Below, in pieces: positions 1 to 62,606 of a DNA stretch of 62,606 bases. A program made the translations under genes and the position numbers. The notes beneath the pieces were generated by a model. The model had not been told where the DNA came from. It made no database searches and saw nothing but the letters and a program-made list of their open reading frames with translations. The stretch is from positions 1 through 62,606 of the IMG/VR virus record IMGVR_UViG_3300035703_000095; one strand, given 5' to 3'. The stretch comes from a virus (lineage: Duplodnaviria > Caudoviricetes). Every line of letters starts with the position of its first letter. Within the stretch, counting starts at the first letter, position 1.

Positions 1-52
1 ATCTTCATTTACAGGAAGTCTAGTTCTAAGATGGGGTGAGGCACAGGCATAA

Positions 53-80
53 TTGACAATTTGGAAAATTGATATATAAT
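53..80 (+). promoter_or_regulatory. sigma70-type promoter
   Basis: TTGACA (53-58), 16 nt spacer, TATAAT (75-80) upstream of glutaredoxin. Confidence 0.7.
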
Positions 81-103
81 CTTATTATCACTTGATTTAA
101 AAA

Positions 104-340
104 ATGAAGTTTACAGTTTATTCGAAAGATGGTTGCCCATATTGCACAAAAGTGCAGCAAGTATTGGAGCTAGCAAACTTACAACATGTAGTTTATAAAT
201 TAAACGTTGATTTTACTCGTGAAGAATTTTATTCTGAATTTGGGGATGGGTCTACCTTTCCCCAAGTAATTGTCGATGACGTTCACATTGGTGGATGTAC
301 CGACACTGTTCAATACCTTAAAGAGCAAAATTTAGTTTAA
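104..340 (+). CDS. nrdC: glutaredoxin
   Basis: CPYC active site, TFPQV and IGG motifs, 78 aa. Confidence 0.95.
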   Translation: MKFTVYSKDGCPYCTKVQQVLELANLQHVVYKLNVDFTREEFYSEFGDGSTFPQVIVDDVHIGGCTDTVQYLKEQNLV

Positions 341-699
341 TGACCAATACATTTCACGAAGTTTATGGTGATGTTGAGAAAGCAATCGACTATGCTTTCA
401 AAGGACAATTTGTTTTAAAGTTTTATGACTACCTGAAAATTCGTGGAGCTAAAAAGGTAGAGGTGGAAGAGTTTATCGAAAGTTCGACTGCCAATGAAAT
501 AAGTAACCTTGTAATGGATTTGGACGACTATCTTGAAGGTGGTTCAGATGAAATGCATAAACAACTTCGTGAGGGTTATGGGCATATTCCAAAACCAGAA
601 GCGAGAAAAATAAGAAACTACCTTTATAATATTCTCGAAGATGCCTGGAAATATAATCATGACAAAAGACCAGGAAGAAGGAAAAAGCAAACTAAATAA
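340..699 (+). CDS. conserved cyanophage hypothetical protein
   Basis: 119 aa ORF coupled to the upstream stop (TAATG). Confidence 0.8.
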   Translation: MTNTFHEVYGDVEKAIDYAFKGQFVLKFYDYLKIRGAKKVEVEEFIESSTANEISNLVMDLDDYLEGGSDEMHKQLREGYGHIPKPEARKIRNYLYNILEDAWKYNHDKRPGRRKKQTK

Positions 700-862
700 A
701 AACGAACCCCAAATTAATCGGGGAGTTGAGTTATTACTACGCAATAGGAGAAGATCAGAAAAACCAAAAACTTTTCAAGTGAAGTTTGGTAAAATGATCT
801 CTCTGTTCAAAAGAGAGTTTCACTTTTTTATAGAATTTCACTTTGATGTTAGGAAAAAATAA
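641..862 (+). CDS. hypothetical protein
   Basis: 73 aa ORF filling the gap in a co-directional run; start uncertain. Confidence 0.6.
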   Translation: MPGNIIMTKDQEEGKSKLNKNEPQINRGVELLLRNRRRSEKPKTFQVKFGKMISLFKREFHFFIEFHFDVRKK

Positions 863-880
863 ACTCTCTGGAGAAAAAAA

Positions 881-1102
881 ATGCTAGCAGTAACTCTGAC
901 CATAGGGACATTAGTTTCAATTATGTTCTTTTTTGTAGGAGGTGTGGTAGGATGGTTGGCAAAGGAACATTTCTATCAAACTTCCCCAGTTTACACTCAC
1001 CCAGAGATGTTTGATCACAATGGGAATGTAATACCCGACGAAATTTTAGCTGTGAGATTTGAAAATGACTACGACTACGAAGACGAAGAAGACGACGACT
1101 GA
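881..1102 (+). CDS. small membrane protein with acidic tail
   Basis: GGAG RBS, N-terminal hydrophobic helix, HPEMFD motif. Confidence 0.8.
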   Translation: MLAVTLTIGTLVSIMFFFVGGVVGWLAKEHFYQTSPVYTHPEMFDHNGNVIPDEILAVRFENDYDYEDEEDDD

Positions 1103-1637
1103 AAAACCTATCGAAACTCTTCCGACAAACCCTTTTGTTTTTGAGATTTTAGAACTTGCTTCAAAGCAAAGAACTAATGCAAAGAAAGTTGAAGTTCTTA
1201 AAACTTACGAGCACGATTCATTAAAGACTATTTTTATTTGGAATTTTGATGAAAGTGTTATCTCTCTTCTTCCTGAAGGTGATGTTCCCTATGCAGATCC
1301 AAAAGAGCAAACAGTATATTCTGGATCTCTTTCAGAAAATTTATCAAGAGAAGCAGCAGGTGGAGAATCTGCCACTGGACAAGATCTGGTGGCCAGAGGT
1401 CGTACATCTCTCCGCAGAGAATATCAAAACCTTTATCACTATGTTAGGGGTGGAAATAATACTCTTACAACGGTTCGTCGTGAAATGATGTTTATCAATC
1501 TTCTGCAAGGTCTTCATCCAAAAGAAGCAGAGGTTTTGATTCTTACAAAAGATAAGCGACTGACCGATAAATACAAGATAACTTTTGAGAATGTGAAAGA
1601 GGCATATCCAGATGTTCAGTGGGGTGGCCGTTCGTGA
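1059..1637 (+). CDS. conserved T4-like phage hypothetical protein (DUF6433-like)
   Basis: LPEGDVPY and RREMMFINLLQGLHPKEAE motifs. Confidence 0.75.
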   Translation: MKMTTTTKTKKTTTEKPIETLPTNPFVFEILELASKQRTNAKKVEVLKTYEHDSLKTIFIWNFDESVISLLPEGDVPYADPKEQTVYSGSLSENLSREAAGGESATGQDLVARGRTSLRREYQNLYHYVRGGNNTLTTVRREMMFINLLQGLHPKEAEVLILTKDKRLTDKYKITFENVKEAYPDVQWGGRS

Positions 1638-1969
1638 CTATTGCAACTGATACGGAGAAGGGTATGGCAGAATATTCAAATGAAGAGAGAATTATTTCGC
1701 CTAGTGCATATGGATGTGAAATTCTTCTAGAAAAAACATCTCTTGCTCAAGCAAAGGACTCTTCTTTTCCCAGTGATGCGTATCTAATTTGGTACAAAGT
1801 AGAAGAAGAAACTTGTATTGATTTGGTAAGAGGGACTAGAGTTCGTATTTTTGATATGTATTATGATAAACTAGGCCCTGGTGCAGTTCAAAAAATTGAT
1901 TTTGGATATGGAAGAACAAATCCAAAACTGTGGGGTATTAAACAACCGGAGAAAAAGAAGAGAAAATGA
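1619..1969 (+). CDS. hypothetical protein
   Basis: 116 aa ORF, IFDMYYD...GYGRTNPKLWG; start uncertain. Confidence 0.75.
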   Translation: MGWPFVTIATDTEKGMAEYSNEERIISPSAYGCEILLEKTSLAQAKDSSFPSDAYLIWYKVEEETCIDLVRGTRVRIFDMYYDKLGPGAVQKIDFGYGRTNPKLWGIKQPEKKKRK

Positions 1970-2178
1970 GTGCTGGATTTGGAGGTCAGGGAAAAGAAAA
2001 TAGAGTCGGTAAAGACGCAAATATAACCATTGACCTAGATAACATCGATCAAGTTATCAAGAAATATAAGAAGATTAGAAAATATATGAAGTCTTCTTTG
2101 TTTGCCGTAAAAACAATTGACGGCACAGAAGAAGTTGTGAGTTCGCTTATCAAAGAAGCGGAGGAGAATCCTTTGTAA
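1966..2178 (+). CDS. hypothetical protein
   Basis: ATGA overlap with the upstream gene. Confidence 0.7.
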   Translation: MSAGFGGQGKENRVGKDANITIDLDNIDQVIKKYKKIRKYMKSSLFAVKTIDGTEEVVSSLIKEAEENPL

Positions 2179-2504
2179 TGGGAAAACATTATCTACTTAA
2201 TTTGTATGGATGCTCATTTGTCCTACTGGACGATGAGCGTTGTCTTATAGATTTACTAGAAAATGCAGCCGCTGCAAGTGGTGCTACAGTAATTCAAACC
2301 ATTTCTAAAAAGTTTGATCCTCAGGGAGTTACTGTACTCTGTTTGCTGTCAGAAAGTCATATCAGTATTCATACTTGGCCAGAGGAAGGAACTGCAGCAG
2401 TAGATGTTTATACTTGTGGTGATTGCAACCCAAAGATTGGATGTGATATTATTATTCAACAACTTTATGCAACTGATCATAAGTTAACTTATATTGAGCG
2501 GTAA
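2178..2504 (+). CDS. speD: S-adenosylmethionine decarboxylase proenzyme
   Basis: GKH start, FDPQGVT, LSESHISIHTWPE (Glu-Ser pyruvoyl cleavage site), DVYTCG. Confidence 0.93.
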   Translation: MGKHYLLNLYGCSFVLLDDERCLIDLLENAAAASGATVIQTISKKFDPQGVTVLCLLSESHISIHTWPEEGTAAVDVYTCGDCNPKIGCDIIIQQLYATDHKLTYIER

Positions 2505-2514
2505 CAAATGTTAC
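2501..2514. promoter_or_regulatory. NtcA binding site
   Basis: GTAACAAATGTTAC matches GTA-N8-TAC and is palindromic; 8 nt upstream of a -35 box. Confidence 0.75.
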
Positions 2515-2522
2515 AAAAGTAC

Positions 2523-2551
2523 TTGACTATATAAGTCAATGGGTCTATAAT
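2523..2551 (+). promoter_or_regulatory. sigma70-type promoter of the riboswitch operon
   Basis: TTGACT-17-TATAAT; predicted start near 2558, just before the aptamer. Confidence 0.85.
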
Positions 2552-2558
2552 TACCCAA

Positions 2559-2598
2559 CGTTCATCCCTATGGGACGGAAGTAAGCCGACTCGGAACG
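2559..2598 (+). ncRNA. glutamine riboswitch aptamer 1 (glnA-motif type)
   Basis: CGTTCA-[TCCC-TAT-GGGA]-CGGAAGTAAGCCGACTCG-GAACG; P1 CGTTC/GAACG and the CGGAAGTA core. Confidence 0.8.
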
Positions 2599-2601
2599 GA
2601 T

Positions 2602-2771
2602 CGTTCATCTATGGAAGCACTCATTCTAACCTGCTTACAAGCACAATTAATTGCTGGAAGAGTCTATCAACAAGGTCTTCCGAAACAAGCAAAGAATGAT
2701 TTAATTTGGGAGATTAAACAGATCTCTCCAAAGGAGTGTAAAATAGACGCAAAAGCCGACTGAAGGAACGC
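2602..2771 (+). ncRNA. glutamine riboswitch aptamer 2 with expanded P2 loop
   Basis: CGTTCA-TCTAT...ATAGA-CGCAAAAGCCGACTGAAGGAACGC; shares AAGCCGACT with aptamer 1. Confidence 0.65.
2611..2763 (+). CDS. 50-aa ORF nested in aptamer 2
   Basis: Hand translation: MEALILTCLQAQLIAGRVYQQGLPKQAKNDLIWEIKQISPKECKIDAKAD*. Confidence 0.6.
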   Translation: MEALILTCLQAQLIAGRVYQQGLPKQAKNDLIWEIKQISPKECKIDAKAD

Positions 2772-2803
2772 TCTTTAACCTAAAAAACTAAGGAGAAAAC
2801 CTA

Positions 2804-2941
2804 ATGTCTAAAGTAGTATATCGCGGCGTTGAATACGATACGCAAAAGCGTTTAGAGTATCAACAGCAGATGATGCAACAACCCCAACAGTACAACGAAA
2901 CCTATCGCGGTGTTAAGTTTGTAAAGGAGGGGCACAAATGA
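2804..2941 (+). CDS. DUF4278-family small protein
   Basis: AAGGAG RBS; MSKVVYRGVEY...TYRGVKF has two YRGV motifs; Gln-rich; lies downstream of a glutamine riboswitch as is typical for the family. Confidence 0.85.
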   Translation: MSKVVYRGVEYDTQKRLEYQQQMMQQPQQYNETYRGVKFVKEGHK

Positions 2942-3039
2942 ATACTTACTTCGTTCGTTATCTCAAGAAAAAAGCAAAGAAGGAACAACTTCTTCATAAC
3001 GCACAATTGAATATGGCAAAGCAACCACAAGTTGCATGA
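2938..3039 (+). CDS. 33-aa basic peptide
   Basis: AGGAGG RBS, ATGA overlap; MNTYFVRYLKKKAKKEQLLHNAQLNMAKQPQVA*. Confidence 0.65.
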   Translation: MNTYFVRYLKKKAKKEQLLHNAQLNMAKQPQVA

Positions 3040-3042
3040 TAT

Positions 3043-3072
3043 AAGAGGGGACTTGACTCCCCTCTTTTTTTT
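3043..3072 (+). terminator. intrinsic terminator
   Basis: AGAGGGGA-CTTGAC-TCCCCTCT followed by a T run. Confidence 0.9.
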
Positions 3073-3081
3073 AACTATAAT
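3053..3081 (+). promoter_or_regulatory. sigma70 promoter overlapping the terminator
   Basis: TTGACT (3053) -17- TATAAT (3076). Confidence 0.75.
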
Positions 3082-3102
3082 TAGTTCATCAGGATTGATT
3101 CT

Positions 3103-3282
3103 ATGGATAAAGAAAAACTCAAACTGATTGTAAAAAATCTTGAATCTCTTGTAGAATGCCTTAAATCGGAAGTTTATTCTGATCCAGAGTCTTATAAACA
3201 AGAGTCTAGATATAATCAAATTTCTAATTACATAACAGATTACGACGAAGTATTTTATGACGATGATGGATATCCCGACTGA
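3103..3282 (+). CDS. 59-aa hypothetical protein
   Basis: Hand translation MDKEKLKLIVKNLESLVECLKSEVYSD...DDDGYPD*; AGGA RBS. Confidence 0.75.
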   Translation: MDKEKLKLIVKNLESLVECLKSEVYSDPESYKQESRYNQISNYITDYDEVFYDDDGYPD

Positions 3283-3982
3283 ATATGAGTTCATGAAACC
3301 AGAAGTAAAACTCATTAGTGTGACACCAGATGCAGAGAAGCATATGGCGTATTGTGCAAGGGTTAGTAACCCTAATAACCAACATAATGATAAGTTTTCT
3401 GGTCTTCTCAAGTATTGCATTCAGCATCAACACTGGAGCATCTTTGAGCAGGCTTCAATGACTGTTGAGATCAATACTACAAGAGGAATTGCAGCCCAGA
3501 TACTGCGCCACCGTTCGTTTACATTCCAGGAATTTTCACAACGGTATGCCGACACAAATCTTTTGGGCGGAACTATTCCTCTTCCAGAACTGCGCCGACA
3601 AGATGATAAGAATCGTCAAAATAGTATTGATGACATTCCCGATTATTTGAAACTGGTTCTCCTAGAGGACATTCGCGTTCTCTTTGAGCACTCTCAGAGG
3701 GTCTACAATCGCCTTCTAGAGAAAGGTGTGGCAAAGGAGTGCGCTCGCTTTGTATTGCCCTTAGCGACGCCTACACGCCTCTATATGACTGGCTCTGTAA
3801 GGTCATGGGTGCATTATATCGATCTCCGTTCGGCCCATGGAACGCAGAAAGAACACATGGAGATTGCAGAACTGGTTCGTTGTATTTTTACTTGCCAGTT
3901 TCCTGCAGTATCTGAAGCACTTGGGTGGACTCGTGATGGATGTTCTGAGTGTGTAGATGCTCCATCCATCACCATTGAATAA
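3257..3982 (+). CDS. thyX: flavin-dependent thymidylate synthase
   Basis: HWSIFE and RHRSFTFQEFSQRY signature; true start may be 3293. Confidence 0.96.
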   Translation: MTMMDIPTEYEFMKPEVKLISVTPDAEKHMAYCARVSNPNNQHNDKFSGLLKYCIQHQHWSIFEQASMTVEINTTRGIAAQILRHRSFTFQEFSQRYADTNLLGGTIPLPELRRQDDKNRQNSIDDIPDYLKLVLLEDIRVLFEHSQRVYNRLLEKGVAKECARFVLPLATPTRLYMTGSVRSWVHYIDLRSAHGTQKEHMEIAELVRCIFTCQFPAVSEALGWTRDGCSECVDAPSITIE

Positions 3983-4007
3983 ATAAACTTACATATTATT
4001 TTAATAA

Positions 4008-4256
4008 ATGGCAACATATCCTGTTATCAATAAACAAACTGGTGAACAAAAAGAAGTGACTCTTAGCGTTCACGATTGGGATCAGTGGAAAAAAGATAAT
4101 CCCGATTGGGATAGAGATTGGTCCGATCCAAGTACATGTCCATCATCTGGAGAACTTGGCGAAGTCTATGATCGACTCAAAAAGTCTCATCCTGGATGGA
4201 ATGATGTTCTTCACGCAGCATCAAAAGCTCCAGGATCAAAAGTAAAACCAATCTGA
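4008..4256 (+). CDS. conserved hypothetical protein preceding phoH
   Basis: 82 aa, MATYPVINKQTGE; usual position in T4-like cyanophages. Confidence 0.8.
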   Translation: MATYPVINKQTGEQKEVTLSVHDWDQWKKDNPDWDRDWSDPSTCPSSGELGEVYDRLKKSHPGWNDVLHAASKAPGSKVKPI

Positions 4257-4267
4257 TTTTTATTAAA

Positions 4268-5023
4268 ATGCCCACAAAAAGAAATGCACCAAAAACTCCT
4301 GTTCCATTTGGCATGAGCAATAGACAAATGAAGAGAAAGAAACCAATCAATTCTGATTTGATGAGGACTATTGAACCTCTAACTGAAAATCAAGAAGAAC
4401 TCTTCCGCTGCTATAAAAACGACCAGAACCTAGTTGCATACGGTTGTGCTGGCACAGGTAAAACATTCATTACTCTTTATAATGCGCTAAGAGATGTACT
4501 AAATGAAAAAACTCCTTACGAAAAAATCTATATCGTTAGGTCTCTTGTTGCTACTCGGGAAATTGGTTTCCTTCCTGGTGATCATGAAGATAAGTCATCA
4601 CTTTATCAAATTCCCTATAAGAATATGGTGAAGTATATGTTTGAGATGCCAGATGAGTCATCCTTTGAAATGCTCTATGGCAATCTTAAAACTCAAGGTA
4701 CAATCAGCTTTTGGAGCACTTCTTTTATTCGTGGAACAACTCTTGACAATGCAATCATTATCGTTGATGAGTTCCAAAACTTGAACTATCATGAACTTGA
4801 TAGCATCATTACTCGTGTTGGTGAGAATAGTAAAATTATGTTCTGTGGTGATGCTACCCAGTCTGATCTTATTAAGACCAATGAAAAGAATGGCATTGTT
4901 GACTTCATGAAAGTCCTTCGTATCATGCCTTCAATTGATATTATTGAATTTGGAGTAGAAGATATTGTTCGCTCTGGATTAGTGAAAGAATATATTCTTG
5001 CGAAAATGGAAGTTGGTGTATGA
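4268..5023 (+). CDS. phoH: PhoH-family ATPase
   Basis: GCAGTGKT Walker A, IGFLPG, RGTTLD, DEFQN, GDATQSD. Confidence 0.96.
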   Translation: MPTKRNAPKTPVPFGMSNRQMKRKKPINSDLMRTIEPLTENQEELFRCYKNDQNLVAYGCAGTGKTFITLYNALRDVLNEKTPYEKIYIVRSLVATREIGFLPGDHEDKSSLYQIPYKNMVKYMFEMPDESSFEMLYGNLKTQGTISFWSTSFIRGTTLDNAIIIVDEFQNLNYHELDSIITRVGENSKIMFCGDATQSDLIKTNEKNGIVDFMKVLRIMPSIDIIEFGVEDIVRSGLVKEYILAKMEVGV

Positions 5024-5703
5024 GTTTTATTCATCATAATTTTTTAGGTGACGTTGAATTAGAAAAAAAAGAACAGAACGGCATCCGTCTCTATAATCTA
5101 CCAAATGGAGAATGGGTGCCTTCTATTACTTCGGTCACTTCTTTTTACAATCGTCAGATCTTCGTGAAGTGGAGAGAGCGTGTTGGCCTTGAAGAAGCAA
5201 ATCGTATTACTAAAAGAGCGACTGCAAGAGGAACTGACTTTCACCAAGTCTGTCAGGATTATCTTGAGAATAAAGAACTAAACTGGGATGATTATCAACC
5301 CATGACAAAGTTTATGTTTCATCATTTGAAACCTGAACTTGATAAGATAAATAATATTCATGCAATTGAAAGAACTTTATACTCTGAGTACTTTGGGCTT
5401 GCTGGACGAGTAGATTGTATTGCAGAGTATGATGGAGAACTTGCAGTTATTGACTTCAAGACCTCTGAAAAAATTAAACCAGAAGAATGGATTGAAAATT
5501 ATTTCGTTCAGGAGATGTTCTATGCATCTGCCTATTATGAAATGACTCAAATTCCAATTAAAAAATTAATAACATTGATGGTTACTCCTGGTGGAGAAGT
5601 TAAAGTATTTGACAAAAGAAACAAAGACGATTATATTAAACTATTAGTTCGTTATATTAAAGAATTTGTACATCACAATACTGGGACAACGAATGGAGAA
5701 TGA
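5020..5703 (+). CDS. PD-(D/E)XK exonuclease
   Basis: PSITSV, RGTDFH, AGRVDCI...IDFKTS. Confidence 0.88.
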   Translation: MSFIHHNFLGDVELEKKEQNGIRLYNLPNGEWVPSITSVTSFYNRQIFVKWRERVGLEEANRITKRATARGTDFHQVCQDYLENKELNWDDYQPMTKFMFHHLKPELDKINNIHAIERTLYSEYFGLAGRVDCIAEYDGELAVIDFKTSEKIKPEEWIENYFVQEMFYASAYYEMTQIPIKKLITLMVTPGGEVKVFDKRNKDDYIKLLVRYIKEFVHHNTGTTNGE

Positions 5704-5950
5704 ATTAGAAAAGGTATTAGAGAGTAAATTTTTCTGCCCTTCTCGTTTCGCTCAAGAAATTGAAAATCTTGTTCATAGTGAAGAGAAGATGAGCTACATC
5801 GATGCGATTATTCTTTTTTGCGAGAAGAATAACATCGATGTTGAGTCTGTACCTAAACTGATTTCAAAACCATTGAAAGAAAAAATTAAGTATGAAGCTA
5901 TGGAACTTAACTTCCTCAAAAAGACTTCCAGAGCAAAATTGGTATTTTAA
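5692..5950 (+). CDS. gp33: late transcription coactivator gp33
   Basis: YIDAI...LISKPLKEKIKYEAMELNFL; position before gp59. Confidence 0.88.
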
Positions 5951-6005
5951 TCCATTTTTGGTCGAAAAAAACTCCGGCAAAAAATTCCCTATATTACTTT
6001 TTTGA

Positions 6006-6602
6006 ATGATGCCTTTTGATGCCTATAAATGTTATTTGTCTTTAAAGAATCATTTCACTAAAGACAGTTATGACTACCATAAGTATTGTGGTAAGAGTCG
6101 TGCAACTGTTCAATCTTTTTATAAGAGAAAAGATCGAATGTGGTTCGAAAAAGTTGCACGACAAAAGACCGACAAGGAAGTGATAGATTTTTTTGTAGCC
6201 AATTTCGTTTCCTGTAATGATCCCGAAACCCTTTGGATTGGGGAAATGATCAAAGAAGGTGAAGTGAGATATCAAAATTGGCAAAAGAAAATCCAATCAC
6301 TTTCTTATATTTTTAAAGAAGAATCTCAAAGTCTCTTTGAAGAGAACAAATTTGAGGATGTTTTTAAGTGCTCAAAAGGACATCCCATTCTTCTCAAGAA
6401 GTTCCTGAACGGGAAAATTAGCCTGGAAACACTAGTCATCTACGATAGAATTTTCCTGTTCGGGAATACGTTTGATAAGAAACTTCAAGACCCGGTGTGG
6501 CAAACCGTCAGTCGTAGGATTAAAAAATATAATCCGTTTCTAAATATTGATGTATTTCGTTTTCGTAAAATTTTGAAAGAAATCGTTCTGGAGGATTCAT
6601 GA
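6006..6602 (+). CDS. gp59: helicase loader gp59
   Basis: YLSLKNHF, YDYHKYCGK, FYKRKDR, ISLETL. Confidence 0.9.
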   Translation: MMPFDAYKCYLSLKNHFTKDSYDYHKYCGKSRATVQSFYKRKDRMWFEKVARQKTDKEVIDFFVANFVSCNDPETLWIGEMIKEGEVRYQNWQKKIQSLSYIFKEESQSLFEENKFEDVFKCSKGHPILLKKFLNGKISLETLVIYDRIFLFGNTFDKKLQDPVWQTVSRRIKKYNPFLNIDVFRFRKILKEIVLEDS

Positions 6603-6943
6603 CTTTCTTCAATTCTGAAGTTGTCCGCGCAGAGATGACTGAAATTGCGGAACTGCAAGAAGAAGTTTATTCAAACGTCTTCAAATTTCCTGCAATGTCG
6701 AAAGAAGAAAAACTTGAACATGTTGGTCTTTTGGAAAGACTTCTAGATAAACAAAAAGTTCTTTATACAAGAATGAGTTTGTCTGATGATCCAGAAGCTA
6801 AAGAAATGAAGGAAAGAATTATGCAATCTGCGATCATGATGGGTATGCCTCCTGGCACTGATATGAGCATCATTTTGAACAATATGTCCAGAATGCTTGA
6901 ATTGATGAAAACCCAGATTGACAAGACGGGTTCCGACCTGTAG
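6599..6943 (+). CDS. DUF1825-like cyanophage protein
   Basis: FFNSEVV, RMSLSDDPEA. Confidence 0.7.
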   Translation: MTFFNSEVVRAEMTEIAELQEEVYSNVFKFPAMSKEEKLEHVGLLERLLDKQKVLYTRMSLSDDPEAKEMKERIMQSAIMMGMPPGTDMSIILNNMSRMLELMKTQIDKTGSDL

Positions 6944-6946
6944 AAT
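6918..6946 (+). promoter_or_regulatory. sigma70 promoter for gp32
   Basis: TTGACA-17-TAGAAT. Confidence 0.8.
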
Positions 6947-6992
6947 AACGAAGTACACAAAAGCCAAATCCGTACAAATCCGAGGTAATCTA

Positions 6993-7910
6993 ATGTCTTT
7001 TGCTGATCTTAAAAAACAATCTTCTCTTGGTTCTCTTACTCAGAAACTGGTTAAAGAAGTAGAGAAGATGAGTTCAAACTCCAACGGCGCAGATGAGCGT
7101 CTTTGGAAACCAGAAATGGATAAAACTGGCAATGGTTATGCAGTTATCCGTTTCCTGCCTGCACCAGAGGGTGAAGAACTTCCCTGGGTAAAGATGTATT
7201 CACATGCTTTCCAAGGTCCTGGTGGTTGGTATATTGAAAACAGCCTTACTACTTTGGGTCAAAAAGATCCTGTTTCTGAACACAATCGTGAACTGTGGAA
7301 CAGTGGTAGTGAGAAAGATAAGGAAACTGTTCGTAAACAAAAGCGTAAACTGTCTTATTACAGCAACATCTACGTTGTGAAGGATCCTGCAAATCCTGCA
7401 AATGAAGGTAAAGTCTTCCTGTTCAAGTATGGCAAAAAGATCTTTGACAAGATCATGGAAGCTATGCAACCTGAGTTTGAAGATGAAACTCCTATCAATC
7501 CTTTTGACTTCTGGCAAGGTGCTAACTTCAAACTGAAGTTGGTGAAAAAGGATGGTTATTGGAACTACGACAAGTCAGAGTTTGATCGTGTCGCTCCTCT
7601 CCTGGACGATGATGATGCTCTGGAAGCAGTTTGGAAGAAGCAATATTCTCTGTCTGCAGTAACCGCTCCCGACCAATTCAAGTCCTATGAAGATCTTGAA
7701 AAGCGTCTGAAGTATGTTCTTGGTCAAAAACCTGTAGCACGTCCTCGTCTTGATGAAGAAGTTGACGATGAGGACAATGATCGTGGTAGTTATACTCCCG
7801 ATTTTACTTCTCGTCGCTCTGAGCCTGAACTTCCTGTTGTAACTTCAAGTTCCGTTGATGAAGATGAAGATGATGCACTTTCATACTTCCAGCGTCTTGC
7901 TGAAGAGTGA
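6993..7910 (+). CDS. gp32: single-stranded DNA-binding protein gp32
   Basis: GNGYAVIRFLP, WYIENS, FKYGKKIFDKI, acidic C-terminus; GAGG RBS before ATG 6993. Confidence 0.96.
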   Translation: MSFADLKKQSSLGSLTQKLVKEVEKMSSNSNGADERLWKPEMDKTGNGYAVIRFLPAPEGEELPWVKMYSHAFQGPGGWYIENSLTTLGQKDPVSEHNRELWNSGSEKDKETVRKQKRKLSYYSNIYVVKDPANPANEGKVFLFKYGKKIFDKIMEAMQPEFEDETPINPFDFWQGANFKLKLVKKDGYWNYDKSEFDRVAPLLDDDDALEAVWKKQYSLSAVTAPDQFKSYEDLEKRLKYVLGQKPVARPRLDEEVDDEDNDRGSYTPDFTSRRSEPELPVVTSSSVDEDEDDALSYFQRLAEE

Positions 7911-8579
7911 TTATGAATAAAGTCTGATATTATCAGCAGTTTTAAGGGTCTCAGTCTTATATTGACTGGACCCTTCTTTATATGGCATAATTTCTTTCAT
8001 ATCATTGAGTACAACGTTTAGATATGATGGTTTTAGAACATATATATTTCTCTTGTTATTTTCCAATTCCTCTTCATATTCGTAGTTTGTCACTGGAATT
8101 GAAAGATTTGGTGTTGTAATTTCTTGATCTATAAAATAGTCATAATAACTTACAAAATAGATTTCGTTCACACGCAACCCTGCAGGAACAATAACTACGC
8201 CTTGACTGTTTTTAGCTTCTTCAGTGACATAGTGATGGATTCCATTGTAGATTGTATCGTAGTCCCCATACTTATCAATCAAAAATCTATCAAAATTGTC
8301 TTGAGTAAGAGGCCATTCTGTTTGAACATTTACAATGTTATTGGATAATAAAACTACCCAGTCTAAAGTAGAATCATTGTAAATTTCGAAGGCAACATTA
8401 TCTGGGCGATCATTACCTTTAATCTGATATTTTTCAAAGAATGCTAGATTTTGAAAAATATCTTCGCGGAGTCTTCCTTTCTTAAAAAGATTTTTTAGTG
8501 GCAAATAATCTCCTATTTTAGCATCAGGAAGAACGCTAACATACTCAAAATTTGGGACTTGGCGAAAGTAACTTGGCAT
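7911..8579 (-). CDS. gp53: baseplate wedge subunit gp53
   Basis: YF..P, RPDNVA..IY, WVVLLSNNI, IHHY motifs. Confidence 0.88.
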   Translation of the reverse strand: MPSYFRQVPNFEYVSVLPDAKIGDYLPLKNLFKKGRLREDIFQNLAFFEKYQIKGNDRPDNVAFEIYNDSTLDWVVLLSNNIVNVQTEWPLTQDNFDRFLIDKYGDYDTIYNGIHHYVTEEAKNSQGVVIVPAGLRVNEIYFVSYYDYFIDQEITTPNLSIPVTNYEYEEELENNKRNIYVLKPSYLNVVLNDMKEIMPYKEGSSQYKTETLKTADNIRLYS

Positions 8580-8580
8580 T

Positions 8581-9909
8581 TTAGTAACCTACATTATCGT
8601 TATCATCACCATAGTCATCATCAAATAGTGGGACTAGTTCTTGGAATTGAAGTGTCAACTCATATGATGTCATTGAAGGCTCATTTGCCCCAAAAGTCAT
8701 ATAATTTCCATCTGGTGTGTAATTGACATTGCATGAGGTCAGAGCACACTCTTTGAATTTATTTAAGTATGGATGTTGTTTATTTGATGAAAGATAAGAA
8801 ATTGCAAAAGTGTGTGGTGCCTGCAGTAATAAAGCAGCAGTAGACCTCTTAGTTGACATTGCTTGCTTAAAATAACGAAGTATTTTTCTAACAACTATTG
8901 CTTCTTGTTCGCTTCTTGGAGATAATCTAAAAGTAAATCCAAAACTTCTTAGTTGTGGACCATTAAATAGCAATTCCATATTTGGATTCAAAACAGCACC
9001 ATATTGTCTTTGAAGAATTCCAGCATTTTGACCAAGTGCTGCTTGCGTGAATTTTGATGCAGCTGCAATTTGAAAATCTGGAGCATTTTTGGAAGCATTT
9101 TCAAATTCCGATTTTGCAGCCTCTGCTCCTGCTGAGCCTCCACCTGCTATTGCAGATTGTGCAACATTTGCAAGACCTCTGGTAATTTCATCCAGAGAAT
9201 TTGAAGACCAATCAACTGTGTTTGAGTCTGATATTCCTCCAGGTATTGGAAGTGTAATTGTTGTAAGGACTTCTCTTTTATTGATTTCAGGAATTCCCGA
9301 ATTTACAACAACTCTACGTTCTTTTCTAGATGCTTCATCTAACTCTAATCCAGATGCTGAATATTTAATTACTGAAAATTTTATACAATCTTGATGTTCT
9401 AATCTCAATCCAATTGGGTACACCAAACTTTGATCGTAATTAACTCTAGACTTAACTTCTTTTAAAGCTTCTTTAAGAAGTTTATCCGACTGTTGATCTT
9501 TTCCTTCCGTAGGTTTTGAATTTCCAGAAGTAGCGTCAGTTCCACCTGGAGTATTTGCTTTATTTGGAGATACTAGTTTATTTGCTGTTGCTTGTGCCGC
9601 TTCTGGAGATCCACCTGCTGCTTGAACTCCTATAGAAACAGCTTGCGTTGCTTTGTTTTTTATTTCTTTAACGTTATTTGCATCAGATAATGCTTTCCTT
9701 TCAATATTTGTTAGATTTGCGTTTGGATCTGGAGTGAATTTATTAGTTTTTGTATTGATTGTTCCTAGACTTTGATATTGATTTAAAACACCTAGTCTGT
9801 AAATTTGAGTTACTCCCGTTGTTGAATTTACGACAGGAGACAAAACTCCATCAACACCTTTTATAGTGAATGGATTTTTACCAGGTTCTCCGTATGTTCC
9901 CACTGCCAT
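8581..9909 (-). CDS. gp48: baseplate tail-tube cap gp48
   Basis: NPNMELLFNGPQLRSFGFTF, CALTSCNVNYTPDG, LQFQE. Confidence 0.85.
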   Translation of the reverse strand: MAVGTYGEPGKNPFTIKGVDGVLSPVVNSTTGVTQIYRLGVLNQYQSLGTINTKTNKFTPDPNANLTNIERKALSDANNVKEIKNKATQAVSIGVQAAGGSPEAAQATANKLVSPNKANTPGGTDATSGNSKPTEGKDQQSDKLLKEALKEVKSRVNYDQSLVYPIGLRLEHQDCIKFSVIKYSASGLELDEASRKERRVVVNSGIPEINKREVLTTITLPIPGGISDSNTVDWSSNSLDEITRGLANVAQSAIAGGGSAGAEAAKSEFENASKNAPDFQIAAASKFTQAALGQNAGILQRQYGAVLNPNMELLFNGPQLRSFGFTFRLSPRSEQEAIVVRKILRYFKQAMSTKRSTAALLLQAPHTFAISYLSSNKQHPYLNKFKECALTSCNVNYTPDGNYMTFGANEPSMTSYELTLQFQELVPLFDDDYGDDNDNVGY

Positions 9910-9923
9910 TAGATAAGGAGTTT

Positions 9924-10316
9924 TTATTTATTTAGACGGAATTTTGCATAAGGTATATTTAACATCTCATCAAGTTCTTCATATTTTACAACATGTAGTT
10001 TTCCAATAACTTCTTCCCAGGTATATTGTCTACCTTCTCTCCAGTGAAAATTAATTGCTTTAAACCCCCATCTTTCTAAAGATGTACATGCAATGAGTGG
10101 ATGTTGATCATATTCAATATCAGGAGTTTTGGGACTATACACAAATGTATAGAATTTCCCAGGTTCTGGATATAAAACTTCTTCTTTTAAAGTTTCCATA
10201 ATAATCATCATCAAATCTTCAGGATCACTTGTTTGGGCAGTATCAATTCTCTTTTTCAATTCTCTCATTCTTGGAGGAATTGAATCTTTGGTATATTTGC
10301 CAAAACCTTCTGCCAT
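9924..10316 (-). CDS. gp2: DNA end protector gp2-like protein
   Basis: PGKFYTFVYSPKT, YDQHPLI, GFKAINFH; next to gp4. Confidence 0.7.
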   Translation of the reverse strand: MAEGFGKYTKDSIPPRMRELKKRIDTAQTSDPEDLMMIIMETLKEEVLYPEPGKFYTFVYSPKTPDIEYDQHPLIACTSLERWGFKAINFHWREGRQYTWEEVIGKLHVVKYEELDEMLNIPYAKFRLNK

Positions 10317-10759
10317 TATTTGATACCTAATTCGTCTTCTGTGATGATTTTAAATTCTATCATTCTATCATCACAAAATTCTTTTGCTGCTTTCCATTTT
10401 GCTTGATTAACAGCATAAGTTGTACATTCGTGAAGGTATGATTTAGTAACCTTTGTTTTTTTAACAGGAGCTTTGGTTTGTTTTTTCGGTTTTACTTCTA
10501 TCACATAAGTTTTGATTTGCCCATTACTTTCCTTCACTTTAATAATAAAGTCTGGAAAATATCTATGGACTCTATTATCAACTGGAGAGACATAAGGTAT
10601 CCAGAACTCTTCGCTTCCCCATTCCAATATACTCTCATTTAGGTCACACCAATGGCAGAATCTTCTTTCCCAACTACTTCTACAGATAATGTTATCGGGA
10701 TTTCCTTTATATTTGTTCGGATATGATGGTTTGTATTTACTTTTAAGACTTTCTGCCAT
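10316..10759 (-). CDS. gp4: head completion nuclease gp4
   Basis: KYKGNP, RSSWE, HRYFPDF, IEVKP, NQAKW (TnsA-like). Confidence 0.92.
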   Translation of the reverse strand: MAESLKSKYKPSYPNKYKGNPDNIICRSSWERRFCHWCDLNESILEWGSEEFWIPYVSPVDNRVHRYFPDFIIKVKESNGQIKTYVIEVKPKKQTKAPVKKTKVTKSYLHECTTYAVNQAKWKAAKEFCDDRMIEFKIITEDELGIK

Positions 10760-10781
10760 ACATAATATATAAGGTAAAAAT

Positions 10782-10789
10782 TATTTATA
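10782..10789 (-). promoter_or_regulatory. T4-type late promoter
   Basis: TATAAATA on the minus strand, 22 nt upstream of gp4. Confidence 0.8.
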
Positions 10790-10790
10790 A

Positions 10791-11663
10791 ATGCCCAATC
10801 CAAGAACAGTTTCTCAAATTAAAGCAAACTTATTGAGACCTGCTTTAACTTCTCATTTTGAAGTTGAGATTGGAATTCCACCTGGAAATGCTTTTACAGA
10901 CTTTTTAAGACTTAATGGTGTTCCTTGGAATGATTTAACAGTAAATAAACTTCGTTTAATGTGCTCAGAAGCAACTCTTCCTGGTTCTAGTTTGGCAACT
11001 CATGAGATTAATAATGACTTTACCGGAGTTACTGAAAGGCACGTATATAGAAGAATATATGATGATCGAATTGATCTTACTTTTTATGTAGACGCAGAAA
11101 ATTATTTTCCAATTAGATTTTTTGAAACTTGGATTAAGTATATTGTAGACGAAGGTATAGCCCCTCAACCTGAAAGAGGTGGAATTGGATCTAAAAATCC
11201 AAATTATTTCTATAGAATAAGATACCCTGAGGGCGATGGAAAAGGTAATAAGGGGTATGTTGCTGAGGGATTAAAAGTTATCAAATTTGAAAGAGATTAT
11301 AAACAAAAACTGGAATATGATTTTGTAAGATCATATCCAATTAGTATAACATCGATGCCAGTTTCTTATGATTCTTCATCTTTACTTAAATGTACAGTAT
11401 CAATGACATACATTAGATATGTTTTGAATCAAGGAGGTAATCTGACTCAATCACCAACACCAACACCAAAAGAACAATCATACTTCAATCAGGCTCAAGA
11501 CTACTTCTTAAATCCACAATTTGGAGTTGAGGGTCCTCAAGGAACTCCAAAGGGCCCGAATGATTTCTTAAATATTGGTAATCCTGCACTGGATCAATTT
11601 GGAGTTAGAGATCAACTTGGTAGAGGTGCTGCAGGTACAATAGGTGCAAATATTCTTGCGTAA
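10791..11663 (+). CDS. tail-tube-initiator-like baseplate protein (gp54-like)
   Basis: LMCSEATLPG, LTFYVD, YPISI tail-tube-fold motifs; gene order. Confidence 0.7.
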   Translation: MPNPRTVSQIKANLLRPALTSHFEVEIGIPPGNAFTDFLRLNGVPWNDLTVNKLRLMCSEATLPGSSLATHEINNDFTGVTERHVYRRIYDDRIDLTFYVDAENYFPIRFFETWIKYIVDEGIAPQPERGGIGSKNPNYFYRIRYPEGDGKGNKGYVAEGLKVIKFERDYKQKLEYDFVRSYPISITSMPVSYDSSSLLKCTVSMTYIRYVLNQGGNLTQSPTPTPKEQSYFNQAQDYFLNPQFGVEGPQGTPKGPNDFLNIGNPALDQFGVRDQLGRGAAGTIGANILA

Positions 11664-11704
11664 ATAGCAATAAATAATCACATCTGAATTTAATATAGGA
11701 TATT

Positions 11705-12424
11705 ATGCCTTTACCAAAGATTGCAACGCCAACATATGAACTTGAATTGCCATCAACAGGAGAAACAATTCAATACAGACCATTCCTAGTCAAGGAAGAA
11801 AAACTTCTTGTAATTGCACTAGAGTCTGAGGATACTAAACAGATTACTACTGCAATCAAGTCAGTCATTAAAAATTGTATTCAATCAAAAGGAATTAAAG
11901 TAGAATCTCTTCCAACTTTTGATATTGAATATCTATTCTTGAACATTCGTGGAAAATCAGTTGGAGAAGAACTTGAGGTTAATATTATTTGTCCAGATGA
12001 TGAAGAGACCACAACTTCAGTTACAATCAATTTAGACGACATTAAAGTTCAGAAGAACGAAAATCATACAAACAAAATTAAAGTTGATCCAAAGATCATG
12101 ATGGAAATGAAGTATCCATCATTGGATCAATTTATTAAAAATAACTTTGATCTGAACGATGCAAGTGCAATGGATCAATCATTTGATCTGATTGCATCAT
12201 GTATCGATAAAATATACACAGAAGATGAAGTTTGGTCTGCTGCTGACGTTACTAAAAAAGAGTTGAATGAATTTTTGGAGCAAATGAATTCAGCTCAATT
12301 CAAAGAAATTGAAAAATTCTTTGAATCTATGCCAAGACTTTCTCATAAAATTAAGGTAACAAATCCAAAGACAGAAGTTGAAAGTGAGGTAGTTCTAGAA
12401 GGGTTAGCATCTTTTTTCGCATAG
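11705..12424 (+). CDS. gp26: baseplate hub assembly protein gp26
   Basis: MPLPKIATPTYELELPS, RPFLVKEEK, LFLNIRGKSVGE, ends GLASFFA; AATAAATA at 11669. Confidence 0.9.
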   Translation: MPLPKIATPTYELELPSTGETIQYRPFLVKEEKLLVIALESEDTKQITTAIKSVIKNCIQSKGIKVESLPTFDIEYLFLNIRGKSVGEELEVNIICPDDEETTTSVTINLDDIKVQKNENHTNKIKVDPKIMMEMKYPSLDQFIKNNFDLNDASAMDQSFDLIASCIDKIYTEDEVWSAADVTKKELNEFLEQMNSAQFKEIEKFFESMPRLSHKIKVTNPKTEVESEVVLEGLASFFA

Positions 12425-12435
12425 CCCTGGTCCAT

Positions 12436-12615
12436 ATGGACCTTGAAAACTATTTTCGACTTAATTTTGCCTTGATGCAGTACCATAAATATTCTTTGAC
12501 AGAGATTGAAAATTTGATGCCTTGGGAACGTGATATTTACGTCGCTTTATTAGAACAACATCTCGAAGAAGAAAAATTAAAGCAACAACAAGCAAATGGC
12601 AGTCAGTTCTTCTAA
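12436..12615 (+). CDS. gp51: baseplate hub assembly catalyst gp51
   Basis: Hand translation MDLENYFRLNFALMQYHKYSLTEIENLMPWERDIYVALL...; too short for the ORF track. Confidence 0.85.
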   Translation: MDLENYFRLNFALMQYHKYSLTEIENLMPWERDIYVALLEQHLEEEKLKQQQANGSQFF

Positions 12616-14959
12616 AAATTTATTACCTCCAGGTAAAACGAAGGGTGGGACTGCACTTGTCAGTGAAAAGATAGACGAAAGAATACTTAGGTTAATTGGT
12701 CAAGAAGAAGTTTTTGATATTGATTATGATACATATGCTTCTCTACTAAGAGAAGCAATGATAAGAGGTAGGATGTCTAAAACATCAATACCTACAGAAG
12801 AGATTGAGTTAGTTACAAATGAGTGGAAAAGAGTAAAGGGAAAGAAAGGAAGATTTAAAGTTAAAAAAATTAGTGCCGAAAGTTTTAAAAAAGGAAGTTC
12901 TGTTGGAATCAATTTTTTAAAGCAAAAAAGACTTGCTCCAGTAAAACCACTTTCTCTTTTACCATCAATAGAAAAGTTAAAAGAGAAAAATGAAGTACAA
13001 GAAATTATTGGTCTTCTTGGAGAAATAATTAAGAGTTTAACTCTTTCAAATAAGAATAAGAAAAATGCAGATGAAAAAAGAAGAAAGTCTGAAGAAGCAG
13101 AAAAAAGAGGTCTAGCAGAATCTGCACTTGAAAAAGGTTTTAAAGGAGCAATAAAAGTTGCTGAAAAGATTATTGCACCAATAAAATCATTATTAAGTAG
13201 AATTCTTGATTACTTCACTGCAATTTTCTTGGGAAGAGTTGTTATTAAACTCCTTGAATGGTTTTCAAATCCAGATAATGCAGAAAAGATTAAAACCATC
13301 GGTAGATTTCTTGGTGATCACTGGCCAAAATTATTAAGTCTTTATCTTCTATTCGGTACACAATTTGGTGGATTTGTAAGGAGTTTAATATCTTTATTGG
13401 TAAAAGGCGGTGCAACTCTTCTTAAAGTTGCACTGGGCCTAGCAGCAAAAGCAGGTCTAGGTAAAGCAGGTAAATTTTCAAAATTTTTAGGTGGTAAAAA
13501 AGGAAAACTTTTAGTTGCTGGAGTTGAAGCAGCTACTACAGTTGGTGCCACAATGGCACTTAGTAGCGGTATTGAAAATTTTGCAGGAATAGGTGGAGGA
13601 GAACCAAAAACACAAAAGTTTTCTGGTGGGGGATTAGCAATTCCAAAATTTAGTGGAGGTGGTTTTAACCTTAAAGGTATGATGGGCGGCGCTAGTATAG
13701 GTGCTATGTTTGGACCTTTGGGAATGCTTCTTGGTGGTGCCTTAGGATCTAAACCACAAGAAGGTGGTTTTGTGAGTGGTGAAAAGGGTGTTGATAAAGT
13801 TCCTGCTATGTTAAGTGATGGTGAATTTGTTATGTCCCGTAAAGCTGTACAAAAATATGGTGTTGATACCTTAGAGTCTATGAATGCCGCTGCTGGCGGA
13901 ACAAATAGGCCTAAAATGATTAGTGGAGCAACCTATGCTTATGGCGGAGGTCTTATTGGTAAATCTCCAGATACAAAAGAGAAACCACCCAAAGAAACTT
14001 TCAGACCCGATGCACTTCAATCAGCAAAAGCACTTGCTTCGGGTAAAGGTGTGAATGTTAAAGGAGAAAGCACCGGAAGAAATCTTGGTACGGGTTATGG
14101 TGCAAAATATAATGGAAGAGATGCTTTTGTTATTAAGAATGGTGCAAATAATATGGATCTTTCTGTGACTTTAGGCGGAAAAAGATACTATGGAATGAAA
14201 AAGGGAAATGATGCAGTTTATACTGCATTAGATAGAAGAGATGCTGCAATTTCCGGTGGAGGTTTATTCCAACCGGGAGGATTATTTGGAGGACCAAAAA
14301 TGTCCTCAAGAATGGATTATGCACAATCAAAAGGAAAGTATTATTCTTCTTCTGATCGAAAGACTTATGGGAATTATAATGATGCATTAGCTGCTAAAAA
14401 ATCAAGAATGATATCTTTGGCATCTCAACAAAGATTGGACAAATTAACCTGGGGAAATGTTGGTCCAGATATGATGCCCAAAAGATTTTCTGAAGAAAAT
14501 AGAGTACGTAAAGAAGAGTATGATAAGAGGGGTGGATTTTTTGGTCAGATTGGTAGAGGTTTGACCTCAATGTTTGGAACATATAAGGATATTGATAAGA
14601 ATAAAGCAGCAGATAAGGCATCAGAGGCAAGAGCAAAGCAAGCTGGTGCTGCATCTATTGGTAGATACTATTCTTCCTCTGATGGTAAGTATTATAAAGA
14701 TTACAATGCAGCAGTAAAGGCAAAAAATTTAAGGACTGAAGAAAGAAAAAATTCAGCAAAAATATCTCCATCTAAACCAAATATAAAACCATTGGCACCA
14801 CCTCCTAGACAACAAGTAAAGGTAAGAACTAAACCTATTGGAAGTGGAAAAGGTGGTGTATCAAAGCCAGTTGGTGGAGCACCAAAAACACCAAACTTTG
14901 GTGCAACTTGTCCGTCAAGTAATGCACGTAAAAACAAAAAGATTTTGGGTATTTTCTAA
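12596..14959 (+). CDS. tape-measure-like tail protein 1
   Basis: Follows gp26/gp51; charged helix, amphipathic Gly/Ala-rich segment, DKVPAMLSDGEFV motif. Confidence 0.6.
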   Translation: MAVSSSKNLLPPGKTKGGTALVSEKIDERILRLIGQEEVFDIDYDTYASLLREAMIRGRMSKTSIPTEEIELVTNEWKRVKGKKGRFKVKKISAESFKKGSSVGINFLKQKRLAPVKPLSLLPSIEKLKEKNEVQEIIGLLGEIIKSLTLSNKNKKNADEKRRKSEEAEKRGLAESALEKGFKGAIKVAEKIIAPIKSLLSRILDYFTAIFLGRVVIKLLEWFSNPDNAEKIKTIGRFLGDHWPKLLSLYLLFGTQFGGFVRSLISLLVKGGATLLKVALGLAAKAGLGKAGKFSKFLGGKKGKLLVAGVEAATTVGATMALSSGIENFAGIGGGEPKTQKFSGGGLAIPKFSGGGFNLKGMMGGASIGAMFGPLGMLLGGALGSKPQEGGFVSGEKGVDKVPAMLSDGEFVMSRKAVQKYGVDTLESMNAAAGGTNRPKMISGATYAYGGGLIGKSPDTKEKPPKETFRPDALQSAKALASGKGVNVKGESTGRNLGTGYGAKYNGRDAFVIKNGANNMDLSVTLGGKRYYGMKKGNDAVYTALDRRDAAISGGGLFQPGGLFGGPKMSSRMDYAQSKGKYYSSSDRKTYGNYNDALAAKKSRMISLASQQRLDKLTWGNVGPDMMPKRFSEENRVRKEEYDKRGGFFGQIGRGLTSMFGTYKDIDKNKAADKASEARAKQAGAASIGRYYSSSDGKYYKDYNAAVKAKNLRTEERKNSAKISPSKPNIKPLAPPPRQQVKVRTKPIGSGKGGVSKPVGGAPKTPNFGATCPSSNARKNKKILGIF

Positions 14960-14962
14960 CAT

Positions 14963-17884
14963 ATGGAAAACAAAGCACTTCCTCCTGCAAAAATTGATCC
15001 AAAAAAACTTTTACCTGGGAAGGGTACGTCTGCGATTGTTAAAAAAATTAGTTCAAGATCTGTCGAAAAATCTAGTGATGGACTTTCTGTTTCTAATTTA
15101 GAACTAGGTATAATTAAGAAGCAGGTTATAAGGGTAAGAGATTTAATATCAACAAGTGCTTTACTTGAGAAAGAAGAAGAAAAGAGAAAAAGAAAAAATC
15201 AAGAACAAAAAAGATTTAAAGAAAAAGAGGAAAAGTTAGAAAAACCAAAAGAGGAAGGAAAAGAAAAAATTAAATTACCATCTGCACCAAAATTAAGTTT
15301 TCTTGATAGAATTAAAAAGTTTTTATTCAATATTTTACTTGGATTTATTGTCGTAAAATTAATCCCACAAGCTCCAAAATTAATTCAAGTTGCAAAATTA
15401 GCAGGTCAAGCATTAGATTTTATAACTGATTGGGGAGGAAAACTTTTAAATGGACTTGTAACTTTTATTGATTGGGGTTATAAGGCATATGATGGAACAA
15501 GAAAGTTTTTGAGTAATTTAGGTGGAGAAAACTTTGCTAAAGTCTTTGATACTTTTAATGGGGTAGTTGGTAAGGTTATTGAAGCAGCTATTACAACCGC
15601 AATAGTTCTTGGAAGTCAAGGAGATGATGGTGTTCTTGACATTGGTATGGACATGTTGAAGGACCGATTTCTTGGTAAAGGTGCTCAACAAGCAGCTCAG
15701 ACTGGTGCTCAGGCAGCAGGACAAGTAGGAAAAACTGCTGGAATGGGTGCTGGTGCAGTTGCAGGTATTGTTGCTGGTGCTGGACTACTTGCATCTGCTT
15801 TAGGTGAAGGTGCATTTCAAGTAAGAAAGTTTGCAATAAAACCGATACAAAATCTTGAAAAAGCATATAAAGATGATAAAAATCCATTTACAAAATTTGG
15901 TCGTGGTGTTGTTCTTAATATGGTTAGACCTCTTTATGGTCTATTTTCTGCTGTAGGATTCTTACTAGATGTAGTTGGTGCTCCTTTCAGATATGCAATT
16001 GAACTATTACGTTTTCCATTTTTAAGTGAAGAAGATAAAAAGAAACAAGCATCCAATCTATCAAAATTTGATGCAAGAATTCGTGAGGATTTGAGAAAAG
16101 CATTAAATATGCTTACTCTTGGATTAGCATTTAAAGAAAAGGGTTCCTTTGGAAACATTTATGGAAACAAAGGTACTCAAAAAGAGATGATGAGTAAGAT
16201 GGCAGGTGGTGGAATTACTAGAGCTGGTAGAAAAGTCGGCGGTCCAGCAAGAAGAAAGATTAAAAAGAGTAAAGTAAAGAGAGAAATAAGAATTGAACCA
16301 ACAGAATTAAAACCTGGTGCTAATGTTGGTGGAGACAAAAAAATACAAAAAATATTTCCAAAGTCTGAATCGACTGATACAGTAAATCCATTGGGATATA
16401 CTGAAACTTTTTATGATAAGACTAGTGAAATACCTTTTTTTGGTCCTATTTTTGGATTAGCAACAAAATCTTTGGTTGGACAAAAACCTTCTCGTGTTGA
16501 TTATGAAAATGTTGGAAAGGGATTGAATTCTTGGATGGATAATACTTTTAGTAGAGATATATTACGAACTGGAGGAGCATTTGCTGGTGGAGGAGAAGTT
16601 AACTCTGAAATGTTTATGAAAGGAGAAGATCTATCAAGAATTATTGCAAAATCTGTTGAGGACAATATTTCTTCAAGATTAGATAATACAATGAATGAAT
16701 TAATGAAGCAGTTGATGTTGAAAGATATTGATAGAGGAAAAGAACCAGGACAAACAACTCCAGGTGCTGAGGAAGAACCATCAGGATCTCCAACTCTCAC
16801 GGGTAATAGCAACGCAGAAAAAGTTTTTCGTTATTTGACAGATAAAGAAGGATTTACTCCAGAAGCTGCTGCAGGTATTATTGGAAATCTTATGCAGGAA
16901 TCTGGGGTTAATCCTAAATCCAGGCAACTTGGTGGCGGTCCTGGTAGAGGTATTATGCAATGGACAGAAAGTGAGAGATGGGCATCATTAAGCGCATGGG
17001 CAAACAACTCAGGAAAAGATCCTTGGGCACTTGAAACTCAGGTTGAATGGATGGTTAAGGAAATGAAGTCTTATGGAACATATAATCGTATTAAAAGTGT
17101 AACTTCATATAAAAAAGCAGTTGAAATATTCGAGCGTGAAATGGAAAGAGCGGGTACTCCAAACTATCCTAGAAGATATAAGTATGCTGCAGATGCTCTT
17201 GCAAGTTTTGGTGGTAAAGCAGGAGGTCCGGGAATTCAATTGGGTAAAGGATATGGTAGTGAGGGTAGTAAAATTGCTGGAGAACTTGGTAAATTTATTA
17301 AATCTCAATTAAGAAGTCCGGCACAATTCCAGGCCGTCACAGAACACCCAGAACATGGTGGAGTTAGAGGAAGACATGCAAGTGGATCCTATCATTACTC
17401 TAACCGCGCTATCGATATTGGTGCATATACTCATGAGCAAGGTCCAATTTTAAATGTAATTGCTCAATTTAACAAAATGAAAGGTGTCAAACCAGTTGAA
17501 TTGCTTCATGGAGGAAATGATTCTGGACACAGAGATCATGTTCACGTTGCGTATGGAAAAGGTGGTTTAGTTAGAGGATTTACGAAGGCAATACTTGGTG
17601 AGCGCGGTATTGAGTTTGTTCTTGACACGGATACTACCTCAGCATTAGAACAAAATTTCCCTGGATTCTTGAGTGAATTGAACAAAGCAAATTATGATGG
17701 TGCTATTCAGGTTTTAAGAAATTATGCATCATACGAATCTGGAGCTTCTATGGAAGTTGTTGTCGATCAACCAGAACCAGAAGTTGTCTATGTTCCAATG
17801 CCTATCTCCAGACAGTCTATGATTTCTCCCACATCAAATTCTGGGTTTGATTCTTCATATGATTATTCTTATAAGAATGGTTAA
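14963..17884 (+). CDS. tape-measure-like tail protein 2 with tail-lysozyme and Zn-peptidase-like domains
   Basis: AAAGIIGNLMQESG...GIMQW (phage tail lysozyme); H..GSYHYSNRAIDI...HRDHVHV (M15-like). Confidence 0.7.
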   Translation: MENKALPPAKIDPKKLLPGKGTSAIVKKISSRSVEKSSDGLSVSNLELGIIKKQVIRVRDLISTSALLEKEEEKRKRKNQEQKRFKEKEEKLEKPKEEGKEKIKLPSAPKLSFLDRIKKFLFNILLGFIVVKLIPQAPKLIQVAKLAGQALDFITDWGGKLLNGLVTFIDWGYKAYDGTRKFLSNLGGENFAKVFDTFNGVVGKVIEAAITTAIVLGSQGDDGVLDIGMDMLKDRFLGKGAQQAAQTGAQAAGQVGKTAGMGAGAVAGIVAGAGLLASALGEGAFQVRKFAIKPIQNLEKAYKDDKNPFTKFGRGVVLNMVRPLYGLFSAVGFLLDVVGAPFRYAIELLRFPFLSEEDKKKQASNLSKFDARIREDLRKALNMLTLGLAFKEKGSFGNIYGNKGTQKEMMSKMAGGGITRAGRKVGGPARRKIKKSKVKREIRIEPTELKPGANVGGDKKIQKIFPKSESTDTVNPLGYTETFYDKTSEIPFFGPIFGLATKSLVGQKPSRVDYENVGKGLNSWMDNTFSRDILRTGGAFAGGGEVNSEMFMKGEDLSRIIAKSVEDNISSRLDNTMNELMKQLMLKDIDRGKEPGQTTPGAEEEPSGSPTLTGNSNAEKVFRYLTDKEGFTPEAAAGIIGNLMQESGVNPKSRQLGGGPGRGIMQWTESERWASLSAWANNSGKDPWALETQVEWMVKEMKSYGTYNRIKSVTSYKKAVEIFEREMERAGTPNYPRRYKYAADALASFGGKAGGPGIQLGKGYGSEGSKIAGELGKFIKSQLRSPAQFQAVTEHPEHGGVRGRHASGSYHYSNRAIDIGAYTHEQGPILNVIAQFNKMKGVKPVELLHGGNDSGHRDHVHVAYGKGGLVRGFTKAILGERGIEFVLDTDTTSALEQNFPGFLSELNKANYDGAIQVLRNYASYESGASMEVVVDQPEPEVVYVPMPISRQSMISPTSNSGFDSSYDYSYKNG

Positions 17885-17909
17885 ATAATAAGATAGAGGT
17901 AGTTTATAA

Positions 17910-19286
17910 ATGTCACAAAAATCTACAGATAAAAGGCTTACATCTATAGAAGAGTGCTTAATTGTATCCAATGACTTAAGCACGAAAAAAGACATTCCGG
18001 ATATAATCACTGACTTATATTATTATGAAAGCATATTGAATGAGACAGTAAGAGTTCAGTTAATGTATACTGACACTGGAAATACTGTGAAAAAGGGAGA
18101 TTCTTACAAGACTCTTCTGGAAGGTATGCCTCTAGAAAGAGAAGAGCAAACAACTCTTAGAATCAAAGATTCTTTGGGGACAGAACTGAAATTAGACCTA
18201 TACATTAATAAGATTACCCCAATGTCAAAAGACACAACAAAATCTTTAGTTGGTCTTGAACTTGTTTCTGAAGAGGGTATTACTAATTTTAAATCTGTGC
18301 TGACCAAAAGATATGATGGAAAAATATCTGAGAATGTAAGAAAAATATTAACCGATTCTGGACTTCTTAACACAAAAAAGAAGTTAGACATTGAAGAAAC
18401 TACAAATAATCATAACTTCATTGGTAATCAATATAGACCATTCTATGCATTAACTTGGTTAGCAAAAAAATCTATTCCAAAAACTCCAAGTGCAGAAGGA
18501 AACACTGCAGGATTCTTTTTCTTTGAAACATCAGATGGATTTAAATTCAAGTCCATTGATGGACTATTATCAACAACTGAGCCAAGTGGAGGTAAAAAAG
18601 TAATTAAAAGTTATGCATATAATCAAACATATGATCTTCCAAAGGGATATTCTGGAAAAATTCTAGATTTAGTTCCACCAACTCCAAGCGGAGATATTCA
18701 AACAAAGCTAGAGGCAGGAACCTATTCAACAAGAACTATTCTTTTTAATCCATTTAATTGTTATTATGAAGTAATTAATCCAAATTCTCAAGGAAGTGGT
18801 AAAGGATCTGAGAGTAAGTTACAAAAGGCTGGAAAGAATTTACCAAAAGGAAATCCAAAGTTTACTAAAACAGGAAACAATAAAGATTTTTCAAGAACAC
18901 AATATATTCTTCTTGATACAGGAACTCTTCCAACTGGAAAAGGAATTGGTAAAGGGCAAGAACAAGTTCAAAAATCTAAAGATCAAAACTTTGACCCAAG
19001 AAACATTTTAAATCAGTCTTCGATGAGATACAATCAGTTATTCTCATCACAAACAACAATAACAATAGATGCTGATTTTAGTCTTCATGCTGGAGATTTA
19101 ATTTTTATTGATACTCCAGAATTATCAAATAAAGAATCGAAGCAAATGGATGATCAACTTGGTGGTTATTATTTAATAGCGGATCTGTGTCATTATATTA
19201 ATATTGCTGAAGGTGGATACACAAAAATTATTGCAGTTAGAGATTCTACGGGAAGAAAGGGTAATCCAACTTATAATGCAATATAA
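17910..19286 (+). CDS. baseplate hub protein (gp27-like)
   Basis: YYESI, FFFETSDGFKFKSID, LHAGD, GYYLIADLCH; precedes gp5. Confidence 0.55.
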   Translation: MSQKSTDKRLTSIEECLIVSNDLSTKKDIPDIITDLYYYESILNETVRVQLMYTDTGNTVKKGDSYKTLLEGMPLEREEQTTLRIKDSLGTELKLDLYINKITPMSKDTTKSLVGLELVSEEGITNFKSVLTKRYDGKISENVRKILTDSGLLNTKKKLDIEETTNNHNFIGNQYRPFYALTWLAKKSIPKTPSAEGNTAGFFFFETSDGFKFKSIDGLLSTTEPSGGKKVIKSYAYNQTYDLPKGYSGKILDLVPPTPSGDIQTKLEAGTYSTRTILFNPFNCYYEVINPNSQGSGKGSESKLQKAGKNLPKGNPKFTKTGNNKDFSRTQYILLDTGTLPTGKGIGKGQEQVQKSKDQNFDPRNILNQSSMRYNQLFSSQTTITIDADFSLHAGDLIFIDTPELSNKESKQMDDQLGGYYLIADLCHYINIAEGGYTKIIAVRDSTGRKGNPTYNAI

Positions 19287-19321
19287 ATGTGTTAAATAGT
19301 AATACCATTGTAATCACTATT

Positions 19322-19534
19322 ATGGATAGTGTAGAACAGCATATTGAGCATGATAAAAAGATTTTGGATGATCCTTTAGTTTCTTCTCAGGCAAGAAGAC
19401 ATACTGAAGAAGAACTTGAAGCACTTGAAAAATGGGTACAAAATCATCCCAATGATCATCATGATCCATCTCCTCTTGAGTTGTATTGTGATGAAAATCC
19501 AGATGCTTTAGAGTGTAGAATTTATGATGACTGA
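19322..19534 (+). CDS. cp12: CP12 Calvin cycle inhibitor
   Basis: C-terminal LELYCDENPDALECRIYDD; phage type lacking the N-terminal Cys pair. Confidence 0.92.
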   Translation: MDSVEQHIEHDKKILDDPLVSSQARRHTEEELEALEKWVQNHPNDHHDPSPLELYCDENPDALECRIYDD

Positions 19535-19540
19535 TAACTA

Positions 19541-21289
19541 ATGGAAGGCGGATCATTATTCAACCCTGGATTTTTGGGTGCTAATTTTCTCTGGTGGGTA
19601 GGTCAGATAGCTGATGACTCTACCTGGCGAGATAACATGCTGCCAGGAAAATTTGAAAGCAAAGATAGTATTCCAGGATGGGGGCGTAGGTATAAAGTTA
19701 GAATTATAGGTCTTCATGATCAAGAAGAAGCAGTTCTAACATCTGAAGAACTTCCTTGGGCTCAGGTAATGTATCCCGTCACAGGTGGCGGCGGACAAAC
19801 AAACGCTGGTCAGACAGCAAACCTTCGTCAAGGAATGTTTGTATTTGGATTTTTCCTTGACGGGCAAGATCAGCAAGTACCTGTCATTATGGGAGTTTTG
19901 GGTAATAATGCCCAAACACAACTTGCAACTAGTACATCCCTTACTGGTGGAAAAAACTATACAGCACAAAGTGGATATGCCACTAATAAAGATCCGAAAG
20001 AAGGATCTTCTCAAGAGAAAGTTCCAGATGAAGGCCTTGTAACTGTAAAACCAAAAGATCAGCAACAGTCTCAAGAATGTTCTTCTCCTCCTCCAGGTGT
20101 AAATTTAAATCAATTTGGACTTAGACCAGATTTACCACTTTCAAAAGAACAATTTGCAGATCAGCAAAGTGCGATTGCTGAGGCTGAACAAAAAGGATTA
20201 ACAGGTGTAGAAAGAACAAATTTCATACAAAGAAAAGTCTCTGAAGGTATTAGAAATAGATGCAATAGAGCAAACTCTCCAAACTCACCTTCAAAACCTG
20301 GAGCAACAAAAGAGAACGTTGATGCTGTTCATGAATTAAGCGCAGCAGATGTAAAGAGAGAAGATAAGTACCAAGAATGCATTGTATTATTAAAACCCGA
20401 TAATTTTGTCGAATCTGCAATCAAAGCAATTCAAACAGTTTTAGATGATCTGATTCAAAAAATTAACAAATATTTAAATGCTATTCAAAGTTATATTGAT
20501 GCGGTATCAAATACAATCAGAGATATACAGCGAATCATAGCAAATGCTGCTTGTGAAATTGCAAAATATATGAAGATTTTATTTGATAAAATCATGGAGT
20601 ATGTTTTAAAGTTACTCAATAAAGCATTGACTAAAGTTGTTGCTGCAATACCTTCAAGCATGAGACACATGTTTGGGGACATTAAAGAGATTATAACGGA
20701 ACTAATATTATGTTTATATAATAAAATTACAAACAATCTTTGTGGAATAATCCAAGGAATTCTTGATAAAGTTCTTGATGTTGATGGGGCTGAGAGGAGA
20801 ATAAGAGACAATTTAAATGATCCATCAAGAGGATCAAGAAAAATAACACCTGATGTTCCCACATGTTATGCTGAAGATATTATAGGTCAGGCAATTTCAA
20901 TAAACAAGACAGAAATTGATGAGGCAAATAATACAATCTTGACAAATATTAATGCATTTTTAGATGATATTCAAAACCAACTTGCTGGAGTAAGTGGAGC
21001 AATTGCAAATATAAATGCTACGATTAATTCTATTAGTGGTAGTTTATCTGCTGCCCTTTCGTTTGAGAATATCAAACTCAACATCTTTGGATGCGAACTA
21101 AAACCAAATGTTGCAGTTTCCGATTGTTATACATTTGCAAGAGGAGGAACTGCTAAACCAGACTCACAATTACCAAGTACTAAGTCTATTAGTGATTTTG
21201 CTGCAAAACCATCTTCATCAACACCACCTCAAGAGATACCTTTTGCAGAACCACGTAAGGGACAACCATCTGTAAATTTAAAGAAGTAG
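19541..21289 (+). CDS. gp5: baseplate hub gp5 N-terminal (OB-fold) protein
   Basis: WWVGQI, RYKVRIIGLH, LPWA, VFGFFLDG..Q.PVIMG. Confidence 0.8.
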   Translation: MEGGSLFNPGFLGANFLWWVGQIADDSTWRDNMLPGKFESKDSIPGWGRRYKVRIIGLHDQEEAVLTSEELPWAQVMYPVTGGGGQTNAGQTANLRQGMFVFGFFLDGQDQQVPVIMGVLGNNAQTQLATSTSLTGGKNYTAQSGYATNKDPKEGSSQEKVPDEGLVTVKPKDQQQSQECSSPPPGVNLNQFGLRPDLPLSKEQFADQQSAIAEAEQKGLTGVERTNFIQRKVSEGIRNRCNRANSPNSPSKPGATKENVDAVHELSAADVKREDKYQECIVLLKPDNFVESAIKAIQTVLDDLIQKINKYLNAIQSYIDAVSNTIRDIQRIIANAACEIAKYMKILFDKIMEYVLKLLNKALTKVVAAIPSSMRHMFGDIKEIITELILCLYNKITNNLCGIIQGILDKVLDVDGAERRIRDNLNDPSRGSRKITPDVPTCYAEDIIGQAISINKTEIDEANNTILTNINAFLDDIQNQLAGVSGAIANINATINSISGSLSAALSFENIKLNIFGCELKPNVAVSDCYTFARGGTAKPDSQLPSTKSISDFAAKPSSSTPPQEIPFAEPRKGQPSVNLKK

Positions 21290-21347
21290 TCAATACTGCT
21301 AATAAATATTAGTATTAATTGCCAGAATTGTTAATATATCGGGAAGT

Positions 21348-24300
21348 ATGTCATTCAACCTTTTTGGACCAACAACTAAAAATGATATTAGGGTTGGATA
21401 CATTTCAACTGAAAGAGGTTATGTTGATAGTGTTTCCATATGTGAGGCTAATGATTATGCCAAAAAGAACCCAGGAACGGTCTTTATTCTAAGAAATAGA
21501 AATATTATTAGATATTTAAATATCAATGAGGTTAATGACTTAACAGAAGAAGATCTATTATCCGATGCAGATAGTTGCACCGGTATACAATTTGAATCTG
21601 AATGTGGCCCACCAAAAGTATTTTTTTATGGTGGGGGTGGTGTAGGAGTACAGGCAAATCCAATCATAGGTTTAGATGGTGCTGTTCTTGCAATAGATCT
21701 AGTTCATGGTGGTCATGGTTATCAATATGCTCCGATTGTAGATGTAAAAGATAAATGTGGTATTGGTGCTGGAGCAGTTACCAGAGCTATTTTGGGCGAA
21801 ATTGTAGAGACATATGAAGTTTATGATCAAGAAGGTGATTTTGAAGATTATGAACTGTGCTTGCCTGAAGATGTTGGATTTGGTAGGAGATATGATCCTG
21901 ATGGTAAGGACATTGGATCTTGGGATCCAACTTTATATGCGAATTTGAATAAAGATCCCATCAACAGAGAAATACAAAAGTATCAAGACTTCTTACAGAA
22001 ACTATCAAAACCTTGGTGGACTACTAGAAAGAAAACTCCACTTTCTGTAACATCAGGTTCTAAAGTAACAAGAACAAAATTTAATGTTACCGATAAAACC
22101 TATCGTGAAACTCAAGATGCTAAGGGAAATACTGGATATGTAGGTCTTGGGCAAATTTGGAATGACTTTATGAATAGTCATGCAATATCTCCAGTACCAC
22201 CGTCAAATGTACCTGGAAGTGATTTCGCTGCAGACTTATTTACTTTTGAATGGGAGGAAGATTTCCCTTATGATGGGGAGTATATCTTTAGAGGATGTGG
22301 CGATGGTGCTATTCGAGATCTTTACATAGATAATGATAAAGTTACAACTCTTACATCATACAATGAGGCTCCAGCAGTTGCTAAAAAGGAAATTTCTGCG
22401 GGTGTTCATAGAATCAGATTAGATTTAAAAAATGGTGGCATAACGGATAAGGTATCAGCAGAACCAGCATCTCCCCAGATTACTGTTAAGGAAAAAACAC
22501 CACAACGAATTGATGTAGACTTTAATGTTTATGGTCAGGGTAAGGCTACAGAACAAATGTCATTTTCTTTTGTGTCAGAAGATGGATCTCATTCTTTTGT
22601 AATTAAAGGTGTTAATAAAAACAAACAAAATAGAAAAGATACTATTAGAGTAAAACCAAATGTAAAGTATAAAGTCACAGCAAGTTCAAGTAAAGGAAAA
22701 GTTGAGCAAGGTATAATTAAAAATGGAAAGAAAGATAAGGAAGGTGGAATAGGCGAGTCAAATAAAATTTTTGCAGATCATATTGCATCAGCAAATGATA
22801 ATGATGATATTCAAATTACAACTTCTTCTGGAATCTTTAAGAGTTCAAATAAAAGAAAAGTAGGTGGTAGAAGCACGTTTGACTTGTCTTTTAAAGTTGA
22901 TTACCAACCAAAAACAATAACATACACACCAAGTTTTGGAAAAAGTATTTTCAACACCTCCGATTATATCAATAAAGCAGATAGGAAACTGTGGAAGACA
23001 GATCCAATCCCTTCGGGTGCAAAGGATAATGATTTTGCTACGACCTATGGAGTTATTCCATTTGATAGAAATACTCAGAAAGCAAAGAAAGAAAGTTTCG
23101 CAGGTACTCACGTCATTCGTTGGGCTTTCGTTGAGTTTCCTGTAGATGGAAATTATGTTATTGAAACATGGGTTGATGATAATTTAACTCTTTATATTGG
23201 CAACAGAAATGCAGGAGGTCGCACAGGTGCTGGTAATGGTTTAATCGATGTAGAAAAGGGTGGAGATGAAGTCATTATTACAAAAAGAGGATTTACTGCA
23301 AACGGAGTCAGTACAGGAAAATCTTCTGATACTCGTTATTTTAAAGCAGGAAAATACAGAATTAGAGCAGAATTAGAACAAGGCGATTTTGGTCCACTAT
23401 CGCCATCAAATCCAATGACTCTTGCGATAAACATTACACTTGCAGGAAGTTCTACACCATTAGCATCTGCAAAATCTTGGAATGATAATCCAATGGGAGT
23501 TGCATTAACTATCGATGCTCCTTTACCACCCATTCCCCAAGAACCTATTCCTCAGCAAGAAGGAAGATGTCCGAATAATCCAATTTGGTCAACAAGATTT
23601 CCGGGTTCAGCACAAAAATGGTGGCCAGTTCAATATTCTGAAGTTCTTAGAGCAAATGGTATAATTCCTTGGTCCAATTTCTTAAACAGGTATGCAGTTT
23701 CTCCTATTCCTCCATTAAGTATTGCAGGTAGTGATGGTGGTGGAATTGTATATAAAAATTCTTGGCAGGTAGACATTCCATATGATGGATTTTATCAATT
23801 CGCAGTTCAAAGAGATGAAACTGCCAGAATATATTTGGATGGAACTTTAGCATTTGATATTAAGACTGCGGGTGATATGATCTGGAAAGATTTTAGAAAT
23901 AAACCAAAATTCCAGAAACTATTCATTACTAAAGGAAGACATACTATATCTGTAGAACTTGAAAATAGTACGACAGAAGTATTTGAAAATATTGATAAAA
24001 AAATATTCAGCACACTAGATTGGGCAGTTTCTCCAACCCCTCCACCTCAACCACAACAGTCTTCGACAACAGAAGAGCAGAAGGCAGGAAGTTTATTTGT
24101 AAAAGAGGGAAGTTCATATTATTTGCTTGCAGGTGGTAATGATTTAGTTGAGATTGATTTTGTTTTTGATTGGGATGATAACCCATATATCGCAGGAACT
24201 GCGGTAACGAAGATTACGATACCATCTGAAAAAGGAGGACCAGTAGTTTTTTCTAGACCACAATTTGGTGCATCTGGATCTATTCGTAAAACAGGAACAT

Positions 24301-25691
24301 TCAGAACAAACAAAAAGTATGGTCCAATTATTTTTGAGGGAAGAGCACCAGGATCTCCAGATCCTAAAATTGTTAATACTGGTTCCAAAGAAGATCAGAG
24401 ACAACAAAGAATTAATTTTTATGATGCAGATGGTAATGATGTTAACGCTAAATTAAGTGCAGTAAATGCTAAACAACTATCTCCACCAAGAGTCATTCAG
24501 ACGGCTCCTGCGCCTGCCGAAATTCCAACATCACAAAATTTAACAAAAAGTGGAATTACTTATAGCGGTCCTCCACTTGCGACTTACTTCACTGGTTTTA
24601 TATCTCCTCAATTCAAAAATCCATTCAAAGTTCCAGCAGAAGAAATTCAAGGAAAAACTTGGACTATGACATGGAGTAATGTTGACTTTTTTGAAGATGG
24701 TCAATATGAAATAAAAGCAAAGGTTGACGATGTTCTTGTTATAAAAATTGATGGTGTTGTTTTAAATACTGTAAAAATTGCAGAGGGACTTAAATCATTT
24801 TATTATAATACAACAAAGGGAAAGAAAACACTTCAAGTTGAGTTATCAAACATTAGGGTTGCTTCTACTAGTTTCGCTCAAAATCCTGTTTACTTTTCTT
24901 TAGAAATTACAAAAAAAGTTTCTGTGGGAACTGGAGTAAGTAAATCTTGGACTCAAAACCCTGTAGCAATTTCAGCCATCTTAATTCCTCCACCATGTCC
25001 TAAGAGAATTAGAGGTAAGGGTGTTGTAACTGAAGTTATTGTCGATGATCCAGGAAATGGATATCTAGTTCCACAAAATGATCTTCCTCCAGAAGTAATA
25101 CCAACGTATCCAGTTTCATTACGTCTCAAAAATGTAATTGTAACAAATCCAGGTATTAACTATAACTGCGGAGTAGATAGAATTGAAATAACACCAAATA
25201 ACGGTGCAATACTTGATTATGAATGCGATACTTTTGGAAGAATTGTAAATGTAAAAGTATTGAACCCAGGTCTTGGATTTACTGAATATCCAACAATTAG
25301 AATGGTAACTCCTCCAGCAGATCCAAATGATCCTGTTCCCGTTGTACCAACAGGAGTCAATGCTGCATTTATACCCCAATTTGAAGTTGTACGCGATCCA
25401 ATAGTTGCTGATCTTACAAAATTAATTCAAGTTACTGATCTAGCTGGTCTTGAAAAAACTGGATATGTTGATGGTCGTGCATATTATGGTGCAGTATTTT
25501 ATAAGGAAGGAGTTCGTTATGCTGGATTCTATGAAACACCAGGTGATCTTGTACAAGTTTACACTACTCTTCAAGAGAGCATCGATGCTCAAGTCACTAC
25601 CCCACCATCTGCAATTCAGAGACAGGGTACAAGTGTTAATAGCAACAATCCAAGACTCAATCTTCCAAATACTCCAGATAATCTTATCTAG
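21348..25691 (+). CDS. large virion structural protein with repeated PA14-like modules
   Basis: 1447 aa; four W..(D/E)(F/I)P.DG.Y-type modules; AATAAATA at 21301. Confidence 0.6.
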   Translation: MSFNLFGPTTKNDIRVGYISTERGYVDSVSICEANDYAKKNPGTVFILRNRNIIRYLNINEVNDLTEEDLLSDADSCTGIQFESECGPPKVFFYGGGGVGVQANPIIGLDGAVLAIDLVHGGHGYQYAPIVDVKDKCGIGAGAVTRAILGEIVETYEVYDQEGDFEDYELCLPEDVGFGRRYDPDGKDIGSWDPTLYANLNKDPINREIQKYQDFLQKLSKPWWTTRKKTPLSVTSGSKVTRTKFNVTDKTYRETQDAKGNTGYVGLGQIWNDFMNSHAISPVPPSNVPGSDFAADLFTFEWEEDFPYDGEYIFRGCGDGAIRDLYIDNDKVTTLTSYNEAPAVAKKEISAGVHRIRLDLKNGGITDKVSAEPASPQITVKEKTPQRIDVDFNVYGQGKATEQMSFSFVSEDGSHSFVIKGVNKNKQNRKDTIRVKPNVKYKVTASSSKGKVEQGIIKNGKKDKEGGIGESNKIFADHIASANDNDDIQITTSSGIFKSSNKRKVGGRSTFDLSFKVDYQPKTITYTPSFGKSIFNTSDYINKADRKLWKTDPIPSGAKDNDFATTYGVIPFDRNTQKAKKESFAGTHVIRWAFVEFPVDGNYVIETWVDDNLTLYIGNRNAGGRTGAGNGLIDVEKGGDEVIITKRGFTANGVSTGKSSDTRYFKAGKYRIRAELEQGDFGPLSPSNPMTLAINITLAGSSTPLASAKSWNDNPMGVALTIDAPLPPIPQEPIPQQEGRCPNNPIWSTRFPGSAQKWWPVQYSEVLRANGIIPWSNFLNRYAVSPIPPLSIAGSDGGGIVYKNSWQVDIPYDGFYQFAVQRDETARIYLDGTLAFDIKTAGDMIWKDFRNKPKFQKLFITKGRHTISVELENSTTEVFENIDKKIFSTLDWAVSPTPPPQPQQSSTTEEQKAGSLFVKEGSSYYLLAGGNDLVEIDFVFDWDDNPYIAGTAVTKITIPSEKGGPVVFSRPQFGASGSIRKTGTFRTNKKYGPIIFEGRAPGSPDPKIVNTGSKEDQRQQRINFYDADGNDVNAKLSAVNAKQLSPPRVIQTAPAPAEIPTSQNLTKSGITYSGPPLATYFTGFISPQFKNPFKVPAEEIQGKTWTMTWSNVDFFEDGQYEIKAKVDDVLVIKIDGVVLNTVKIAEGLKSFYYNTTKGKKTLQVELSNIRVASTSFAQNPVYFSLEITKKVSVGTGVSKSWTQNPVAISAILIPPPCPKRIRGKGVVTEVIVDDPGNGYLVPQNDLPPEVIPTYPVSLRLKNVIVTNPGINYNCGVDRIEITPNNGAILDYECDTFGRIVNVKVLNPGLGFTEYPTIRMVTPPADPNDPVPVVPTGVNAAFIPQFEVVRDPIVADLTKLIQVTDLAGLEKTGYVDGRAYYGAVFYKEGVRYAGFYETPGDLVQVYTTLQESIDAQVTTPPSAIQRQGTSVNSNNPRLNLPNTPDNLI

Positions 25692-25729
25692 AGTGGTTAA
25701 ATAGATAATACATCATTAATTTTCCTTTA

Positions 25730-26401
25730 ATGGCAATTGCTAGAAATAGTGCAAACGATAGACTCTCAAGAGATCCTCAAGCAAAAGGTGGATTCGATCC
25801 TCGTTTTGACAATAAAAATCCTACTGATACCGCAAAGCAAAACTATACTGCATTAAGATATGGTAATGATCATGGATCAATATCATTCGGACATATTCAC
25901 AAACAAGCAGACGTAACTGCATCGGTTATTCTTCAAACTCCAGACGGTACTCATCAATTCTCACTTGATGAGGATGGTCCCAGAAAGGGATGGACAACAT
26001 CAACTTCCCCAGGGAACTTCCAGGTAGAATGTGGTAGTGCTAATGAAGAAGCACAAGATAGCTTGATGTTAAATGCAAAGAATGGTAATATTCTTATAGT
26101 TGCAACTAAAGGTAAGATTAGGATGCAAGCAACCGACATCGAGTTAATTGCTGTCGGTGAAGGTGGAAGTAAGGGTAATATTAGACTTGAAGCAACGGAA
26201 AATATTAGTTCTAAATCAAAAAAATTTTTAGTTGATTCTAAAAGTTCTTTTAATATTGTTAGCACTGGAGTTGGAGAAGTTGTAGCACAAAGTAGACTGA
26301 GATTATATGGTTCCGTAATTGGTGGAGTCACTGATGCGGTTGCTAAAAAAGATTCTAAAGTTGGCGGACAAAGTTTCCAAAGAAAGAAAACTCAAACCTA
26401 A
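25730..26401 (+). CDS. gp5 C-terminal/spike-like protein
   Basis: Beta-helix-like repeats (NAKNGNILIVATKGKIRMQATDIEL). Confidence 0.55.
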   Translation: MAIARNSANDRLSRDPQAKGGFDPRFDNKNPTDTAKQNYTALRYGNDHGSISFGHIHKQADVTASVILQTPDGTHQFSLDEDGPRKGWTTSTSPGNFQVECGSANEEAQDSLMLNAKNGNILIVATKGKIRMQATDIELIAVGEGGSKGNIRLEATENISSKSKKFLVDSKSSFNIVSTGVGEVVAQSRLRLYGSVIGGVTDAVAKKDSKVGGQSFQRKKTQT

Positions 26402-26413
26402 GGAGGAAAATTA

Positions 26414-27199
26414 ATGGCATTTACTCAAGACGATGTAGTTGTTGGTGGTCAACTTAAGGTAGGAACAGGTATTGTTCCTGCTATTAAAGAAGGTGATCAG
26501 AAAATTAATGGATCAATGTTTGCAGAAGGCCCTGCAGTTTTTGGAAGTCCTACGGAATTTGCAACTGCATATGCAACTGTGATGATAGGTCCACTTGCAA
26601 ACAGTGATCCAGATTCTGTTCCACCTGTGGTTCCTGGATCATTATGTTCTGGAGTCAGCAATCCATACTCATTATGCGTCTCTGGGAATGCTGCAATCTT
26701 TCAAAATATGGACATTAATGGTAAACTTGGTGTAGGTGGCAATATAATTGCACAAGGTGAAGTTATGTCTCGTTGTGGTGGTCATATTCTATCAGCTAAA
26801 AAGAATTTTGATATTCCACACCCAACCAAAGAAGGATGGAGACTTCGCCACACTTGCCCTGAGGGACCATCTAACGATGTATATTATAGGGGAAGAATAA
26901 CTAGCAAAAAAGAAATAATTCTTCCATCTTACTGGGAAAAATTAGTTGATCCAACTACCATTACGGTTAATTTAACCCCAATCGGAGCGCATCAAAATGT
27001 GATCGTAAAAAGAATTTCGGATAATAAAATTCATTTACAATCGCACGGCAATATGCCAATTGATTGCTATTTTCATATTTTTGCAACAAGAGCTGATGGA
27101 GAAAGACTTATCTCAGAATATGAAGGAGAAAGTCCAGCAGATTATCCAGGAAACAATGACGAATACTCTGTTTCTGGGTATCATTACGATATTAAATAA
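26414..27199 (+). CDS. structural protein with KNFDIPHP...EGP module
   Basis: AGGAGG RBS; paralogous to the next gene. Confidence 0.6.
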   Translation: MAFTQDDVVVGGQLKVGTGIVPAIKEGDQKINGSMFAEGPAVFGSPTEFATAYATVMIGPLANSDPDSVPPVVPGSLCSGVSNPYSLCVSGNAAIFQNMDINGKLGVGGNIIAQGEVMSRCGGHILSAKKNFDIPHPTKEGWRLRHTCPEGPSNDVYYRGRITSKKEIILPSYWEKLVDPTTITVNLTPIGAHQNVIVKRISDNKIHLQSHGNMPIDCYFHIFATRADGERLISEYEGESPADYPGNNDEYSVSGYHYDIK

Positions 27200-27210
27200 G
27201 GAGAATTAAA

Positions 27211-27930
27211 ATGGCTGCAGGAGAATTTGAACCAAGAGATACTAGAAAGAATAATTGTGATGATGGATTTTCTGGTGTAAGAAAGTCCACACGTTATGAT
27301 TATATTATGAAAAGTCTTACTGGAGATGATGATTATCCAGAGGAAGCTTGCCCTCCATGGTATCATGGCAACGCACAGATTGATAATCTTCAAGTAAATA
27401 CTTTACTCAGTGGTGATGGGAGTGTAAATGTTCAAGGAAGTGTTTCATCTAATGGTGGAGCACATGTTCTTTCTAATAAGAAAAATCTTCCATTTGATAT
27501 GCCCCACCCAAATAAAAAGGGGTGGAGACTTCGCCACGTTTGTATTGAAGGGCCGGAGATTGCTGTTTATTGTAGAGGAAAAGTACCTTCTGATGGTGCT
27601 ATTAATCTTCCTTCTTTTTGGGAAGGACTTGTAAATCCTGAAGACATGACAATTAATTTGACTCCAATTGGGGCTTGGCAAGAGTTATTTGTAAAAGAAA
27701 TTATCTGGGGAAAGCAAGTTATTGTAAGAAATAATGCGGGAGGCCCAATCAATGCCGACTATCATATTATTGCAAGAAGAATTGATGATGATTTGGTCGT
27801 GGAATATGAAGGCAATTCTCATGAAGATTATCCTGGAGGTAATGAAGGTTACTCATTTAATTTTGAGCATAATTACGTCAAAAATCTAATTCAAGAAACA
27901 ATTCGCCAACACCTTGACAAAGCAAATTGA
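27211..27930 (+). CDS. structural protein, paralog of the previous gene
   Basis: FDMPHPNKKGWRLRHVCIEGPE..VYCRG, LP.FWEGLV, NLTPIG. Confidence 0.6.
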   Translation: MAAGEFEPRDTRKNNCDDGFSGVRKSTRYDYIMKSLTGDDDYPEEACPPWYHGNAQIDNLQVNTLLSGDGSVNVQGSVSSNGGAHVLSNKKNLPFDMPHPNKKGWRLRHVCIEGPEIAVYCRGKVPSDGAINLPSFWEGLVNPEDMTINLTPIGAWQELFVKEIIWGKQVIVRNNAGGPINADYHIIARRIDDDLVVEYEGNSHEDYPGGNEGYSFNFEHNYVKNLIQETIRQHLDKAN

Positions 27931-27942
27931 TCGTGCTATGAT
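27914..27942 (+). promoter_or_regulatory. sigma70 promoter
   Basis: TTGACA-17-TATGAT with extended TG. Confidence 0.8.
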
Positions 27943-27968
27943 ACCTAGGTAATCAACGGACGAACCAA

Positions 27969-28151
27969 ATGCAAGATGAGTACCTGACACGATGCGTCGT
28001 TGATCCTCTGAAGCGTACAGTGTATTTGTATTCCAGTGAGGGGTCAGAAAAGCAAGTGTCATGTGATACGGTAGAAGAGTTCATGAATGTGCTAGACTTT
28101 GTTCGTGCAACAGTTGACGAAGACACTCTCTCTTACGCAAATCCTCTATGA
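27969..28151 (+). CDS. hypothetical protein
   Basis: 60 aa ORF directly after the promoter. Confidence 0.75.
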   Translation: MQDEYLTRCVVDPLKRTVYLYSSEGSEKQVSCDTVEEFMNVLDFVRATVDEDTLSYANPL

Positions 28152-28327
28152 GACCAGAGACAAGGCAATCAATGGAAATGCTCTTTGCCGCAAAATGGAA
28201 TGTTCCAACTGCGGCTAAAAATTGTAATCTTACTAATAAAGAAATGAAGATTACATTTAATGAATACTGTCGTTTACATCCTGCTACTTACGTAGTAAAA
28301 TCTGACAATCAACTCAGTTTCTTCTGA
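28148..28327 (+). CDS. 59-aa hypothetical protein
   Basis: ATGA overlap; MRPETRQSMEMLFAAKWNVP... Confidence 0.7.
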   Translation: MRPETRQSMEMLFAAKWNVPTAAKNCNLTNKEMKITFNEYCRLHPATYVVKSDNQLSFF

Positions 28328-28335
28328 GTTTTCTT

Positions 28336-28408
28336 GCCCGTGTAGTCCAACGGCAGAGACAGAGGACTTAAAATCCTTCCAGTGTCGGTTCGAATCCGAC
28401 CACGGGTA
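28336..28408 (+). tRNA. tRNA-Leu(UAA), short variable arm
   Basis: Acceptor GCCCGTG/CACGGGT, anticodon arm GAGGA-CT-TAA-AA-TCCTT, T arm GTCGG-TTCGAAT-CCGAC; no encoded CCA. Confidence 0.9.
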
Positions 28409-28457
28409 TTAGAGGAAATAAACGCCCTCTAAATAAGTAAAAGTAGGAATTAATCCT

Positions 28458-28727
28458 ATGAAGTACAGAATTGATACCGCATATTGTTGGTACAATAAAG
28501 GAACTATAATTGTTCTAATGTACTTTATAAGCGGAGTTCCTTTTACTTTTGATGAACTTCCAGATTGTGCCATGCAAGATCTGGAAATAATTCATTTAGC
28601 AGATAACGAAAGAAGATTTGAGCCAGAGGACCTATACAGATCATCATTTTATCTAATTGATGAGCAATGCCACCCTCTAATGTTTGAATTGGAACTGGAA
28701 AATCCAGAAATGTTACCTGCAGATTAA
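28458..28727 (+). CDS. hypothetical protein
   Basis: 89 aa, AGGA RBS. Confidence 0.75.
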   Translation: MKYRIDTAYCWYNKGTIIVLMYFISGVPFTFDELPDCAMQDLEIIHLADNERRFEPEDLYRSSFYLIDEQCHPLMFELELENPEMLPAD

Positions 28728-28728
28728 T

Positions 28729-28800
28729 GCCCTTGTAGCTCAGTGGTAGAGCAACGGTTTTGTAAACCGTTGGTCGTCTGTTCGAATCAGATCGGGGGCT
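28729..28800 (+). tRNA. tRNA-Thr(UGU)
   Basis: GCCCTTG/CGGGGGC acceptor, ACGGT-TT-TGT-AA-ACCGT, TTCGAAT loop. Confidence 0.93.
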
Positions 28801-28819
28801 TGAGTTCTATAAAACTCCA

Positions 28820-28975
28820 ATGTCATTAATTTCTCAAAAAGACCGTGAAAACGTTATCGAATCCATTGACTTTTATCTATTCAGCAAAGGAATCGATTTT
28901 AGCGAAGAAAAAAGAGCAGAGTTTAATGCACTTCTCAACTGGATACGACTCGAACATTTCAAACATGAAAATTAA
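28820..28975 (+). CDS. 51-aa hypothetical protein
   Basis: Hand translation MSLISQKDRENVIESIDFY...LLNWIRLEHFKHEN*. Confidence 0.6.
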   Translation: MSLISQKDRENVIESIDFYLFSKGIDFSEEKRAEFNALLNWIRLEHFKHEN

Positions 28976-29138
28976 TCTCTGGTATTGTAAAGATATGAGT
29001 CAGTGGAGATGGACTCTCACTGATGATTCTAGACCAATCATAAAGCAAGAATCTGGTCAACAACCTTTTCTTAGAGATGCTATGAATGATGTGGCAAATA
29101 CTGTAGAATATATGCTAGAGTGTAAGCAACCTGAATGA
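28965..29138 (+). CDS. hypothetical protein
   Basis: MKINLWYCKDMSQWRWTL...; likely true start of the 28845 track ORF. Confidence 0.7.
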   Translation: MKINLWYCKDMSQWRWTLTDDSRPIIKQESGQQPFLRDAMNDVANTVEYMLECKQPE

Positions 29139-29758
29139 AGTCTGACTTCTATATTGATAAAGTCACTAAGAAACAAGCAGAAGATATTTTACTCCAATAT
29201 CATTATCTAAAAGACTTTTCAAAAGGGTTTAAGTCTGGATATAACTATGGCCTTTTTGAAAAGAATGAGTTTTCTCCACTAAATCTTGGTGGAGTTAAAG
29301 GTGTTTGCATTTTTACTGGATTACCTGTACCTGAAGTTGCTAAAGGAGCATTTGGACTTGAAAGAAACGAACAACAAGGACTCTTTGAACTCTCAAGACT
29401 TTGCATCGAACCTAGTACGCAGTCATGCGAATATAACATCACTTCTTGGTTTGTGTCACGAGCGATTAGACAACTTCGGAAAGATACTGAAGTTAAAGCA
29501 ATCCTTTCTTATGCTGATTCAGATTTCCATTCTGGTACAACTTATCGTGCTTGCAACTTTAAGTATTACGGTCTCACGGATCGAAAAAAAGATTTCTATT
29601 ATTCAGACGGAACTAAACACTCTCGTGGAAAAATAAAAGGATCTGAAGGTGAATGGAAAGACCGTAGTAGAAAGCATAGATACTTAATGGTATTTGATAA
29701 GGAACTTCAAAAACGCTTGACATGGAAAGAAGAATCATGGTATGATAATAAGGTGTGA
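29135..29758 (+). CDS. Mom-like (GNAT-fold) DNA modification protein
   Basis: HYL, ELSRL, SWFVSRAI, LSYAD..H.GT.Y.A.NF. Confidence 0.7.
   Translation: MKSDFYIDKVTKKQAEDILLQYHYLKDFSKGFKSGYNYGLFEKNEFSPLNLGGVKGVCIFTGLPVPEVAKGAFGLERNEQQGLFELSRLCIEPSTQSCEYNITSWFVSRAIRQLRKDTEVKAILSYADSDFHSGTTYRACNFKYYGLTDRKKDFYYSDGTKHSRGKIKGSEGEWKDRSRKHRYLMVFDKELQKRLTWKEESWYDNKV
29717..29746 (+). promoter_or_regulatory. sigma70 promoter inside the end of the Mom-like gene
   Basis: TTGACA-18-TATGAT with extended TG. Confidence 0.7.
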
Positions 29759-29801
29759 AGGAAGTGCGAAAAGGGCAGCCAGAAATGGTCTGCCCTTTTT
29801 T
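29753..29801 (+). ncRNA. candidate ~50-nt small RNA
   Basis: Promoter followed almost immediately by a terminator, no ORF; begins GTGTGAAGGAAGT. Confidence 0.5.
29769..29801 (+). terminator. intrinsic terminator
   Basis: AAAAGGGCAG-CCAGAAATGGT-CTGCCCTTTTTT. Confidence 0.88.
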
Positions 29802-29845
29802 CGTATGATAAATAACTTATAACGGAAACTATAAGTATTAATAAG

Positions 29846-32800
29846 ATGGGTCTCTCTCGTTTAGACAATTTTCTGAAGTCGGTTAGAGGAACTATTCTCT
29901 ATGTAAACCCAAACGATTTAGATGCTACGGATAGTATAGAGAATCAAGGAAATTCTCTGACTCGTCCATTTAAAACTATCCAGAGAGCTCTTATTGAGTC
30001 TGCGAGATTCTCATATCAAAGAGGTCTTAATAATGACAGATTTGGTAAGACAACAATTCTTGTCTATCCCGGAGATCATATTGTAGACAATAGACCTGGA
30101 TGGATTCCTGATGGATCTAATAATTTTAGACTAAGGGATGGAACTACTTCAAATGATTTTAGTCAGTTTGATTTAACTTCAAACTTTGATCTATCAACAC
30201 CAGAAAACGAACTCTACAAATTAAACAGTATCCATGGTGGAGTTATCATTCCAAGAGGTACTTCAATTGTTGGTCTAGATCTAAGAAAGACTAAAATCAG
30301 ACCAAAGTATGTACCAAATCCAACGAATGATAATATTGAAAGATCTGCAATTTTCAGAGTAACTGGTGGTTGCTACTTCTGGCAGTTCTCAATGTTTGAT
30401 GCTGATCCAAATGGTCAGTGCTTTATTGATTATACATCTAACCTATTTGTTCCCAATTTCTCTCACCATAAGTTAACTTGCTTTGAATATGCAGATGGTG
30501 TAAATGGTGTAAATATCAACGATACTTTCCAAACATATTCTACAGATCGTACTGATCTGGATATGTATTATGAAAAAGTTGGTCTTGCATACGGTCAATC
30601 TTCTGGTCGTCCAATCGAACCTGATTATCCATCTGCTGCACTTGATATTGAACCAAAAATTGATGAATATCGCATTGTAGGATCTACAGGAGAGGCTGTA
30701 GGAATTACCAGCATTAGATCTGGAGATGGAATCACTTCCAATGCAACAGTTACTGTAACTACAGCAACTCCAGTACCAGGATTAGATGTAGATACCCCAT
30801 TCAGAATTCAAGGTATTACTGCAGTTGGTTATGATGGTCAGTTTGTTGTTACTGAAAAAATAAGTGATACTCAAGTTTCATATAGAGTCCAAAATGCACC
30901 AGCAAATCCTCTCCCATCCGTAACTGGAGCAACTCTATCACTATCTTCAGATACTGTAACTTCAGCATCTCCTTACATTTTCAACATCTCTCTACGTTCA
31001 GTATATGGAATGTGTGGAGTTCTTGCTGATGGTTTTAAAGCATCTGGATTTAAATCCATGGTTGTTGCACAATTCACTGGAATTGGACTTCAAAAGGATG
31101 ATAATGCATTTGTAATTTTCAATGAGAATAGTGGCGTATATGATGATGCTTCTGTTCCTGGAAATGAAACAATTAGCAATAATTCCAGAGCTGTTTTCAA
31201 ACCAGAATACAGAAACTTCCATATTAAAGTAACAAATGATGCATTTGTTCAGAACGTTTCCATCTTTGCTATTGGATATGCAGAGCACTTTGTAACAGAA
31301 AATGGTGGTGATATGTCTATCACCAACTCCAACTCAAACTTTGGTGCAAAAGCTCTTGTTGCATCTGGATTTAGAAGTGCAGCATTCCCTCAGGATGATA
31401 TTGGTTATATTACTCATATTATTCCACCAAAAGAACTTTCACGTACAGAAACTGCGATTGAATTCAATTCAATTGATGTTCTAAAAACATCATCAGTTAC
31501 TGGTGTTGGATCAACAGGTAATCTCTACCTATACAATGAAACAAATGCTGACGTTCCACCAGAAAATGTTATTGAAGGTTATAGAATAGGTGCCAGACAA
31601 AATGATACTCTGGGAGTATTAGTTTCTTATGCAGGATCTGTTACTGAATACAGATCAAGAATTGTTATGCCAGGATCTCAATCAAGCAGTGAGAAGAGAT
31701 TCCAGGTTAATAGAAGCAGTGTAGGTATTAATAGTATAACAAATAACACCCTTACACTTAGAGAAAATCATACACTCTTTAATGGCGAATCTATTCGCAT
31801 TTTAAGTGATACAGGACAACTTCCAGATGGTATTATTCCAAATACAGTTTATTATGCAATTACAAGTGGAAACCCAAGCAGCGGTTTAACCACTACGACT
31901 GAAATCAAGATTGCAAAAACTCAGAATGATGCGGTAAATGCAACTGAACTAAACATTAATAACAAAGGTGGAGTCTTAAGTATTGTAAGTAGAGTCTCTG
32001 ATAAGAACTCTGGTGATGTTGGCCACCCAATTCAATATGATGAAACTGCAGGGCAGTGGTATATTAAAGTTTCTACTGCGGCTACAGATAATACAATCTA
32101 TCCAACTATTGTTGGTCTTGGTTCAACAGCACTTGGATCCGCAACACCAAGAACATACATTACCAGACTTCAAGACAATAGAAATGCTATCGATACTCTG
32201 TACAGAGTTAGATATGTTCTACCTTCAAATTCTGGTATTAATGCAAGACCTCCTAGTGATGGATTCATTGTACAAGAATCTAACTCATCTATTGGAATTA
32301 CAACTGCTGAAGTTCAAACTTACTTTGGTTCAGGGTCTCTATCAAATGTCAATGAGCAAAGAAACTTCAGACTTATTGCAGGTGCAACTTGGGACGGAAC
32401 TAACGCAAGTATCATAACTGAACTTCCACATAATCTTTCTGTTGGGTCTCAAGTTGAGTTATTCAACATAAAGAGTACTTTAAATACGACTGGTGCAAGA
32501 AATAGTGGATTCAATAGAGTTTATAATGTTGTTGGAATTAGCAGTTCAAAGCAATTTACTGTAGGACTTTCAACAAATCCAGGAACCTTTACAAATGATA
32601 CTTCATCTAGAGGTACTTCACTTCCATATTTCGAAAGAAAGAGATACAAAAACACATATTATGTCTACAGAACACAAGAAGCTCAAAAATATGTTTCGGG
32701 TGAGCAGGATGGTATCTATTACCTGACTATTCTGAATGCTTCAAACTCTCCAACGATTGCACCATTCACAGAAGAAAAATTCTCTCAACCAGTTAAAGAA

Positions 32801-35698
32801 CTTTATCCACAAATCAATCGTGATAATCCAAAATCAGATCCAGATGCATCTAGATCTTTTGCATCATCACAACTAATTGGTGAAGTTTTTGTTAACGATG
32901 TTCAGAATAGTATCACAAAAGAAACTATCAATAAAGTCCTAATTGATACTAACATTGGAGTTGGCCTTACTGATGTAGTTTCTGTAGGAGCAACTCATAC
33001 TATTCATACTTCGATTGAGCATGGTCTGAATAGACTTGTAAAAGTCAGTATTGCTAATAGCGGTATTGGATATGGATCTGGTACTCCATCAACCATTTAC
33101 AATGCCAACCTTGTTGGATTTGCAGGATCCGTTACTGGATCTAATGCTACTGCAAAGATTTCCACCAATGCGTTAGGTAATATCACTGACATTAAGATTA
33201 TGGATGGTGGTAGCGCATATGGAATTGGAAATACTCTTGCTATCGTTGGAGTAGCAACAACAGCAGGATATTCTCAAGCAGTTGTAACTGTAACTGGTAT
33301 CTATAACAACGTTGGTGATGTTGTTAGAGTTTCCGGAGTTTCCTCTTCATCTTATCAAGAATACAATAATCTCTATAGAATAACTGAGGTTTCAATTGGC
33401 AATCCAACTCAATTTAAAGTAACCTCCACAAATCCATTCCAATCTGCACCTTCAACTGGTGTAGGTGCGACTCAAACACAAAATGCATTTTTCTCTATTA
33501 CAGGAGAATCTATTCTAGTTGATACTATTTCTTATAATAATTTAACTGGAATTGCAAACATTACGACCATTAATCGTCATGGTCTAAAAGTTGACAGTAA
33601 AGTAAAATTTGTCGGAGCTGATCAGGGAATTTATAGTGGCGATTTTGTAGTCACTGAGGTTCAAGGACTTACATCATTCTCTGTTAATATTGGAATTAGC
33701 ACAAACTCACCTACTGCAACTGGCACAATCTATGCATATCGTGGAGGAGTTACCTCAAATGGTGGAGTCATTACTGTAGATAATGAAAATCTAAACGGAA
33801 GAATGATTCCTGCGTATGCAGGCATTACAACAACACTATCTGCTTTAATTCCAGACCCAATCATCGATGAAATTAATCTACAAGGAATTTCAAATCTAGA
33901 TGTTAATATTGGTGATTATTTCATGATTGATGATGAGATTGTAAGAGTTAAAACGACAACATCATCAAGTAGTATAACTGGGCCATCAAATCCCGTTTAT
34001 GTTTTCCGTGGTGTTCTTGGAACAAAGGCAGTTAATCATGCAATTAACTCCGTTGTAAGAAAAATAAAAGTTAATCCAATTGAGCTAAGAAGACACTCCA
34101 TCTCTCGTGCATCGGGACATACATTTGAATATGTTGGTTTTGGCCCTGGTAACTACTCAACTGCATTCCCAGATAAGCAGGATCGTCAAATTTCTGCACA
34201 AGAAGAACTTCTTGCACAGTCAACAAGAAAAGATGGAGGAATTAACTTCTACACAGGTATGAATGACAAGGGCATTTCATACTCTGGCAATAAAAAGTTA
34301 AGTACAGTCACTGGCCAGGAAGAAATTTTTGATACTCCAATTCAAACTGTAACTGGTGAAGATATTGGAAATCTTCCAGGATTAAATGTTATCAACCCTA
34401 TTGAAGGTGTTTTCAATAGATTGATTCGTGTAGAAGGTGGATCTGACGGTAAGGCAACATCAGAATTTTCTGGACCAGTAATCTTCAGTAATAAGATTAC
34501 TTCAACATCGAATAAAGGAATTGAATCAAATTCGATTCTGCTTCAGGGTGATGCAACAGTTTCCAGAAAGTATACCGTTGGTATTGCCACACCATCACTA
34601 GCAGGAAACCCAGGAGATGTTGTTTACTATGCAAACCCATCATCAGGTGGTTATGTTGGTTGGATTTATACATTAGATAATGAGTGGTATCGCTTTGGAA
34701 ATATCAGTATCTCCAAAAATAGCAATATTGGCATCTTTGATCAGATTGGTATTTCTACAAGCACTCCAGGACAAGCAAAACTTCTTGTTGGTTCAGGAAC
34801 AACTCAGGTTAGTGTTGATGGAAATGGTGGAGTTGGAATTGGTACGACTGCAAGTTCTTATAAACTGAATGTTAATGGAAACACAAATATTGCAGGAACT
34901 TGCTATGCAGTCTCCTACATAGGAGATGGTAATGGACTTACAAACTTAAATGCAAGTTCAACTGGATGGACAGTTATTGGTGGTGGAATTTATAATACGA
35001 GTTTAAATAATGTTGGAATTGGCACATCTGTCCCAAGATTCTCACTTGAAATTGGATCTATTGGTGTTGGTGGTACTTCACTTTGGGTAAATAATAGTGC
35101 AAGATTTGATGGATTCCTAAGTGCTAATGATGTAACGGTGACAGGAATTCTTACTGCATCATCTTTTGATCTATCAGGTGGAACTGGTAGAATTAATGCA
35201 GGAATTGTTACGACTTCAACTCTCGTAGTTGGAGCATCTGGAGCAACTATTACAACAAATGGTTTAAATGTTGGAGTTGGAACAACCGTACCTAGAGCAA
35301 AACTTGATGTTGAAGGTACGATAAGAATTAAGACTCTCCGTGAGGCTGTAGAATCACTTTCTATTAGTGGAAATGCAGTTTCAGTTGATCTCTCTAGAGC
35401 ACAAAACTTCAACTTAACCCTAAATGATAATGTAAGTTACTTCACTATTACAAATACTCCATCTGAAGCAAGTTCATTTACTATTAGAATAACTCAAGAT
35501 GGAACTGGTGGAAGAGTAGTTGACATCGATGACTTCAAAACTTCCGGAGGTGCTTCAATTCCCGTTTATTGGCCAGGTGGTGGTGTCATCCCAATCATTA
35601 CACCAACAGCAAATCGAACTGACATTTATTCGTTCAAGACTTTTGACGGTGGATCTAATTGGTATGGAACTGTTATCGGACAAAACTTTACAAATTAA
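29846..35698 (+). CDS. large tail fibre/baseplate-associated structural protein
   Basis: 1950 aa; MGLSRLDNFLK start, PFKTIQRAL, GIGT repeats, shared C-terminal W-P domain; GATAAATA at 29807. Confidence 0.8.
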   Translation: MGLSRLDNFLKSVRGTILYVNPNDLDATDSIENQGNSLTRPFKTIQRALIESARFSYQRGLNNDRFGKTTILVYPGDHIVDNRPGWIPDGSNNFRLRDGTTSNDFSQFDLTSNFDLSTPENELYKLNSIHGGVIIPRGTSIVGLDLRKTKIRPKYVPNPTNDNIERSAIFRVTGGCYFWQFSMFDADPNGQCFIDYTSNLFVPNFSHHKLTCFEYADGVNGVNINDTFQTYSTDRTDLDMYYEKVGLAYGQSSGRPIEPDYPSAALDIEPKIDEYRIVGSTGEAVGITSIRSGDGITSNATVTVTTATPVPGLDVDTPFRIQGITAVGYDGQFVVTEKISDTQVSYRVQNAPANPLPSVTGATLSLSSDTVTSASPYIFNISLRSVYGMCGVLADGFKASGFKSMVVAQFTGIGLQKDDNAFVIFNENSGVYDDASVPGNETISNNSRAVFKPEYRNFHIKVTNDAFVQNVSIFAIGYAEHFVTENGGDMSITNSNSNFGAKALVASGFRSAAFPQDDIGYITHIIPPKELSRTETAIEFNSIDVLKTSSVTGVGSTGNLYLYNETNADVPPENVIEGYRIGARQNDTLGVLVSYAGSVTEYRSRIVMPGSQSSSEKRFQVNRSSVGINSITNNTLTLRENHTLFNGESIRILSDTGQLPDGIIPNTVYYAITSGNPSSGLTTTTEIKIAKTQNDAVNATELNINNKGGVLSIVSRVSDKNSGDVGHPIQYDETAGQWYIKVSTAATDNTIYPTIVGLGSTALGSATPRTYITRLQDNRNAIDTLYRVRYVLPSNSGINARPPSDGFIVQESNSSIGITTAEVQTYFGSGSLSNVNEQRNFRLIAGATWDGTNASIITELPHNLSVGSQVELFNIKSTLNTTGARNSGFNRVYNVVGISSSKQFTVGLSTNPGTFTNDTSSRGTSLPYFERKRYKNTYYVYRTQEAQKYVSGEQDGIYYLTILNASNSPTIAPFTEEKFSQPVKELYPQINRDNPKSDPDASRSFASSQLIGEVFVNDVQNSITKETINKVLIDTNIGVGLTDVVSVGATHTIHTSIEHGLNRLVKVSIANSGIGYGSGTPSTIYNANLVGFAGSVTGSNATAKISTNALGNITDIKIMDGGSAYGIGNTLAIVGVATTAGYSQAVVTVTGIYNNVGDVVRVSGVSSSSYQEYNNLYRITEVSIGNPTQFKVTSTNPFQSAPSTGVGATQTQNAFFSITGESILVDTISYNNLTGIANITTINRHGLKVDSKVKFVGADQGIYSGDFVVTEVQGLTSFSVNIGISTNSPTATGTIYAYRGGVTSNGGVITVDNENLNGRMIPAYAGITTTLSALIPDPIIDEINLQGISNLDVNIGDYFMIDDEIVRVKTTTSSSSITGPSNPVYVFRGVLGTKAVNHAINSVVRKIKVNPIELRRHSISRASGHTFEYVGFGPGNYSTAFPDKQDRQISAQEELLAQSTRKDGGINFYTGMNDKGISYSGNKKLSTVTGQEEIFDTPIQTVTGEDIGNLPGLNVINPIEGVFNRLIRVEGGSDGKATSEFSGPVIFSNKITSTSNKGIESNSILLQGDATVSRKYTVGIATPSLAGNPGDVVYYANPSSGGYVGWIYTLDNEWYRFGNISISKNSNIGIFDQIGISTSTPGQAKLLVGSGTTQVSVDGNGGVGIGTTASSYKLNVNGNTNIAGTCYAVSYIGDGNGLTNLNASSTGWTVIGGGIYNTSLNNVGIGTSVPRFSLEIGSIGVGGTSLWVNNSARFDGFLSANDVTVTGILTASSFDLSGGTGRINAGIVTTSTLVVGASGATITTNGLNVGVGTTVPRAKLDVEGTIRIKTLREAVESLSISGNAVSVDLSRAQNFNLTLNDNVSYFTITNTPSEASSFTIRITQDGTGGRVVDIDDFKTSGGASIPVYWPGGGVIPIITPTANRTDIYSFKTFDGGSNWYGTVIGQNFTN

Positions 35699-35704
35699 TC
35701 AAAA

Positions 35705-38461
35705 ATGATTAATAAACAAACTACTCTGGATCTCAATGGTCCTATTCTATCTTTCATACAACAACCACAATCGGCAAATGTAGATCACAACGGATCCACA
35801 ACTTTTGTTGGAATTGCAACGGCATCATTTCCCACACAAACTCCAGCAAATACTGCAACAAATACGGGAACATTAAGATACAGATGGTATGCTGAAGGGC
35901 ATGGAGCTCTAAGTGACGGAAGTTTTCGTGGTGCAACAATCAGTGGAACTGGAACAACAACTCTTACAGTTTCTAATGCGGTTAGTCCAACCACCAGTAG
36001 AACTAATTTTTATCTTACTGTAGATTATGAACCATCTGCATATGCACAACCTGCTGGTTCCGAAGTTAATCAATCCACATCAAGATCAACGGGAAATGCA
36101 ATCAATGATGTATTAAATTCAAATATTGCTACATTACTAGTTTATCCATATATTACAATCACCTCTCAACCAGAATCCACTACTGCTGCAATTGGTAGTA
36201 ACGTTTCATTGTCGGTAGACGCAACTCTATCTGATCCAAGTTTTGGTGACCTTTCATATCAGTGGCAATACATAAATTCGCCAGCTCAAGATTTTGGTGA
36301 GGGTGCAAATCAAGGGCCAGATTCTGCATTTACTGTTCAAGGAGCTAGAAGAAATGCATTATTCTTGGTTTCAAGAGCAGGAGGACCAACTACAACGAAT
36401 TTAAGAGCGGCTGTCAGTAACCCAAATGCAACGACAGTATTTTCAAATACAGTATCCTTATCTACAATTAACCCAAGAAGTATCATAATATTTGAGGGAT
36501 TTGATCCACAGAATAACTATGTAAGAAGACAAGTAAATTTAGAGAATGGTGCAAGTTTTCAATTAACTGATAGTACATTTGGTCCAAATTTTAATATTGT
36601 TACCTTCTATGCTCCAGAAAATGATTTAGATATTGATGTAGAAATTCGCGCAAGCAAAGGTAACGATAATAGTGGATATTCAGGTGGTGCGGGAGGATAT
36701 TCAAGAGTTAGATTTACAATGAGAAGAAATGATGAATACACTGCATTAGGAATATCAAATAATAGTGGTGTTTTCCTCTACAGGGGATCTTCATTAATTG
36801 CTGCAGTTGGAAAAGGTGGCGATGCCGGTACTGGAGGAAATGGCGGAGCTGGTGGTGGCGTAAGTAATGCAGGTGCAAATGGATCGGGAAGAAATGCAGG
36901 AACTGGTGGATCTTATGTTGCAAGTGGCCAATTAACAACAACTGGAATTTTTGGTTCAAACTCCTCAGTTTTAGCACAAAATATTCTTCCTGGAGATAGT
37001 AAGGCAGCAATACCTTCTGGGGGAAGAGCAATATCATGCACAAAAGGTTCTTACTGGACTAAACAAGGTAAAACTCCATGTGAAATCAACGGAGTAACGC
37101 AATTTTATAACACTACAGAATCTTTAATATCAAGAAGTGCATTCATTAACAGAGGATTTAAACCAGGATATACTATAACAGCGACTGAAGGCAGAGCTAC
37201 TTCTGTTGGAGGTAATGGAGGCAATGGTGCCGTAGGTGGAAGTGGTGGTGGTGAAGGTGGAGGCGGTGGTGGTAGTGGATATATTGACAGTTCTATTACA
37301 CAATTAGCATCGACTCAGGGCGAAAATAATTCACAAAAATCCACAATAAACTTTAAGATTTACGTTCCACCCCCACCACCACCCCCACCACCAACGTATT
37401 CATATGTATCAGAATCTTCACCTGTAGTATCTCAATCAAGTTGCCCAGATCCCGATACTTTAATTTTAATGTCTGATGGATCTCAAAAACGTGCGGGGGA
37501 TCTTAAAGTTGGTGATTATGTTAGAACTAAACACGAAAGTACTTTACAATGGGGCGATTACCCAGTTCTAGATGTAAAAATTGTAGAAGATGATAAAGTA
37601 AATCTTATTTTTGATGAGACCAATCTTATCTGTTCATATAGCCATAAATTATATGTTGATGGTCAAGGTTGGAAACGTGTTAGTGATATGTCAATAGGTG
37701 ACATCGTTTCTGGATTTGTTTTAAAAGAGATTGTAGAACATGAAAGAGGCGAAGTTGTTGGCATTGAAATTGATAGGGCTCATGCATATATCTCAAACAA
37801 ATTATTATCTCACAACTTAGTCGGTAAAGGTAGTTGCCCAGATCCAGAAATGCCAATCCTGATGGCAGATGGTTCAGAAAAGAAAGCAGGTGATATTGAA
37901 ATTGGTGATGAAATTTTAACCCAACATGAACACACTCTTGAATGGGGAACTTATAAGGTTATCCAGAAGAGTATTCTTCATGAGAAGAAACTAAAAATGA
38001 TTTTTGCTTCAACTGAAGATGATTCATACAAAGAAATCATTTGTTCAGATTCTCATCAATTTTATTCAAATGATTCTGGATGGATAAGTTCCTTAGAAAT
38101 GAATATAGGTGATACTGTTGAAAACTATAAATTAATTTCATCTGAAAAAATTGAAAGTGGTCAGGTGGTTCAACTTGCTGTTGATGAGGCACACACATAC
38201 GTTTGCTGTGGATTGTTATCTCATAACAAACTTGTTGCACCAGTATATCAAGGTGTTGCGGGAGGTTTTAATCAAAATGCAGGATATAGCCAAAGTCAAA
38301 TATATGGTGGAGGAACTAGTGCTGTTCTAGGAGCAAGTGCGGTTGATCGTGCCGTAAGTGGCGGATACACTCTTTCTTCAATTCAAGCATGGGTCAATTC
38401 TACAGGTGCAACCGTGGGCCCAGCAGCACAAGCTCTTGGTATTAGACCTGCAAGAAGATAA
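35705..38461 (+). CDS. virion protein: Ig-like domains, glycine-rich domain, poly-Pro linker, two Hint domains
   Basis: ITSQP..LSYQWQ Ig motifs; C...DG..K....L.VGD...SHN twice (37442-37816, 37835-38227). Confidence 0.8.
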   Translation: MINKQTTLDLNGPILSFIQQPQSANVDHNGSTTFVGIATASFPTQTPANTATNTGTLRYRWYAEGHGALSDGSFRGATISGTGTTTLTVSNAVSPTTSRTNFYLTVDYEPSAYAQPAGSEVNQSTSRSTGNAINDVLNSNIATLLVYPYITITSQPESTTAAIGSNVSLSVDATLSDPSFGDLSYQWQYINSPAQDFGEGANQGPDSAFTVQGARRNALFLVSRAGGPTTTNLRAAVSNPNATTVFSNTVSLSTINPRSIIIFEGFDPQNNYVRRQVNLENGASFQLTDSTFGPNFNIVTFYAPENDLDIDVEIRASKGNDNSGYSGGAGGYSRVRFTMRRNDEYTALGISNNSGVFLYRGSSLIAAVGKGGDAGTGGNGGAGGGVSNAGANGSGRNAGTGGSYVASGQLTTTGIFGSNSSVLAQNILPGDSKAAIPSGGRAISCTKGSYWTKQGKTPCEINGVTQFYNTTESLISRSAFINRGFKPGYTITATEGRATSVGGNGGNGAVGGSGGGEGGGGGGSGYIDSSITQLASTQGENNSQKSTINFKIYVPPPPPPPPPTYSYVSESSPVVSQSSCPDPDTLILMSDGSQKRAGDLKVGDYVRTKHESTLQWGDYPVLDVKIVEDDKVNLIFDETNLICSYSHKLYVDGQGWKRVSDMSIGDIVSGFVLKEIVEHERGEVVGIEIDRAHAYISNKLLSHNLVGKGSCPDPEMPILMADGSEKKAGDIEIGDEILTQHEHTLEWGTYKVIQKSILHEKKLKMIFASTEDDSYKEIICSDSHQFYSNDSGWISSLEMNIGDTVENYKLISSEKIESGQVVQLAVDEAHTYVCCGLLSHNKLVAPVYQGVAGGFNQNAGYSQSQIYGGGTSAVLGASAVDRAVSGGYTLSSIQAWVNSTGATVGPAAQALGIRPARR

Positions 38462-38501
38462 TTCTTACATAAATAGTAAAAAATAACGGGGATAGTGAAC
38501 C

Positions 38502-40538
38502 GTGGCAGTCGATAAGAATTTTGTAGTAAAGAACGGACTTGAGGTAAATGAAAACCTCATTCTTGCCGATGCAACTGCAAAGAAGGTTGGCATCTCATCT
38601 CTAAATCCAAGATATACATTAGATGTTGCTGGTGGTATTGGAGCAACAGATTTATATGTTGTAGGTGTTAGTACAGTTCTAACAGAATTCAATATTGGTG
38701 CTAATGGAACCACCCTTACTGGTATTGGTGGTTCTATTGGTATTGGAACAGTAACTCCAGCATTTCTCTTAGATGTTCGCTCTCCAGTTTCTACTGGAAA
38801 AACTGCAATTTTTGCCCGTGGGGATGTATATATTACCGGCACACTTAGATCGGACGATCTAACTGGTAACAGCGCAAATATAAACGCATTAAATGTTGCA
38901 AATACCACAACATTAGGTGGATCATTATCAGTAACTGGATTATCTACATTTTCAAATTCAGTTACCATATCAGGTAATGTATCAGCATCAGGAATATCAA
39001 CATTTAATAATCAAGTAAATATTACAAATAATCTCCAGGTTAGTGGAGTATCAACACTCTCAACTTTAGGAGTAACTGGCCTCACCACAACCCAAAATCT
39101 TAGAGTTACTGGTGTCTCTACTCTTTCGACCCTAGGAGTAACTGGACTTACTACATCTCAAAATCTTAGAGTTACTGGTGTTTCTACTCTTGGCACAGTT
39201 CAAATTTCCTCTGGCATTGTAACTGCGACTTCTGGAATCGTAACTTATTATGGTGACGGAAGATTCTTAAACATTACAAATAATGCAAGCACTGGTATAG
39301 GAATTGGAACTACCGGTGGTATAGTTGGTTATGGTATTACTTTCTTAGATCTAAAGGGTGCAGGAGTATCTACTGCATTCTATAATTCTAATGTTGGTAT
39401 TGCTACAATCTTCTTTGAAGGTGGTGGATCTGGTACAATTGGAATTGGTACTATCTTCCCAACAACTTTTGCTGGTAATGGTGACTTATTCTATCATATT
39501 GATTATGGAAGAATATTTGTATACTATGATGAAGTTGCTTTAGGAATTGGTTCCACTGCTGTTTGGGTAGATGCTGCACCATTCAACATTGGAATTGTTG
39601 ATATTGATGAACTTTCACTATCAAAATTAACCGTCACTGGACCAGGTGGAGTACTTAAATCTGGAATTGGAAACACTGCATTAATAGTTGAAGGTGATGC
39701 TAGAATTACTGGAATTTTAACAGTTGGGTCCAGCAGTTTAACTCTAAATGGAAATACCAATCAAATTAATGGAGTAACTATTAGTTCTGGTATTGTTACT
39801 GCAACTACTTTTAATGGACAAGTTAATGCCGGTGTTGCTACAATTACAACGTTAAGTGCAACAAATGCATCTTTTGGTGGAAATGTAACAATCGGTGGTA
39901 CATTGACCTATGAAGATGTCACGAATATTGATTCGATTGGATTAGTTACAGCAAGAAATGGAATTGTTGTTACTTCTGGTGGCATTAATGTTAATGGTGG
40001 ATCAGTTAATATTAATGTTGGTGGATTAACTGTATCAGGAGTTTCAACTTTTGCGGGCATTACAACTGTTACAGGAACTACTTTGTTTGCAAAACAAGTA
40101 AATGTTTCTGGAGTTACAACTTCAAATGAAACTAGATTTTTATCCGTTGCAGAAAAACTAGTTAGAATTAATGGCAATACTGTTAGCATTGGATATACAT
40201 CTAGTGGAGCTAACATTGGATTATGTACAAACCCATCTGGAGATATTGTTCTCAATGTGACAAATATTCCTACTGACAGTTCTTTTGATAACCATACTAT
40301 TTCTTTCAGTGTGATTGTTATTCAAGCAGGAACTGCAAGAAGCTGCACTTCAATTACATTGAATGGTGTCAGTAAATCCATCAAATGGGTTGGTGGATCA
40401 TTTGCAAATGCAATTGCAGGCGTAACCACCAGTTCTGGATATGACATATACAACTTTGTTGGTATTAATACTATTGGATCTGCAAGTACAACAGCAAATT
40501 ATGATGTTCTTGGCACTGTAAATGGAGGATTTAGATAA
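38502..40538 (+). CDS. tail fibre-like protein
   Basis: KNFVVKNGLEV start, GVST/GIGT repeats; CATAAATA at 38468. Confidence 0.75.
   Translation: MAVDKNFVVKNGLEVNENLILADATAKKVGISSLNPRYTLDVAGGIGATDLYVVGVSTVLTEFNIGANGTTLTGIGGSIGIGTVTPAFLLDVRSPVSTGKTAIFARGDVYITGTLRSDDLTGNSANINALNVANTTTLGGSLSVTGLSTFSNSVTISGNVSASGISTFNNQVNITNNLQVSGVSTLSTLGVTGLTTTQNLRVTGVSTLSTLGVTGLTTSQNLRVTGVSTLGTVQISSGIVTATSGIVTYYGDGRFLNITNNASTGIGIGTTGGIVGYGITFLDLKGAGVSTAFYNSNVGIATIFFEGGGSGTIGIGTIFPTTFAGNGDLFYHIDYGRIFVYYDEVALGIGSTAVWVDAAPFNIGIVDIDELSLSKLTVTGPGGVLKSGIGNTALIVEGDARITGILTVGSSSLTLNGNTNQINGVTISSGIVTATTFNGQVNAGVATITTLSATNASFGGNVTIGGTLTYEDVTNIDSIGLVTARNGIVVTSGGINVNGGSVNINVGGLTVSGVSTFAGITTVTGTTLFAKQVNVSGVTTSNETRFLSVAEKLVRINGNTVSIGYTSSGANIGLCTNPSGDIVLNVTNIPTDSSFDNHTISFSVIVIQAGTARSCTSITLNGVSKSIKWVGGSFANAIAGVTTSSGYDIYNFVGINTIGSASTTANYDVLGTVNGGFR
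39039..39191 (+). repeat. 66-nt in-frame tandem repeat (about 2.3 copies)
   Basis: V.GVSTLSTLGVTGLTT.QNLR repeated. Confidence 0.8.
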
Positions 40539-40541
40539 TTT

Positions 40542-42632
40542 ATGGCACCTCTATTATCAAGAATTGCTGGAAAAGATTTGACGGTAATATCAAATATTAT
40601 TAGAAAACTTACTAATATAGAATACGCTGTTATTGCTGGCGGCGGCGGGGGCGCTGGAGAGCTTGGTGGTGGAGGAGGAGCAGGAGGTTTCAGAGTAGGA
40701 ACTTTAAGTATTTCCATGGGCACTTCTTATCCCGTTACGGTTGGGGGAGCAGGTAGTTATGCATATAGTAATCCAGATGGAAATCCAGCTGTTGCTCTTT
40801 ATTATTATGGAACTCCTGGGCAACCTTCTAGTTTTGGACCCATAACTGCTACAGGTGGTGGTGGTGGAACTGGATATTGGAGCACTGCATTTCCGGGAGG
40901 ATCTGGTGGTGGTGGATCTCAAGGTATAGGTGGATATGGAATAAATCCAACAACACCTGCACCTCTTGGAGGTCCTTTTGCAAGAACAGAAGGTTATCCC
41001 GGTGGTACAGGAAATGCTTATGGTATGGGTGGCGGTGGCGGAGCTGGATCTGCTGGAGGCGATCACTTATCAGGAACAGGTCCTACTCCTCCATCAGGAA
41101 ATGGTGGCAATGGAGCTCCTGTAGATTGGCCAGAAATACCTGCTAGTTATGGAGTTTCTGGACCTGCACCAGGACGTTGGTTTGCTGGAGGTGGTGGAGG
41201 TGGTGGTGGAGCTCCTGGATATTCAAGAGCTTTTCCAGGATCTCCAGGTATTGCAGGAAATACTTATGGTGCCGGTGGGCAAGGTGGAGGAACTCCATCT
41301 TCCACTGGTAGTACTGGTTATGCTGGAATTGTGATGCTAAGAGCACCAATCAATTTTGGATATTCTGGGTCGGGATATACTACTAATGCATCTCCAACTC
41401 ATAGAGTTTTTATATTTACAAGTCCAGGATCAATTGCATTTAATTCTGTCCCAGAGCCAGCATATTTTGTATCACCATCAACAAGTTCGGTTAATGAAGG
41501 TTCTAGTGTAACATTTACTGTCAATACGGTTAATGTACCAAATGGCACTACTTTATATTGGACCACAAGTGCAGTTTCTGGATCTGTTAATTCATCAGAC
41601 TTTAATGATTCTGTAACTTCAGGTTCCTTTACAATTACGTCTGGTTCTGGAACAATTACAAGAACTTTAAGTAATGATGTTACATCAGAAGGTTCTGAAA
41701 GTTTTCAATTAGAAATTAGAACAGGATCTACCTCTGGACCTATTGTTGCAACAAGTTCCACAGTAACAATTAATGATACTTCAACTCCTGCATTTACTGT
41801 AACAGGAGGAACTAAAGTTACATCAGGATCTTACACATATCATTATTTCTACAATACAAGTTCCTATACAATTACGGGAAATACAACAGGTTATTCTTTT
41901 GATTGGTTATTGGTTGCTGGTGGCGGCGCTGGTGGAAATGGATATAGCAACGGAGGATCAGGGGGTGGCGGTGCTGGTGGTATGAAAACAGGAACAGTTA
42001 GCAGTGCTTCTCCTGGAACAAGATCATTCACTATTGGAAGTGGTGGTACAGCTGCAAATAAATACAGTTTAAACTCATCATCTAATGGATCCCCATCATC
42101 TGCGACTTTACCGGATGGGACTCTTGTTTCTGTAACAGGGGGTGGAGTAGGATTAGGTATTGCCGAGTCACTATCCAGTGCTAATGGTGGATCTGGAGGT
42201 GGTGGTAGTTTTGGAGCAGTTTCAACTTATGGTACTGGTGTTTCCGGTGAGGGAAATAATGGCGGCGGGGGTGCATCTGCAGCTGCTGGAGGCGGTGGTG
42301 GTAAAGGTGCTGTAGGTGGTAATGGAGTTCAAAGTCTAAATGGAGGTCCCGGAGGAATTGGTGCTGCTTGGGTTGATGGTTCTTATTATGCAGGCGGCGG
42401 TGGTGGCGGCGCAAGAAATGGTGGCCAACCTGGAGGTTCTGGTGGCCTCGGTGGTGGCGGTGCAGGCGGAAATGGTACTAACAGTGGCAATTCAAGTGGA
42501 GCAAATGGTGCATCAGGAACTCCAGGAACTGGCGGAGGTGGTGGAGGAGCTGGATATGAAGCTGATCAATATGGTGGTCAAGCAGGTGCTGGAGGTCCAG
42601 GAATTTTTGCTATCCGATATTTAACTCCATAA
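40542..42632 (+). CDS. adhesin-like protein with two glycine-rich domains and a central Calx-beta-like domain
   Basis: IAGGGGG...YPVTVG..FAGGGGG...GIVMLR twice; SVNEGSSVTFTV...EGSESF. Confidence 0.7.
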   Translation: MAPLLSRIAGKDLTVISNIIRKLTNIEYAVIAGGGGGAGELGGGGGAGGFRVGTLSISMGTSYPVTVGGAGSYAYSNPDGNPAVALYYYGTPGQPSSFGPITATGGGGGTGYWSTAFPGGSGGGGSQGIGGYGINPTTPAPLGGPFARTEGYPGGTGNAYGMGGGGGAGSAGGDHLSGTGPTPPSGNGGNGAPVDWPEIPASYGVSGPAPGRWFAGGGGGGGGAPGYSRAFPGSPGIAGNTYGAGGQGGGTPSSTGSTGYAGIVMLRAPINFGYSGSGYTTNASPTHRVFIFTSPGSIAFNSVPEPAYFVSPSTSSVNEGSSVTFTVNTVNVPNGTTLYWTTSAVSGSVNSSDFNDSVTSGSFTITSGSGTITRTLSNDVTSEGSESFQLEIRTGSTSGPIVATSSTVTINDTSTPAFTVTGGTKVTSGSYTYHYFYNTSSYTITGNTTGYSFDWLLVAGGGAGGNGYSNGGSGGGGAGGMKTGTVSSASPGTRSFTIGSGGTAANKYSLNSSSNGSPSSATLPDGTLVSVTGGGVGLGIAESLSSANGGSGGGGSFGAVSTYGTGVSGEGNNGGGGASAAAGGGGGKGAVGGNGVQSLNGGPGGIGAAWVDGSYYAGGGGGGARNGGQPGGSGGLGGGGAGGNGTNSGNSSGANGASGTPGTGGGGGGAGYEADQYGGQAGAGGPGIFAIRYLTP

Positions 42633-42652
42633 TAAAGATTCTCCTCTGAATT

Positions 42653-42660
42653 TATAAATA
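42653..42660 (+). promoter_or_regulatory. T4-type late promoter
   Basis: Exact TATAAATA. NATAAATA also precedes genes at 11669, 21301, 29807, 38468, 45778, 48134, 49164, 50529, 51791, 53237, 58408, 58758. Confidence 0.85.
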
Positions 42661-42688
42661 GAAACAATAGAAGAGTAATAGAAGATCT

Positions 42689-44101
42689 GTGGCACTTAAT
42701 TTTCCAGATAACCCTACAATAGGTTATGTCTACGTAGATTCTACTTCAAATTTTAGTTATGAATGGGATGGAACGGTATGGAAAAGTTATACCGGTGCCA
42801 GTTCAAGCAATATTAAAATTCTTGATGATATTTCTGGTTCTTTTAATGGTATTACAACTTCATTTACACTAACCAGTTCTGGAAATCTTGTTTATCCACC
42901 AACACCACAATCTCTAATTATCAATGTAGGTGGCGTTATTCAAGATCCATCTGATGACTATTCAGTATCAGACTCTAGCATCTCATTTTCAACTGCACCA
43001 GAACCAGGACTTTCGTTCTCTGGTATTTTATTAGGATCTGCAATTCCTATTGCATATGCAAATGATGGAAACCTTTATATTCGCAAAAATTACACTGGGG
43101 CTGGTACAACAGGACCTTTTGATATTGTAGAGGGGTATACTCCAGGTAACTTAGATGTTTATCGTAATGGTGTCAGATTAGTTTATGAAACGGATTTCGT
43201 TGGTACTAGTGGAACAAACTTTTTCTTATCAGAAGTAGCAACTGTTAATGATGAAATTGAAGCAGTTGCATATCAGATAACTTCTTTAGTTCAATCATCA
43301 TCTAACTTAGATAATCTAAATGTTATTGGAATTACGACGACTGGAAGATTAAATGTAAGTACAAATGCTGTAGTATCTGGCATACTAACTGCGACTGGTG
43401 GATTTGTAGGAAGTTTAACTGGAACATCATCACTTTCGCAGGGATTAACTGGCAATCCAAATATAACTGTTAATAATATTACAGGTACTGCAGCTACATT
43501 TTCAGGGAATGTAACAATTGGTGGCACATTAACTTATGAGGATGTGACCAATATTGATTCTATTGGATTGGTTACCGCAAGATCTGGAATAAGAATTACA
43601 AGCGGTGGATTAAATGTAGTTGGAGTAACAACTTCTACTGGAGGATTTGTAGGAAATTTAACTGGTACTGCATCAACTGCAGGTGTTGCCACTTATGCAT
43701 CAACTGCTGGTGTATCTACTTCTTCACAAGGACTTACCGGAACACCAAATATATCAGTAGGAACAGTCAACTCTTCAAAAATAGATCTTTCGGGACAATA
43801 TGTTCAATCTATTAATGCTGTAGGAGCACTGGATATTAACTGCAGTACTGGTAATTATTTTACCAAAACAATAAGCTCAAATAGTATATTCACTTTCAGT
43901 AATGTTCCTTCTTCCCGTGCTTATAGTTTCACTTTAGAATTAACACACACCAGTGGATCAGTTACTTGGCCAAGCGAAGTTAAATGGCCCACAGACAGTA
44001 CGCCAACTTTAACTACTGGAAAAACACATTTGTTTGTATTTGTTACAGACGACGGAGGAAGTCGCTGGCGCGGTGGAGCACTTGTTGATTATGTAAACTG
44101 A
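42689..44101 (+). CDS. tail fibre-like protein
   Basis: ALNFP..P, LDDIS..FNG, GGVIQDP, shared C-terminal domain. Confidence 0.75.
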   Translation: MALNFPDNPTIGYVYVDSTSNFSYEWDGTVWKSYTGASSSNIKILDDISGSFNGITTSFTLTSSGNLVYPPTPQSLIINVGGVIQDPSDDYSVSDSSISFSTAPEPGLSFSGILLGSAIPIAYANDGNLYIRKNYTGAGTTGPFDIVEGYTPGNLDVYRNGVRLVYETDFVGTSGTNFFLSEVATVNDEIEAVAYQITSLVQSSSNLDNLNVIGITTTGRLNVSTNAVVSGILTATGGFVGSLTGTSSLSQGLTGNPNITVNNITGTAATFSGNVTIGGTLTYEDVTNIDSIGLVTARSGIRITSGGLNVVGVTTSTGGFVGNLTGTASTAGVATYASTAGVSTSSQGLTGTPNISVGTVNSSKIDLSGQYVQSINAVGALDINCSTGNYFTKTISSNSIFTFSNVPSSRAYSFTLELTHTSGSVTWPSEVKWPTDSTPTLTTGKTHLFVFVTDDGGSRWRGGALVDYVN

Positions 44102-44109
44102 GGTAGATT

Positions 44110-45291
44110 ATGGATCCCCTTTCCCAAAAAATTTTATTGGCTTCATCGAGTAGTGGTGAAGAATACTGGATTAGATATTCCAATTTTGCCACAAATAGAT
44201 TTCCTGGAGGTCTTTTACTTGATAATGATGGAAATATAGTTGGTAGTGGTTGGATATATTCAGGATCGGCATCAATATGGTATCCTTGGCATTGGAAATT
44301 AAATAGAAAAGGTGATATTCTCAACAACCTCGTCTGTAGTGATTATCCAACCGTCTCTATAGCAGGTGCATTTGTAACTCAACTTCCAAGTGGGGGAGAT
44401 TATATCTTCACAAATGGAGACTGGAGAACAAGAAGGGGAACAGATTTTACAGAAGGATCTAGAATCTCTGGATTAGGTGGTGGATATATTACTGATAGTT
44501 CTGGAAACTCTTATGGTGGTCTATACTCTATCGATAGTAATCTAAATCTTCGATGGGGAGTTGCACAAGGTGGTGTTGGTTACATTGCGAGAAGAACTGA
44601 CGGTAATATTATTCTTCCAAGCAATACTCCTAGCACCCCAGGAGATGCCAATTTACTTGTATTCGATTCTTCTAATGGATCTCTAGTATCATCATATAAA
44701 ACTTCTGGTGCTACTGACCATTACGCACAATCAACTGCTGTAGATAGTTCAGGGAATATGTATTGGGGAGGAGGGTATTCTATTTCTTCTTATGGTGCTT
44801 TAATATATAAACTCAACTCCGCCGGATCTTTGCTATGGTATTATTATAAGTATTCATTAGGACTTGGTGTTTATCCAAGCTCAGTCATTGGTATTGATTT
44901 TGATAGTGAAGGAAATGTTTATATTCAGACAGGATCTTATTTGTTTAAATTAAACTCTTCTGGCACTCCTCAGTGGTGCGTGAACATTTTTGGTTCAGAT
45001 ATTACATTTCAACTAAATCCAAGAGCGTTCAGGATTTTTGGATCATCAATTTATATTAGTACTAGAAATGCTCTTTTAAAATTACCTTTAGATGTTACAT
45101 CAATACCCAATGGAACTTATGGTCCTGCAACTTTCCAAACAGTAACTGCTAGTCTTACTAGTGATGTTCTTCCATCTGCATCATGGTCTTCTTATTCTGA
45201 GAGTCAACCAACTTATACATCCCCAACAATTGGATCACAATTTGGAACTTTTTCCACATCATCCGCCTTTAATAATATCTACCAATTCTAA
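44110..45291 (+). CDS. beta-propeller protein (putative receptor-binding tip)
   Basis: Repeated D(S/N)(S/D/E)GN.Y...KLNS.G...W blades. Confidence 0.65.
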   Translation: MDPLSQKILLASSSSGEEYWIRYSNFATNRFPGGLLLDNDGNIVGSGWIYSGSASIWYPWHWKLNRKGDILNNLVCSDYPTVSIAGAFVTQLPSGGDYIFTNGDWRTRRGTDFTEGSRISGLGGGYITDSSGNSYGGLYSIDSNLNLRWGVAQGGVGYIARRTDGNIILPSNTPSTPGDANLLVFDSSNGSLVSSYKTSGATDHYAQSTAVDSSGNMYWGGGYSISSYGALIYKLNSAGSLLWYYYKYSLGLGVYPSSVIGIDFDSEGNVYIQTGSYLFKLNSSGTPQWCVNIFGSDITFQLNPRAFRIFGSSIYISTRNALLKLPLDVTSIPNGTYGPATFQTVTASLTSDVLPSASWSSYSESQPTYTSPTIGSQFGTFSTSSAFNNIYQF

Positions 45292-45303
45292 TAGGTTAAA
45301 AAA

Positions 45304-45771
45304 ATGTACGCTCTAATTAAAAATAATTCTGTTGCTAAGTATCCCATCGGATTAGGCGACTTAAAAAAAGAATATCCAAATACTTCTTTTCCTTCTCGAT
45401 TTTCGGAGTTTGATCTTACAGATTATGGTGTTGTTGAGGTAGTTTCTACGGAAGTCCCTAGTTATAATCCAGATGCTGAAAGAGTTATTGAAGGAACACC
45501 ATCATTAAAAGATGATGTTTGGGAACAAGTTTGGGTTATCGAACCTCTTTCTGCTGAAGAACAACAACAAATCTTAAATAATAAAGTTTCTTCCGTTAGA
45601 TCTCAAAGAGATAGACTCCTACAAGAAACAGATTGGGTTGTTATAAAAGCAAAAGAGACTGACACAAATCTTTCTGCAGGATTTAAAGAGTATCGTCAAG
45701 CACTTAGAGATATTACAGAACAAGAAGGATTCCCGCATAATATAATTTGGCCAATTAAACCAAATTTTTAA
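45304..45771 (+). CDS. tail fibre assembly chaperone
   Basis: VR.QRD.LL.ETDW...YRQALRDITEQEGFP..I.WP.KP. Confidence 0.8.
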   Translation: MYALIKNNSVAKYPIGLGDLKKEYPNTSFPSRFSEFDLTDYGVVEVVSTEVPSYNPDAERVIEGTPSLKDDVWEQVWVIEPLSAEEQQQILNNKVSSVRSQRDRLLQETDWVVIKAKETDTNLSAGFKEYRQALRDITEQEGFPHNIIWPIKPNF

Positions 45772-45805
45772 AATTATCATAAATACCTAAAAATAGCCAT
45801 AAAAA

Positions 45806-46870
45806 ATGTCTAGAGCATCCAATCTTGCGGGATTTGTAACAAGTATAACTCCAGTTAATAATCTATCTGTTGGTGTTGTTACTGCAACAAGTTTTATTGG
45901 AGATGGATCAGGACTCACTGGTATTGTTGGTTCTGGATCTGGAATAATTATACTTGATGGTAATGTTACTGTAGGAACAGCAGGAACAATTAATTTTGGT
46001 GAAAATTTAAGTGTATCTCCAATTTCTGCGGGATTGGTAACTGTAACTGGCAGTTCTTATGTAAACACTGCTGGTGTATCGACTTATGCAAGCACTGCAG
46101 GAATTTCAACATATACTTCAGAATGGATTCTTGGTGCTAATGGGTCAACTGATTATACTTTCACTGGCCCTGGATTTACTACGGCAACCAATGACCCAAC
46201 TTTATTCTTAATAAGAGGTCAACAGTATAGATTTACAAATACAATGGGTATACACCCATTTAGAATTCAAAGCACTCCAAATGGATCTGTTGGTACTCAG
46301 TACAATACTGGAATCACCAACAATGATGTAACGAATGGCACATTAACTTGGAACGTTAATTTTAATGCTCCAGATATTTTATATTATCAATGTACTTCCC
46401 ATGCATCAATGGGTGGAAAAATTTATATTTTAAATGCTGGCATATCATCAGATACAAGTATTAACACAACTGGCATTGTAACCGCATCAACCTTTGATGC
46501 CTTTAGTGGCAGACTAAGGAATGTAGAACTTGAAAATTACTCTGAAAGAGTTTATAACTTAGGTAACACTGGAGTATCAACAACAATAAATCTAGTCAAT
46601 GGAAACTTTGTAACTGCAACCCTTACTGATGACTGTACATTTACTTTCAACACAGGTATCTCTACAGGTGCAGTTTCATTTACTTTATTCCTAACAAATG
46701 ATGCAACTCCCAATAGATCTATTACTTGGCCTGTATCTGTAAAATGGCCAAATAATATAATTCCAACAAGAACAACTGCTGCAAGTAAATCTGACGTATA
46801 TACATTTTTTACTTATGATAATGGAACATCTTGGTATGGAAATCTAACACTATTCAATTATCCAACCTAA
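45806..46870 (+). CDS. fibre adaptor protein with cupredoxin-like insert
   Basis: NDPTLFL.RG, HPFRI, LYYQCTSH..MGG; shared C-terminal domain. Confidence 0.65.
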   Translation: MSRASNLAGFVTSITPVNNLSVGVVTATSFIGDGSGLTGIVGSGSGIIILDGNVTVGTAGTINFGENLSVSPISAGLVTVTGSSYVNTAGVSTYASTAGISTYTSEWILGANGSTDYTFTGPGFTTATNDPTLFLIRGQQYRFTNTMGIHPFRIQSTPNGSVGTQYNTGITNNDVTNGTLTWNVNFNAPDILYYQCTSHASMGGKIYILNAGISSDTSINTTGIVTASTFDAFSGRLRNVELENYSERVYNLGNTGVSTTINLVNGNFVTATLTDDCTFTFNTGISTGAVSFTLFLTNDATPNRSITWPVSVKWPNNIIPTRTTAASKSDVYTFFTYDNGTSWYGNLTLFNYPT

Positions 46871-46884
46871 GTTAAGGTAAAGTT

Positions 46885-48135
46885 ATGTCTTTTATTCATA
46901 ACAGAATCCGAAAAGGACCAATGTTTCCGCAAGGATCAGTAACTTTTAATGCTCCCGGAAACTGGACTTCTCCTGCAAGAATTTATTCAGTTACAGTATC
47001 GGGACAAGGTGCTGCCGGCAATCCAGGAGAAGCAGGAGTTGCAGGATCTGCTGGAGATGGAAACCCGGGAACTCCGGGAACTAATGGTTCTGGAGGATCT
47101 GGTGGAGCTGGTGGTACAGGAAATCCAGGAAACCATGGTAATGGAGGTGGTGGAGGAGGTGGTGGTGCTATGGGAAGATCGGGAAACCCAACTCTGCTAG
47201 GCGTTCCCGGATCGAATGCCGCAACAGTAATAATCCCATTTTCTGCGGGAACTGGTGGAGCAGCAGCTAATGCTGTTTCAACACCAGCAAATCCTGGATT
47301 TGCTGGAAATACTGGAAATGCAGGATCTGGTAATCCAGGATCTGCAGGTAATCCAGGAACTGCCGGAAGTGCAGGAAGTCCTGGTTTTTCCAATCCAGGA
47401 GGTGCAGGAAGTCCTGGAGCAAATGGAAATATAGGAGCATTTTCCTCTGCCTTGGGGATTGTTTTCCCAGGTGGAGCTGGTGGTACTGGTGGCACTGGAA
47501 ACCCAGGAACCGGAGGAAATGCTGGAACAGGAGGAAATGCGGGAAATCCAGGATCTGTAGGAGGAACTGGAAATCCTGGAGTAGGGGGTAATGGTGGTGG
47601 TAGTGGTTCTGGTGGAGGTGGTGGAGGTAATAGTCCAGCTCCAAGTGGAAATCCTGGAACTGGTGGCGCAGGTGGAGGGGGTGGTCTTGGAGGAAACCCA
47701 GGAGGATTTTCTGGCGTTGCTGGATCTCCAGGATCTCCATCTCTTCCTTCTGGTGGTGATGGTGGGACTAATCCGACGCCCGGTAGTGGATATCCATTTC
47801 CCGTTACGCAAGCAACATGGGGTGGATCTGGTGGATATGGCGGATCTCCAGGAAATCCTGGTTCTCGTTATGCTGGAGGCGGTGGCGGAGGTGGTGCTGG
47901 TGGATTTGGTGGATTTGGAACACCAGGAACCACAGGAGCTTCAGGAAATCCTGGTTCTGGAGCGACAGCAGGAACTTCAGGATTTCCAGGATCATCTGGT
48001 TCATCAAACCCAGGATCGGCAGGATTGAGTGCAACTCCTGCATCATCATATCCAGTTCAGGTTGCGGCATCAACCGTCTATCCAATAACTGTTGGACCTG
48101 GTGGTTATATAACCATCTCTTGGACCACTCAATAA
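46885..48135 (+). CDS. Gly-X-Y collagen/polyproline-II-like protein A
   Basis: Long GNP/GSP/GTP/GSA runs with poly-Gly; TFNAPG N-cap, YPITVGPGGYITISWTTQ C-cap. Confidence 0.8.
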   Translation: MSFIHNRIRKGPMFPQGSVTFNAPGNWTSPARIYSVTVSGQGAAGNPGEAGVAGSAGDGNPGTPGTNGSGGSGGAGGTGNPGNHGNGGGGGGGGAMGRSGNPTLLGVPGSNAATVIIPFSAGTGGAAANAVSTPANPGFAGNTGNAGSGNPGSAGNPGTAGSAGSPGFSNPGGAGSPGANGNIGAFSSALGIVFPGGAGGTGGTGNPGTGGNAGTGGNAGNPGSVGGTGNPGVGGNGGGSGSGGGGGGNSPAPSGNPGTGGAGGGGGLGGNPGGFSGVAGSPGSPSLPSGGDGGTNPTPGSGYPFPVTQATWGGSGGYGGSPGNPGSRYAGGGGGGGAGGFGGFGTPGTTGASGNPGSGATAGTSGFPGSSGSSNPGSAGLSATPASSYPVQVAASTVYPITVGPGGYITISWTTQ

Positions 48136-48162
48136 TAAATAATAAAGAAACTTTGATATGAA

Positions 48163-48609
48163 ATGAAAAATAAAAAAGAATCTCAAATGAGGAAAAAAAT
48201 TAATGAATTTTATGAAAAACAAGAGTATCTGAGTATTCAACAAAATCCAAATCGTGCTAGATCGGTTACAGTTGGAACTGCATTTGGTGGTATTGTTGAA
48301 TTAATTGTAAGGTCTGATGTTGCAACAGTATGGGCTCAAATGCAACCAGTTGAAGCAATAGAATTGATGGAACAAATTGCAGCTGGTTGTGGTGTTGAAA
48401 TTGCGATGAGACCAAAACAAAACTTTGCAGCATGGAGAGGATGGGAAGAAGTTATTGATAGAGATATTTCAGTTAATAAACTTGAATGGAAAGGAGCCGC
48501 TCCATATCAATTAAACCAAAGGGAAGAAGAATTAAAATTACTAGAAGAACCAAAGAAAAAAAGAACCAGAAAAAAAGTTGAAAAGGAGGAAAAAGTAAAT
48601 GAAGAATGA
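48163..48609 (+). CDS. hypothetical protein, paralog of 53272
   Basis: RKKINE, NRARSVTVGTAFGG, PVEAIE, AWRGW, WKGAAP. Confidence 0.8.
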   Translation: MKNKKESQMRKKINEFYEKQEYLSIQQNPNRARSVTVGTAFGGIVELIVRSDVATVWAQMQPVEAIELMEQIAAGCGVEIAMRPKQNFAAWRGWEEVIDRDISVNKLEWKGAAPYQLNQREEELKLLEEPKKKRTRKKVEKEEKVNEE

Positions 48610-49168
48610 CTATTATGTTTTAGTTGATTACAACTTAAACCAAATCATCGACCATGTAAAGAAACTCCCAAACAATTGGGTTAATATTTCAGGTCTCCCA
48701 AATTACAGTGACCAAAAATTAGAAGATCTAACTTGGGCAGGGCATCCAACATTGGGATGGATTAATATATCATCACCAAAATTATCTGAATTTACATATA
48801 GTGACGAGTGGTTGGAAATTAATAAAAATAATTTAAAGAAATCTATTTCAGATGAAAGATCTACAATTCAAAATGAAGTATTGAATTACAAGGGCAATAA
48901 TATTGTTGCCAATGAGAAAAATAAAATTAATTTGTTGGTAAAAAATTCAATCTCCAGTGAAAGTTTTTATTGGAAATTTATAAATTCTCACCAACTGCTT
49001 TCAACTGAAGAAGTTAACACTCTATTGAATCTTTTGGATAATTATACACAAGAGTGTTATAATGAGGAAGCAAGATTATATTCTCTAGTAGATGAAATTG
49101 CAAATATTGATGATTTAATTTCTATTGAATTATCACCAAACTGGCCTGATACACTACTGGCAGAATAA
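48599..49168 (+). CDS. DUF4376-like fibre assembly protein, paralog of 53748
   Basis: YVLVD, LP.NW.NI.GL, DL.WAGH, WK, Q.CY..EA. Confidence 0.65.
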   Translation: MKNDYYVLVDYNLNQIIDHVKKLPNNWVNISGLPNYSDQKLEDLTWAGHPTLGWINISSPKLSEFTYSDEWLEINKNNLKKSISDERSTIQNEVLNYKGNNIVANEKNKINLLVKNSISSESFYWKFINSHQLLSTEEVNTLLNLLDNYTQECYNEEARLYSLVDEIANIDDLISIELSPNWPDTLLAE

Positions 49169-49191
49169 ATACACGAGATTGATTATTTTAT

Positions 49192-49812
49192 ATGGCTTTT
49201 CAAAGTGTTTGGTATTTTAGTAATTTACCAGAAGATATTGTAGAAATTATTGATAAAGATCTCTCATCCAACTTTGATTCCCAAATGGGAGATTCTATGT
49301 TGATTGGAGATGCATTAAACAAGGACAAAAGAAACTCAAGAAATGCATGGGTTCCTACCAATCATTGGTTGGGAGGTTTCATGTGGCACTATATTCAAAG
49401 AGCAAACAGGGAAAATTTTCTCTATGACTTGAGGAATATTGATGGTGAGAGTATGCAATATACTCAATATGGCCCTGGACAATTTTATGGTTGGCATAAT
49501 GATGCAGGAATTGCAGGGCATTATAAACCACAAGCAGTGGGAAATCGTGTCGATGGACTTGCAAGTGACTTTGTAAATGAAAATATTGAACTTGTAAGAA
49601 AACTTTCATTCGTAGTTCAACTTTCAGATCCTGATGATTATGAAGGTGGCAATTTCCAACTTCTCTCTGAGGATGGAAAGTCTTATTTCGCACCAAGAAA
49701 AAGAGGAACTGTAATTGTTTTTGATTCAAGAGCACAACATCGTGTCCTTAAAGTCACAAAAGGACTTCGTAAATCTCTTGTTGGTTGGGTAGTTGGTCCG
49801 AGGTGGAAGTGA
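49192..49812 (+). CDS. 2OG-Fe(II) oxygenase (prolyl-4-hydroxylase-like)
   Basis: WHND, RKLS..VQLS...YEGG, HRV..V.KG.RKSLVGW. Confidence 0.9.
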   Translation: MAFQSVWYFSNLPEDIVEIIDKDLSSNFDSQMGDSMLIGDALNKDKRNSRNAWVPTNHWLGGFMWHYIQRANRENFLYDLRNIDGESMQYTQYGPGQFYGWHNDAGIAGHYKPQAVGNRVDGLASDFVNENIELVRKLSFVVQLSDPDDYEGGNFQLLSEDGKSYFAPRKRGTVIVFDSRAQHRVLKVTKGLRKSLVGWVVGPRWK

Positions 49813-49813
49813 T

Positions 49814-50524
49814 ATGGCAGAACAAATGACCGAAGAACAACTCTTCCACCAAGAAAGATTCAATACTGGATCATCAAAAACAAATAATGAGGACTTTGAA
49901 AGAGACGGATATCTAGTAGTAAAGAGCCTTTGGAATCCTGATGCACTAATTCGTCCAGTTCCACAAGAACGAGGACAAATTAATTATTGGGGCAAGAAAT
50001 TAGACCAATTCAGTTATTCTGAATTAGAACAACAGGTAGAAGGATCTCTTGCAGTATATTCTCACCCACAATACAGAGAAATTCATTCTGGTATTCGACT
50101 AAAACTTGAAAATATCATAGGGAGAAAATTATACAATACTTACTACTATGATAGATTCTATTTTAAGGGACAAGAACTTACTCGCCATGCAGATAGAGAT
50201 GCATGTGAAATTTCAGTAAGTGTCAACATCAGTACAAATTTAAAGGAATGTTGGCCTCTATGGATTAAAACTCCAGATACTTATAAAGACGATTCAAAAC
50301 TAGAAATTATCAAAAGAGGGGAGAATCGTTCAGTATGTCTTAATCCTGGCGATGGAATGGTATATAAAGGTTGCGAAAGACCTCATTGGAGAGATCCCCT
50401 TCCATCAAGACACAAAGGATTTAGATTCTTTAGAAAAGACGACACTTATTATCACCAAGTATTTTTTCATTATGTTCTCGCAGATGGTGGGAGAGCACAT
50501 TGTGCAAATGACATGTCAAGATAA
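49814..50524 (+). CDS. 2OG-Fe(II) oxygenase-like protein
   Basis: RHADR..CEISVS, GDGMVYKG...PHWR, QVFFHYV. Confidence 0.75.
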   Translation: MAEQMTEEQLFHQERFNTGSSKTNNEDFERDGYLVVKSLWNPDALIRPVPQERGQINYWGKKLDQFSYSELEQQVEGSLAVYSHPQYREIHSGIRLKLENIIGRKLYNTYYYDRFYFKGQELTRHADRDACEISVSVNISTNLKECWPLWIKTPDTYKDDSKLEIIKRGENRSVCLNPGDGMVYKGCERPHWRDPLPSRHKGFRFFRKDDTYYHQVFFHYVLADGGRAHCANDMSR

Positions 50525-50559
50525 ATTTGATAAATACTAAAAAAAGATAGCACGAGATA

Positions 50560-51183
50560 ATGTCTCAAACGAAAGCCCAATTAGTAGCTCCTGTAGGAAT
50601 ATTAACGGTCACTGGTATCAGTGCCAGTGGTATCGTAACAGCATCTAGTTATAGGGGTGACGGATCTCAACTTACTGGTATTGTTGCAGGTGCTACATTA
50701 ACGGGTTCTGGAAATACTGAGCGTCTGGTTTTAACAAGTCAGACCTCAGGTACAATGACATCTGCAGCAACTACATCTAATCTGACTTATAATACATCAT
50801 TAAATACATTTGATCTGAACGGCACGACATTAGATAAATCTGTATTAAGAAATTACACTGAAGGAGTTTCTGCACTAGGTAATACTGGCACTGCAGCAAC
50901 GATTAACCTGGCAAACGGAAACGTATTTACTGCAACTCTAACAGGAAACTGTACGTTTACATTTACAACAGGAGTAACTTCTGGAGCAGCATCATTTACT
51001 CTTATTCTGGCAAATGATGGTACTGCAGGAAGATCTATTATTTGGCCACCAGCAGTAAAATGGCCAAATAACTCAACTCCAGTAAGAACAACCACGGCAA
51101 ATGCTACTGATATCTGGTCATTCTTTACGCCAGATAATGGTACAACCTGGTACGGTAATATCGCACTATATAACTTTACATAA
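50560..51183 (+). CDS. short fibre adaptor protein
   Basis: GDGSQLTGI; C-terminal domain close to that of 45806 (LGNTG...INL.NGN...WYGN). Confidence 0.7.
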   Translation: MSQTKAQLVAPVGILTVTGISASGIVTASSYRGDGSQLTGIVAGATLTGSGNTERLVLTSQTSGTMTSAATTSNLTYNTSLNTFDLNGTTLDKSVLRNYTEGVSALGNTGTAATINLANGNVFTATLTGNCTFTFTTGVTSGAASFTLILANDGTAGRSIIWPPAVKWPNNSTPVRTTTANATDIWSFFTPDNGTTWYGNIALYNFT

Positions 51184-51195
51184 TAACTTAATTTT

Positions 51196-51792
51196 ATGAC
51201 ACCAAAATATATTGATTTTATTGGATTATATGATAATGTTTATCCCGATGGATTTTGTAATCATATGATTGAAGAGTTTGAAAGACTCTTATCTTCAGGA
51301 TCATGTTATAATCGACAAGATACAGAAAAAACTTTGAAGAAAACAAAGCAGGATGAGTTTTTCTTCTTAAATCTCAAAAACCATAACCCCTCTTCATTTA
51401 ATGGAGAATCTCCAATGAAGATTTTTTGGGAAGGTCTTCAAAGGTGTTACGATGAGTATAGTTCAGAATATGATGTTCTAAAAGAACTTCCAATTAGATG
51501 CACCACTGCAAAAATGCAAAAAACAAATCCAGGTGCTGGATATCATGTTTGGCATTGTGAGCAACATGAAGGTGATATGGCAAATCGTGCATTAACATAT
51601 AGTCTTTATTTAAATACTCTTGACAAGGATTCTGCCGGAGAAACTGAATTTTTATATCAAAGATTGAGAATCCCACCCAAAGAAAATTCGATGATAATCT
51701 GGCCTGCTGCATATACTCATACACATCGGGGAAATGTTGTTCATGGTGATAGGGCAAAGTACATTATAACTGGTTGGTTCTATCTTGATTGA
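51196..51792 (+). CDS. 2OG-Fe(II) oxygenase
   Basis: GYHVWHCE, YLN...GETEF, THTHRGN, KYIITGW. Confidence 0.88.
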   Translation: MTPKYIDFIGLYDNVYPDGFCNHMIEEFERLLSSGSCYNRQDTEKTLKKTKQDEFFFLNLKNHNPSSFNGESPMKIFWEGLQRCYDEYSSEYDVLKELPIRCTTAKMQKTNPGAGYHVWHCEQHEGDMANRALTYSLYLNTLDKDSAGETEFLYQRLRIPPKENSMIIWPAAYTHTHRGNVVHGDRAKYIITGWFYLD

Positions 51793-51822
51793 TAAATATT
51801 TTTTAAGATAGTGTAGGAAAAG

Positions 51823-53238
51823 ATGCCTTTAGGAGCCAGCGGAAAGAACAGATCACCTGGATACATGATTCCTGCGGAGACTGTGACTTTTAATGCACCA
51901 GGAACTTTTATTGCTCCAAATAGATTACGTTCTATTTCTGTCACAGGAAAAGGTGGAGATGGAACACCAGGAACACCAGGAACTGCAGGAGTTGGTGGTT
52001 TAGGTGGAACAAGAGGGTTTGGTGGTGCTGCAGGAAACCCAGGAAGTCCAGGAAATAATGGAGCTGGCGGTGCTGCAGGAAACCCAGGAGGTCAAGGTAA
52101 TCCCGGATTTCCGGGATTTGCTGGTGCTTTTGGTGGCGGAGGCGGTGGCGGAGGAGGCGGGGCCCAAGATGACGCAGGCCGTGCATACTTTCCTGCTCCA
52201 GGGTATCCGGGAAATAGTGGCCAGGCAGGACAACCTTCAACTTTTGGAGGAAGTCCTGGTGGTTATGGTGTTGGAGGCCTTCAATGGGCAGGTGCATATG
52301 GTTCATCTGGAGTTGCTGGAGGTGTCGGCGCAACAGGTATTAATGGCACTCCAGGAAATACAGGAAATAATGGCACAGGTGAAGGTGCAGGAGGTTCTGG
52401 TAGTTCAGGATCTCCAGGATTTGGAGCTGGTACAGGAACACCAGGAAATCCAGGACAAGCAGGATCACCCGGATCACCAGGATCTGCAGGATCTACGGGA
52501 GCAAGTTCTTCAGTATTTGGATTGTTTTTCCCAGGTGGTGCTGGCGGAGCTGCTGGAACTGGTAATCCTGGAGCCACGGGAGTTGCTGGAAATCCAGGTA
52601 GTCCAGGAAATAACGGAGTAGGAGGTAATGCAGGCAATCCAGGGAGTCCCGGTTCTGCAGGAACTGGTGGTGCTGGAGGTGCTGGTGGTGCTGGAAGTGC
52701 TGGTGGAAATGGTGGAGCAGGTGGTGCTGGTGGATTTTCATCTTTAGGTGGTGGAGGAGCAGGTGGTGGTGGCACCACTGGTAATCTACAACCAGGCAGT
52801 TCATATAATGGATTTGCAGGAAACCCAGGAGCTGCTGGTGGTTCTGGAGGAAGTGGTGGATCTGCAGGATCTGCTCAAGGTGGTTCTGGTGGTCAGAGTG
52901 GTGGGCCTGGTCCAGCAAGTCCCCTAGGGGGCGGTGGAGGAGGTGGCGGTGGTGGTGGTGGAGGCGTCGCTGCTGCCGGCGGTGCTGGTCAACCAGGACA
53001 ATTAGGAAATCCTGGATCTGCTGGAAGTCCTGGATTTGGTGCAACTTCAGGTACTTCTGGATCAGCAGGTTCTGATGGAACAGATGGATCTCAAGGAGCT
53101 CCAGGAAATGCAAATCCAGGAGGTGCAGGAAGCGCAGCAAATGCTTCAAATCTTGCATCAGTGATTACTGGTGGACAATCTTATCCCGTAACTGTTGCTC
53201 CCGGTGGATTTGTAACAATTTCCTGGACAACTCAATAA
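51823..53238 (+). CDS. Gly-X-Y collagen/polyproline-II-like protein B
   Basis: Same caps as protein A (TFNAPG; YPVTVAPGGFVTISWTTQ); central SSVFGLFFPGGAGG. Confidence 0.8.
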   Translation: MPLGASGKNRSPGYMIPAETVTFNAPGTFIAPNRLRSISVTGKGGDGTPGTPGTAGVGGLGGTRGFGGAAGNPGSPGNNGAGGAAGNPGGQGNPGFPGFAGAFGGGGGGGGGGAQDDAGRAYFPAPGYPGNSGQAGQPSTFGGSPGGYGVGGLQWAGAYGSSGVAGGVGATGINGTPGNTGNNGTGEGAGGSGSSGSPGFGAGTGTPGNPGQAGSPGSPGSAGSTGASSSVFGLFFPGGAGGAAGTGNPGATGVAGNPGSPGNNGVGGNAGNPGSPGSAGTGGAGGAGGAGSAGGNGGAGGAGGFSSLGGGGAGGGGTTGNLQPGSSYNGFAGNPGAAGGSGGSGGSAGSAQGGSGGQSGGPGPASPLGGGGGGGGGGGGGVAAAGGAGQPGQLGNPGSAGSPGFGATSGTSGSAGSDGTDGSQGAPGNANPGGAGSAANASNLASVITGGQSYPVTVAPGGFVTISWTTQ

Positions 53239-53271
53239 TAAATAATAAGAAGATTTAAATTATTATTTGCA

Positions 53272-53751
53272 ATGGCAAAAAAAGAAGAATCTGAGATTCG
53301 TAAAAAAATTAATGAAATGTATGAAGAGAATGAGTATGCAAATCTTCAACAAAATAAGAATCGTGCTCGTTCAATCACTATAGGAACTGCCTTTGGTGGA
53401 GCAATTGAAGTTAATATGAGAGGTGATTATCATTCTTTATGGTGTATTTTGAGTCCTGTTGAAGCTATAGAAGTTCTTGAACAACTAGCAGCAGCTGCAG
53501 GTGTTCAAGTTGCGACGAAACCAAAGGATGACTACAGTGCATGGCGTGGTTGGGATGTTAATAATGTAAATTATCTTCATTGGAAAGGTGCTGCTCCCTG
53601 GCAAGTTGATCCAGAAAATAGACATGAAAACAAGGAGTTGGAAGCAGCAAAAGAACCAAAACAACTTCCACCGGGAAAAGAAGAGTCAGATTCAGAAAAG
53701 GAACCCCCTAAAAAAACAAGAAGATCAACTAGAAAAAGAGTAGAAGAATGA
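53272..53751 (+). CDS. hypothetical protein, paralog of 48163
   Basis: NRARSITIGTAFGG, PVEAIE, AWRGW, WKGAAP. Confidence 0.8.
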   Translation: MAKKEESEIRKKINEMYEENEYANLQQNKNRARSITIGTAFGGAIEVNMRGDYHSLWCILSPVEAIEVLEQLAAAAGVQVATKPKDDYSAWRGWDVNNVNYLHWKGAAPWQVDPENRHENKELEAAKEPKQLPPGKEESDSEKEPPKKTRRSTRKRVEE

Positions 53752-54329
53752 CCAGAAAAAACTTTTATGTTTTAGTTGATAAAACTAATAAGACTGTTCT
53801 CAGTTATCCAGTGGAACTTCCAGAAAACTGGAATAACATTCATGGGTTAAATTCTTTTACTGATGAACAACTTTCTGATCTAGAGTGGGCTGGTCATTCT
53901 GATTTTGCTTGGATCAAATTCAACACCAGATTTCCAAGTGGTTATACGTTTGGAGATGGTTGGGTAACCTTTGCAAAAGAAATTGTAAAGGAAACTTATG
54001 CTAAATTGAGATGGAATGCGGAATCGAAAGGTATCTTATATAAAGACATAGAAATTAAGACAGACGATAGAACAAGAACAACAATTCTTCTAAAGAAACA
54101 ATTATTGAGTGAAGGTTCGACCGAAACTTTTAGTTGGAAATATAACGGTTCTATTATTAAATTTACTGCCGAAGATGTAGTTAATATTTCAAATGCAATC
54201 AATGAGTATGTACAAAATTGCTATGAAGTTGAAGCAGAACTCATTGAAAAATTAGATCTAGTGACAAGTATCTCTGAACTAAAGAGCTTTAATTTAAATA
54301 TCGAGTGGCCATCAAATGATTACAACTAG
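53748..54329 (+). CDS. DUF4376-like fibre assembly protein
   Basis: R..AE..GI......TDDR, WK, VQNCY..EA.L, final WP. Confidence 0.7.
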   Translation: MTRKNFYVLVDKTNKTVLSYPVELPENWNNIHGLNSFTDEQLSDLEWAGHSDFAWIKFNTRFPSGYTFGDGWVTFAKEIVKETYAKLRWNAESKGILYKDIEIKTDDRTRTTILLKKQLLSEGSTETFSWKYNGSIIKFTAEDVVNISNAINEYVQNCYEVEAELIEKLDLVTSISELKSFNLNIEWPSNDYN

Positions 54330-54386
54330 GGCCAATTTTTAAACTGTCCACCATGACCCCCAGACGACCTCTGGGGGTTTTATAGT
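54330..54386 (+). promoter_or_regulatory. early-type promoter with upstream motif and embedded terminator hairpin
   Basis: GGCCA-N9-CTGTCCAC; ACCCCCAGA/TCTGGGGGT hairpin plus T run; TATAGT at 54381. Confidence 0.7.
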
Positions 54387-54407
54387 AGCTAAAGAAACGC
54401 AAAACCA

Positions 54408-54512
54408 ATGAGGTACTCCTCCCTGGACAGATTGATTTTTGTCACATCCTTCCTGATTCTGATGAACTGGGGTGTTAGGATTTGTAACGTTGCAATGAAC
54501 GCGGTATTCTGA
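54408..54512 (+). CDS. 34-aa hydrophobic peptide
   Basis: MRYSSLDRLIFVTSFLILMNWGVRICNVAMNAVF*; TGATG coupling to the next gene. Confidence 0.6.
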   Translation: MRYSSLDRLIFVTSFLILMNWGVRICNVAMNAVF

Positions 54513-54967
54513 TGCTCACATTATACACCAGCGGCTATAATTATAGCAAGCATCGCTGTACTGATGCAGTGAATTGGTTTATTGAAAAATATCTTCCAAG
54601 ACACAAACTTGAGATCACTGTCAATCACCGTGGTCTTGCACGAGAGGGTGTCTATGGGTGGTGTACTGTAATGGATTGTAATTATCGACCCAGAGAGTTT
54701 GAGATCGAACTGCACAATCAAATGAATAATGATCTGTACCTACAGACCCTTTTTCACGAGCTGTGGCACGTTTATCAGCACGTTATGGGTAATCTGAAGG
54801 ATAAGCACGGTAAACGTCTCTGGAGGGGCATAGACCACACGGAGACGGACTATTCTGATCAACCATGGGAAGTTGAAGCAAGACAGATGGAAGAACAACT
54901 CTATAACGAATATCTGGGAATCAATGATTTCATCTACAGTTTCCCTAATCGCTTGACACAACGATGA
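54512..54967 (+). CDS. zincin-like metallopeptidase
   Basis: TLFHELWHVYQ (HEXXH) and QPWEVEA. Confidence 0.8.
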   Translation: MLTLYTSGYNYSKHRCTDAVNWFIEKYLPRHKLEITVNHRGLAREGVYGWCTVMDCNYRPREFEIELHNQMNNDLYLQTLFHELWHVYQHVMGNLKDKHGKRLWRGIDHTETDYSDQPWEVEARQMEEQLYNEYLGINDFIYSFPNRLTQR

Positions 54968-54981
54968 AATCTCTATACAAT
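54953..54981 (+). promoter_or_regulatory. sigma70 promoter
   Basis: TTGACA-17-TACAAT. Confidence 0.75.
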
Positions 54982-55015
54982 TACCTTTGTCGAGGTTCAA
55001 GAAAATATAGGCTCA

Positions 55016-55495
55016 ATGAAAACAGTAGAGAGACCAAGATACAAAGATAATAGAGTTTTTCAGGTAAGAAAGTTATCTTTTGAGCCTTACAGATATTCAG
55101 AGAATATGTTGAGTCTGGTGATGGGATTGATTCGCAAGAATCTCACACCAGATCTTTTAACACCTAAGTATCGAGAGGAAAATGTAACAAATCCAATGTT
55201 TGGACATTGTTATCATTCCTCGCAAGCATTATTTTATCTTATGAATACCGACTTGCTTGTTCCAATGTGTGGTAAAGATTATCGCAATGATTATCACTGG
55301 TGGTTGCAAGATGAAGAAAAAATCTATGACATAACTGCAGAGCAATATTATAGCGTAGGAAAACTACCTCCATATCATAATGGTAAACCAACAAAATGGT
55401 ATGGATGGAAACAAAGACCACATCAAAGATCTCTGGATCTTATCGTCAGAGTCTTAGGAGAGGATAAAGTCAAAGACGAGACCTTGACTTTTTGA
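55016..55495 (+). CDS. hypothetical protein with putative Cys-His-Asp triad
   Basis: GHCY...HWWL...DITAEQY (transglutaminase/YunG-like pattern). Confidence 0.55.
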   Translation: MKTVERPRYKDNRVFQVRKLSFEPYRYSENMLSLVMGLIRKNLTPDLLTPKYREENVTNPMFGHCYHSSQALFYLMNTDLLVPMCGKDYRNDYHWWLQDEEKIYDITAEQYYSVGKLPPYHNGKPTKWYGWKQRPHQRSLDLIVRVLGEDKVKDETLTF

Positions 55496-55565
55496 ACTGG
55501 GCCCCTTAAAGTGTCCTAGTAATGTGAGGGACAAGAGGTTACGACCACTTCTCTCACTGCCACAC

Positions 55566-55594
55566 TTGACAACGGTTCTCCGATTTGTTAATGT
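55566..55594 (+). promoter_or_regulatory. sigma70 promoter
   Basis: TTGACA-17-TAATGT with extended TG. Confidence 0.65.
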
Positions 55595-55672
55595 GGCTTC
55601 TGTAAACCGATGAGTCAAATGCCCTTGGCAAATAAGCACTCATCATATATGCCCCTGGCAAACACAAACATC

Positions 55673-56779
55673 ATGACTAACACATCTAAAATGGTCTTCA
55701 ACACTCAAGTTGATTTGGCCGAATATGAAGAAAAATGGAATCCTGCTGATCCTGCGGTACAAGCATACGTTAAGGATAAGTTTGGTGCAAGTCTTATCAA
55801 ATTCCTTTGGCTTGATCTGAGCACCAAAAACGAAGATGCTGATGAATTTACTAATGTCGGTGTCCGTGATGAACAAAACACAGGAACTGCAGTAAATGAC
55901 ATGGAAAATTCCATCCGAGTTGATGGATGGTTGAAGGATAAATTCCCTGGCATTGTATTTTCCGACCAAAAACTTAAGGATGCTCGTACTCGTGCTCTGG
56001 CACTGATGCGACTGGGTGTTCGATACATGCCCGTTGCTCTCTGTAGTCCTCTGGTTGAGGGTCTTCGCGGTGAACTGAACACTGGTCTGCTTGGAAACTA
56101 TCACACCGTTCAACGCCGTGTGGTTCAAGATGACTTTACCATCGCTGGATGTAAGGCAATTTCTGAAGGTGTTCTCAACCGCAACAAGGCTGACATCGAG
56201 CGTTGGTTGTATGAAGAACTGAACATCGAGAAGATTTATCCTGCCAATGCTGGTGGGGCAATCACGAAAATCATCAACGCTATCTATCTGCGATCTGAAG
56301 GTGACTCTGCCAAGATCGTTCGCAAGAAAGATCGTGAGCAATGGCTTGATTGGCTCGAGACTTCTCCTGATATGAAGGATGCTGCAGGCAATCGCATTGA
56401 TCCCCGTATTCAACTGGACTCTGATCCTGCTTTTGTCTTCTACAAACCTGGCATGACGAACACTGCTCGTCTGATTCGTAACATTCTTGAGAATGGTGCT
56501 GCTGGCCGTCACACTTACGTTGCTTTCTATGATGATACTCAACGTAGTCGTGAAACTCTGAAGCAAGAGTTTATTGATATGCGGTCTGCAGTTGAGTCTG
56601 CTCATGCAAACATCTTTAACTATGCTCAAAAGTCCCTGAATGTTAAGGGTATGAATATCTCTGAGATGGAAAATACGGTTCAGTTCACTATTCTGGGTGC
56701 TGTTCCTCTGATGATGGATGGAAACGGTCACGAGAAAGCATATGCTGCTCACCGCCTGATTGAACTGGACAAGTTCTGA
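55673..56779 (+). CDS. hypothetical protein, possibly with a ParB/Srx-like N-terminal domain
   Basis: VR...SI..DGW...P.IV...L.D.RTR..AL; strong CTG/TCT/CGT codon bias; track start 55610 lies in the leader. Confidence 0.6.
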   Translation: MTNTSKMVFNTQVDLAEYEEKWNPADPAVQAYVKDKFGASLIKFLWLDLSTKNEDADEFTNVGVRDEQNTGTAVNDMENSIRVDGWLKDKFPGIVFSDQKLKDARTRALALMRLGVRYMPVALCSPLVEGLRGELNTGLLGNYHTVQRRVVQDDFTIAGCKAISEGVLNRNKADIERWLYEELNIEKIYPANAGGAITKIINAIYLRSEGDSAKIVRKKDREQWLDWLETSPDMKDAAGNRIDPRIQLDSDPAFVFYKPGMTNTARLIRNILENGAAGRHTYVAFYDDTQRSRETLKQEFIDMRSAVESAHANIFNYAQKSLNVKGMNISEMENTVQFTILGAVPLMMDGNGHEKAYAAHRLIELDKF

Positions 56780-56824
56780 ATCTGTCACAAGGGGTCATCT
56801 CTGACCCCTTTCCTTTGCTATAAT
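56767..56824 (+). promoter_or_regulatory. early-type promoter with upstream motif and terminator hairpin
   Basis: GGACA-N10-CTGTCAC; AGGGGTCA/TGACCCCT; TG-C-TATAAT at 56819. Confidence 0.7.
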
Positions 56825-56836
56825 ACTTAAAGTTCA

Positions 56837-57046
56837 ATGCTTAAGATGAAAACCAAACGTAAGTTCGTTAATGTTCAACCAAAAAGTTCTAAAGCAAAGA
56901 ATCGTTTTGTGAATATTATGGAATCCTTTCATGCAATGGAGGTTGAACAAGAAACTTCTGATATGTTCTTTCTAGTTTCTATCAACCGAATGTACTGCAC
57001 TTGGGTTCCTAAAACAGGAAATGAACACTGGGAGATTGTTAAATGA
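56837..57046 (+). CDS. hypothetical protein
   Basis: 69 aa, V.PKSSKAKNRF.N.M motif. Confidence 0.75.
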   Translation: MLKMKTKRKFVNVQPKSSKAKNRFVNIMESFHAMEVEQETSDMFFLVSINRMYCTWVPKTGNEHWEIVK

Positions 57047-57354
57047 TTGGATTGATTGCTGGTCTGACATGTGGAGTTGCCACATTCTATGGTGTTGGTG
57101 ATGGGTTTCATGGACAACGTACTGCTAACGGAGAACGATTCGATGCTTATCGTTGGACTGCTGCTCACCCTTACCTAAAGATGGGTAGTAGAATCAGGGT
57201 CACGAATCAAGATAACGGCAAGCAGGTTATTGTCCGTGTTAATGATCGAGGCCCCTATTCACATGCAGATCTAGATCTTTCTTATTCTGCTTTTTCACAT
57301 ATTGAATCTGCCCGCAAGGGTAATGCTACTGTTTGTTGGAGGGTAATTGGATGA
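57043..57354 (+). CDS. RlpA-like double-psi beta-barrel protein
   Basis: ATFYG..FHG.RTANGERFD..TAAHP, VRVNDRGPY, DLS..AF. Confidence 0.9.
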   Translation: MIGLIAGLTCGVATFYGVGDGFHGQRTANGERFDAYRWTAAHPYLKMGSRIRVTNQDNGKQVIVRVNDRGPYSHADLDLSYSAFSHIESARKGNATVCWRVIG

Positions 57355-57722
57355 AAAAACTTCTTCTTGCTGCTGCACTTCTGTTTTCTTCTCCTGCATT
57401 TGCACAAGAGACCAAAACCTATCGTCCATTTCGATACGAAACCCCATGCTTGCTTGAGCAAGGTATTCAAACCTATCCTGATGTCTGTGTTGTGATTGAA
57501 ACCCGTGAGGCAGGTGGAGCACTTCGCACTCGTAACATCTATTCCAATAAACATAGCCTTACCATTAAGGGTCGATTTGATAAAGAGAAGGGATATATGA
57601 CTTGGGATAGTCATAATAAGTTTGAATACAAGTGGGAATATAAAGTTGGAGGCAATAATGATCTTGGTGCCTGGACTTATGTGATGCCTGGATTCCTGGT
57701 TCAGAATGTTTCCTGGGATTAA
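57351..57722 (+). CDS. secreted hypothetical protein
   Basis: MKKLLLAAALLFSSPAFA signal peptide. Confidence 0.75.
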   Translation: MKKLLLAAALLFSSPAFAQETKTYRPFRYETPCLLEQGIQTYPDVCVVIETREAGGALRTRNIYSNKHSLTIKGRFDKEKGYMTWDSHNKFEYKWEYKVGGNNDLGAWTYVMPGFLVQNVSWD

Positions 57723-57746
57723 ATATTACTGAATTCCTTTAAAGCA

Positions 57747-57989
57747 ATGAAATTCCTTCCTATCTTACTATTATCATTCATTCCTATTCCTGCCCAAGCA
57801 ATTACTTGGGGAGAATTTTGGGCTCCATTTACATATGATCGCCCATATTATCGTCCCTATTATGAGAGGAGATATGAACCTGTTTGTACTCGTCGTGTCT
57901 TTCGTGAAGAGTACATTCCTGGAGATTATTGGAATCCTGGATATGTGAGAAGGTGGTCTGAAGTTGTACGTGTTCCTTGTACTTATTAA
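57747..57989 (+). CDS. secreted hypothetical protein
   Basis: Signal peptide; C.R.V.REEYIPG...PGYV...PC. Confidence 0.7.
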   Translation: MKFLPILLLSFIPIPAQAITWGEFWAPFTYDRPYYRPYYERRYEPVCTRRVFREEYIPGDYWNPGYVRRWSEVVRVPCTY

Positions 57990-58012
57990 ATAGTATATCT
58001 ACAAATTAATTC

Positions 58013-58183
58013 ATGGAAGAATCTCAGGAAGTCAAATGGAATCGAGGACTTGATTTGTTCATCGAATCCGTTCATAAACCAGATCATGAGCTGAGACAAT
58101 GTGCTCATAATCAAAAGTGTTACAATGAACTCATGGAAGTACGTGATCATGTGTTAGAATATCTTAAAACACTGAGAAAATGA
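58013..58183 (+). CDS. 56-aa hypothetical protein
   Basis: Hand translation W.RGLDLFIESVHKPD..LRQCAHNQKCYNELM.VR. Confidence 0.7.
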   Translation: MEESQEVKWNRGLDLFIESVHKPDHELRQCAHNQKCYNELMEVRDHVLEYLKTLRK

Positions 58184-58416
58184 CTTACTATGCATGGTTC
58201 ATTGTATTTGCAGTAGTAGCATACTTCATCGTCACTGATGATAGTATTGCTGCTGCTTTTTATTATATTACAAGATTGATTAAGAGCAGATATTTGATAT
58301 TTCAATGGTGGTTAATTCATAATCCAGCAACACCATGGGCAAGATATTCGATGTGGAGACGCTCAAATAGACTTGCAAAAGAGTTAATGGATGAGTTAAA
58401 ATCAAGAAATAAATAA
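58180..58416 (+). CDS. small membrane protein
   Basis: ATGA overlap, N-terminal hydrophobic helix. Confidence 0.7.
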   Translation: MTYYAWFIVFAVVAYFIVTDDSIAAAFYYITRLIKSRYLIFQWWLIHNPATPWARYSMWRRSNRLAKELMDELKSRNK

Positions 58417-58436
58417 TCATTATCTGAATAATACAT

Positions 58437-58757
58437 ATGCTCTCAACTCAATATCGTCTGCGTGTGGAAGCAATTTGCGATAAGATTGTAAAAGGAGAAA
58501 CAGTAGAGTTAAGCGAGATGATATGGGTTGAGAAACTATCAAAGGCAAATCGAAGTGCTGCTACACTTCTAAGGCAAGCAAGAAGAAAAGCAGCAAATCC
58601 TGATATGAAGGAGGGAGATATGGATGATTTTTTGAATCAACTTGATCTGGGCCATCCAGATCCATCAACACACAAATCAAACTTTGGTGGTGGTGTAGAT
58701 GATATTCTTGATTTCTTTATTGAAGACAAACCAGAAGACTGGAGACAACGTGACTAA
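58437..58757 (+). CDS. conserved cyanophage hypothetical protein
   Basis: MLSTQYRLR start, DWRQRD end; late promoter at 58408. Confidence 0.8.
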   Translation: MLSTQYRLRVEAICDKIVKGETVELSEMIWVEKLSKANRSAATLLRQARRKAANPDMKEGDMDDFLNQLDLGHPDPSTHKSNFGGGVDDILDFFIEDKPEDWRQRD

Positions 58758-58796
58758 AATAAATATCTAAAGTAAGAAAATTTTTAATATCTATCA

Positions 58797-60998
58797 ATGA
58801 ATACTTATTCGAGAGCATTAAGACATATCAGTATGGTAGATGTTAAAAAGAAGCATCGTCAGAAGATTGTTGAAGAAAAAGTACAAAAAAAACTAGAAGA
58901 GGAAGAAAAAAAATATATCCAATCGGTGATGGAGAATAAAAAATATGATTGGAGAAAAAAACTAAATGAACAGATGACTTCCTCTGGGGTATTTTTTAAA
59001 ACACTTCCTGCAAGTGGGGATACTGATATTGCATCAATTGATGTATCTAATCAGTCAAGTTATTCTAGTATCTCTAACACTGATATTGGATCTGATTCTT
59101 TTTTCAGTCAATATGGGGGTTTACAAAACGTTTTAACTACTAGTTCATATAAAGTCAATCCATATGCTAGTTTAAATTCCATAGATACATCTTCTGTCGA
59201 TACAATATCATTTACTGGAGTTGCTGGAAATTTCTATAATGGAGGCCTACCCACAAATTCTGATTTATTATTATTGTGGTATAATCCCGATAATAATCAA
59301 TTCGGACAATTTGTTGCAATATCAAAAAATGCAACAGATCTTACCACTTATAATATTACTCTACCTCCAGAAGCAAGAGGAAAAAACGTAGAATTTCTTA
59401 TATATCAACCAAGAACAAGTCAAAATGCAGGTCAAGATTTGATTGGTCTTTATATACCGATTGGTAGTGAATATGGGGAAATTACTGATAATAATGACGG
59501 ACTAATTGCATCATTATTAATAAACTATGATGGAACTGACGCTGATGCAATTGATTGGGGAAAACAAATAATGAGTTCGTTTAGTAGAAATGTTGTTGGT
59601 GGTTACCCAAGTTTTTATTATCCAGGATATGCTGGTCCAGTTAGTGGAAATGCAGGTAATCCAAATATAGATGGTTTTAATGGCGATCTATCGACTTTAA
59701 AAACTCAAAACAGTATTGGGTTTACTCTTGGATATCTTGGTGGAAATACTCAACAGCAAATGATAAATTTGTTTGCCGACACTAATATGAACGCAGCCGC
59801 TTTGTACATTGAGTTGGGTGAGTATAGCACTGCTGCTGATCTAGCAGATAGTTACTATGCACAGTATGTAAATTATGATATGGCTGGGAATACAAATCTT
59901 GCAAATTATTATTTAAATTTATCTAACCAACAAACAACAATAAGAGATACTAAGGCGGCCGCAGTGATGTCTAGAATTAATTCAGCAACTCCTCTTCCCG
60001 ACTCTCGCTGGACAGATGCTGATTTTAAGAAAATCACAACAGACATATATGGTCTGAAAGGTAGTGCATCATATGCCATAACCAGTTTTTCTACAAAACG
60101 AAGAACCCCAATGAATGTTTTTGTTTCTCTTGATAATCCAGAAGCCTCTGCATTCATTAGAACAGATCCGATCATGGCAAATCTTTCTCCTCAAGAAAGA
60201 ATGCAAAAACTGAAAGAAATGCTTGAAGCTTCTGATGAATATGTAATGAAAATTTTGGGTTCTGATTTTCCTGGAACTGGTGCTGTTCCTCCTGGGGAGT
60301 TTGATCCATTCGCACAAACACCTCCAGGTGAAGCAGGAACTACTCCTGGTGTTGATATTGCAGGACTTCCACCTGGGATGTTTCCATTTAATCCACTTGG
60401 CGGCCAGGCACCAGCACCTCAGGGGTATAAGCAACCGGGTACTTATGATCCAAATCAATTTTATAATCTTGCCCCCGGCAGTTTACCATCACCAAATATA
60501 CCAAGAACTCCTCCTGGATTATCTCAGTCAAATGATAATGACACTCAAATTGCCCAGCAATGGACTGATGATCCATCAACATGGCCCTCAATTAAGAATC
60601 CAGTAAAGACACCACCAGCAATTATTGATCCAAAGACGGGTTGGCCATCTGTTCCAAATGTTCCACCATCATATAGAGGAAAACCTGGAGGTCAACAAGT
60701 TAGAATGGCTCATTATGAACCTCAAGGAGAAGTAATCACTGAAAGAAAGAAACTTAAATCTCCACAAGAAGTTTTGAATAAGATTCCTGGATATTATGAT
60801 GGAAAACCAGCACCATTAGGTTTTCCAGAAACACCTCCACCCAAAATGAAAAATGGTATGCATCCAGATTTAGTTGATGGTAAGAAAGTTTCTGATAGAT
60901 TTAATCGTTTAGATCCTGAAAGTGCAAGATCCATGCCCCCAACAGGAAATCCTCATATTGATAAGAAAGTCAAGGCTGCAGCAAAGAAACCAAAATAA
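58797..60998 (+). CDS. late-expressed hypothetical (probable virion) protein
   Basis: 733 aa; late promoter at 58758; charged N-terminus, Pro-rich C-terminal region. Confidence 0.65.
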   Translation: MNTYSRALRHISMVDVKKKHRQKIVEEKVQKKLEEEEKKYIQSVMENKKYDWRKKLNEQMTSSGVFFKTLPASGDTDIASIDVSNQSSYSSISNTDIGSDSFFSQYGGLQNVLTTSSYKVNPYASLNSIDTSSVDTISFTGVAGNFYNGGLPTNSDLLLLWYNPDNNQFGQFVAISKNATDLTTYNITLPPEARGKNVEFLIYQPRTSQNAGQDLIGLYIPIGSEYGEITDNNDGLIASLLINYDGTDADAIDWGKQIMSSFSRNVVGGYPSFYYPGYAGPVSGNAGNPNIDGFNGDLSTLKTQNSIGFTLGYLGGNTQQQMINLFADTNMNAAALYIELGEYSTAADLADSYYAQYVNYDMAGNTNLANYYLNLSNQQTTIRDTKAAAVMSRINSATPLPDSRWTDADFKKITTDIYGLKGSASYAITSFSTKRRTPMNVFVSLDNPEASAFIRTDPIMANLSPQERMQKLKEMLEASDEYVMKILGSDFPGTGAVPPGEFDPFAQTPPGEAGTTPGVDIAGLPPGMFPFNPLGGQAPAPQGYKQPGTYDPNQFYNLAPGSLPSPNIPRTPPGLSQSNDNDTQIAQQWTDDPSTWPSIKNPVKTPPAIIDPKTGWPSVPNVPPSYRGKPGGQQVRMAHYEPQGEVITERKKLKSPQEVLNKIPGYYDGKPAPLGFPETPPPKMKNGMHPDLVDGKKVSDRFNRLDPESARSMPPTGNPHIDKKVKAAAKKPK

Positions 60999-61045
60999 GA
61001 ACTGGCACAAGACCCCTTGATTTTTAGGTCAGGGGGTCTTATAGT
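60988..61045 (+). promoter_or_regulatory. early-type promoter with upstream motif and hairpin
   Basis: AACCA-N9-CTGGCAC; AAGACCCCTTGA/TCAGGGGGTCTT; TTGATT-17-TATAGT. Confidence 0.7.
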
Positions 61046-61068
61046 ATGTGTATTGAAGCACCTCTCTA

Positions 61069-61482
61069 ATGACTTACAACGCTGAAGTTCAATTCAAGTT
61101 TGATGCCACTTATACTTATTCTTATGGTTCATCGTTCTCTGATGATGACTTTATTCCCGAAGAGCATTATTTGATTACTGCTCCTGCTGCTGACCTGAAT
61201 GCAAAGCAGTATTTTAAGCTCTTTGAGAAGTTTATGCTGTGTGTAGGTATGTGCCCCCAAAGTATTCGTAGTGGTGCAATGTCTCTGGTGTTTAATGATT
61301 TCGTGACATTAGAAGAACAGCGCAAGATCTGCAAAGAATATGAACTGACGATGGATGAAGACCTTGAAGATAAGTTCAAGGAATGGAAAGTGCGTGATGA
61401 AGAGATTGCTCGTCTGGTGAAAGGCCCAATGGGAACTGTACTGACTGAAGAAGAGCTTACCAACCTTGAGGAAGGACAATGA
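61069..61482 (+). CDS. hypothetical protein
   Basis: 137 aa ORF after the promoter. Confidence 0.75.
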   Translation: MTYNAEVQFKFDATYTYSYGSSFSDDDFIPEEHYLITAPAADLNAKQYFKLFEKFMLCVGMCPQSIRSGAMSLVFNDFVTLEEQRKICKEYELTMDEDLEDKFKEWKVRDEEIARLVKGPMGTVLTEEELTNLEEGQ

Positions 61483-61754
61483 AACTGATTTCTTTTAAGC
61501 ATCGTGAGGATTATGGCCACGAATGGTATGTTCAAGTCCTTCACAACAAACGATGGGCACTTCTTCAAGCATCAGTTTCTTGGAATGAGTATGCTAGTTG
61601 GCCTTTTATTCAAGTCAAATCTGGTGCAGGAACTCTTTTGAGTATTGTGCTCTGGTGTTGGAAGATTGGATTTGATATTGGTGTCTGTGAGCACACTTGG
61701 AACTTTGAGTATCTGAACGACCTTGATGTAGAAGAGAAAAATGAGATTTCGTGA
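61479..61754 (+). CDS. hypothetical protein
   Basis: ATGA overlap, AGGA RBS. Confidence 0.7.
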   Translation: MKLISFKHREDYGHEWYVQVLHNKRWALLQASVSWNEYASWPFIQVKSGAGTLLSIVLWCWKIGFDIGVCEHTWNFEYLNDLDVEEKNEIS

Positions 61755-62001
61755 TATTGAGTTCCGTTGGAGTAAATGTAACAACAAGTATGAACTCGTC
61801 AAGTGGTATCAATCTAATGGTTCGGGAAAAAAGAACTGTTATGTAATTGCTTTCTTTGATAAAGACAAAGAATGTTATAATATGAGAACCATAGGTGATA
61901 GGTTCTTTGAGGATAAAGATGCCTGGGTTGTGGGTAAGTATGGTTTGGAGTTTCTAAATGAAATCTTTGAGATTGAGAAACAAGAAAAGGACAATCTCTA
62001 A
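61741..62001 (+). CDS. hypothetical protein
   Basis: 86 aa overlapping ORF in the operon. Confidence 0.7.
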   Translation: MRFRDIEFRWSKCNNKYELVKWYQSNGSGKKNCYVIAFFDKDKECYNMRTIGDRFFEDKDAWVVGKYGLEFLNEIFEIEKQEKDNL

Positions 62002-62045
62002 ACTGACACAAGGCTCCTCCACAGGTGCCCTTTTTGGTCTATAAT
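61989..62045 (+). promoter_or_regulatory. early-type promoter with upstream motif
   Basis: GGACA-N9-CTGACAC; TATAAT at 62040. Confidence 0.7.
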
Positions 62046-62066
62046 GACTTCATACACAACAAACCG

Positions 62067-62327
62067 ATGAAACCCTATCAGTACAACCTAAAAGTTTGGG
62101 AAAATGGTGAAACTGACCGCACTTGGCAGTTTGGTGTCATCAACAATCGTTCATTACTTTGGGTGAATTATGAAAATCCCAGTAGTTTAGTCCATAGCAA
62201 TGGTGGATTTCACATCATGCTCTCATTTCTTACTTCTTCTTCTCTTTTTGGAGTAGATTTTCAAGTTGGTAAGGTTGGTTTGAGTTTTCATTTCTTTACT
62301 GAATACTTTGAGGGGTGGCAAGAATGA
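62067..62327 (+). CDS. hypothetical protein
   Basis: First plausible ATG downstream of the promoter. Confidence 0.65.
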   Translation: MKPYQYNLKVWENGETDRTWQFGVINNRSLLWVNYENPSSLVHSNGGFHIMLSFLTSSSLFGVDFQVGKVGLSFHFFTEYFEGWQE

Positions 62328-62488
62328 AAATCTATTGTGTGGTTGATAATGTTGATTTGGGTTATCATATTGAGTATGCTTCCACTTCCAAAGACAAAGC
62401 AAATGAGGTATTGATTGTGAAACTTCAGGAAGAACGACAAAAATTTTATACTACTTATGAAATGATTGAGATTGAGGTGGAAGAATGA
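62324..62488 (+). CDS. 54-aa hypothetical protein
   Basis: ATGA overlap; MKIYCVVDNVDLGYH...IEVEE*. Confidence 0.6.
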   Translation: MKIYCVVDNVDLGYHIEYASTSKDKANEVLIVKLQEERQKFYTTYEMIEIEVEE

Positions 62489-62606
62489 GTATTCTTGAAG
62501 ATTTTAGAACTTGGTTGTGGATTATGAAAAATAACTATAACCCACATATGAGTGAATATTTTTTCAATCGTGTTGGTTCTAATCTTCCAGAACAAACATT
62601 TATAAA
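62485..62606 (+). CDS. partial hypothetical protein (runs off the window)
   Basis: GAGG RBS, ATGA overlap, open to the end. Confidence 0.5.
   Translation, partial: MSILEDFRTWLWIMKNNYNPHMSEYFFNRVGSNLPEQTFI

What the first reader, a model, noticed from the sequence alone, without database searches (positions are those of the whole stretch)
2602..2771. A 50-codon ORF nested inside the P2 loop of a riboswitch aptamer
Seen: aptamer 2 begins CGTTCA-TCTAT and resumes about 130 nt later with ATAGA-CGCAAAAGCCGACTGAAGGAACG. The ATG (2611) overlaps the 5' strand of P2 and the TGA (2761) lies in the 3' aptamer core, so the last codons (IDAKAD*) are aptamer sequence. Inference: translation of this ORF and folding of the aptamer are mutually exclusive, giving a coupled switch in which aptamer 1 gates the ORF, the ORF gates aptamer 2, and aptamer 2 gates DUF4278.
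Basis: partly seen in the sequence, partly recalled or inferred. Interest (0 to 1): 0.8.

Follow-up and report, generated by a model that had tools for sequence, protein, structure and literature searches.

The report
Protein gene inside a riboswitch aptamer
A cyanophage glutamine-sensing RNA switch carries a real, conserved 50-codon protein gene inside one of its own hairpin loops, so the same stretch of RNA has to serve both as sensor and as message, an arrangement that turns out to be common in cyanophages and is missed by standard annotation.

Summary
Window 2602-2770 is a glutamine (glnA-type) aptamer whose first hairpin (P2) is interrupted by 130 nt. These hold a 50-codon ORF (2611-2763) that starts in the 5' strand of P2 and stops in the aptamer core.

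It is not chance. A scan of viral contigs with the 3' half alone returned 120 loci, 115 of them evaluable. In 85 of those 115 the 5' half lay 138-195 nt upstream, and every one held an intact ORF.

- P2 pairing is kept by compensatory changes across the ORF.
- ORF interiors show median dN/dS of 0.15.
- Synonymous sites are biased so that closing the aptamer costs almost nothing.

Either aptamer of the tandem pair, or both, can hold such an ORF, and the two ORF sets are homologous two-cysteine helical-hairpin proteins. The aptamer variant is nearly absent from cellular genomes.

Its three-step cascade is not general, because 42 of 119 loci have a nested ORF in the first aptamer, with nothing upstream to gate it. 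I favour self-gating: the folded aptamer hides its own nested start codon, and translating ribosomes erase the aptamer. This is not tested. I found no description in the papers I could search.

The parts
2523..2551 (+). Sigma-70-like promoter, TTGACT-17-TATAAT. The implied transcript start is about 2558, at the 5' edge of aptamer 1.
   Evidence: 11 of 12 matches. Similar sites with at most 3 mismatches lie 7-10 nt upstream of the first aptamer in 75 of 113 loci. This is a consensus match only.
2557..2602 (+). Aptamer 1, a contiguous glutamine riboswitch aptamer.
   Evidence: Rfam RF01739, 35.6 bits against a gathering score of 35.
2602..2612 (+). 5' half of aptamer 2: P1 5' strand CGUUC (2602-2606), A2607, P2 5' strand UCUAU (2608-2612).
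   Evidence: CGTTCA is invariant in 84 of 84 unique split sequences.
2611..2763 (+). Nested ORF of 50 aa (MEALILTCLQ...KECKIDAKAD) with two invariant cysteines (C8, C43). The last six codons and the stop codon are aptamer sequence.
   Evidence: median dN/dS 0.148; C8 and C43 invariant in 81 sequences; AlphaFold2 pLDDT 87, two helices; phrog_504, E 0.021.
2617..2622 (+). 5' strand of a predicted extension of P2 (GCACUC) that pairs with 2734-2739.
   Evidence: Minimum-free-energy fold. 79% of cells are paired and 2 of 6 pairs show compensatory change in 36 relatives. The helix was derived from this sequence, so support is modest.
2734..2739 (+). 3' strand of the P2 extension (GAGUGU). It includes the codon of the second conserved cysteine.
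2743..2770 (+). 3' half of aptamer 2: P2 3' strand AUAGA (2743-2747), J2/3 and P3 and J3/1 (2748-2765), P1 3' strand GAACG (2766-2770). The stop codon UGA is at 2761-2763.
   Evidence: (25.1 bits to the model of contiguous homologues). Same 3' half as the contiguous aptamer 2 of phage S-CREM1.
2771..2795 (+). Predicted expression platform: CUCUUUA (2771-2777) pairs with UAAGGAG (2789-2795), the Shine-Dalgarno sequence of the next gene.
   Evidence: -7.4 kcal/mol, but z-score only -1.0. The same platform follows contiguous and split aptamers in the window's clade.
2804..2941 (+). DUF4278 / IF17-like ORF of 45 aa, with two YRGV motifs.
   Evidence: Pfam PF14105, E 0.0017, 19.1 bits, below the cut-off of 25.3. 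phrog_5049, E 1e-10. A YRG-bearing ORF follows the array in 113 of 119 loci.
2938..3039 (+). 33-aa ORF that overlaps the stop of the previous gene (ATGA). It is the last ORF of the unit.
   Evidence: Weak phrog_545 match, E 0.024.
3043..3076 (+). Intrinsic-terminator-like hairpin followed by a T run.

Best explanation
The locus is a compact cyanophage transcription unit. It runs from a promoter at about 2523-2551 to a terminator at about 3043-3076. It opens with two glutamine aptamers in tandem and ends with an IF17-like (DUF4278) gene.

SHOWN:
- The second aptamer is split. Its P2 hairpin loop has been expanded to 130 nt that encode a conserved 50-aa protein with two cysteines and two helices.
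- Both layers are under selection at once. The protein is under purifying selection.
- P1 and P2 still pair across the ORF. P2 keeps pairing through compensatory changes, and synonymous sites are chosen so that closing the aptamer costs about 0.5 kcal/mol.
- The start codon always sits in, or directly after, the 5' strand of P2, with no spacer and no Shine-Dalgarno sequence.
- The stop codon usually lies in the aptamer core.

INFERRED:
- A ribosome that initiates or terminates on the nested ORF physically covers one half of the aptamer. Each RNA molecule therefore alternates between a message state and a sensor state.
- The folded, glutamine-stabilised aptamer most likely hides its own nested start codon. 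At the same time it opens the Shine-Dalgarno sequence of the IF17-like gene, as known type-1 glutamine riboswitches do.
- When the aptamer is loose, or not yet fully transcribed, the nested ORF is translated and the ribosomes erase the aptamer. The terminating ribosome would cover the anti-SD.

The module (aptamer plus nested ORF) occurs in either or both positions of the tandem pair, and the two sets of nested proteins are homologous.
For: Anatomy.

Recurrence:
- 85 of 115 evaluable viral contigs found through the 3' half alone are split, and 85 of 85 hold an ORF.
- The same arrangement is in phage genomes DSL-LC02, S-SRM01, DSL-LC03 and P-SSM4.

P2 covariation:
- There are 17 distinct strand combinations.
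- 95% of cells are paired, against 74 +/- 3.5% when partners are shuffled (0 of 5000 shuffles reach the observed value).
- Three Watson-Crick pair types occur at each of positions 3-5.

Coding:
- 183 equal-length pairs were compared, of which 154 have dS above 0.05.
- Among those 154, median dN/dS is 0.148, the maximum is 0.91 and all are below 1. Pooled pN/pS is 0.27.
- Both cysteines are invariant in 81 sequences.
- A profile search finds 361 clusters at E<=0.001, nearly all of 49-85 aa.

RNA closure:
- In the window, P2 pair probability is 0.71-0.84 and P1 pair probability is 0.44-0.48.
- The cost of forcing P1 and P2 is 0.56 kcal/mol for native sequences and 4.2 for a shuffled interior. 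Native is below the shuffled mean in 74 of 74 sequences processed.
- Against protein-preserving synonymous recodings the cost is 0.56 versus 2.0 kcal/mol. Native is lower in 79 of 79, and 84 of 790 recodings do as well as native.

Start and stop positions:
- The ATG lies 9, 10 or 11 nt from the C of CGTTCA in 40, 24 and 25 of 89 aptamer-2 ORFs.
- It lies 10, 11 or 12 nt away in 27, 12 and 2 of 41 aptamer-1 ORFs.
- The stop lies at +16 in 84 of 89.

Same platform and same downstream gene as contiguous aptamers.

Homology of aptamer-1 and aptamer-2 nested proteins: hhalign 94.9%, E 4.6e-8.

RNA presence, a weak hint only:
- Metatranscriptome contigs from 4 runs of 4 studies cover 2566-2949 at summed depths of hundreds to thousands.
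- The neighbouring speD gene is covered at 0-27.
- Single contigs span 2592-2755 and 2593-2763.
Against: - No experiment or data set here shows that the ORF is translated or that the split RNA binds glutamine.
- J2/3 of aptamer 2 reads CGCAAAAG instead of the Rfam consensus CGGAAGUA. Even the contiguous homologue in S-CREM1 scores 33.5 bits, below the gathering score of 35.
- P1 and P2 are predicted to form without ligand. In the solved aptamer, ligand binding is reported to act at the P1-J2/3 junction rather than on P2 (passages of PMC11477058). Glutamine-dependence of start-codon occlusion is therefore not implied by the structure.
- The anti-SD/SD hairpin is no more stable than in shuffled sequence (z-score -1.0).
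- The loci are related to one another, so counts such as 79 of 79 are not independent events.
- The depths sum relatives and cannot rank genes.
- The stop position varies (-14 to +31), so overlap at the 3' end is not obligatory.
Confidence: 0.6

Rival explanations
1. One reading: aptamer 1 controls initiation at the nested ORF, translation of the ORF controls folding of aptamer 2, and aptamer 2 controls the DUF4278 gene.
For: - In the window, aptamer 1 ends 8 nt before the nested AUG.
- The P1 3' strand of aptamer 1 (GGAACG) is complementary to the P1 5' strand of aptamer 2 (CGUUC), which lies 3 nt downstream. The state of aptamer 1 could therefore free or trap the 5' half of aptamer 2 (sequence; inference).
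- Steps 2 and 3 share the evidence given for the best explanation.
Against: - 42 of 119 loci have a nested ORF in the first aptamer, with no aptamer upstream.
- The linkers are the same with and without a nested ORF and hold no Shine-Dalgarno or anti-SD sequence.
- The tight placement of the AUG at P2 is the same in first-position and second-position modules, which points to control by the host aptamer itself.
Confidence: 0.15
2. Passive cargo: the P2 loop tolerates insertions, and a small phage gene has settled there to share a promoter. Translation and sensing simply take turns, with no regulatory meaning.
For: - The P2 loop length varies in contiguous aptamers (11-17 nt between CGTTCA and CGCAA).
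- The distal end of P2 is not described as part of the ligand pocket (passages of PMC11477058).
- The stop position is variable.
- Phage genomes favour overlapping features (general knowledge).
Against: - The AUG is never more than one base beyond the P2 5' strand in 89 of 89 and 41 of 41 modules, and it has no Shine-Dalgarno sequence, whereas the next gene has a strong one.
- Synonymous sites are selected for aptamer closure.
- The protein family sampled so far nearly always ends in aptamer-encoded residues (the sample was not random).
Confidence: 0.2
3. Dead aptamer: the two halves are relics of a disrupted riboswitch, and only the ORF matters.
For: - Rfam does not call the split aptamer.
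- J2/3 departs from the consensus.
Against: - The non-coding CGTTCA is invariant in 84 of 84 unique sequences, although synonymous sites of the ORFs are near saturation.
- P2 shows compensatory covariation.
- Synonymous sites are selected for closure.
- The halves are identical to those of the contiguous aptamers.
Confidence: 0.03
4. No protein: the insertion is a structured RNA domain that only happens to be open.
For: - The interior is predicted to be highly structured.
- There is no direct evidence of translation.
Against: - 89 of 89 frames are open.
- Length changes keep the frame.
- Median dN/dS is 0.148.
- Two cysteine codons are invariant.
- The AlphaFold2 model built from the alignment is confident.
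Confidence: 0.02

Closest known systems
Tandem type-1 glutamine riboswitches (glnA RNA, Rfam RF01739) upstream of gifB/IF17-like DUF4278 genes. Sources: Weinberg 2010 (PMC2864571), passages read; Klahn 2018 (PMC6212724), passages read; tandem-riboswitch review (PMC9481103), passages read; Ames and Breaker 2011 is recalled only, because it is not held.
   Same: - Same P1, P2 and P3 scaffold and the same CGUUCA...GGAACG core.
- Same tandem arrangement.
- Same kind of downstream gene and a Shine-Dalgarno-masking platform.
- Phage S-CREM1 has the contiguous version of this very array.
   Different: - The P2 loop is 128-215 nt long and encodes a conserved protein that overlaps the aptamer at its start and usually at its stop.
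- J2/3 is a CGCAA variant.
- The aptamer is not detected by the Rfam model.
- None of the passages I read mentions an ORF inside the aptamer.
Short ORFs inside sensing mRNA leaders, such as mgtL in the Salmonella mgtA Mg2+-sensing leader (recalled, not read here).
   Same: A coding frame lies within a ligand-sensing leader RNA, and its translation competes with alternative RNA structures that set expression of the downstream gene.
   Different: - Those are leader peptides whose amino-acid sequence matters mainly for ribosome pausing.
- Here the product is a 49-69 aa protein family under purifying selection with a confident predicted fold.
- Here the frame sits inside a hairpin loop of the aptamer itself.
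Group I introns with ORFs in peripheral loops, for example the phage T4 td intron (recalled, not read here).
   Same: A structured, functional RNA whose peripheral loop hosts a protein gene. The ORF ends can reach into core pairings, and translation and RNA folding interfere with each other. The system is found in phage.
   Different: The host RNA is a ribozyme, not a metabolite sensor. The ORF encodes a mobility enzyme. The nested protein here shows no sign of mobility function.
Dual-function RNAs such as SgrS/SgrT and RNAIII/hld (recalled).
   Same: One RNA both encodes a small protein and acts through its structure.
   Different: Those act in trans by base pairing, and the coding and regulatory parts are mostly separate. 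Here the coding part is enclosed by, and overlaps, a cis-acting aptamer.
PHROG families phrog_504 and phrog_6471 (unknown function).
   Same: The nested proteins match them. P-SSM4 169.3 matches phrog_504 at 5.6e-16, P-SSM4 169.2 matches phrog_6471 at 1.2e-29, and the window ORF matches phrog_504 at 0.021.
   Different: The families carry no functional note and no mention of the RNA context.

Membership tests
Glutamine riboswitch type 1 (glnA RNA, RF01739): aptamer 2 | P1 helix CGUUC/GAACG closing the three-way junction | tested here: met
   2602-2606 pairs with 2766-2770. The helix is invariant in 36 of 36 and 84 of 84 sequences. Predicted pair probability is 0.44-0.48 despite the 160-nt span.
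Glutamine riboswitch type 1 (glnA RNA, RF01739): aptamer 2 | P2 hairpin directly after CGUUCA, supported by covariation | tested here: met
   There are 17 strand combinations with 95% of cells paired, and 0 of 5000 shuffles reach this value. Three Watson-Crick pair types occur at each of positions 3-5. The loop is 128-215 nt instead of a few nt.
Glutamine riboswitch type 1 (glnA RNA, RF01739): aptamer 2 | Conserved J2/3 (consensus CGGAAGUA) and the small P3 hairpin | tested here: inconclusive
   P3 (AG-CCGA-CU) is present. J2/3 reads CGCAAAAG, resembling the CGCAG of the Glutamine-II consensus shown. The same variant occurs in contiguous phage aptamers.
Glutamine riboswitch type 1 (glnA RNA, RF01739): aptamer 2 | Score at or above the Rfam gathering threshold | tested here: not met
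   There is no hit even at E<=10. The contiguous S-CREM1 homologue scores 33.5 against 35. P-SSM4, where both aptamers are split, gives no Glutamine hit. This failure is expected from the insertion and is a limit of the model.
Glutamine riboswitch type 1 (glnA RNA, RF01739): aptamer 2 | Selective binding of L-glutamine | not testable with these tools
   Needs in-line probing or ITC.
Glutamine riboswitch type 1 (glnA RNA, RF01739): aptamer 2 | Position in the 5' leader of a DUF4278 / IF17-like gene | tested here: met
   An ORF at 2804-2941 follows 33 nt after the aptamer. A YRG-bearing ORF follows in 113 of 119 loci.
Glutamine riboswitch type 1 (RF01739): aptamer 1 | Rfam gathering score | tested here: met
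   35.6 bits against 35.
Leader-peptide attenuators (mgtL type) | The ORF acts through its translation only, and the product is not conserved as a protein | tested here: not met
   Median dN/dS is 0.148, the cysteines are invariant and the predicted fold is confident.
phrog_504 (phage small protein, unknown function) | Significant profile match | tested here: inconclusive
   The window ORF matches at E 0.021 and the P-SSM4 homologue at 5.6e-16. The window ORF aligns with 80 relatives.
DUF4278 (PF14105): downstream ORF | Pfam gathering score | tested here: not met
   19.1 bits against 25.3, E 0.0017. phrog_5049 matches at 1e-10. The two YRGV motifs are read from the sequence.

The most novel reading that the evidence does not exclude
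The aptamer-with-ORF module is a self-contained switch with two outputs. With glutamine bound, the closed aptamer hides its own nested start codon and unmasks the IF17-like gene. Without glutamine, or while the 3' half is still untranscribed, ribosomes read the nested two-cysteine protein and thereby erase the sensor. One RNA element would then set the ratio of two small proteins from both the glutamine level and the translational capacity of the infected cell. The module has duplicated as a unit within the tandem array.
Probability: 0.3. Interest if true: 0.9.

Novelty: new variant of a known kind. Interest (0 to 1): 0.8.

Why it matters
Riboswitch aptamers are treated as non-coding. Here a metabolite-sensing aptamer encloses and overlaps a protein gene that is under purifying selection. 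The same nucleotides are also selected for RNA closure, across hundreds of phage lineages.

- **A test system.** It gives a natural, compact system of about 170 nt for studying competition between translation and riboswitch folding.
- **An annotation gap.** Covariance-model annotation misses these aptamers altogether. P-SSM4 has two and yields no Rfam hit, so counts of phage riboswitches are too low and the small genes are listed as stand-alone hypothetical proteins.
- **A link to nitrogen status.** It ties a widespread small-protein family of unknown function (361 clusters at 50% identity) to glutamine sensing, and through the IF17-like neighbour to control of host glutamine synthetase during infection.

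Tried and rejected
- **Rfam on the split aptamer.** Rfam gave no hit at E<=10 on 2500-2830.
- **Own covariance model.** The model built from 26 contiguous aptamers finds aptamer 1 (28.8 bits) and only the 3' half of aptamer 2, paired with a false nearby 5' partner. This is a hit-length limit of the method, not evidence against the aptamer.
- **RNAalifold.** On 36 relatives it recovered P1 across the ORF but not P2, and showed no covariation within that subfamily, where P2 is invariant.
- **MAFFT alignment of all 84 split sequences.** It aligned on the ATG and broke the P2 register. P2 was therefore counted by fixed offsets in a script.
- **Foldseek.** Searching the model against the PDB gave no match at E<=0.001. 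A two-helix hairpin is too simple to place.
- **ESM Atlas.** No usable hit.
- **Pfam on the nested ORFs.** Nothing found.
- **Splicing-like removal of the insert.** The joints 2609-2746 in RNA contigs carry 8-9 other letters between the two sides. They are relatives with ordinary hairpins, not excision.
- **Parts of the window without RNA contig cover** (2502-2565 and beyond 3045). No conclusion was drawn.
- **Closed or unavailable sources.** Ames and Breaker 2011 and Ren 2015 are not held, and supplements are closed. Whether the original motif papers or their supplementary alignments note long P2 insertions could not be checked.

Full report
**What is in the window**

Reading 2200-3300 and listing ORFs gives the following order:
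- the end of a speD-like gene (2178-2504; a related phage record annotates the matching stretch as SpeD, row H25);
- a TTGACT-17-TATAAT promoter-like site at 2523-2551;
- an Rfam Glutamine aptamer at 2557-2602 (35.6 bits, gathering score 35);
- then, 0 nt later, CGTTC-A-TCTAT (2602-2612).

The frame that opens at ATG 2611 runs for 50 codons to TGA 2761-2763. The sequence ATAGA-CGCAAAAGCCGACTGAAGGAACG occupies 2743-2770.

Downstream lie a predicted hairpin, CUCUUUA (2771-2777) paired with UAAGGAG (2789-2795), a 45-aa DUF4278-like ORF (2804-2941), a 33-aa ORF (2938-3039) and a terminator-like hairpin (3043-3066 plus a T run).

**Is the second aptamer real?**

Rfam does not call it. The estuarine phage S-CREM1 carries the same array with an ordinary short P2 hairpin in the second aptamer. 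Its 3' half and its downstream platform are nearly letter for letter those of the window.

Phages DSL-LC02, S-SRM01 and DSL-LC03 have the split form with an ORF. Prochlorococcus phage P-SSM4 has both aptamers split, each with an annotated small gene (PSSM4_169.2 and 169.3). P-SSM4 gives no Rfam Glutamine hit at all.

In P-SSM4 the second aptamer's P2 reads TCCTT/AAGGA, against TCTAT/ATAGA in the window. That is two compensatory changes.

**Census**

I scanned IMG/VR with a pattern for the 3' half only.

- 5 loci are cut by a contig end.
- Of the other 115, 85 have CGTTCA 138-195 nt upstream of CGCAA. All 85 have an intact ORF of 49-66 aa that starts 9-11 nt after the C of CGTTCA.
- The remaining 30 have a short hairpin.

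Adding the window and three phage genomes gives 89 split aptamers with 17 distinct P2 strand combinations. Of their cells, 95% form standard pairs, against 74 +/- 3.5% when partners are shuffled (0 of 5000 shuffles reach the observed value). Positions 3, 4 and 5 each show three Watson-Crick pair types.

Because the search used only the 3' half, the 5' half, its complementarity and the ORF are independent observations.

The same pattern in one genome for each of 185,579 prokaryote species gave only 3 hits. Two are short MAG contigs. The third is a 189,106-bp contig of a Prochlorococcus single-cell assembly, the same length as one of the viral contigs. This aptamer variant is essentially a phage feature.

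**Is the ORF coding?**

- Among 84 unique coding sequences, 183 equal-length pairs of at least 60% identity were compared over interior codons only, leaving out the first 4 and last 6 codons.
- For the 154 pairs with dS above 0.05, median dN/dS is 0.148 and the maximum is 0.91. Pooled pN/pS is 0.27.
- Length differences keep the frame.
- Two cysteine codons are invariant in 84 DNA rows and 81 protein rows.
- AlphaFold2 with the 81-row alignment gives a confident two-helix hairpin (pLDDT 87.1, helices 8-20 and 25-37).
- The fold has no significant match in the PDB, and the protein has no Pfam family.
- A profile search of 1.84 billion representatives finds 361 clusters at E<=0.001, nearly all 49-85 aa.

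I read 20 of those hits, chosen for unusual lengths rather than at random. Most end in residues that translate the aptamer 3' half in one frame or another (DAKAD, DAND..LKERT..WRNG). One runs on in frame into the DUF4278 gene.

**Can the halves pair across the ORF?**

In the window, ViennaRNA predicts P2 pair probabilities of 0.71-0.84 and P1 probabilities of 0.44-0.48. It also predicts an extension of P2, with GCACUC 2617-2622 pairing with GAGUGU 2734-2739. In 36 relatives that extension has 79% of cells paired and 2 of 6 pairs with compensatory change. The helix was derived from this sequence, so this support is modest.

The energy cost of forcing P1 and P2 was compared with two kinds of control:

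| Comparison | Native | Control | Native below control mean |
|---|---|---|---|
| Window, interior shuffled | 0.83 kcal/mol | 3.98 +/- 2.16 | n/a |
| 74 of 84 unique sequences (time limit), interior shuffled | mean 0.56 | 4.2 | 74 of 74 |
| Interior codons replaced by synonymous ones drawn from the family's usage | 0.56 | 2.0 | 79 of 79 |

In the synonymous test, 84 of 790 recodings do as well as the native sequence. Synonymous sites therefore carry a second constraint, that of keeping the aptamer closable. The sequences are related to one another, so these counts overstate independence.

**Architecture of the array**

Among 119 evaluable loci the two aptamers are arranged as follows:

| First aptamer | Second aptamer | Loci |
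|---|---|---|
| contiguous | split | 54 |
| split | split | 30 |
| contiguous | contiguous | 14 |
| split | contiguous | 12 |
| three contiguous | then split | 1 |
| array cut by a contig end | | 8 |

- First-position ORFs are 61-69 aa. They start 10-12 nt from the C of CGTTCA (27, 12 and 2 of 41). They stop in P2, in the core, or 11-14 nt before P2.
- They are homologous to the second-position ORFs from cysteine to cysteine (hhalign 94.9%, E 4.6e-8).
- The linkers between the aptamers are the same short strings in all four arrangements and hold no Shine-Dalgarno sequence.
- The gene after the array has a strong Shine-Dalgarno sequence and is YRG-bearing (DUF4278-like) in 113 of 119 loci.

**Mechanism**

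Shown:
- Aptamer and ORF overlap, and both are under selection.
- The AUG is welded to P2.
- The platform and the downstream gene are those of ordinary tandem glutamine riboswitches.

From established knowledge:
- An initiating ribosome protects roughly 15 nt on each side of the start codon, and a terminating one a similar span. Ribosomes at AUG 2611 or UGA 2761 therefore exclude P1 and P2.
[quoted passage not shown] Here that segment would be C2771 plus UCUUU.

Inferred:
- The folded aptamer hides its own nested start.
- Translation of the nested ORF erases the aptamer.
- The terminating ribosome would also cover the anti-SD, giving a second route to the IF17-like gene.

Points against my own reading:
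- P1 and P2 are predicted to form without ligand.
- Ligand action in the solved aptamer is described at the P1-J2/3 junction (passages of PMC11477058), so glutamine-dependence of occlusion is unproven.
- The platform hairpin is not unusually stable (z-score -1.0).

**Expression**

Contigs of four metatranscriptome runs from four studies lie on 2566-2949 at summed depths of hundreds to thousands, against 0-27 over speD. Single contigs span the whole split aptamer (2592-2755 and 2593-2763).

These are contigs of relatives as well as of this phage. Depth is summed, and DNA can be present in RNA libraries. I take this only as a hint that the unit is abundant as RNA.

**Literature**

Searches made (all paper search):
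- glutamine riboswitch + cyanophage;
- glnA RNA + Downstream-peptide + ORF;
- glutamine riboswitch + tandem + open reading frame;
- riboswitch / aptamer / coding sequence within / small protein;
- glutamine riboswitch + linchpin;
- riboswitch + within the aptamer + open reading frame + phage;
- DUF4278 + phage;
- riboswitch + nested + open reading frame + hairpin loop + aptamer.

Passages were read in PMC2864571, PMC9481103, PMC9964418, PMC6212724, PMC12379486, PMC9004378 and PMC11477058.

None describes a coding frame inside a glutamine aptamer.

**Verdict**

The feature is real, widespread and under dual constraint. It is a new architectural variant of a known riboswitch class. The regulatory logic remains to be tested.

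Noticed in passing
L005 (P-SSM4) 396-630 and 632-826: Both aptamers of the tandem pair are split, each with an annotated small gene (PSSM4_169.2 and 169.3). Rfam at E<=1 reports no Glutamine hit in this locus, only manA RNA at 119-304.
   Followed up: yes
window 2541-2556: The -10 box TATAAT sits in the loop of a small palindrome (GGGT..ACCC). In other loci the arms differ but stay complementary (for example AGGG/CCCT, GAGG/CCTC, TGTGTT/AACACA). This suggests a hairpin or an operator overlapping the promoter, or a 5' stem-loop if transcription starts further upstream.
   Followed up: partly
window 2575, 2599 (aptamer 1) and 2750, 2771 (aptamer 2); loci: I compared the third base of J2/3 (CG[G/C]AA) with the base after P1. 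I recall, but did not verify, that these form the G-C 'linchpin' pair. They are C and G in both aptamers in 81 loci. They are G,G in aptamer 1 and C,C in aptamer 2 in 29 loci, including the window's clade, and G,A / C,C in 3 loci. In the window's clade the bases would match only across the two aptamers.
   Followed up: partly
window 2950-2989: A weak aptamer-like match (10.2 bits, E 0.014, model R1) lies inside the 33-aa ORF. It may be a decayed third aptamer or chance.
   Followed up: no
protein P0009: A 116-aa predicted protein in which a nested ORF reads through the usual stop (..DAKADW..) and continues in frame into the DUF4278 gene. It could be a natural fusion, a readthrough variant or a sequencing error.
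   Followed up: no
window 3053-3081: A second TTGACT-17-TATAAT site overlaps the terminator and precedes the next small ORF (3103-3282, phrog_878, E 1.9e-18). The region looks like a row of small, self-contained early units.
   Followed up: no
window 28336-28408 and 28729-28800: Two tRNA genes (Rfam tRNA, 58.1 and 68.3 bits).
   Followed up: no
window 2609-2746, RNA contigs of runs X16 and X19: The same metatranscriptomes hold relatives in which the 136-nt insert is replaced by an 8-9 nt loop. Split and contiguous forms therefore co-occur in one community.
   Followed up: partly
loci L020, L022, L023, L036, L040 and others (first aptamer): The first-position nested ORFs of the window's clade begin with a signal-peptide-like stretch (MTKALLLLAWVPLLS..) and end with a cysteine as the last residue. 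This hints that these small proteins are exported or inserted into a membrane.
   Followed up: no

Follow-up and report, generated by a model that had tools for sequence, protein, structure and literature searches.

A short promoter-leader-hairpin unit at positions 29717 to 29801 of a viral sequence from IMG/VR (record IMGVR_UViG_3300035703_000095; the whole stretch of 62,606 nucleotides that was analyzed is called the window here) appears to be one member of an unannotated RNA family with more than 150 instances, some of them in the well-studied phages Syn9, Syn19, and S-SM2. We tentatively propose, with a little less than even confidence, that this element is the gene for a noncoding phage RNA of about 40 to 50 nt, and that the 5' end of this RNA, GUGUGAAGGAAGUGCG, is an antisense seed whose target is the anticodon arm of tRNA-Val(CAC) in the host. 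Computation directly gave the anatomy of the unit, its conservation, copy number, and covariation, a perfect and unique complementarity to the tRNA, a favorable pairing energy, and a contrast in codon usage between phage and host.

Anatomy of the unit

The unit and its two neighboring genes have the following features.

29135 to 29758, plus strand: Mom-like ORF of 207 aa (Pfam PF25680, phrog_1384), context only
29717 to 29722, plus strand: -35 hexamer TTGACA, within the 3' end of the Mom-like ORF
29738 to 29746, plus strand: extended -10 element TGgTATGAT, with a start predicted from the spacing at about 29752 to 29753
29752 to 29768, plus strand: conserved 5' leader GGTGTGAAGGAAGTGCG, of which 29753 to 29768 is the reverse complement of positions 23 to 38 of host tRNA-Val(CAC)
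29769 to 29801, plus strand: A-tract, GC-rich hairpin, and six Ts, a predicted intrinsic terminator by fold and covariation
29807 to 29815, plus strand: late-promoter-like GATAAATAA, upstream of the fiber ORF and invariant in a four-phage alignment
29846 to 35698, plus strand: tail fiber ORF of 1950 aa, the downstream gene, given for context; homologues are annotated as tail fiber in Bellamy, S-SM2, and others

The putative promoter is of the sigma-70 type, in which -35 and -10 hexamers are 16 to 19 nt apart. TTGACA is followed by an 18-nt spacer and by TATGAT at 29741 to 29746, with a TG two bases upstream of TATGAT. Every letter of the TTGACA-18-TATGAT promoter reported in the preliminary description is present at 29717 to 29746, as are the leader (29752 to 29768) and the terminator hairpin with its T-run (29769 to 29801) that it placed downstream. 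This promoter is the top promoter-like site between 28500 and 31000, and it matches 11 of 12 positions. The same interval has 9 promoter-like sites versus 8.5 ± 3.4 in shuffled sequences, which is not above chance; the evidence that goes beyond chance is conservation and not the single site. The leader GGTGTGAAGGAAGTGCG is unique in the window at up to three mismatches, with 0.06 occurrences expected.

The hairpin has a stem formed by 29773 to 29780 and 29787 to 29795, a loop of AGAAAT, and one bulged T, and six Ts follow at 29796 to 29801. A simple terminator scan missed this hairpin because of the bulged T. The fold has a predicted energy of -24.4 kcal/mol (z = -5.8), and none of 200 shuffled sequences was as stable. 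A GC-rich hairpin directly followed by a U-run is the form of an intrinsic (Rho-independent) terminator, which we predict for 29769 to 29801.

The upstream Mom-like ORF (29135 to 29758) matches Pfam PF25680 with an E value of 4.8e-26 and also matches phrog_1384. Its final 42 bases hold the promoter, and its stop codon TGA (29756 to 29758) lies inside the GTGTGA of the leader. The preliminary description was right about the unit but overlooked this overlap, in which the promoter and the start of the leader are inside the 3' end of the ORF. The predicted terminator at 29769 to 29801 would end the transcript of the Mom-like gene as well. On the downstream side, the separate late promoter claimed for the next gene was borne out: the late-promoter-like GATAAATAA precedes the fiber ORF and is invariant in four phages. 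We take GATAAATAA to be a late promoter from the biology of T4-like phages. A small ORF starting at the leader GUG was considered and rejected. It has 14 codons in the window and stops after 4 in Bellamy, and it is thus not conserved.

The element is conserved among Synechococcus phages

We found the exact 17-mer GGTGTGAAGGAAGTGCG in 44 IMG/VR contigs, representing 38 distinct neighborhoods, with a search that imposed no promoter constraint. All 44 contigs have a TAnnnT hexamer ending 3 to 7 nt upstream of the 17-mer, and 43 of the 44 have TTGAC at promoter spacing from it. In total, 151 instances of the element were present in 185 viral loci, and the element proved to be conserved, and mostly single copy, in Synechococcus phages. 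An exact 12-mer occurs as one copy in each of five complete or near-complete phage genomes.

The element is found in three settings. In the window, Bellamy, and S-SM2 it precedes a fiber gene; in Syn9, Syn19, and SynMITS9220M01 it comes after the region of the capsid gene; and in others, for example S-SKS1, it is part of a tRNA array. In 78 of the 151 instances a tRNA lies at most 160 nt downstream (median distance, 41 nt), and 61 of these tRNAs are tRNA-Gly(UCC). A T-run and then a TAAATA-type motif follow the element in 56 instances, and another 13 have other downstream sequence, in some cases with an ATG. There is no terminator behind the element in the array contexts. In Bellamy and S-SM2, a different ORF of 56 aa takes the place of the Mom-like ORF, and the element is identical. 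In Syn9, where the element is at 119424, and in Syn19, the upstream promoter is of the late type (ATAAATA) and not of the sigma-70 type. Therefore, what is conserved is the 5' end of the RNA and not the promoter DNA. The 5' 14 to 16 nt stay constant; the hairpin, in contrast, covaries, and the promoter differs in type.

Partial queries returned the remainder of the motif in most rows. With only the promoter and GTGTGAAGG specified, AAG came next in 115 of 144 rows, and the longer AAGTG in 89 of these 144. When only the promoter and GGAAGTGCG were specified, the seven free bases preceding GGAAGTGCG were GTGTGAA in 58 of 77 rows; the remaining rows had GTGTGGA (3), GTGCGAA (1), or unrelated contexts (15).

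The carriers that we inspected in context, with an exact or near-exact motif, were Bellamy, S-SM2, SynMITS9220M01, Syn9, Syn19, and S-SKS1. S-SRM01 has a variant motif with one extra A, in the form GTGTGAAAGGAAG. By their records, all of these are Synechococcus phages. The element was absent from all five Prochlorococcus phages examined, and also from the Synechococcus phages S-PM2, S-RSM4, and S-CAM9. The comparison of isolates is small, with the element in none of five Prochlorococcus phages versus two of five Synechococcus phages in the planned set.

The predicted RNA has a conserved hairpin and an unpaired 5' end

Of the 12 pairs in the consensus fold of 27 sequences, 7 show compensatory double changes; the leader motif is unpaired in this fold. 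The consensus fold of a second alignment has compensatory changes in 4 of 6 pairs, again with the motif unpaired. Among the first 13 nt, a mean of 10.3 are unpaired, versus 6.5 in shuffled sequences. A conserved single-stranded seed, a conserved hairpin, and a putative promoter of its own give the element the architecture of a 5'-seed antisense RNA. Conservation and folds uphold the earlier view of a dedicated promoter-to-hairpin unit encoding a predicted noncoding RNA of about 40 to 50 nt with a conserved single-stranded 5' end.

At the gathering threshold over the whole window, Rfam placed no family on the element, and its matches elsewhere were limited to two tRNAs and a glutamine riboswitch. 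At E values of up to 10 around the element, Rfam gave only weak terminator-like matches to Salmonella sRNA models, and it gave no match at the motif in seven tRNA-array loci. In 20 metatranscriptome runs, 5 to 9% of the sampled words of the 28300 to 31300 region were present. Contigs from four runs span two tRNAs and scattered parts of the region but not 29714 to 29814, and they are uninformative on expression either way.

The leader is a perfect complement of host tRNA-Val(CAC)

Positions 29753 to 29768 are a perfect 16/16 complement of host tRNA-Val(CAC). The paired region of the tRNA runs from the end of the D stem through A26 and the 5' strand of the anticodon stem and takes in the entire anticodon loop. 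By chance, about one perfect 16-mer match would be expected per 1000 trials with a genome of 2.4 Mb (2 × 2.4e6 / 4^16). The complement of the 12-nt core is present in 54 of 101 Cyanobiaceae genomes, with 58 matches versus 22 for the reversed control. We fetched 30 loci with the core complement, and 27 of them are the anticodon arm of tRNA-Val(CAC) as identified by ARAGORN, where the match extends to 16/16. The 27-nt arm of tRNA-Val(CAC) is letter-identical in 50 of the 101 genomes (51 matches, 0 mismatches), and it is missing at up to three mismatches from the other 51. In all five host-type genomes, tRNA-Val(CAC) is the sole site with no mismatch; there is no site with one mismatch, and weaker sites are at the control level. 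By sequence, tRNA-Val(CAC) is a specific complementary host target over 16/16 nt.

The predicted cofold of the seed and the tRNA has a ddG of -17.0 kcal/mol after the cost of unfolding the tRNA is paid, in an energy model that ignores tRNA tertiary structure and modifications. Shuffled seeds gave -2.1 ± 1.9 kcal/mol, and none of 300 reached the value of the seed. The tRNAs encoded by phages are a poor match: the longest complement to the seed among 557 of them is 8 nt, and the 34 phage tRNA-Val genes, every one with the anticodon UAC, reach no more than 5 nt. Position 1 of the motif, which would face G39 unpaired, varies among G, T, and A (37, 18, and 3 cases, respectively), and position 16 is C or T, either of which pairs with G24. 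These edges of conservation fit the predicted seed-tRNA duplex. The GTGTGGA variant keeps a G-U pair with U33 of tRNA-Val(CAC). Some natural variants would weaken the duplex, namely, GGAAATG, with a mismatch at C27, and GGAAGATGC and the S-SRM01 form GTGTGAAAGGAAG, each with a 1-nt bulge.

The codon that this tRNA reads is used very differently by phage and host. In the window, 4% of Val codons are GTG, which amounts to 2.3 GTG per 1000 codons; the share is 62 to 70% (48 to 50 per 1000) in a GC-rich host-type genome and 36% in another host-type genome. GUG usage in the phage is thus about 20 times below that of such hosts, at about 0.2% of phage codons versus about 5% of host codons. However, GTG is not avoided in the phage beyond other NNG codons, which account for 2 to 13% across eight codon families. 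Because the NNG codons are all scarce, the GTG contrast is a by-product of GC content and not specific evidence.

Proposed action of the RNA on tRNA-Val(CAC)

That the RNA is transcribed and stable, that it binds its target in the cell, and that it affects translation is our inference. The transcript would start 0 to 2 nt before the motif, that is, at or within 2 nt of GUGUGAAGG, from the near-consensus sigma-70-type promoter or, in some phages, from a late-type or -10-only promoter. Its 3' end would be formed by intrinsic termination in the window, and in tRNA arrays presumably by an RNase P cut where the next phage tRNA begins. The seed would pair first with the 7-nt anticodon loop, and pairing would then spread into the anticodon stem and the D-stem end, giving 16 bp. 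The paired tRNA-Val(CAC) would be removed from translation or exposed to nuclease. In this scenario, host translation would be selectively slowed: GUG is the Val codon that Synechococcus-type hosts use most and the phage uses rarely, and a tRNA-Val(UAC) is encoded by the phages themselves.

A more far-reaching version is conceivable, though we regard it as doubtful. A highly expressed natural anti-tRNA RNA might open or sequester tRNA-Val(CAC), or mark it for cleavage, leading to a codon-selective shutoff of host translation that would also block new defense proteins. The seed might then be a captured Yfr2 seed that was retuned by two single-base insertions.

Several points speak against the action on tRNA-Val(CAC) that we propose. 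The transcript, its 5' end, and the binding are predictions from sequence. A tRNA that is folded and modified is difficult to reach by antisense pairing. The tRNA is also abundant, and therefore the phage RNA would be needed in very large amounts or would have to act catalytically via a nuclease. GUG is probably still readable by tRNA-Val(UAC) through wobble, and therefore loss of the CAC isoacceptor might slow, and not stop, host translation. The motif also resembles the 5' end of host Yfr2 in sequence, so the RNA may instead have some other partner in common with Yfr2. Finally, the motif lies at the very end of the transcript of the upstream gene in the window and in Syn9, and therefore part of its role could be in cis.

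Relation to host Yfr1 and Yfr2

The preliminary description took the RNA to be a sponge for the cyanobacterial sRNA Yfr1 that might affect porins or receptors. Its arithmetic was correct: 11 bases pair, with two bulged As, for ACUCCUCACAC as printed in PMC2518516. However, Yfr1 was not supported as the target. The phage RNA has a predicted ddG of -13.6 kcal/mol with host Yfr1, which is within what composition gives; shuffled seeds gave -10.8 ± 2.7 kcal/mol, and 43 of 300 equaled it. With RNAduplex, 22% of 2000 shuffles did as well. Complementarity to ACUCCUCACAC thus does not exceed composition. The two extra As cost the Yfr1 pairing about 7 kcal/mol, since deleting them takes the plain duplex with host Yfr1 from -16.5 to -23.6 kcal/mol, yet these costly As are among the best-conserved letters of the leader. 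The 16/16 complement of tRNA-Val(CAC) explains the two As that the Yfr1 pairing leaves bulged.

In favor of the preliminary description, the 5' ends of host Yfr2 and the phage RNA are nearly identical, GUGUGAGGAGUGCG in host Yfr2 versus GUGUGAAGGAAGUGCG in the phage. The phage RNA might copy the 5' motif of host Yfr2 and titrate Yfr1 or Yfr10, or act on Yfr2 targets, rewiring host metabolism or envelope genes; we consider this improbable. Host Yfr2/Cyano-1 RNAs were detected in 39 of 41 Cyanobiaceae genomes, and many of them begin with (U)GUGUGAGGAGUGCGG directly after the -10 element. The phage leader is the same plus two single-A insertions, so that the GUGUGAGGAG-type 5' motif and the leader share letters, order, and place after the -10 element but differ by these insertions. 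In the host, GUGUGAGGAGU is a perfect complement of the Yfr1 motif ACUCCUCACAC, with a duplex of about -25 kcal/mol. According to PMC6778093 and PMC2518516, Yfr2 binds Yfr1 and Yfr10 via its 5' motif, its 5' end pairs with Yfr1, Yfr10, and Yfr18, and Yfr2 outcompetes an mRNA target. However, the Yfr2/Cyano-1 covariance model (RF01701), the same model that finds the 39 of 41 Cyanobiaceae genomes, gave no match to the element, whether at E values of up to 10 in 29600 to 29900, at E values of up to 1 in seven related loci, or in the window. Moreover, Yfr1 and Yfr2 are described as nearly universal in cyanobacteria in PMC6778093, yet none of the five Prochlorococcus phages examined has the element.

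Other explanations

The element may act only in cis, as a terminator or as a 5' stabilizer of a tRNA precursor. In that case, the 14 to 16 nt would serve initiation, promoter escape, processing, or 5' stability, and the tRNA match would be functionless. We judge this unlikely, although the location of the element agrees with it in several respects: the stop codon of the Mom-like ORF is inside the motif and the hairpin would end that gene, the element closes the capsid gene region in Syn9 and SynMITS9220M01, it forms the leader of a tRNA precursor in the arrays, and 13 of 151 instances have other sequence downstream, some with an ATG. A cis role alone does not readily account for the same 14 to 16 nt behind three kinds of promoter in three genomic settings, with the surroundings all changing, or for one exact copy of the core per genome despite many promoters and terminators. 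Nor does it account for a perfect 16-mer, expected by chance as rarely as stated above, that falls on an anticodon arm with matching edges of conservation. Pairing with tRNA-Val(CAC) or with pieces of it could also be real and serve another purpose, as a shield of the tRNA or its halves from a host anticodon nuclease, a splint for their repair, a cap in which the abundant tRNA guards the 5' end of the phage RNA against RNase E, or a sensor of tRNA levels. The evidence from complementarity is the same for these roles as for removal of the tRNA. Anticodon nucleases cut in the anticodon loop, all of which the predicted duplex spans. Defenses that target tRNAs, with phage tRNAs as a countermeasure, are described in PMC12409363, and PMC9692554 describes the induction of host RNase E during cyanophage infection. 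However, the phage scarcely uses GUG and so has little need to protect tRNA-Val(CAC), and we consider these roles quite improbable. A T-box-like switch does not fit every context, since the terminator follows immediately in the window and there is none in the arrays; the T-box model gave no match at E values of up to 10 around the element.

At the DNA level, the 16 bp shared with the tRNA-Val gene of the host might instead be a recombination or attachment core or a nuclease target. Phage attachment sites are often in tRNA genes, and the identity is exact. However, attachment cores run to the 3' end of the tRNA, and the identity found here is limited to tRNA positions 23 to 38, with no further tRNA sequence flanking it on either side. 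The distance to the promoter is fixed in every context, and the carriers are lytic T4-like phages. A search of 185,579 species genomes for the promoter plus GTGTGAAGGAAG gave three matches, none of them picocyanobacterial, and we regard a role at the DNA level as very improbable. The same search bears on mimicry of a host rRNA promoter or leader, which we rejected, with the three matches compared to about five expected. One of them is on a Scytonema contig, some 180 nt ahead of a 16S gene, but the second rRNA copy of the same genome lacks the motif. Among 51 cyanobacterial 16S upstream regions, only the Scytonema locus and one weak case matched with at most two mismatches. With a looser pattern in 401 genomes, the other six of seven matches were in coding sequence or, in one genome, in a tRNA arm. 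A decayed inverted tRNA-Val gene was also rejected; only 16 nt are shared, and the flanks are unlike a tRNA.

Significance

If the RNA does act on tRNA-Val(CAC), it would represent a new mechanism of host takeover based on the differences in GC content and codon usage between cyanophages and Synechococcus. It would give an added reason for the tRNA arrays in these cyanophages, and, for a virus-host system that is ecologically dominant, it would provide a short RNA-RNA pair that is easy to test. In the literature searched by title and abstract, no phage RNA antisense to a host tRNA was reported among the matches listed. No phage copy of Yfr2 was reported in the titles searched, and some of these papers refer to Yfr2 and phages only incidentally. 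When the letters of the motif were used as the query, the titles among the matches listed appeared unrelated. Even if the tRNA reading fails, an unannotated RNA family without an Rfam match merits an entry.

Comparison with known systems

Phage-encoded base-pairing RNAs are already known. The anti-sRNAs AgvB and AsxR of E. coli O157 prophages reportedly sponge the host sRNAs GcvB and FnrS. Like them, the phage-borne small RNA proposed here would pair with a host noncoding RNA and not with an mRNA. Unlike their targets, which are Hfq-dependent sRNAs, the best target here is a tRNA, and the carriers are lytic cyanobacterial phages. RybB and OmrA/B are 5'-seed sRNAs with a terminator hairpin, whose seeds pair with mRNAs and need Hfq. 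The element resembles them in its conserved unpaired 5' seed followed by a variable hairpin and a U-run. Hfq is missing from most Prochlorococcus strains, according to Steglich 2008. Unlike RybB and OmrA/B, the phage RNA in array contexts has no terminator, and we propose that it would come free when the tRNAs are processed.

Other RNAs also read a tRNA anticodon, as T-box leaders do and as the A-rich loop of HIV-1 RNA does in the case of tRNA-Lys3. These sensors or primers pair with 3 to 4 nt or with the loop of a tRNA that stays intact. The phage RNA would likewise pair with the anticodon of a specific tRNA, but pairing over 16 nt would require both the anticodon stem and the D stem to open. 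The tRNA cluster of phage T4 gives rise to small stable RNAs, species 1 and 2, and E. coli 3'ETS-leuZ is a host RNA from a tRNA spacer that sponges sRNAs. In tRNA arrays, the phage RNA would resemble these in being cotranscribed with tRNAs and released by tRNA processing; to our knowledge, neither species 1 and 2 nor 3'ETS-leuZ is antisense to a tRNA.

The closest likeness is to Yfr2 (Cyano-1, RF01701). Both start after a -10 element with a single-stranded 5' motif of the GUGUGA.GGA.GUGCG type, followed by hairpins, and both are small, noncoding, and probably abundant. The 5' motif of Yfr2 acts by base pairing, as reported in PMC6778093. The phage RNA differs from Yfr2 in having no stem-loop with GGAAAC-type loops and in its predicted length of about 40 to 50 nt, versus about 90 nt for Yfr2. 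It also differs in the two extra As, which weaken the predicted pairing with Yfr1 and create the perfect match to tRNA-Val(CAC).

A conserved promoter-leader-hairpin unit

The window is a 62.6-kb piece of a T4-like cyanomyovirus, spans the entire record, and is 30% complete by the CheckV estimate. Its closest public relatives are the Synechococcus phages Bellamy and S-SM2. The element and its neighbors are arranged as follows.

29135-29758 (+): Mom-like ORF, 207 aa (PF25680, E = 4.8e-26; phrog_1384, E = 5.2e-35)
29717-29722 (+): -35 hexamer TTGACA, 18-nt spacer to the -10
29738-29746 (+): extended -10 TGgTATGAT; with TTGACA, 11/12 positions match, the top promoter-like site of the neighborhood
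29752-29768 (+): conserved leader GGTGTGAAGGAAGTGCG
29769-29801 (+): A-tract, GC-rich hairpin, and six Ts (-24.4 kcal/mol, z = -5.8)
29807-29815 (+): late-promoter-like motif GATAAATAA, between the element and the fibre ORF
29846 (+): start of the fibre ORF, 1950 aa, downstream of the element

The promoter, leader, hairpin with T-run, and downstream motif of the preliminary description are present in the window to the letter, and the hairpin fold energy was equalled by 0 of 200 shuffles. The same description took the unit to be noncoding. Its promoter, leader, and hairpin stand, but it overlooked the Mom-like ORF, whose stop codon TGA (29756-29758) sits inside the element. Judged from the window site by itself, the element could be a mere gene end plus terminator. 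Bellamy and S-SM2 have a different small ORF upstream, yet they keep the -35, a -10 hexamer, and AAGGTGTGAAGGAAGTGCGA; their hairpin letters differ from those of the window, with the pairing preserved.

The exact 17-mer leader occurs in 44 IMG/VR contigs with 38 distinct neighborhoods. A TAnnnT hexamer lies 3 to 7 nt upstream in 44/44, and TTGAC lies at promoter spacing in 43/44. A scan requiring only the promoter and GTGTGAAGG matched at least 120 stretches, which together with previously collected loci gave 144 rows (133 distinct). Among the matches listed, the free bases after GTGTGAAGG were AAG in 115/144 and AAGTG in 89/144 rows. When only the promoter and GGAAGTGCG were required (77 rows), the preceding free bases were GTGTGAA in 58, GTGTGGA in 3, and GTGCGAA in 1; 15 were unrelated contexts. 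Five phage genomes, complete or nearly so, each contain a single exact copy of the 12-nt core, so the element is not a general feature of these phages' promoters. The leader of the preliminary description is conserved in other phages (the exact 17-mer in 44 contigs; 151 instances in 185 viral loci), and the element is a conserved unit in its own right. We regard it as a putative cyanophage small-RNA gene, widespread and unannotated, with a predicted transcript.

Several other features were noted. The Mom-like DNA-modification ORF occupies the place of an unrelated 56-aa ORF in Bellamy and S-SM2, which suggests a gene swap beside the tRNA region. A conserved inverted repeat, ACTTATAACGGAAACTATAAGT, lies in the fibre-gene 5' UTR (29816-29838, +), after the late promoter and ahead of the ATG, and is kept in most fibre-upstream instances of the element. 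In the viral loci collected by the 17-mer, GTGTGAAGG, and GGAAGTGCG scans, a second promoter-proximal leader, of type CAGGTAATCAAACGA followed by ACCC or GTTAGGAG, recurs 11 to 18 times among 452 promoter-like sites.

Genomic settings and RNA structure

The 151 instances fall into several settings. The window type, with a T-run and late-promoter-like motif 3' of the element, accounts for 56/151, a T-run alone for 4/151, and other sequence for 13/151. The remaining 78/151 lie within tRNA arrays, where the tRNA starts a median of 41 nt past the motif and is Gly(UCC) in 61, Leu(UAA) in 11, Leu(UAG) in 5, and Met in 1. In a planned isolate comparison, which rests on small numbers for each phage type, the element was found in 2/5 Synechococcus phages (Syn9 and Syn19, not S-PM2, S-RSM4, or S-CAM9) and in 0/5 Prochlorococcus phages (P-SSM2, P-SSM4, P-HM1, P-HM2, and P-TIM68). 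Further carriers are Bellamy, S-SM2, SynMITS9220M01, and S-SKS1; the last, outside Kyanoviridae, carries the array form. S-SRM01 has a variant motif with one extra A. In Syn9, Syn19, and SynMITS9220M01, the element lies in the region just 3' of the major capsid gene, behind a late-type ATAAATA or bare TATAAT without a full sigma-70 promoter. The constant part is thus the 5' end of the predicted RNA, and the promoter DNA varies.

The motif is unpaired in both consensus folds, and the hairpin covaries. In the terminator form (27 sequences), 7 of 12 pairs show compensatory double changes; in the array form (30 sequences), which has a GNRA-type loop, 4 of 6 pairs show compensatory changes. When 117 distinct sequences were folded singly, a mean of 10.3 of the first 13 nt were unpaired versus 6.5 in shuffles. 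No Rfam family matched the element in the window or related viral loci.

In some tRNA arrays, the simple GNRA hairpin between motif and tRNA is replaced by a conserved ~45-nt structure of type GGGGTTCCGTGCCTGTGAAGGGAAACCTGAGGCTGGGTAAATCCCC (viral loci L009:263-340, L020, L044, L119, L323, and L329). Other arrays have a second, larger conserved structure after the leader, GAGAGTGATGCCAAAAGTAAGGCACCCCGACAAGGGATACAGTAGAAGGATGCGAAACCTTCCACTCTC, about 70 nt long (L028, L058, L113, L124, L131, L135, and L152). Neither has an Rfam match. Two related viral contigs carry wcaG RNA motifs (RF01761, ~97 bits; L009:5338-5436, +, and L028:560-660, -). The window has a glutamine riboswitch aptamer at 2557-2602 (+) (RF01739, 35.6 bits versus a gathering score of 35), with ThyX, PhoH, PD-(D/E)XK nuclease, and gp32 ORFs downstream at 3257-7910. 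On the minus strand of a 362-nt Scytonema contig (L158), a promoter precedes GTGTGAAGGAAG about 180 nt upstream of the 16S rRNA gene. This site is absent from 50 other cyanobacterial 16S upstream regions, including that of another rRNA copy in the same genome, and is probably a coincidence.

The leader complements host tRNA-Val(CAC)

We searched genomes of the host family, Cyanobiaceae, for the reverse complement of the core, with the reversed sequence as control. We found CTTCCTTCACAC in 54/101 genomes (58 matches versus 22 for the control), about once per genome in the larger ones. In 27 of 30 fetched loci, the match falls on the tRNA-Val(CAC) anticodon arm (ARAGORN), and there the complement extends to 16/16. 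Phage positions 29753-29768 complement tRNA positions 23-38 (C23 to C38), a stretch that runs from the D-stem end through A26 and the anticodon stem's 5' strand across the complete anticodon loop. The 27-nt arm is identical in 50/101 genomes (51 matches, all without mismatch). The remaining 51 have no site within 3 mismatches of it, and 46 of them are 1.9 Mb or smaller, which would place them in the Prochlorococcus size range. In five of five host-type genomes, tRNA-Val(CAC) is the sole perfect site, there are no 1-mismatch sites, and 2-3-mismatch sites are at control level. One of the sites with 3 mismatches, AGCACTACCTTGACAC, is shared by all five (G143, G211, G225, G283, and G383); it resembles the anticodon arm of tRNA-Val(GAC), a sister isoacceptor that the phage seed would not match.

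Cofolding the phage RNA with tRNA-Val(CAC) gave a gain of -17.0 kcal/mol net of tRNA secondary structure, in a model that ignores tertiary structure and modifications. Shuffled seeds gave -2.1 ± 1.9 kcal/mol, and 0/300 reached -17.0. The edges of seed conservation fit this duplex: position 1, opposite G39, varies among phages; position 16 is C or U, either of which pairs with G24; and the A-to-G variant of position 7 can still wobble-pair with U33. Some natural variants put a mismatch or bulge in the predicted duplex. The phage's own tRNAs would be spared, as the longest complement among 557 phage tRNAs is 8 nt, and the 34 phage tRNA-Val genes, with anticodon UAC throughout, reach at most 5 nt of complement.

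Proposed function and alternatives

We tentatively suggest, at a little below even chances, that the predicted RNA is an antisense seed that would bind and disable host tRNA-Val(CAC). In this scenario, host messages would be hit far harder than phage messages. GTG makes up 4% of Val codons in the window (37% GC; 2.3 per 1000 codons), versus 62-70% in a 60%-GC host-type genome (48-50 per 1000) and 36% in a 48%-GC one. However, this contrast arises because GC content differs, and GTG is no rarer in the phage than other NNG codons. Since the tRNA is abundant and folded, the phage RNA would have to be expressed at very high levels or be assisted by a nuclease. That the RNA binds the tRNA for another purpose is very doubtful; it would share the predicted duplex. 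A leader and terminator acting only in cis is unlikely. A DNA-level meaning is barely credible. The literature searched yielded neither a phage RNA described as antisense to a host tRNA nor a phage Yfr2-like RNA. A transcript from this locus of Syn9 may already be on record in published transcriptome work.

The preliminary description proposed a sponge for the host sRNA Yfr1. We located host sRNAs with Rfam models (Yfr1, RF01116; Yfr10, RF02362; Yfr2 family Cyano-1, RF01701). Cyano-1 is present in 39/41 Cyanobiaceae genomes, and many copies start (U)GUGUGAGGAGUGCGG. Earlier papers describe the Yfr1 motif and how the 5' ends of Yfr2-type sRNAs pair with it (PMC2518516; PMC6778093). The phage leader is this Yfr2 5' sequence plus two single-A insertions, so the proposal touches something real. 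However, Yfr1 is not the favored partner: the cofold gain with Yfr1 was -13.6 kcal/mol, shuffling seeds in place gave -10.8 ± 2.7, and 43/300 equalled it. In duplex calculations, host-type Yfr2 ends reached about -25 kcal/mol, and the phage seed -16.5, or -23.6 without the two As. The conserved As thus weaken Yfr1 pairing and speak against Yfr1 being the main partner. A Yfr2 mimic or Yfr1 sponge is quite unlikely, and tRNA-Val(CAC) is the better predicted partner. The conserved Yfr1 motif CACUCCUCACAC (host locus L230) is the tRNA-Val(CAC) arm CACUUCCUUCACAC (host loci L281-L309) minus two Us, a likeness that may be a low-complexity coincidence or more. Therefore, host Yfr2 5' ends are also near-complements of that arm.
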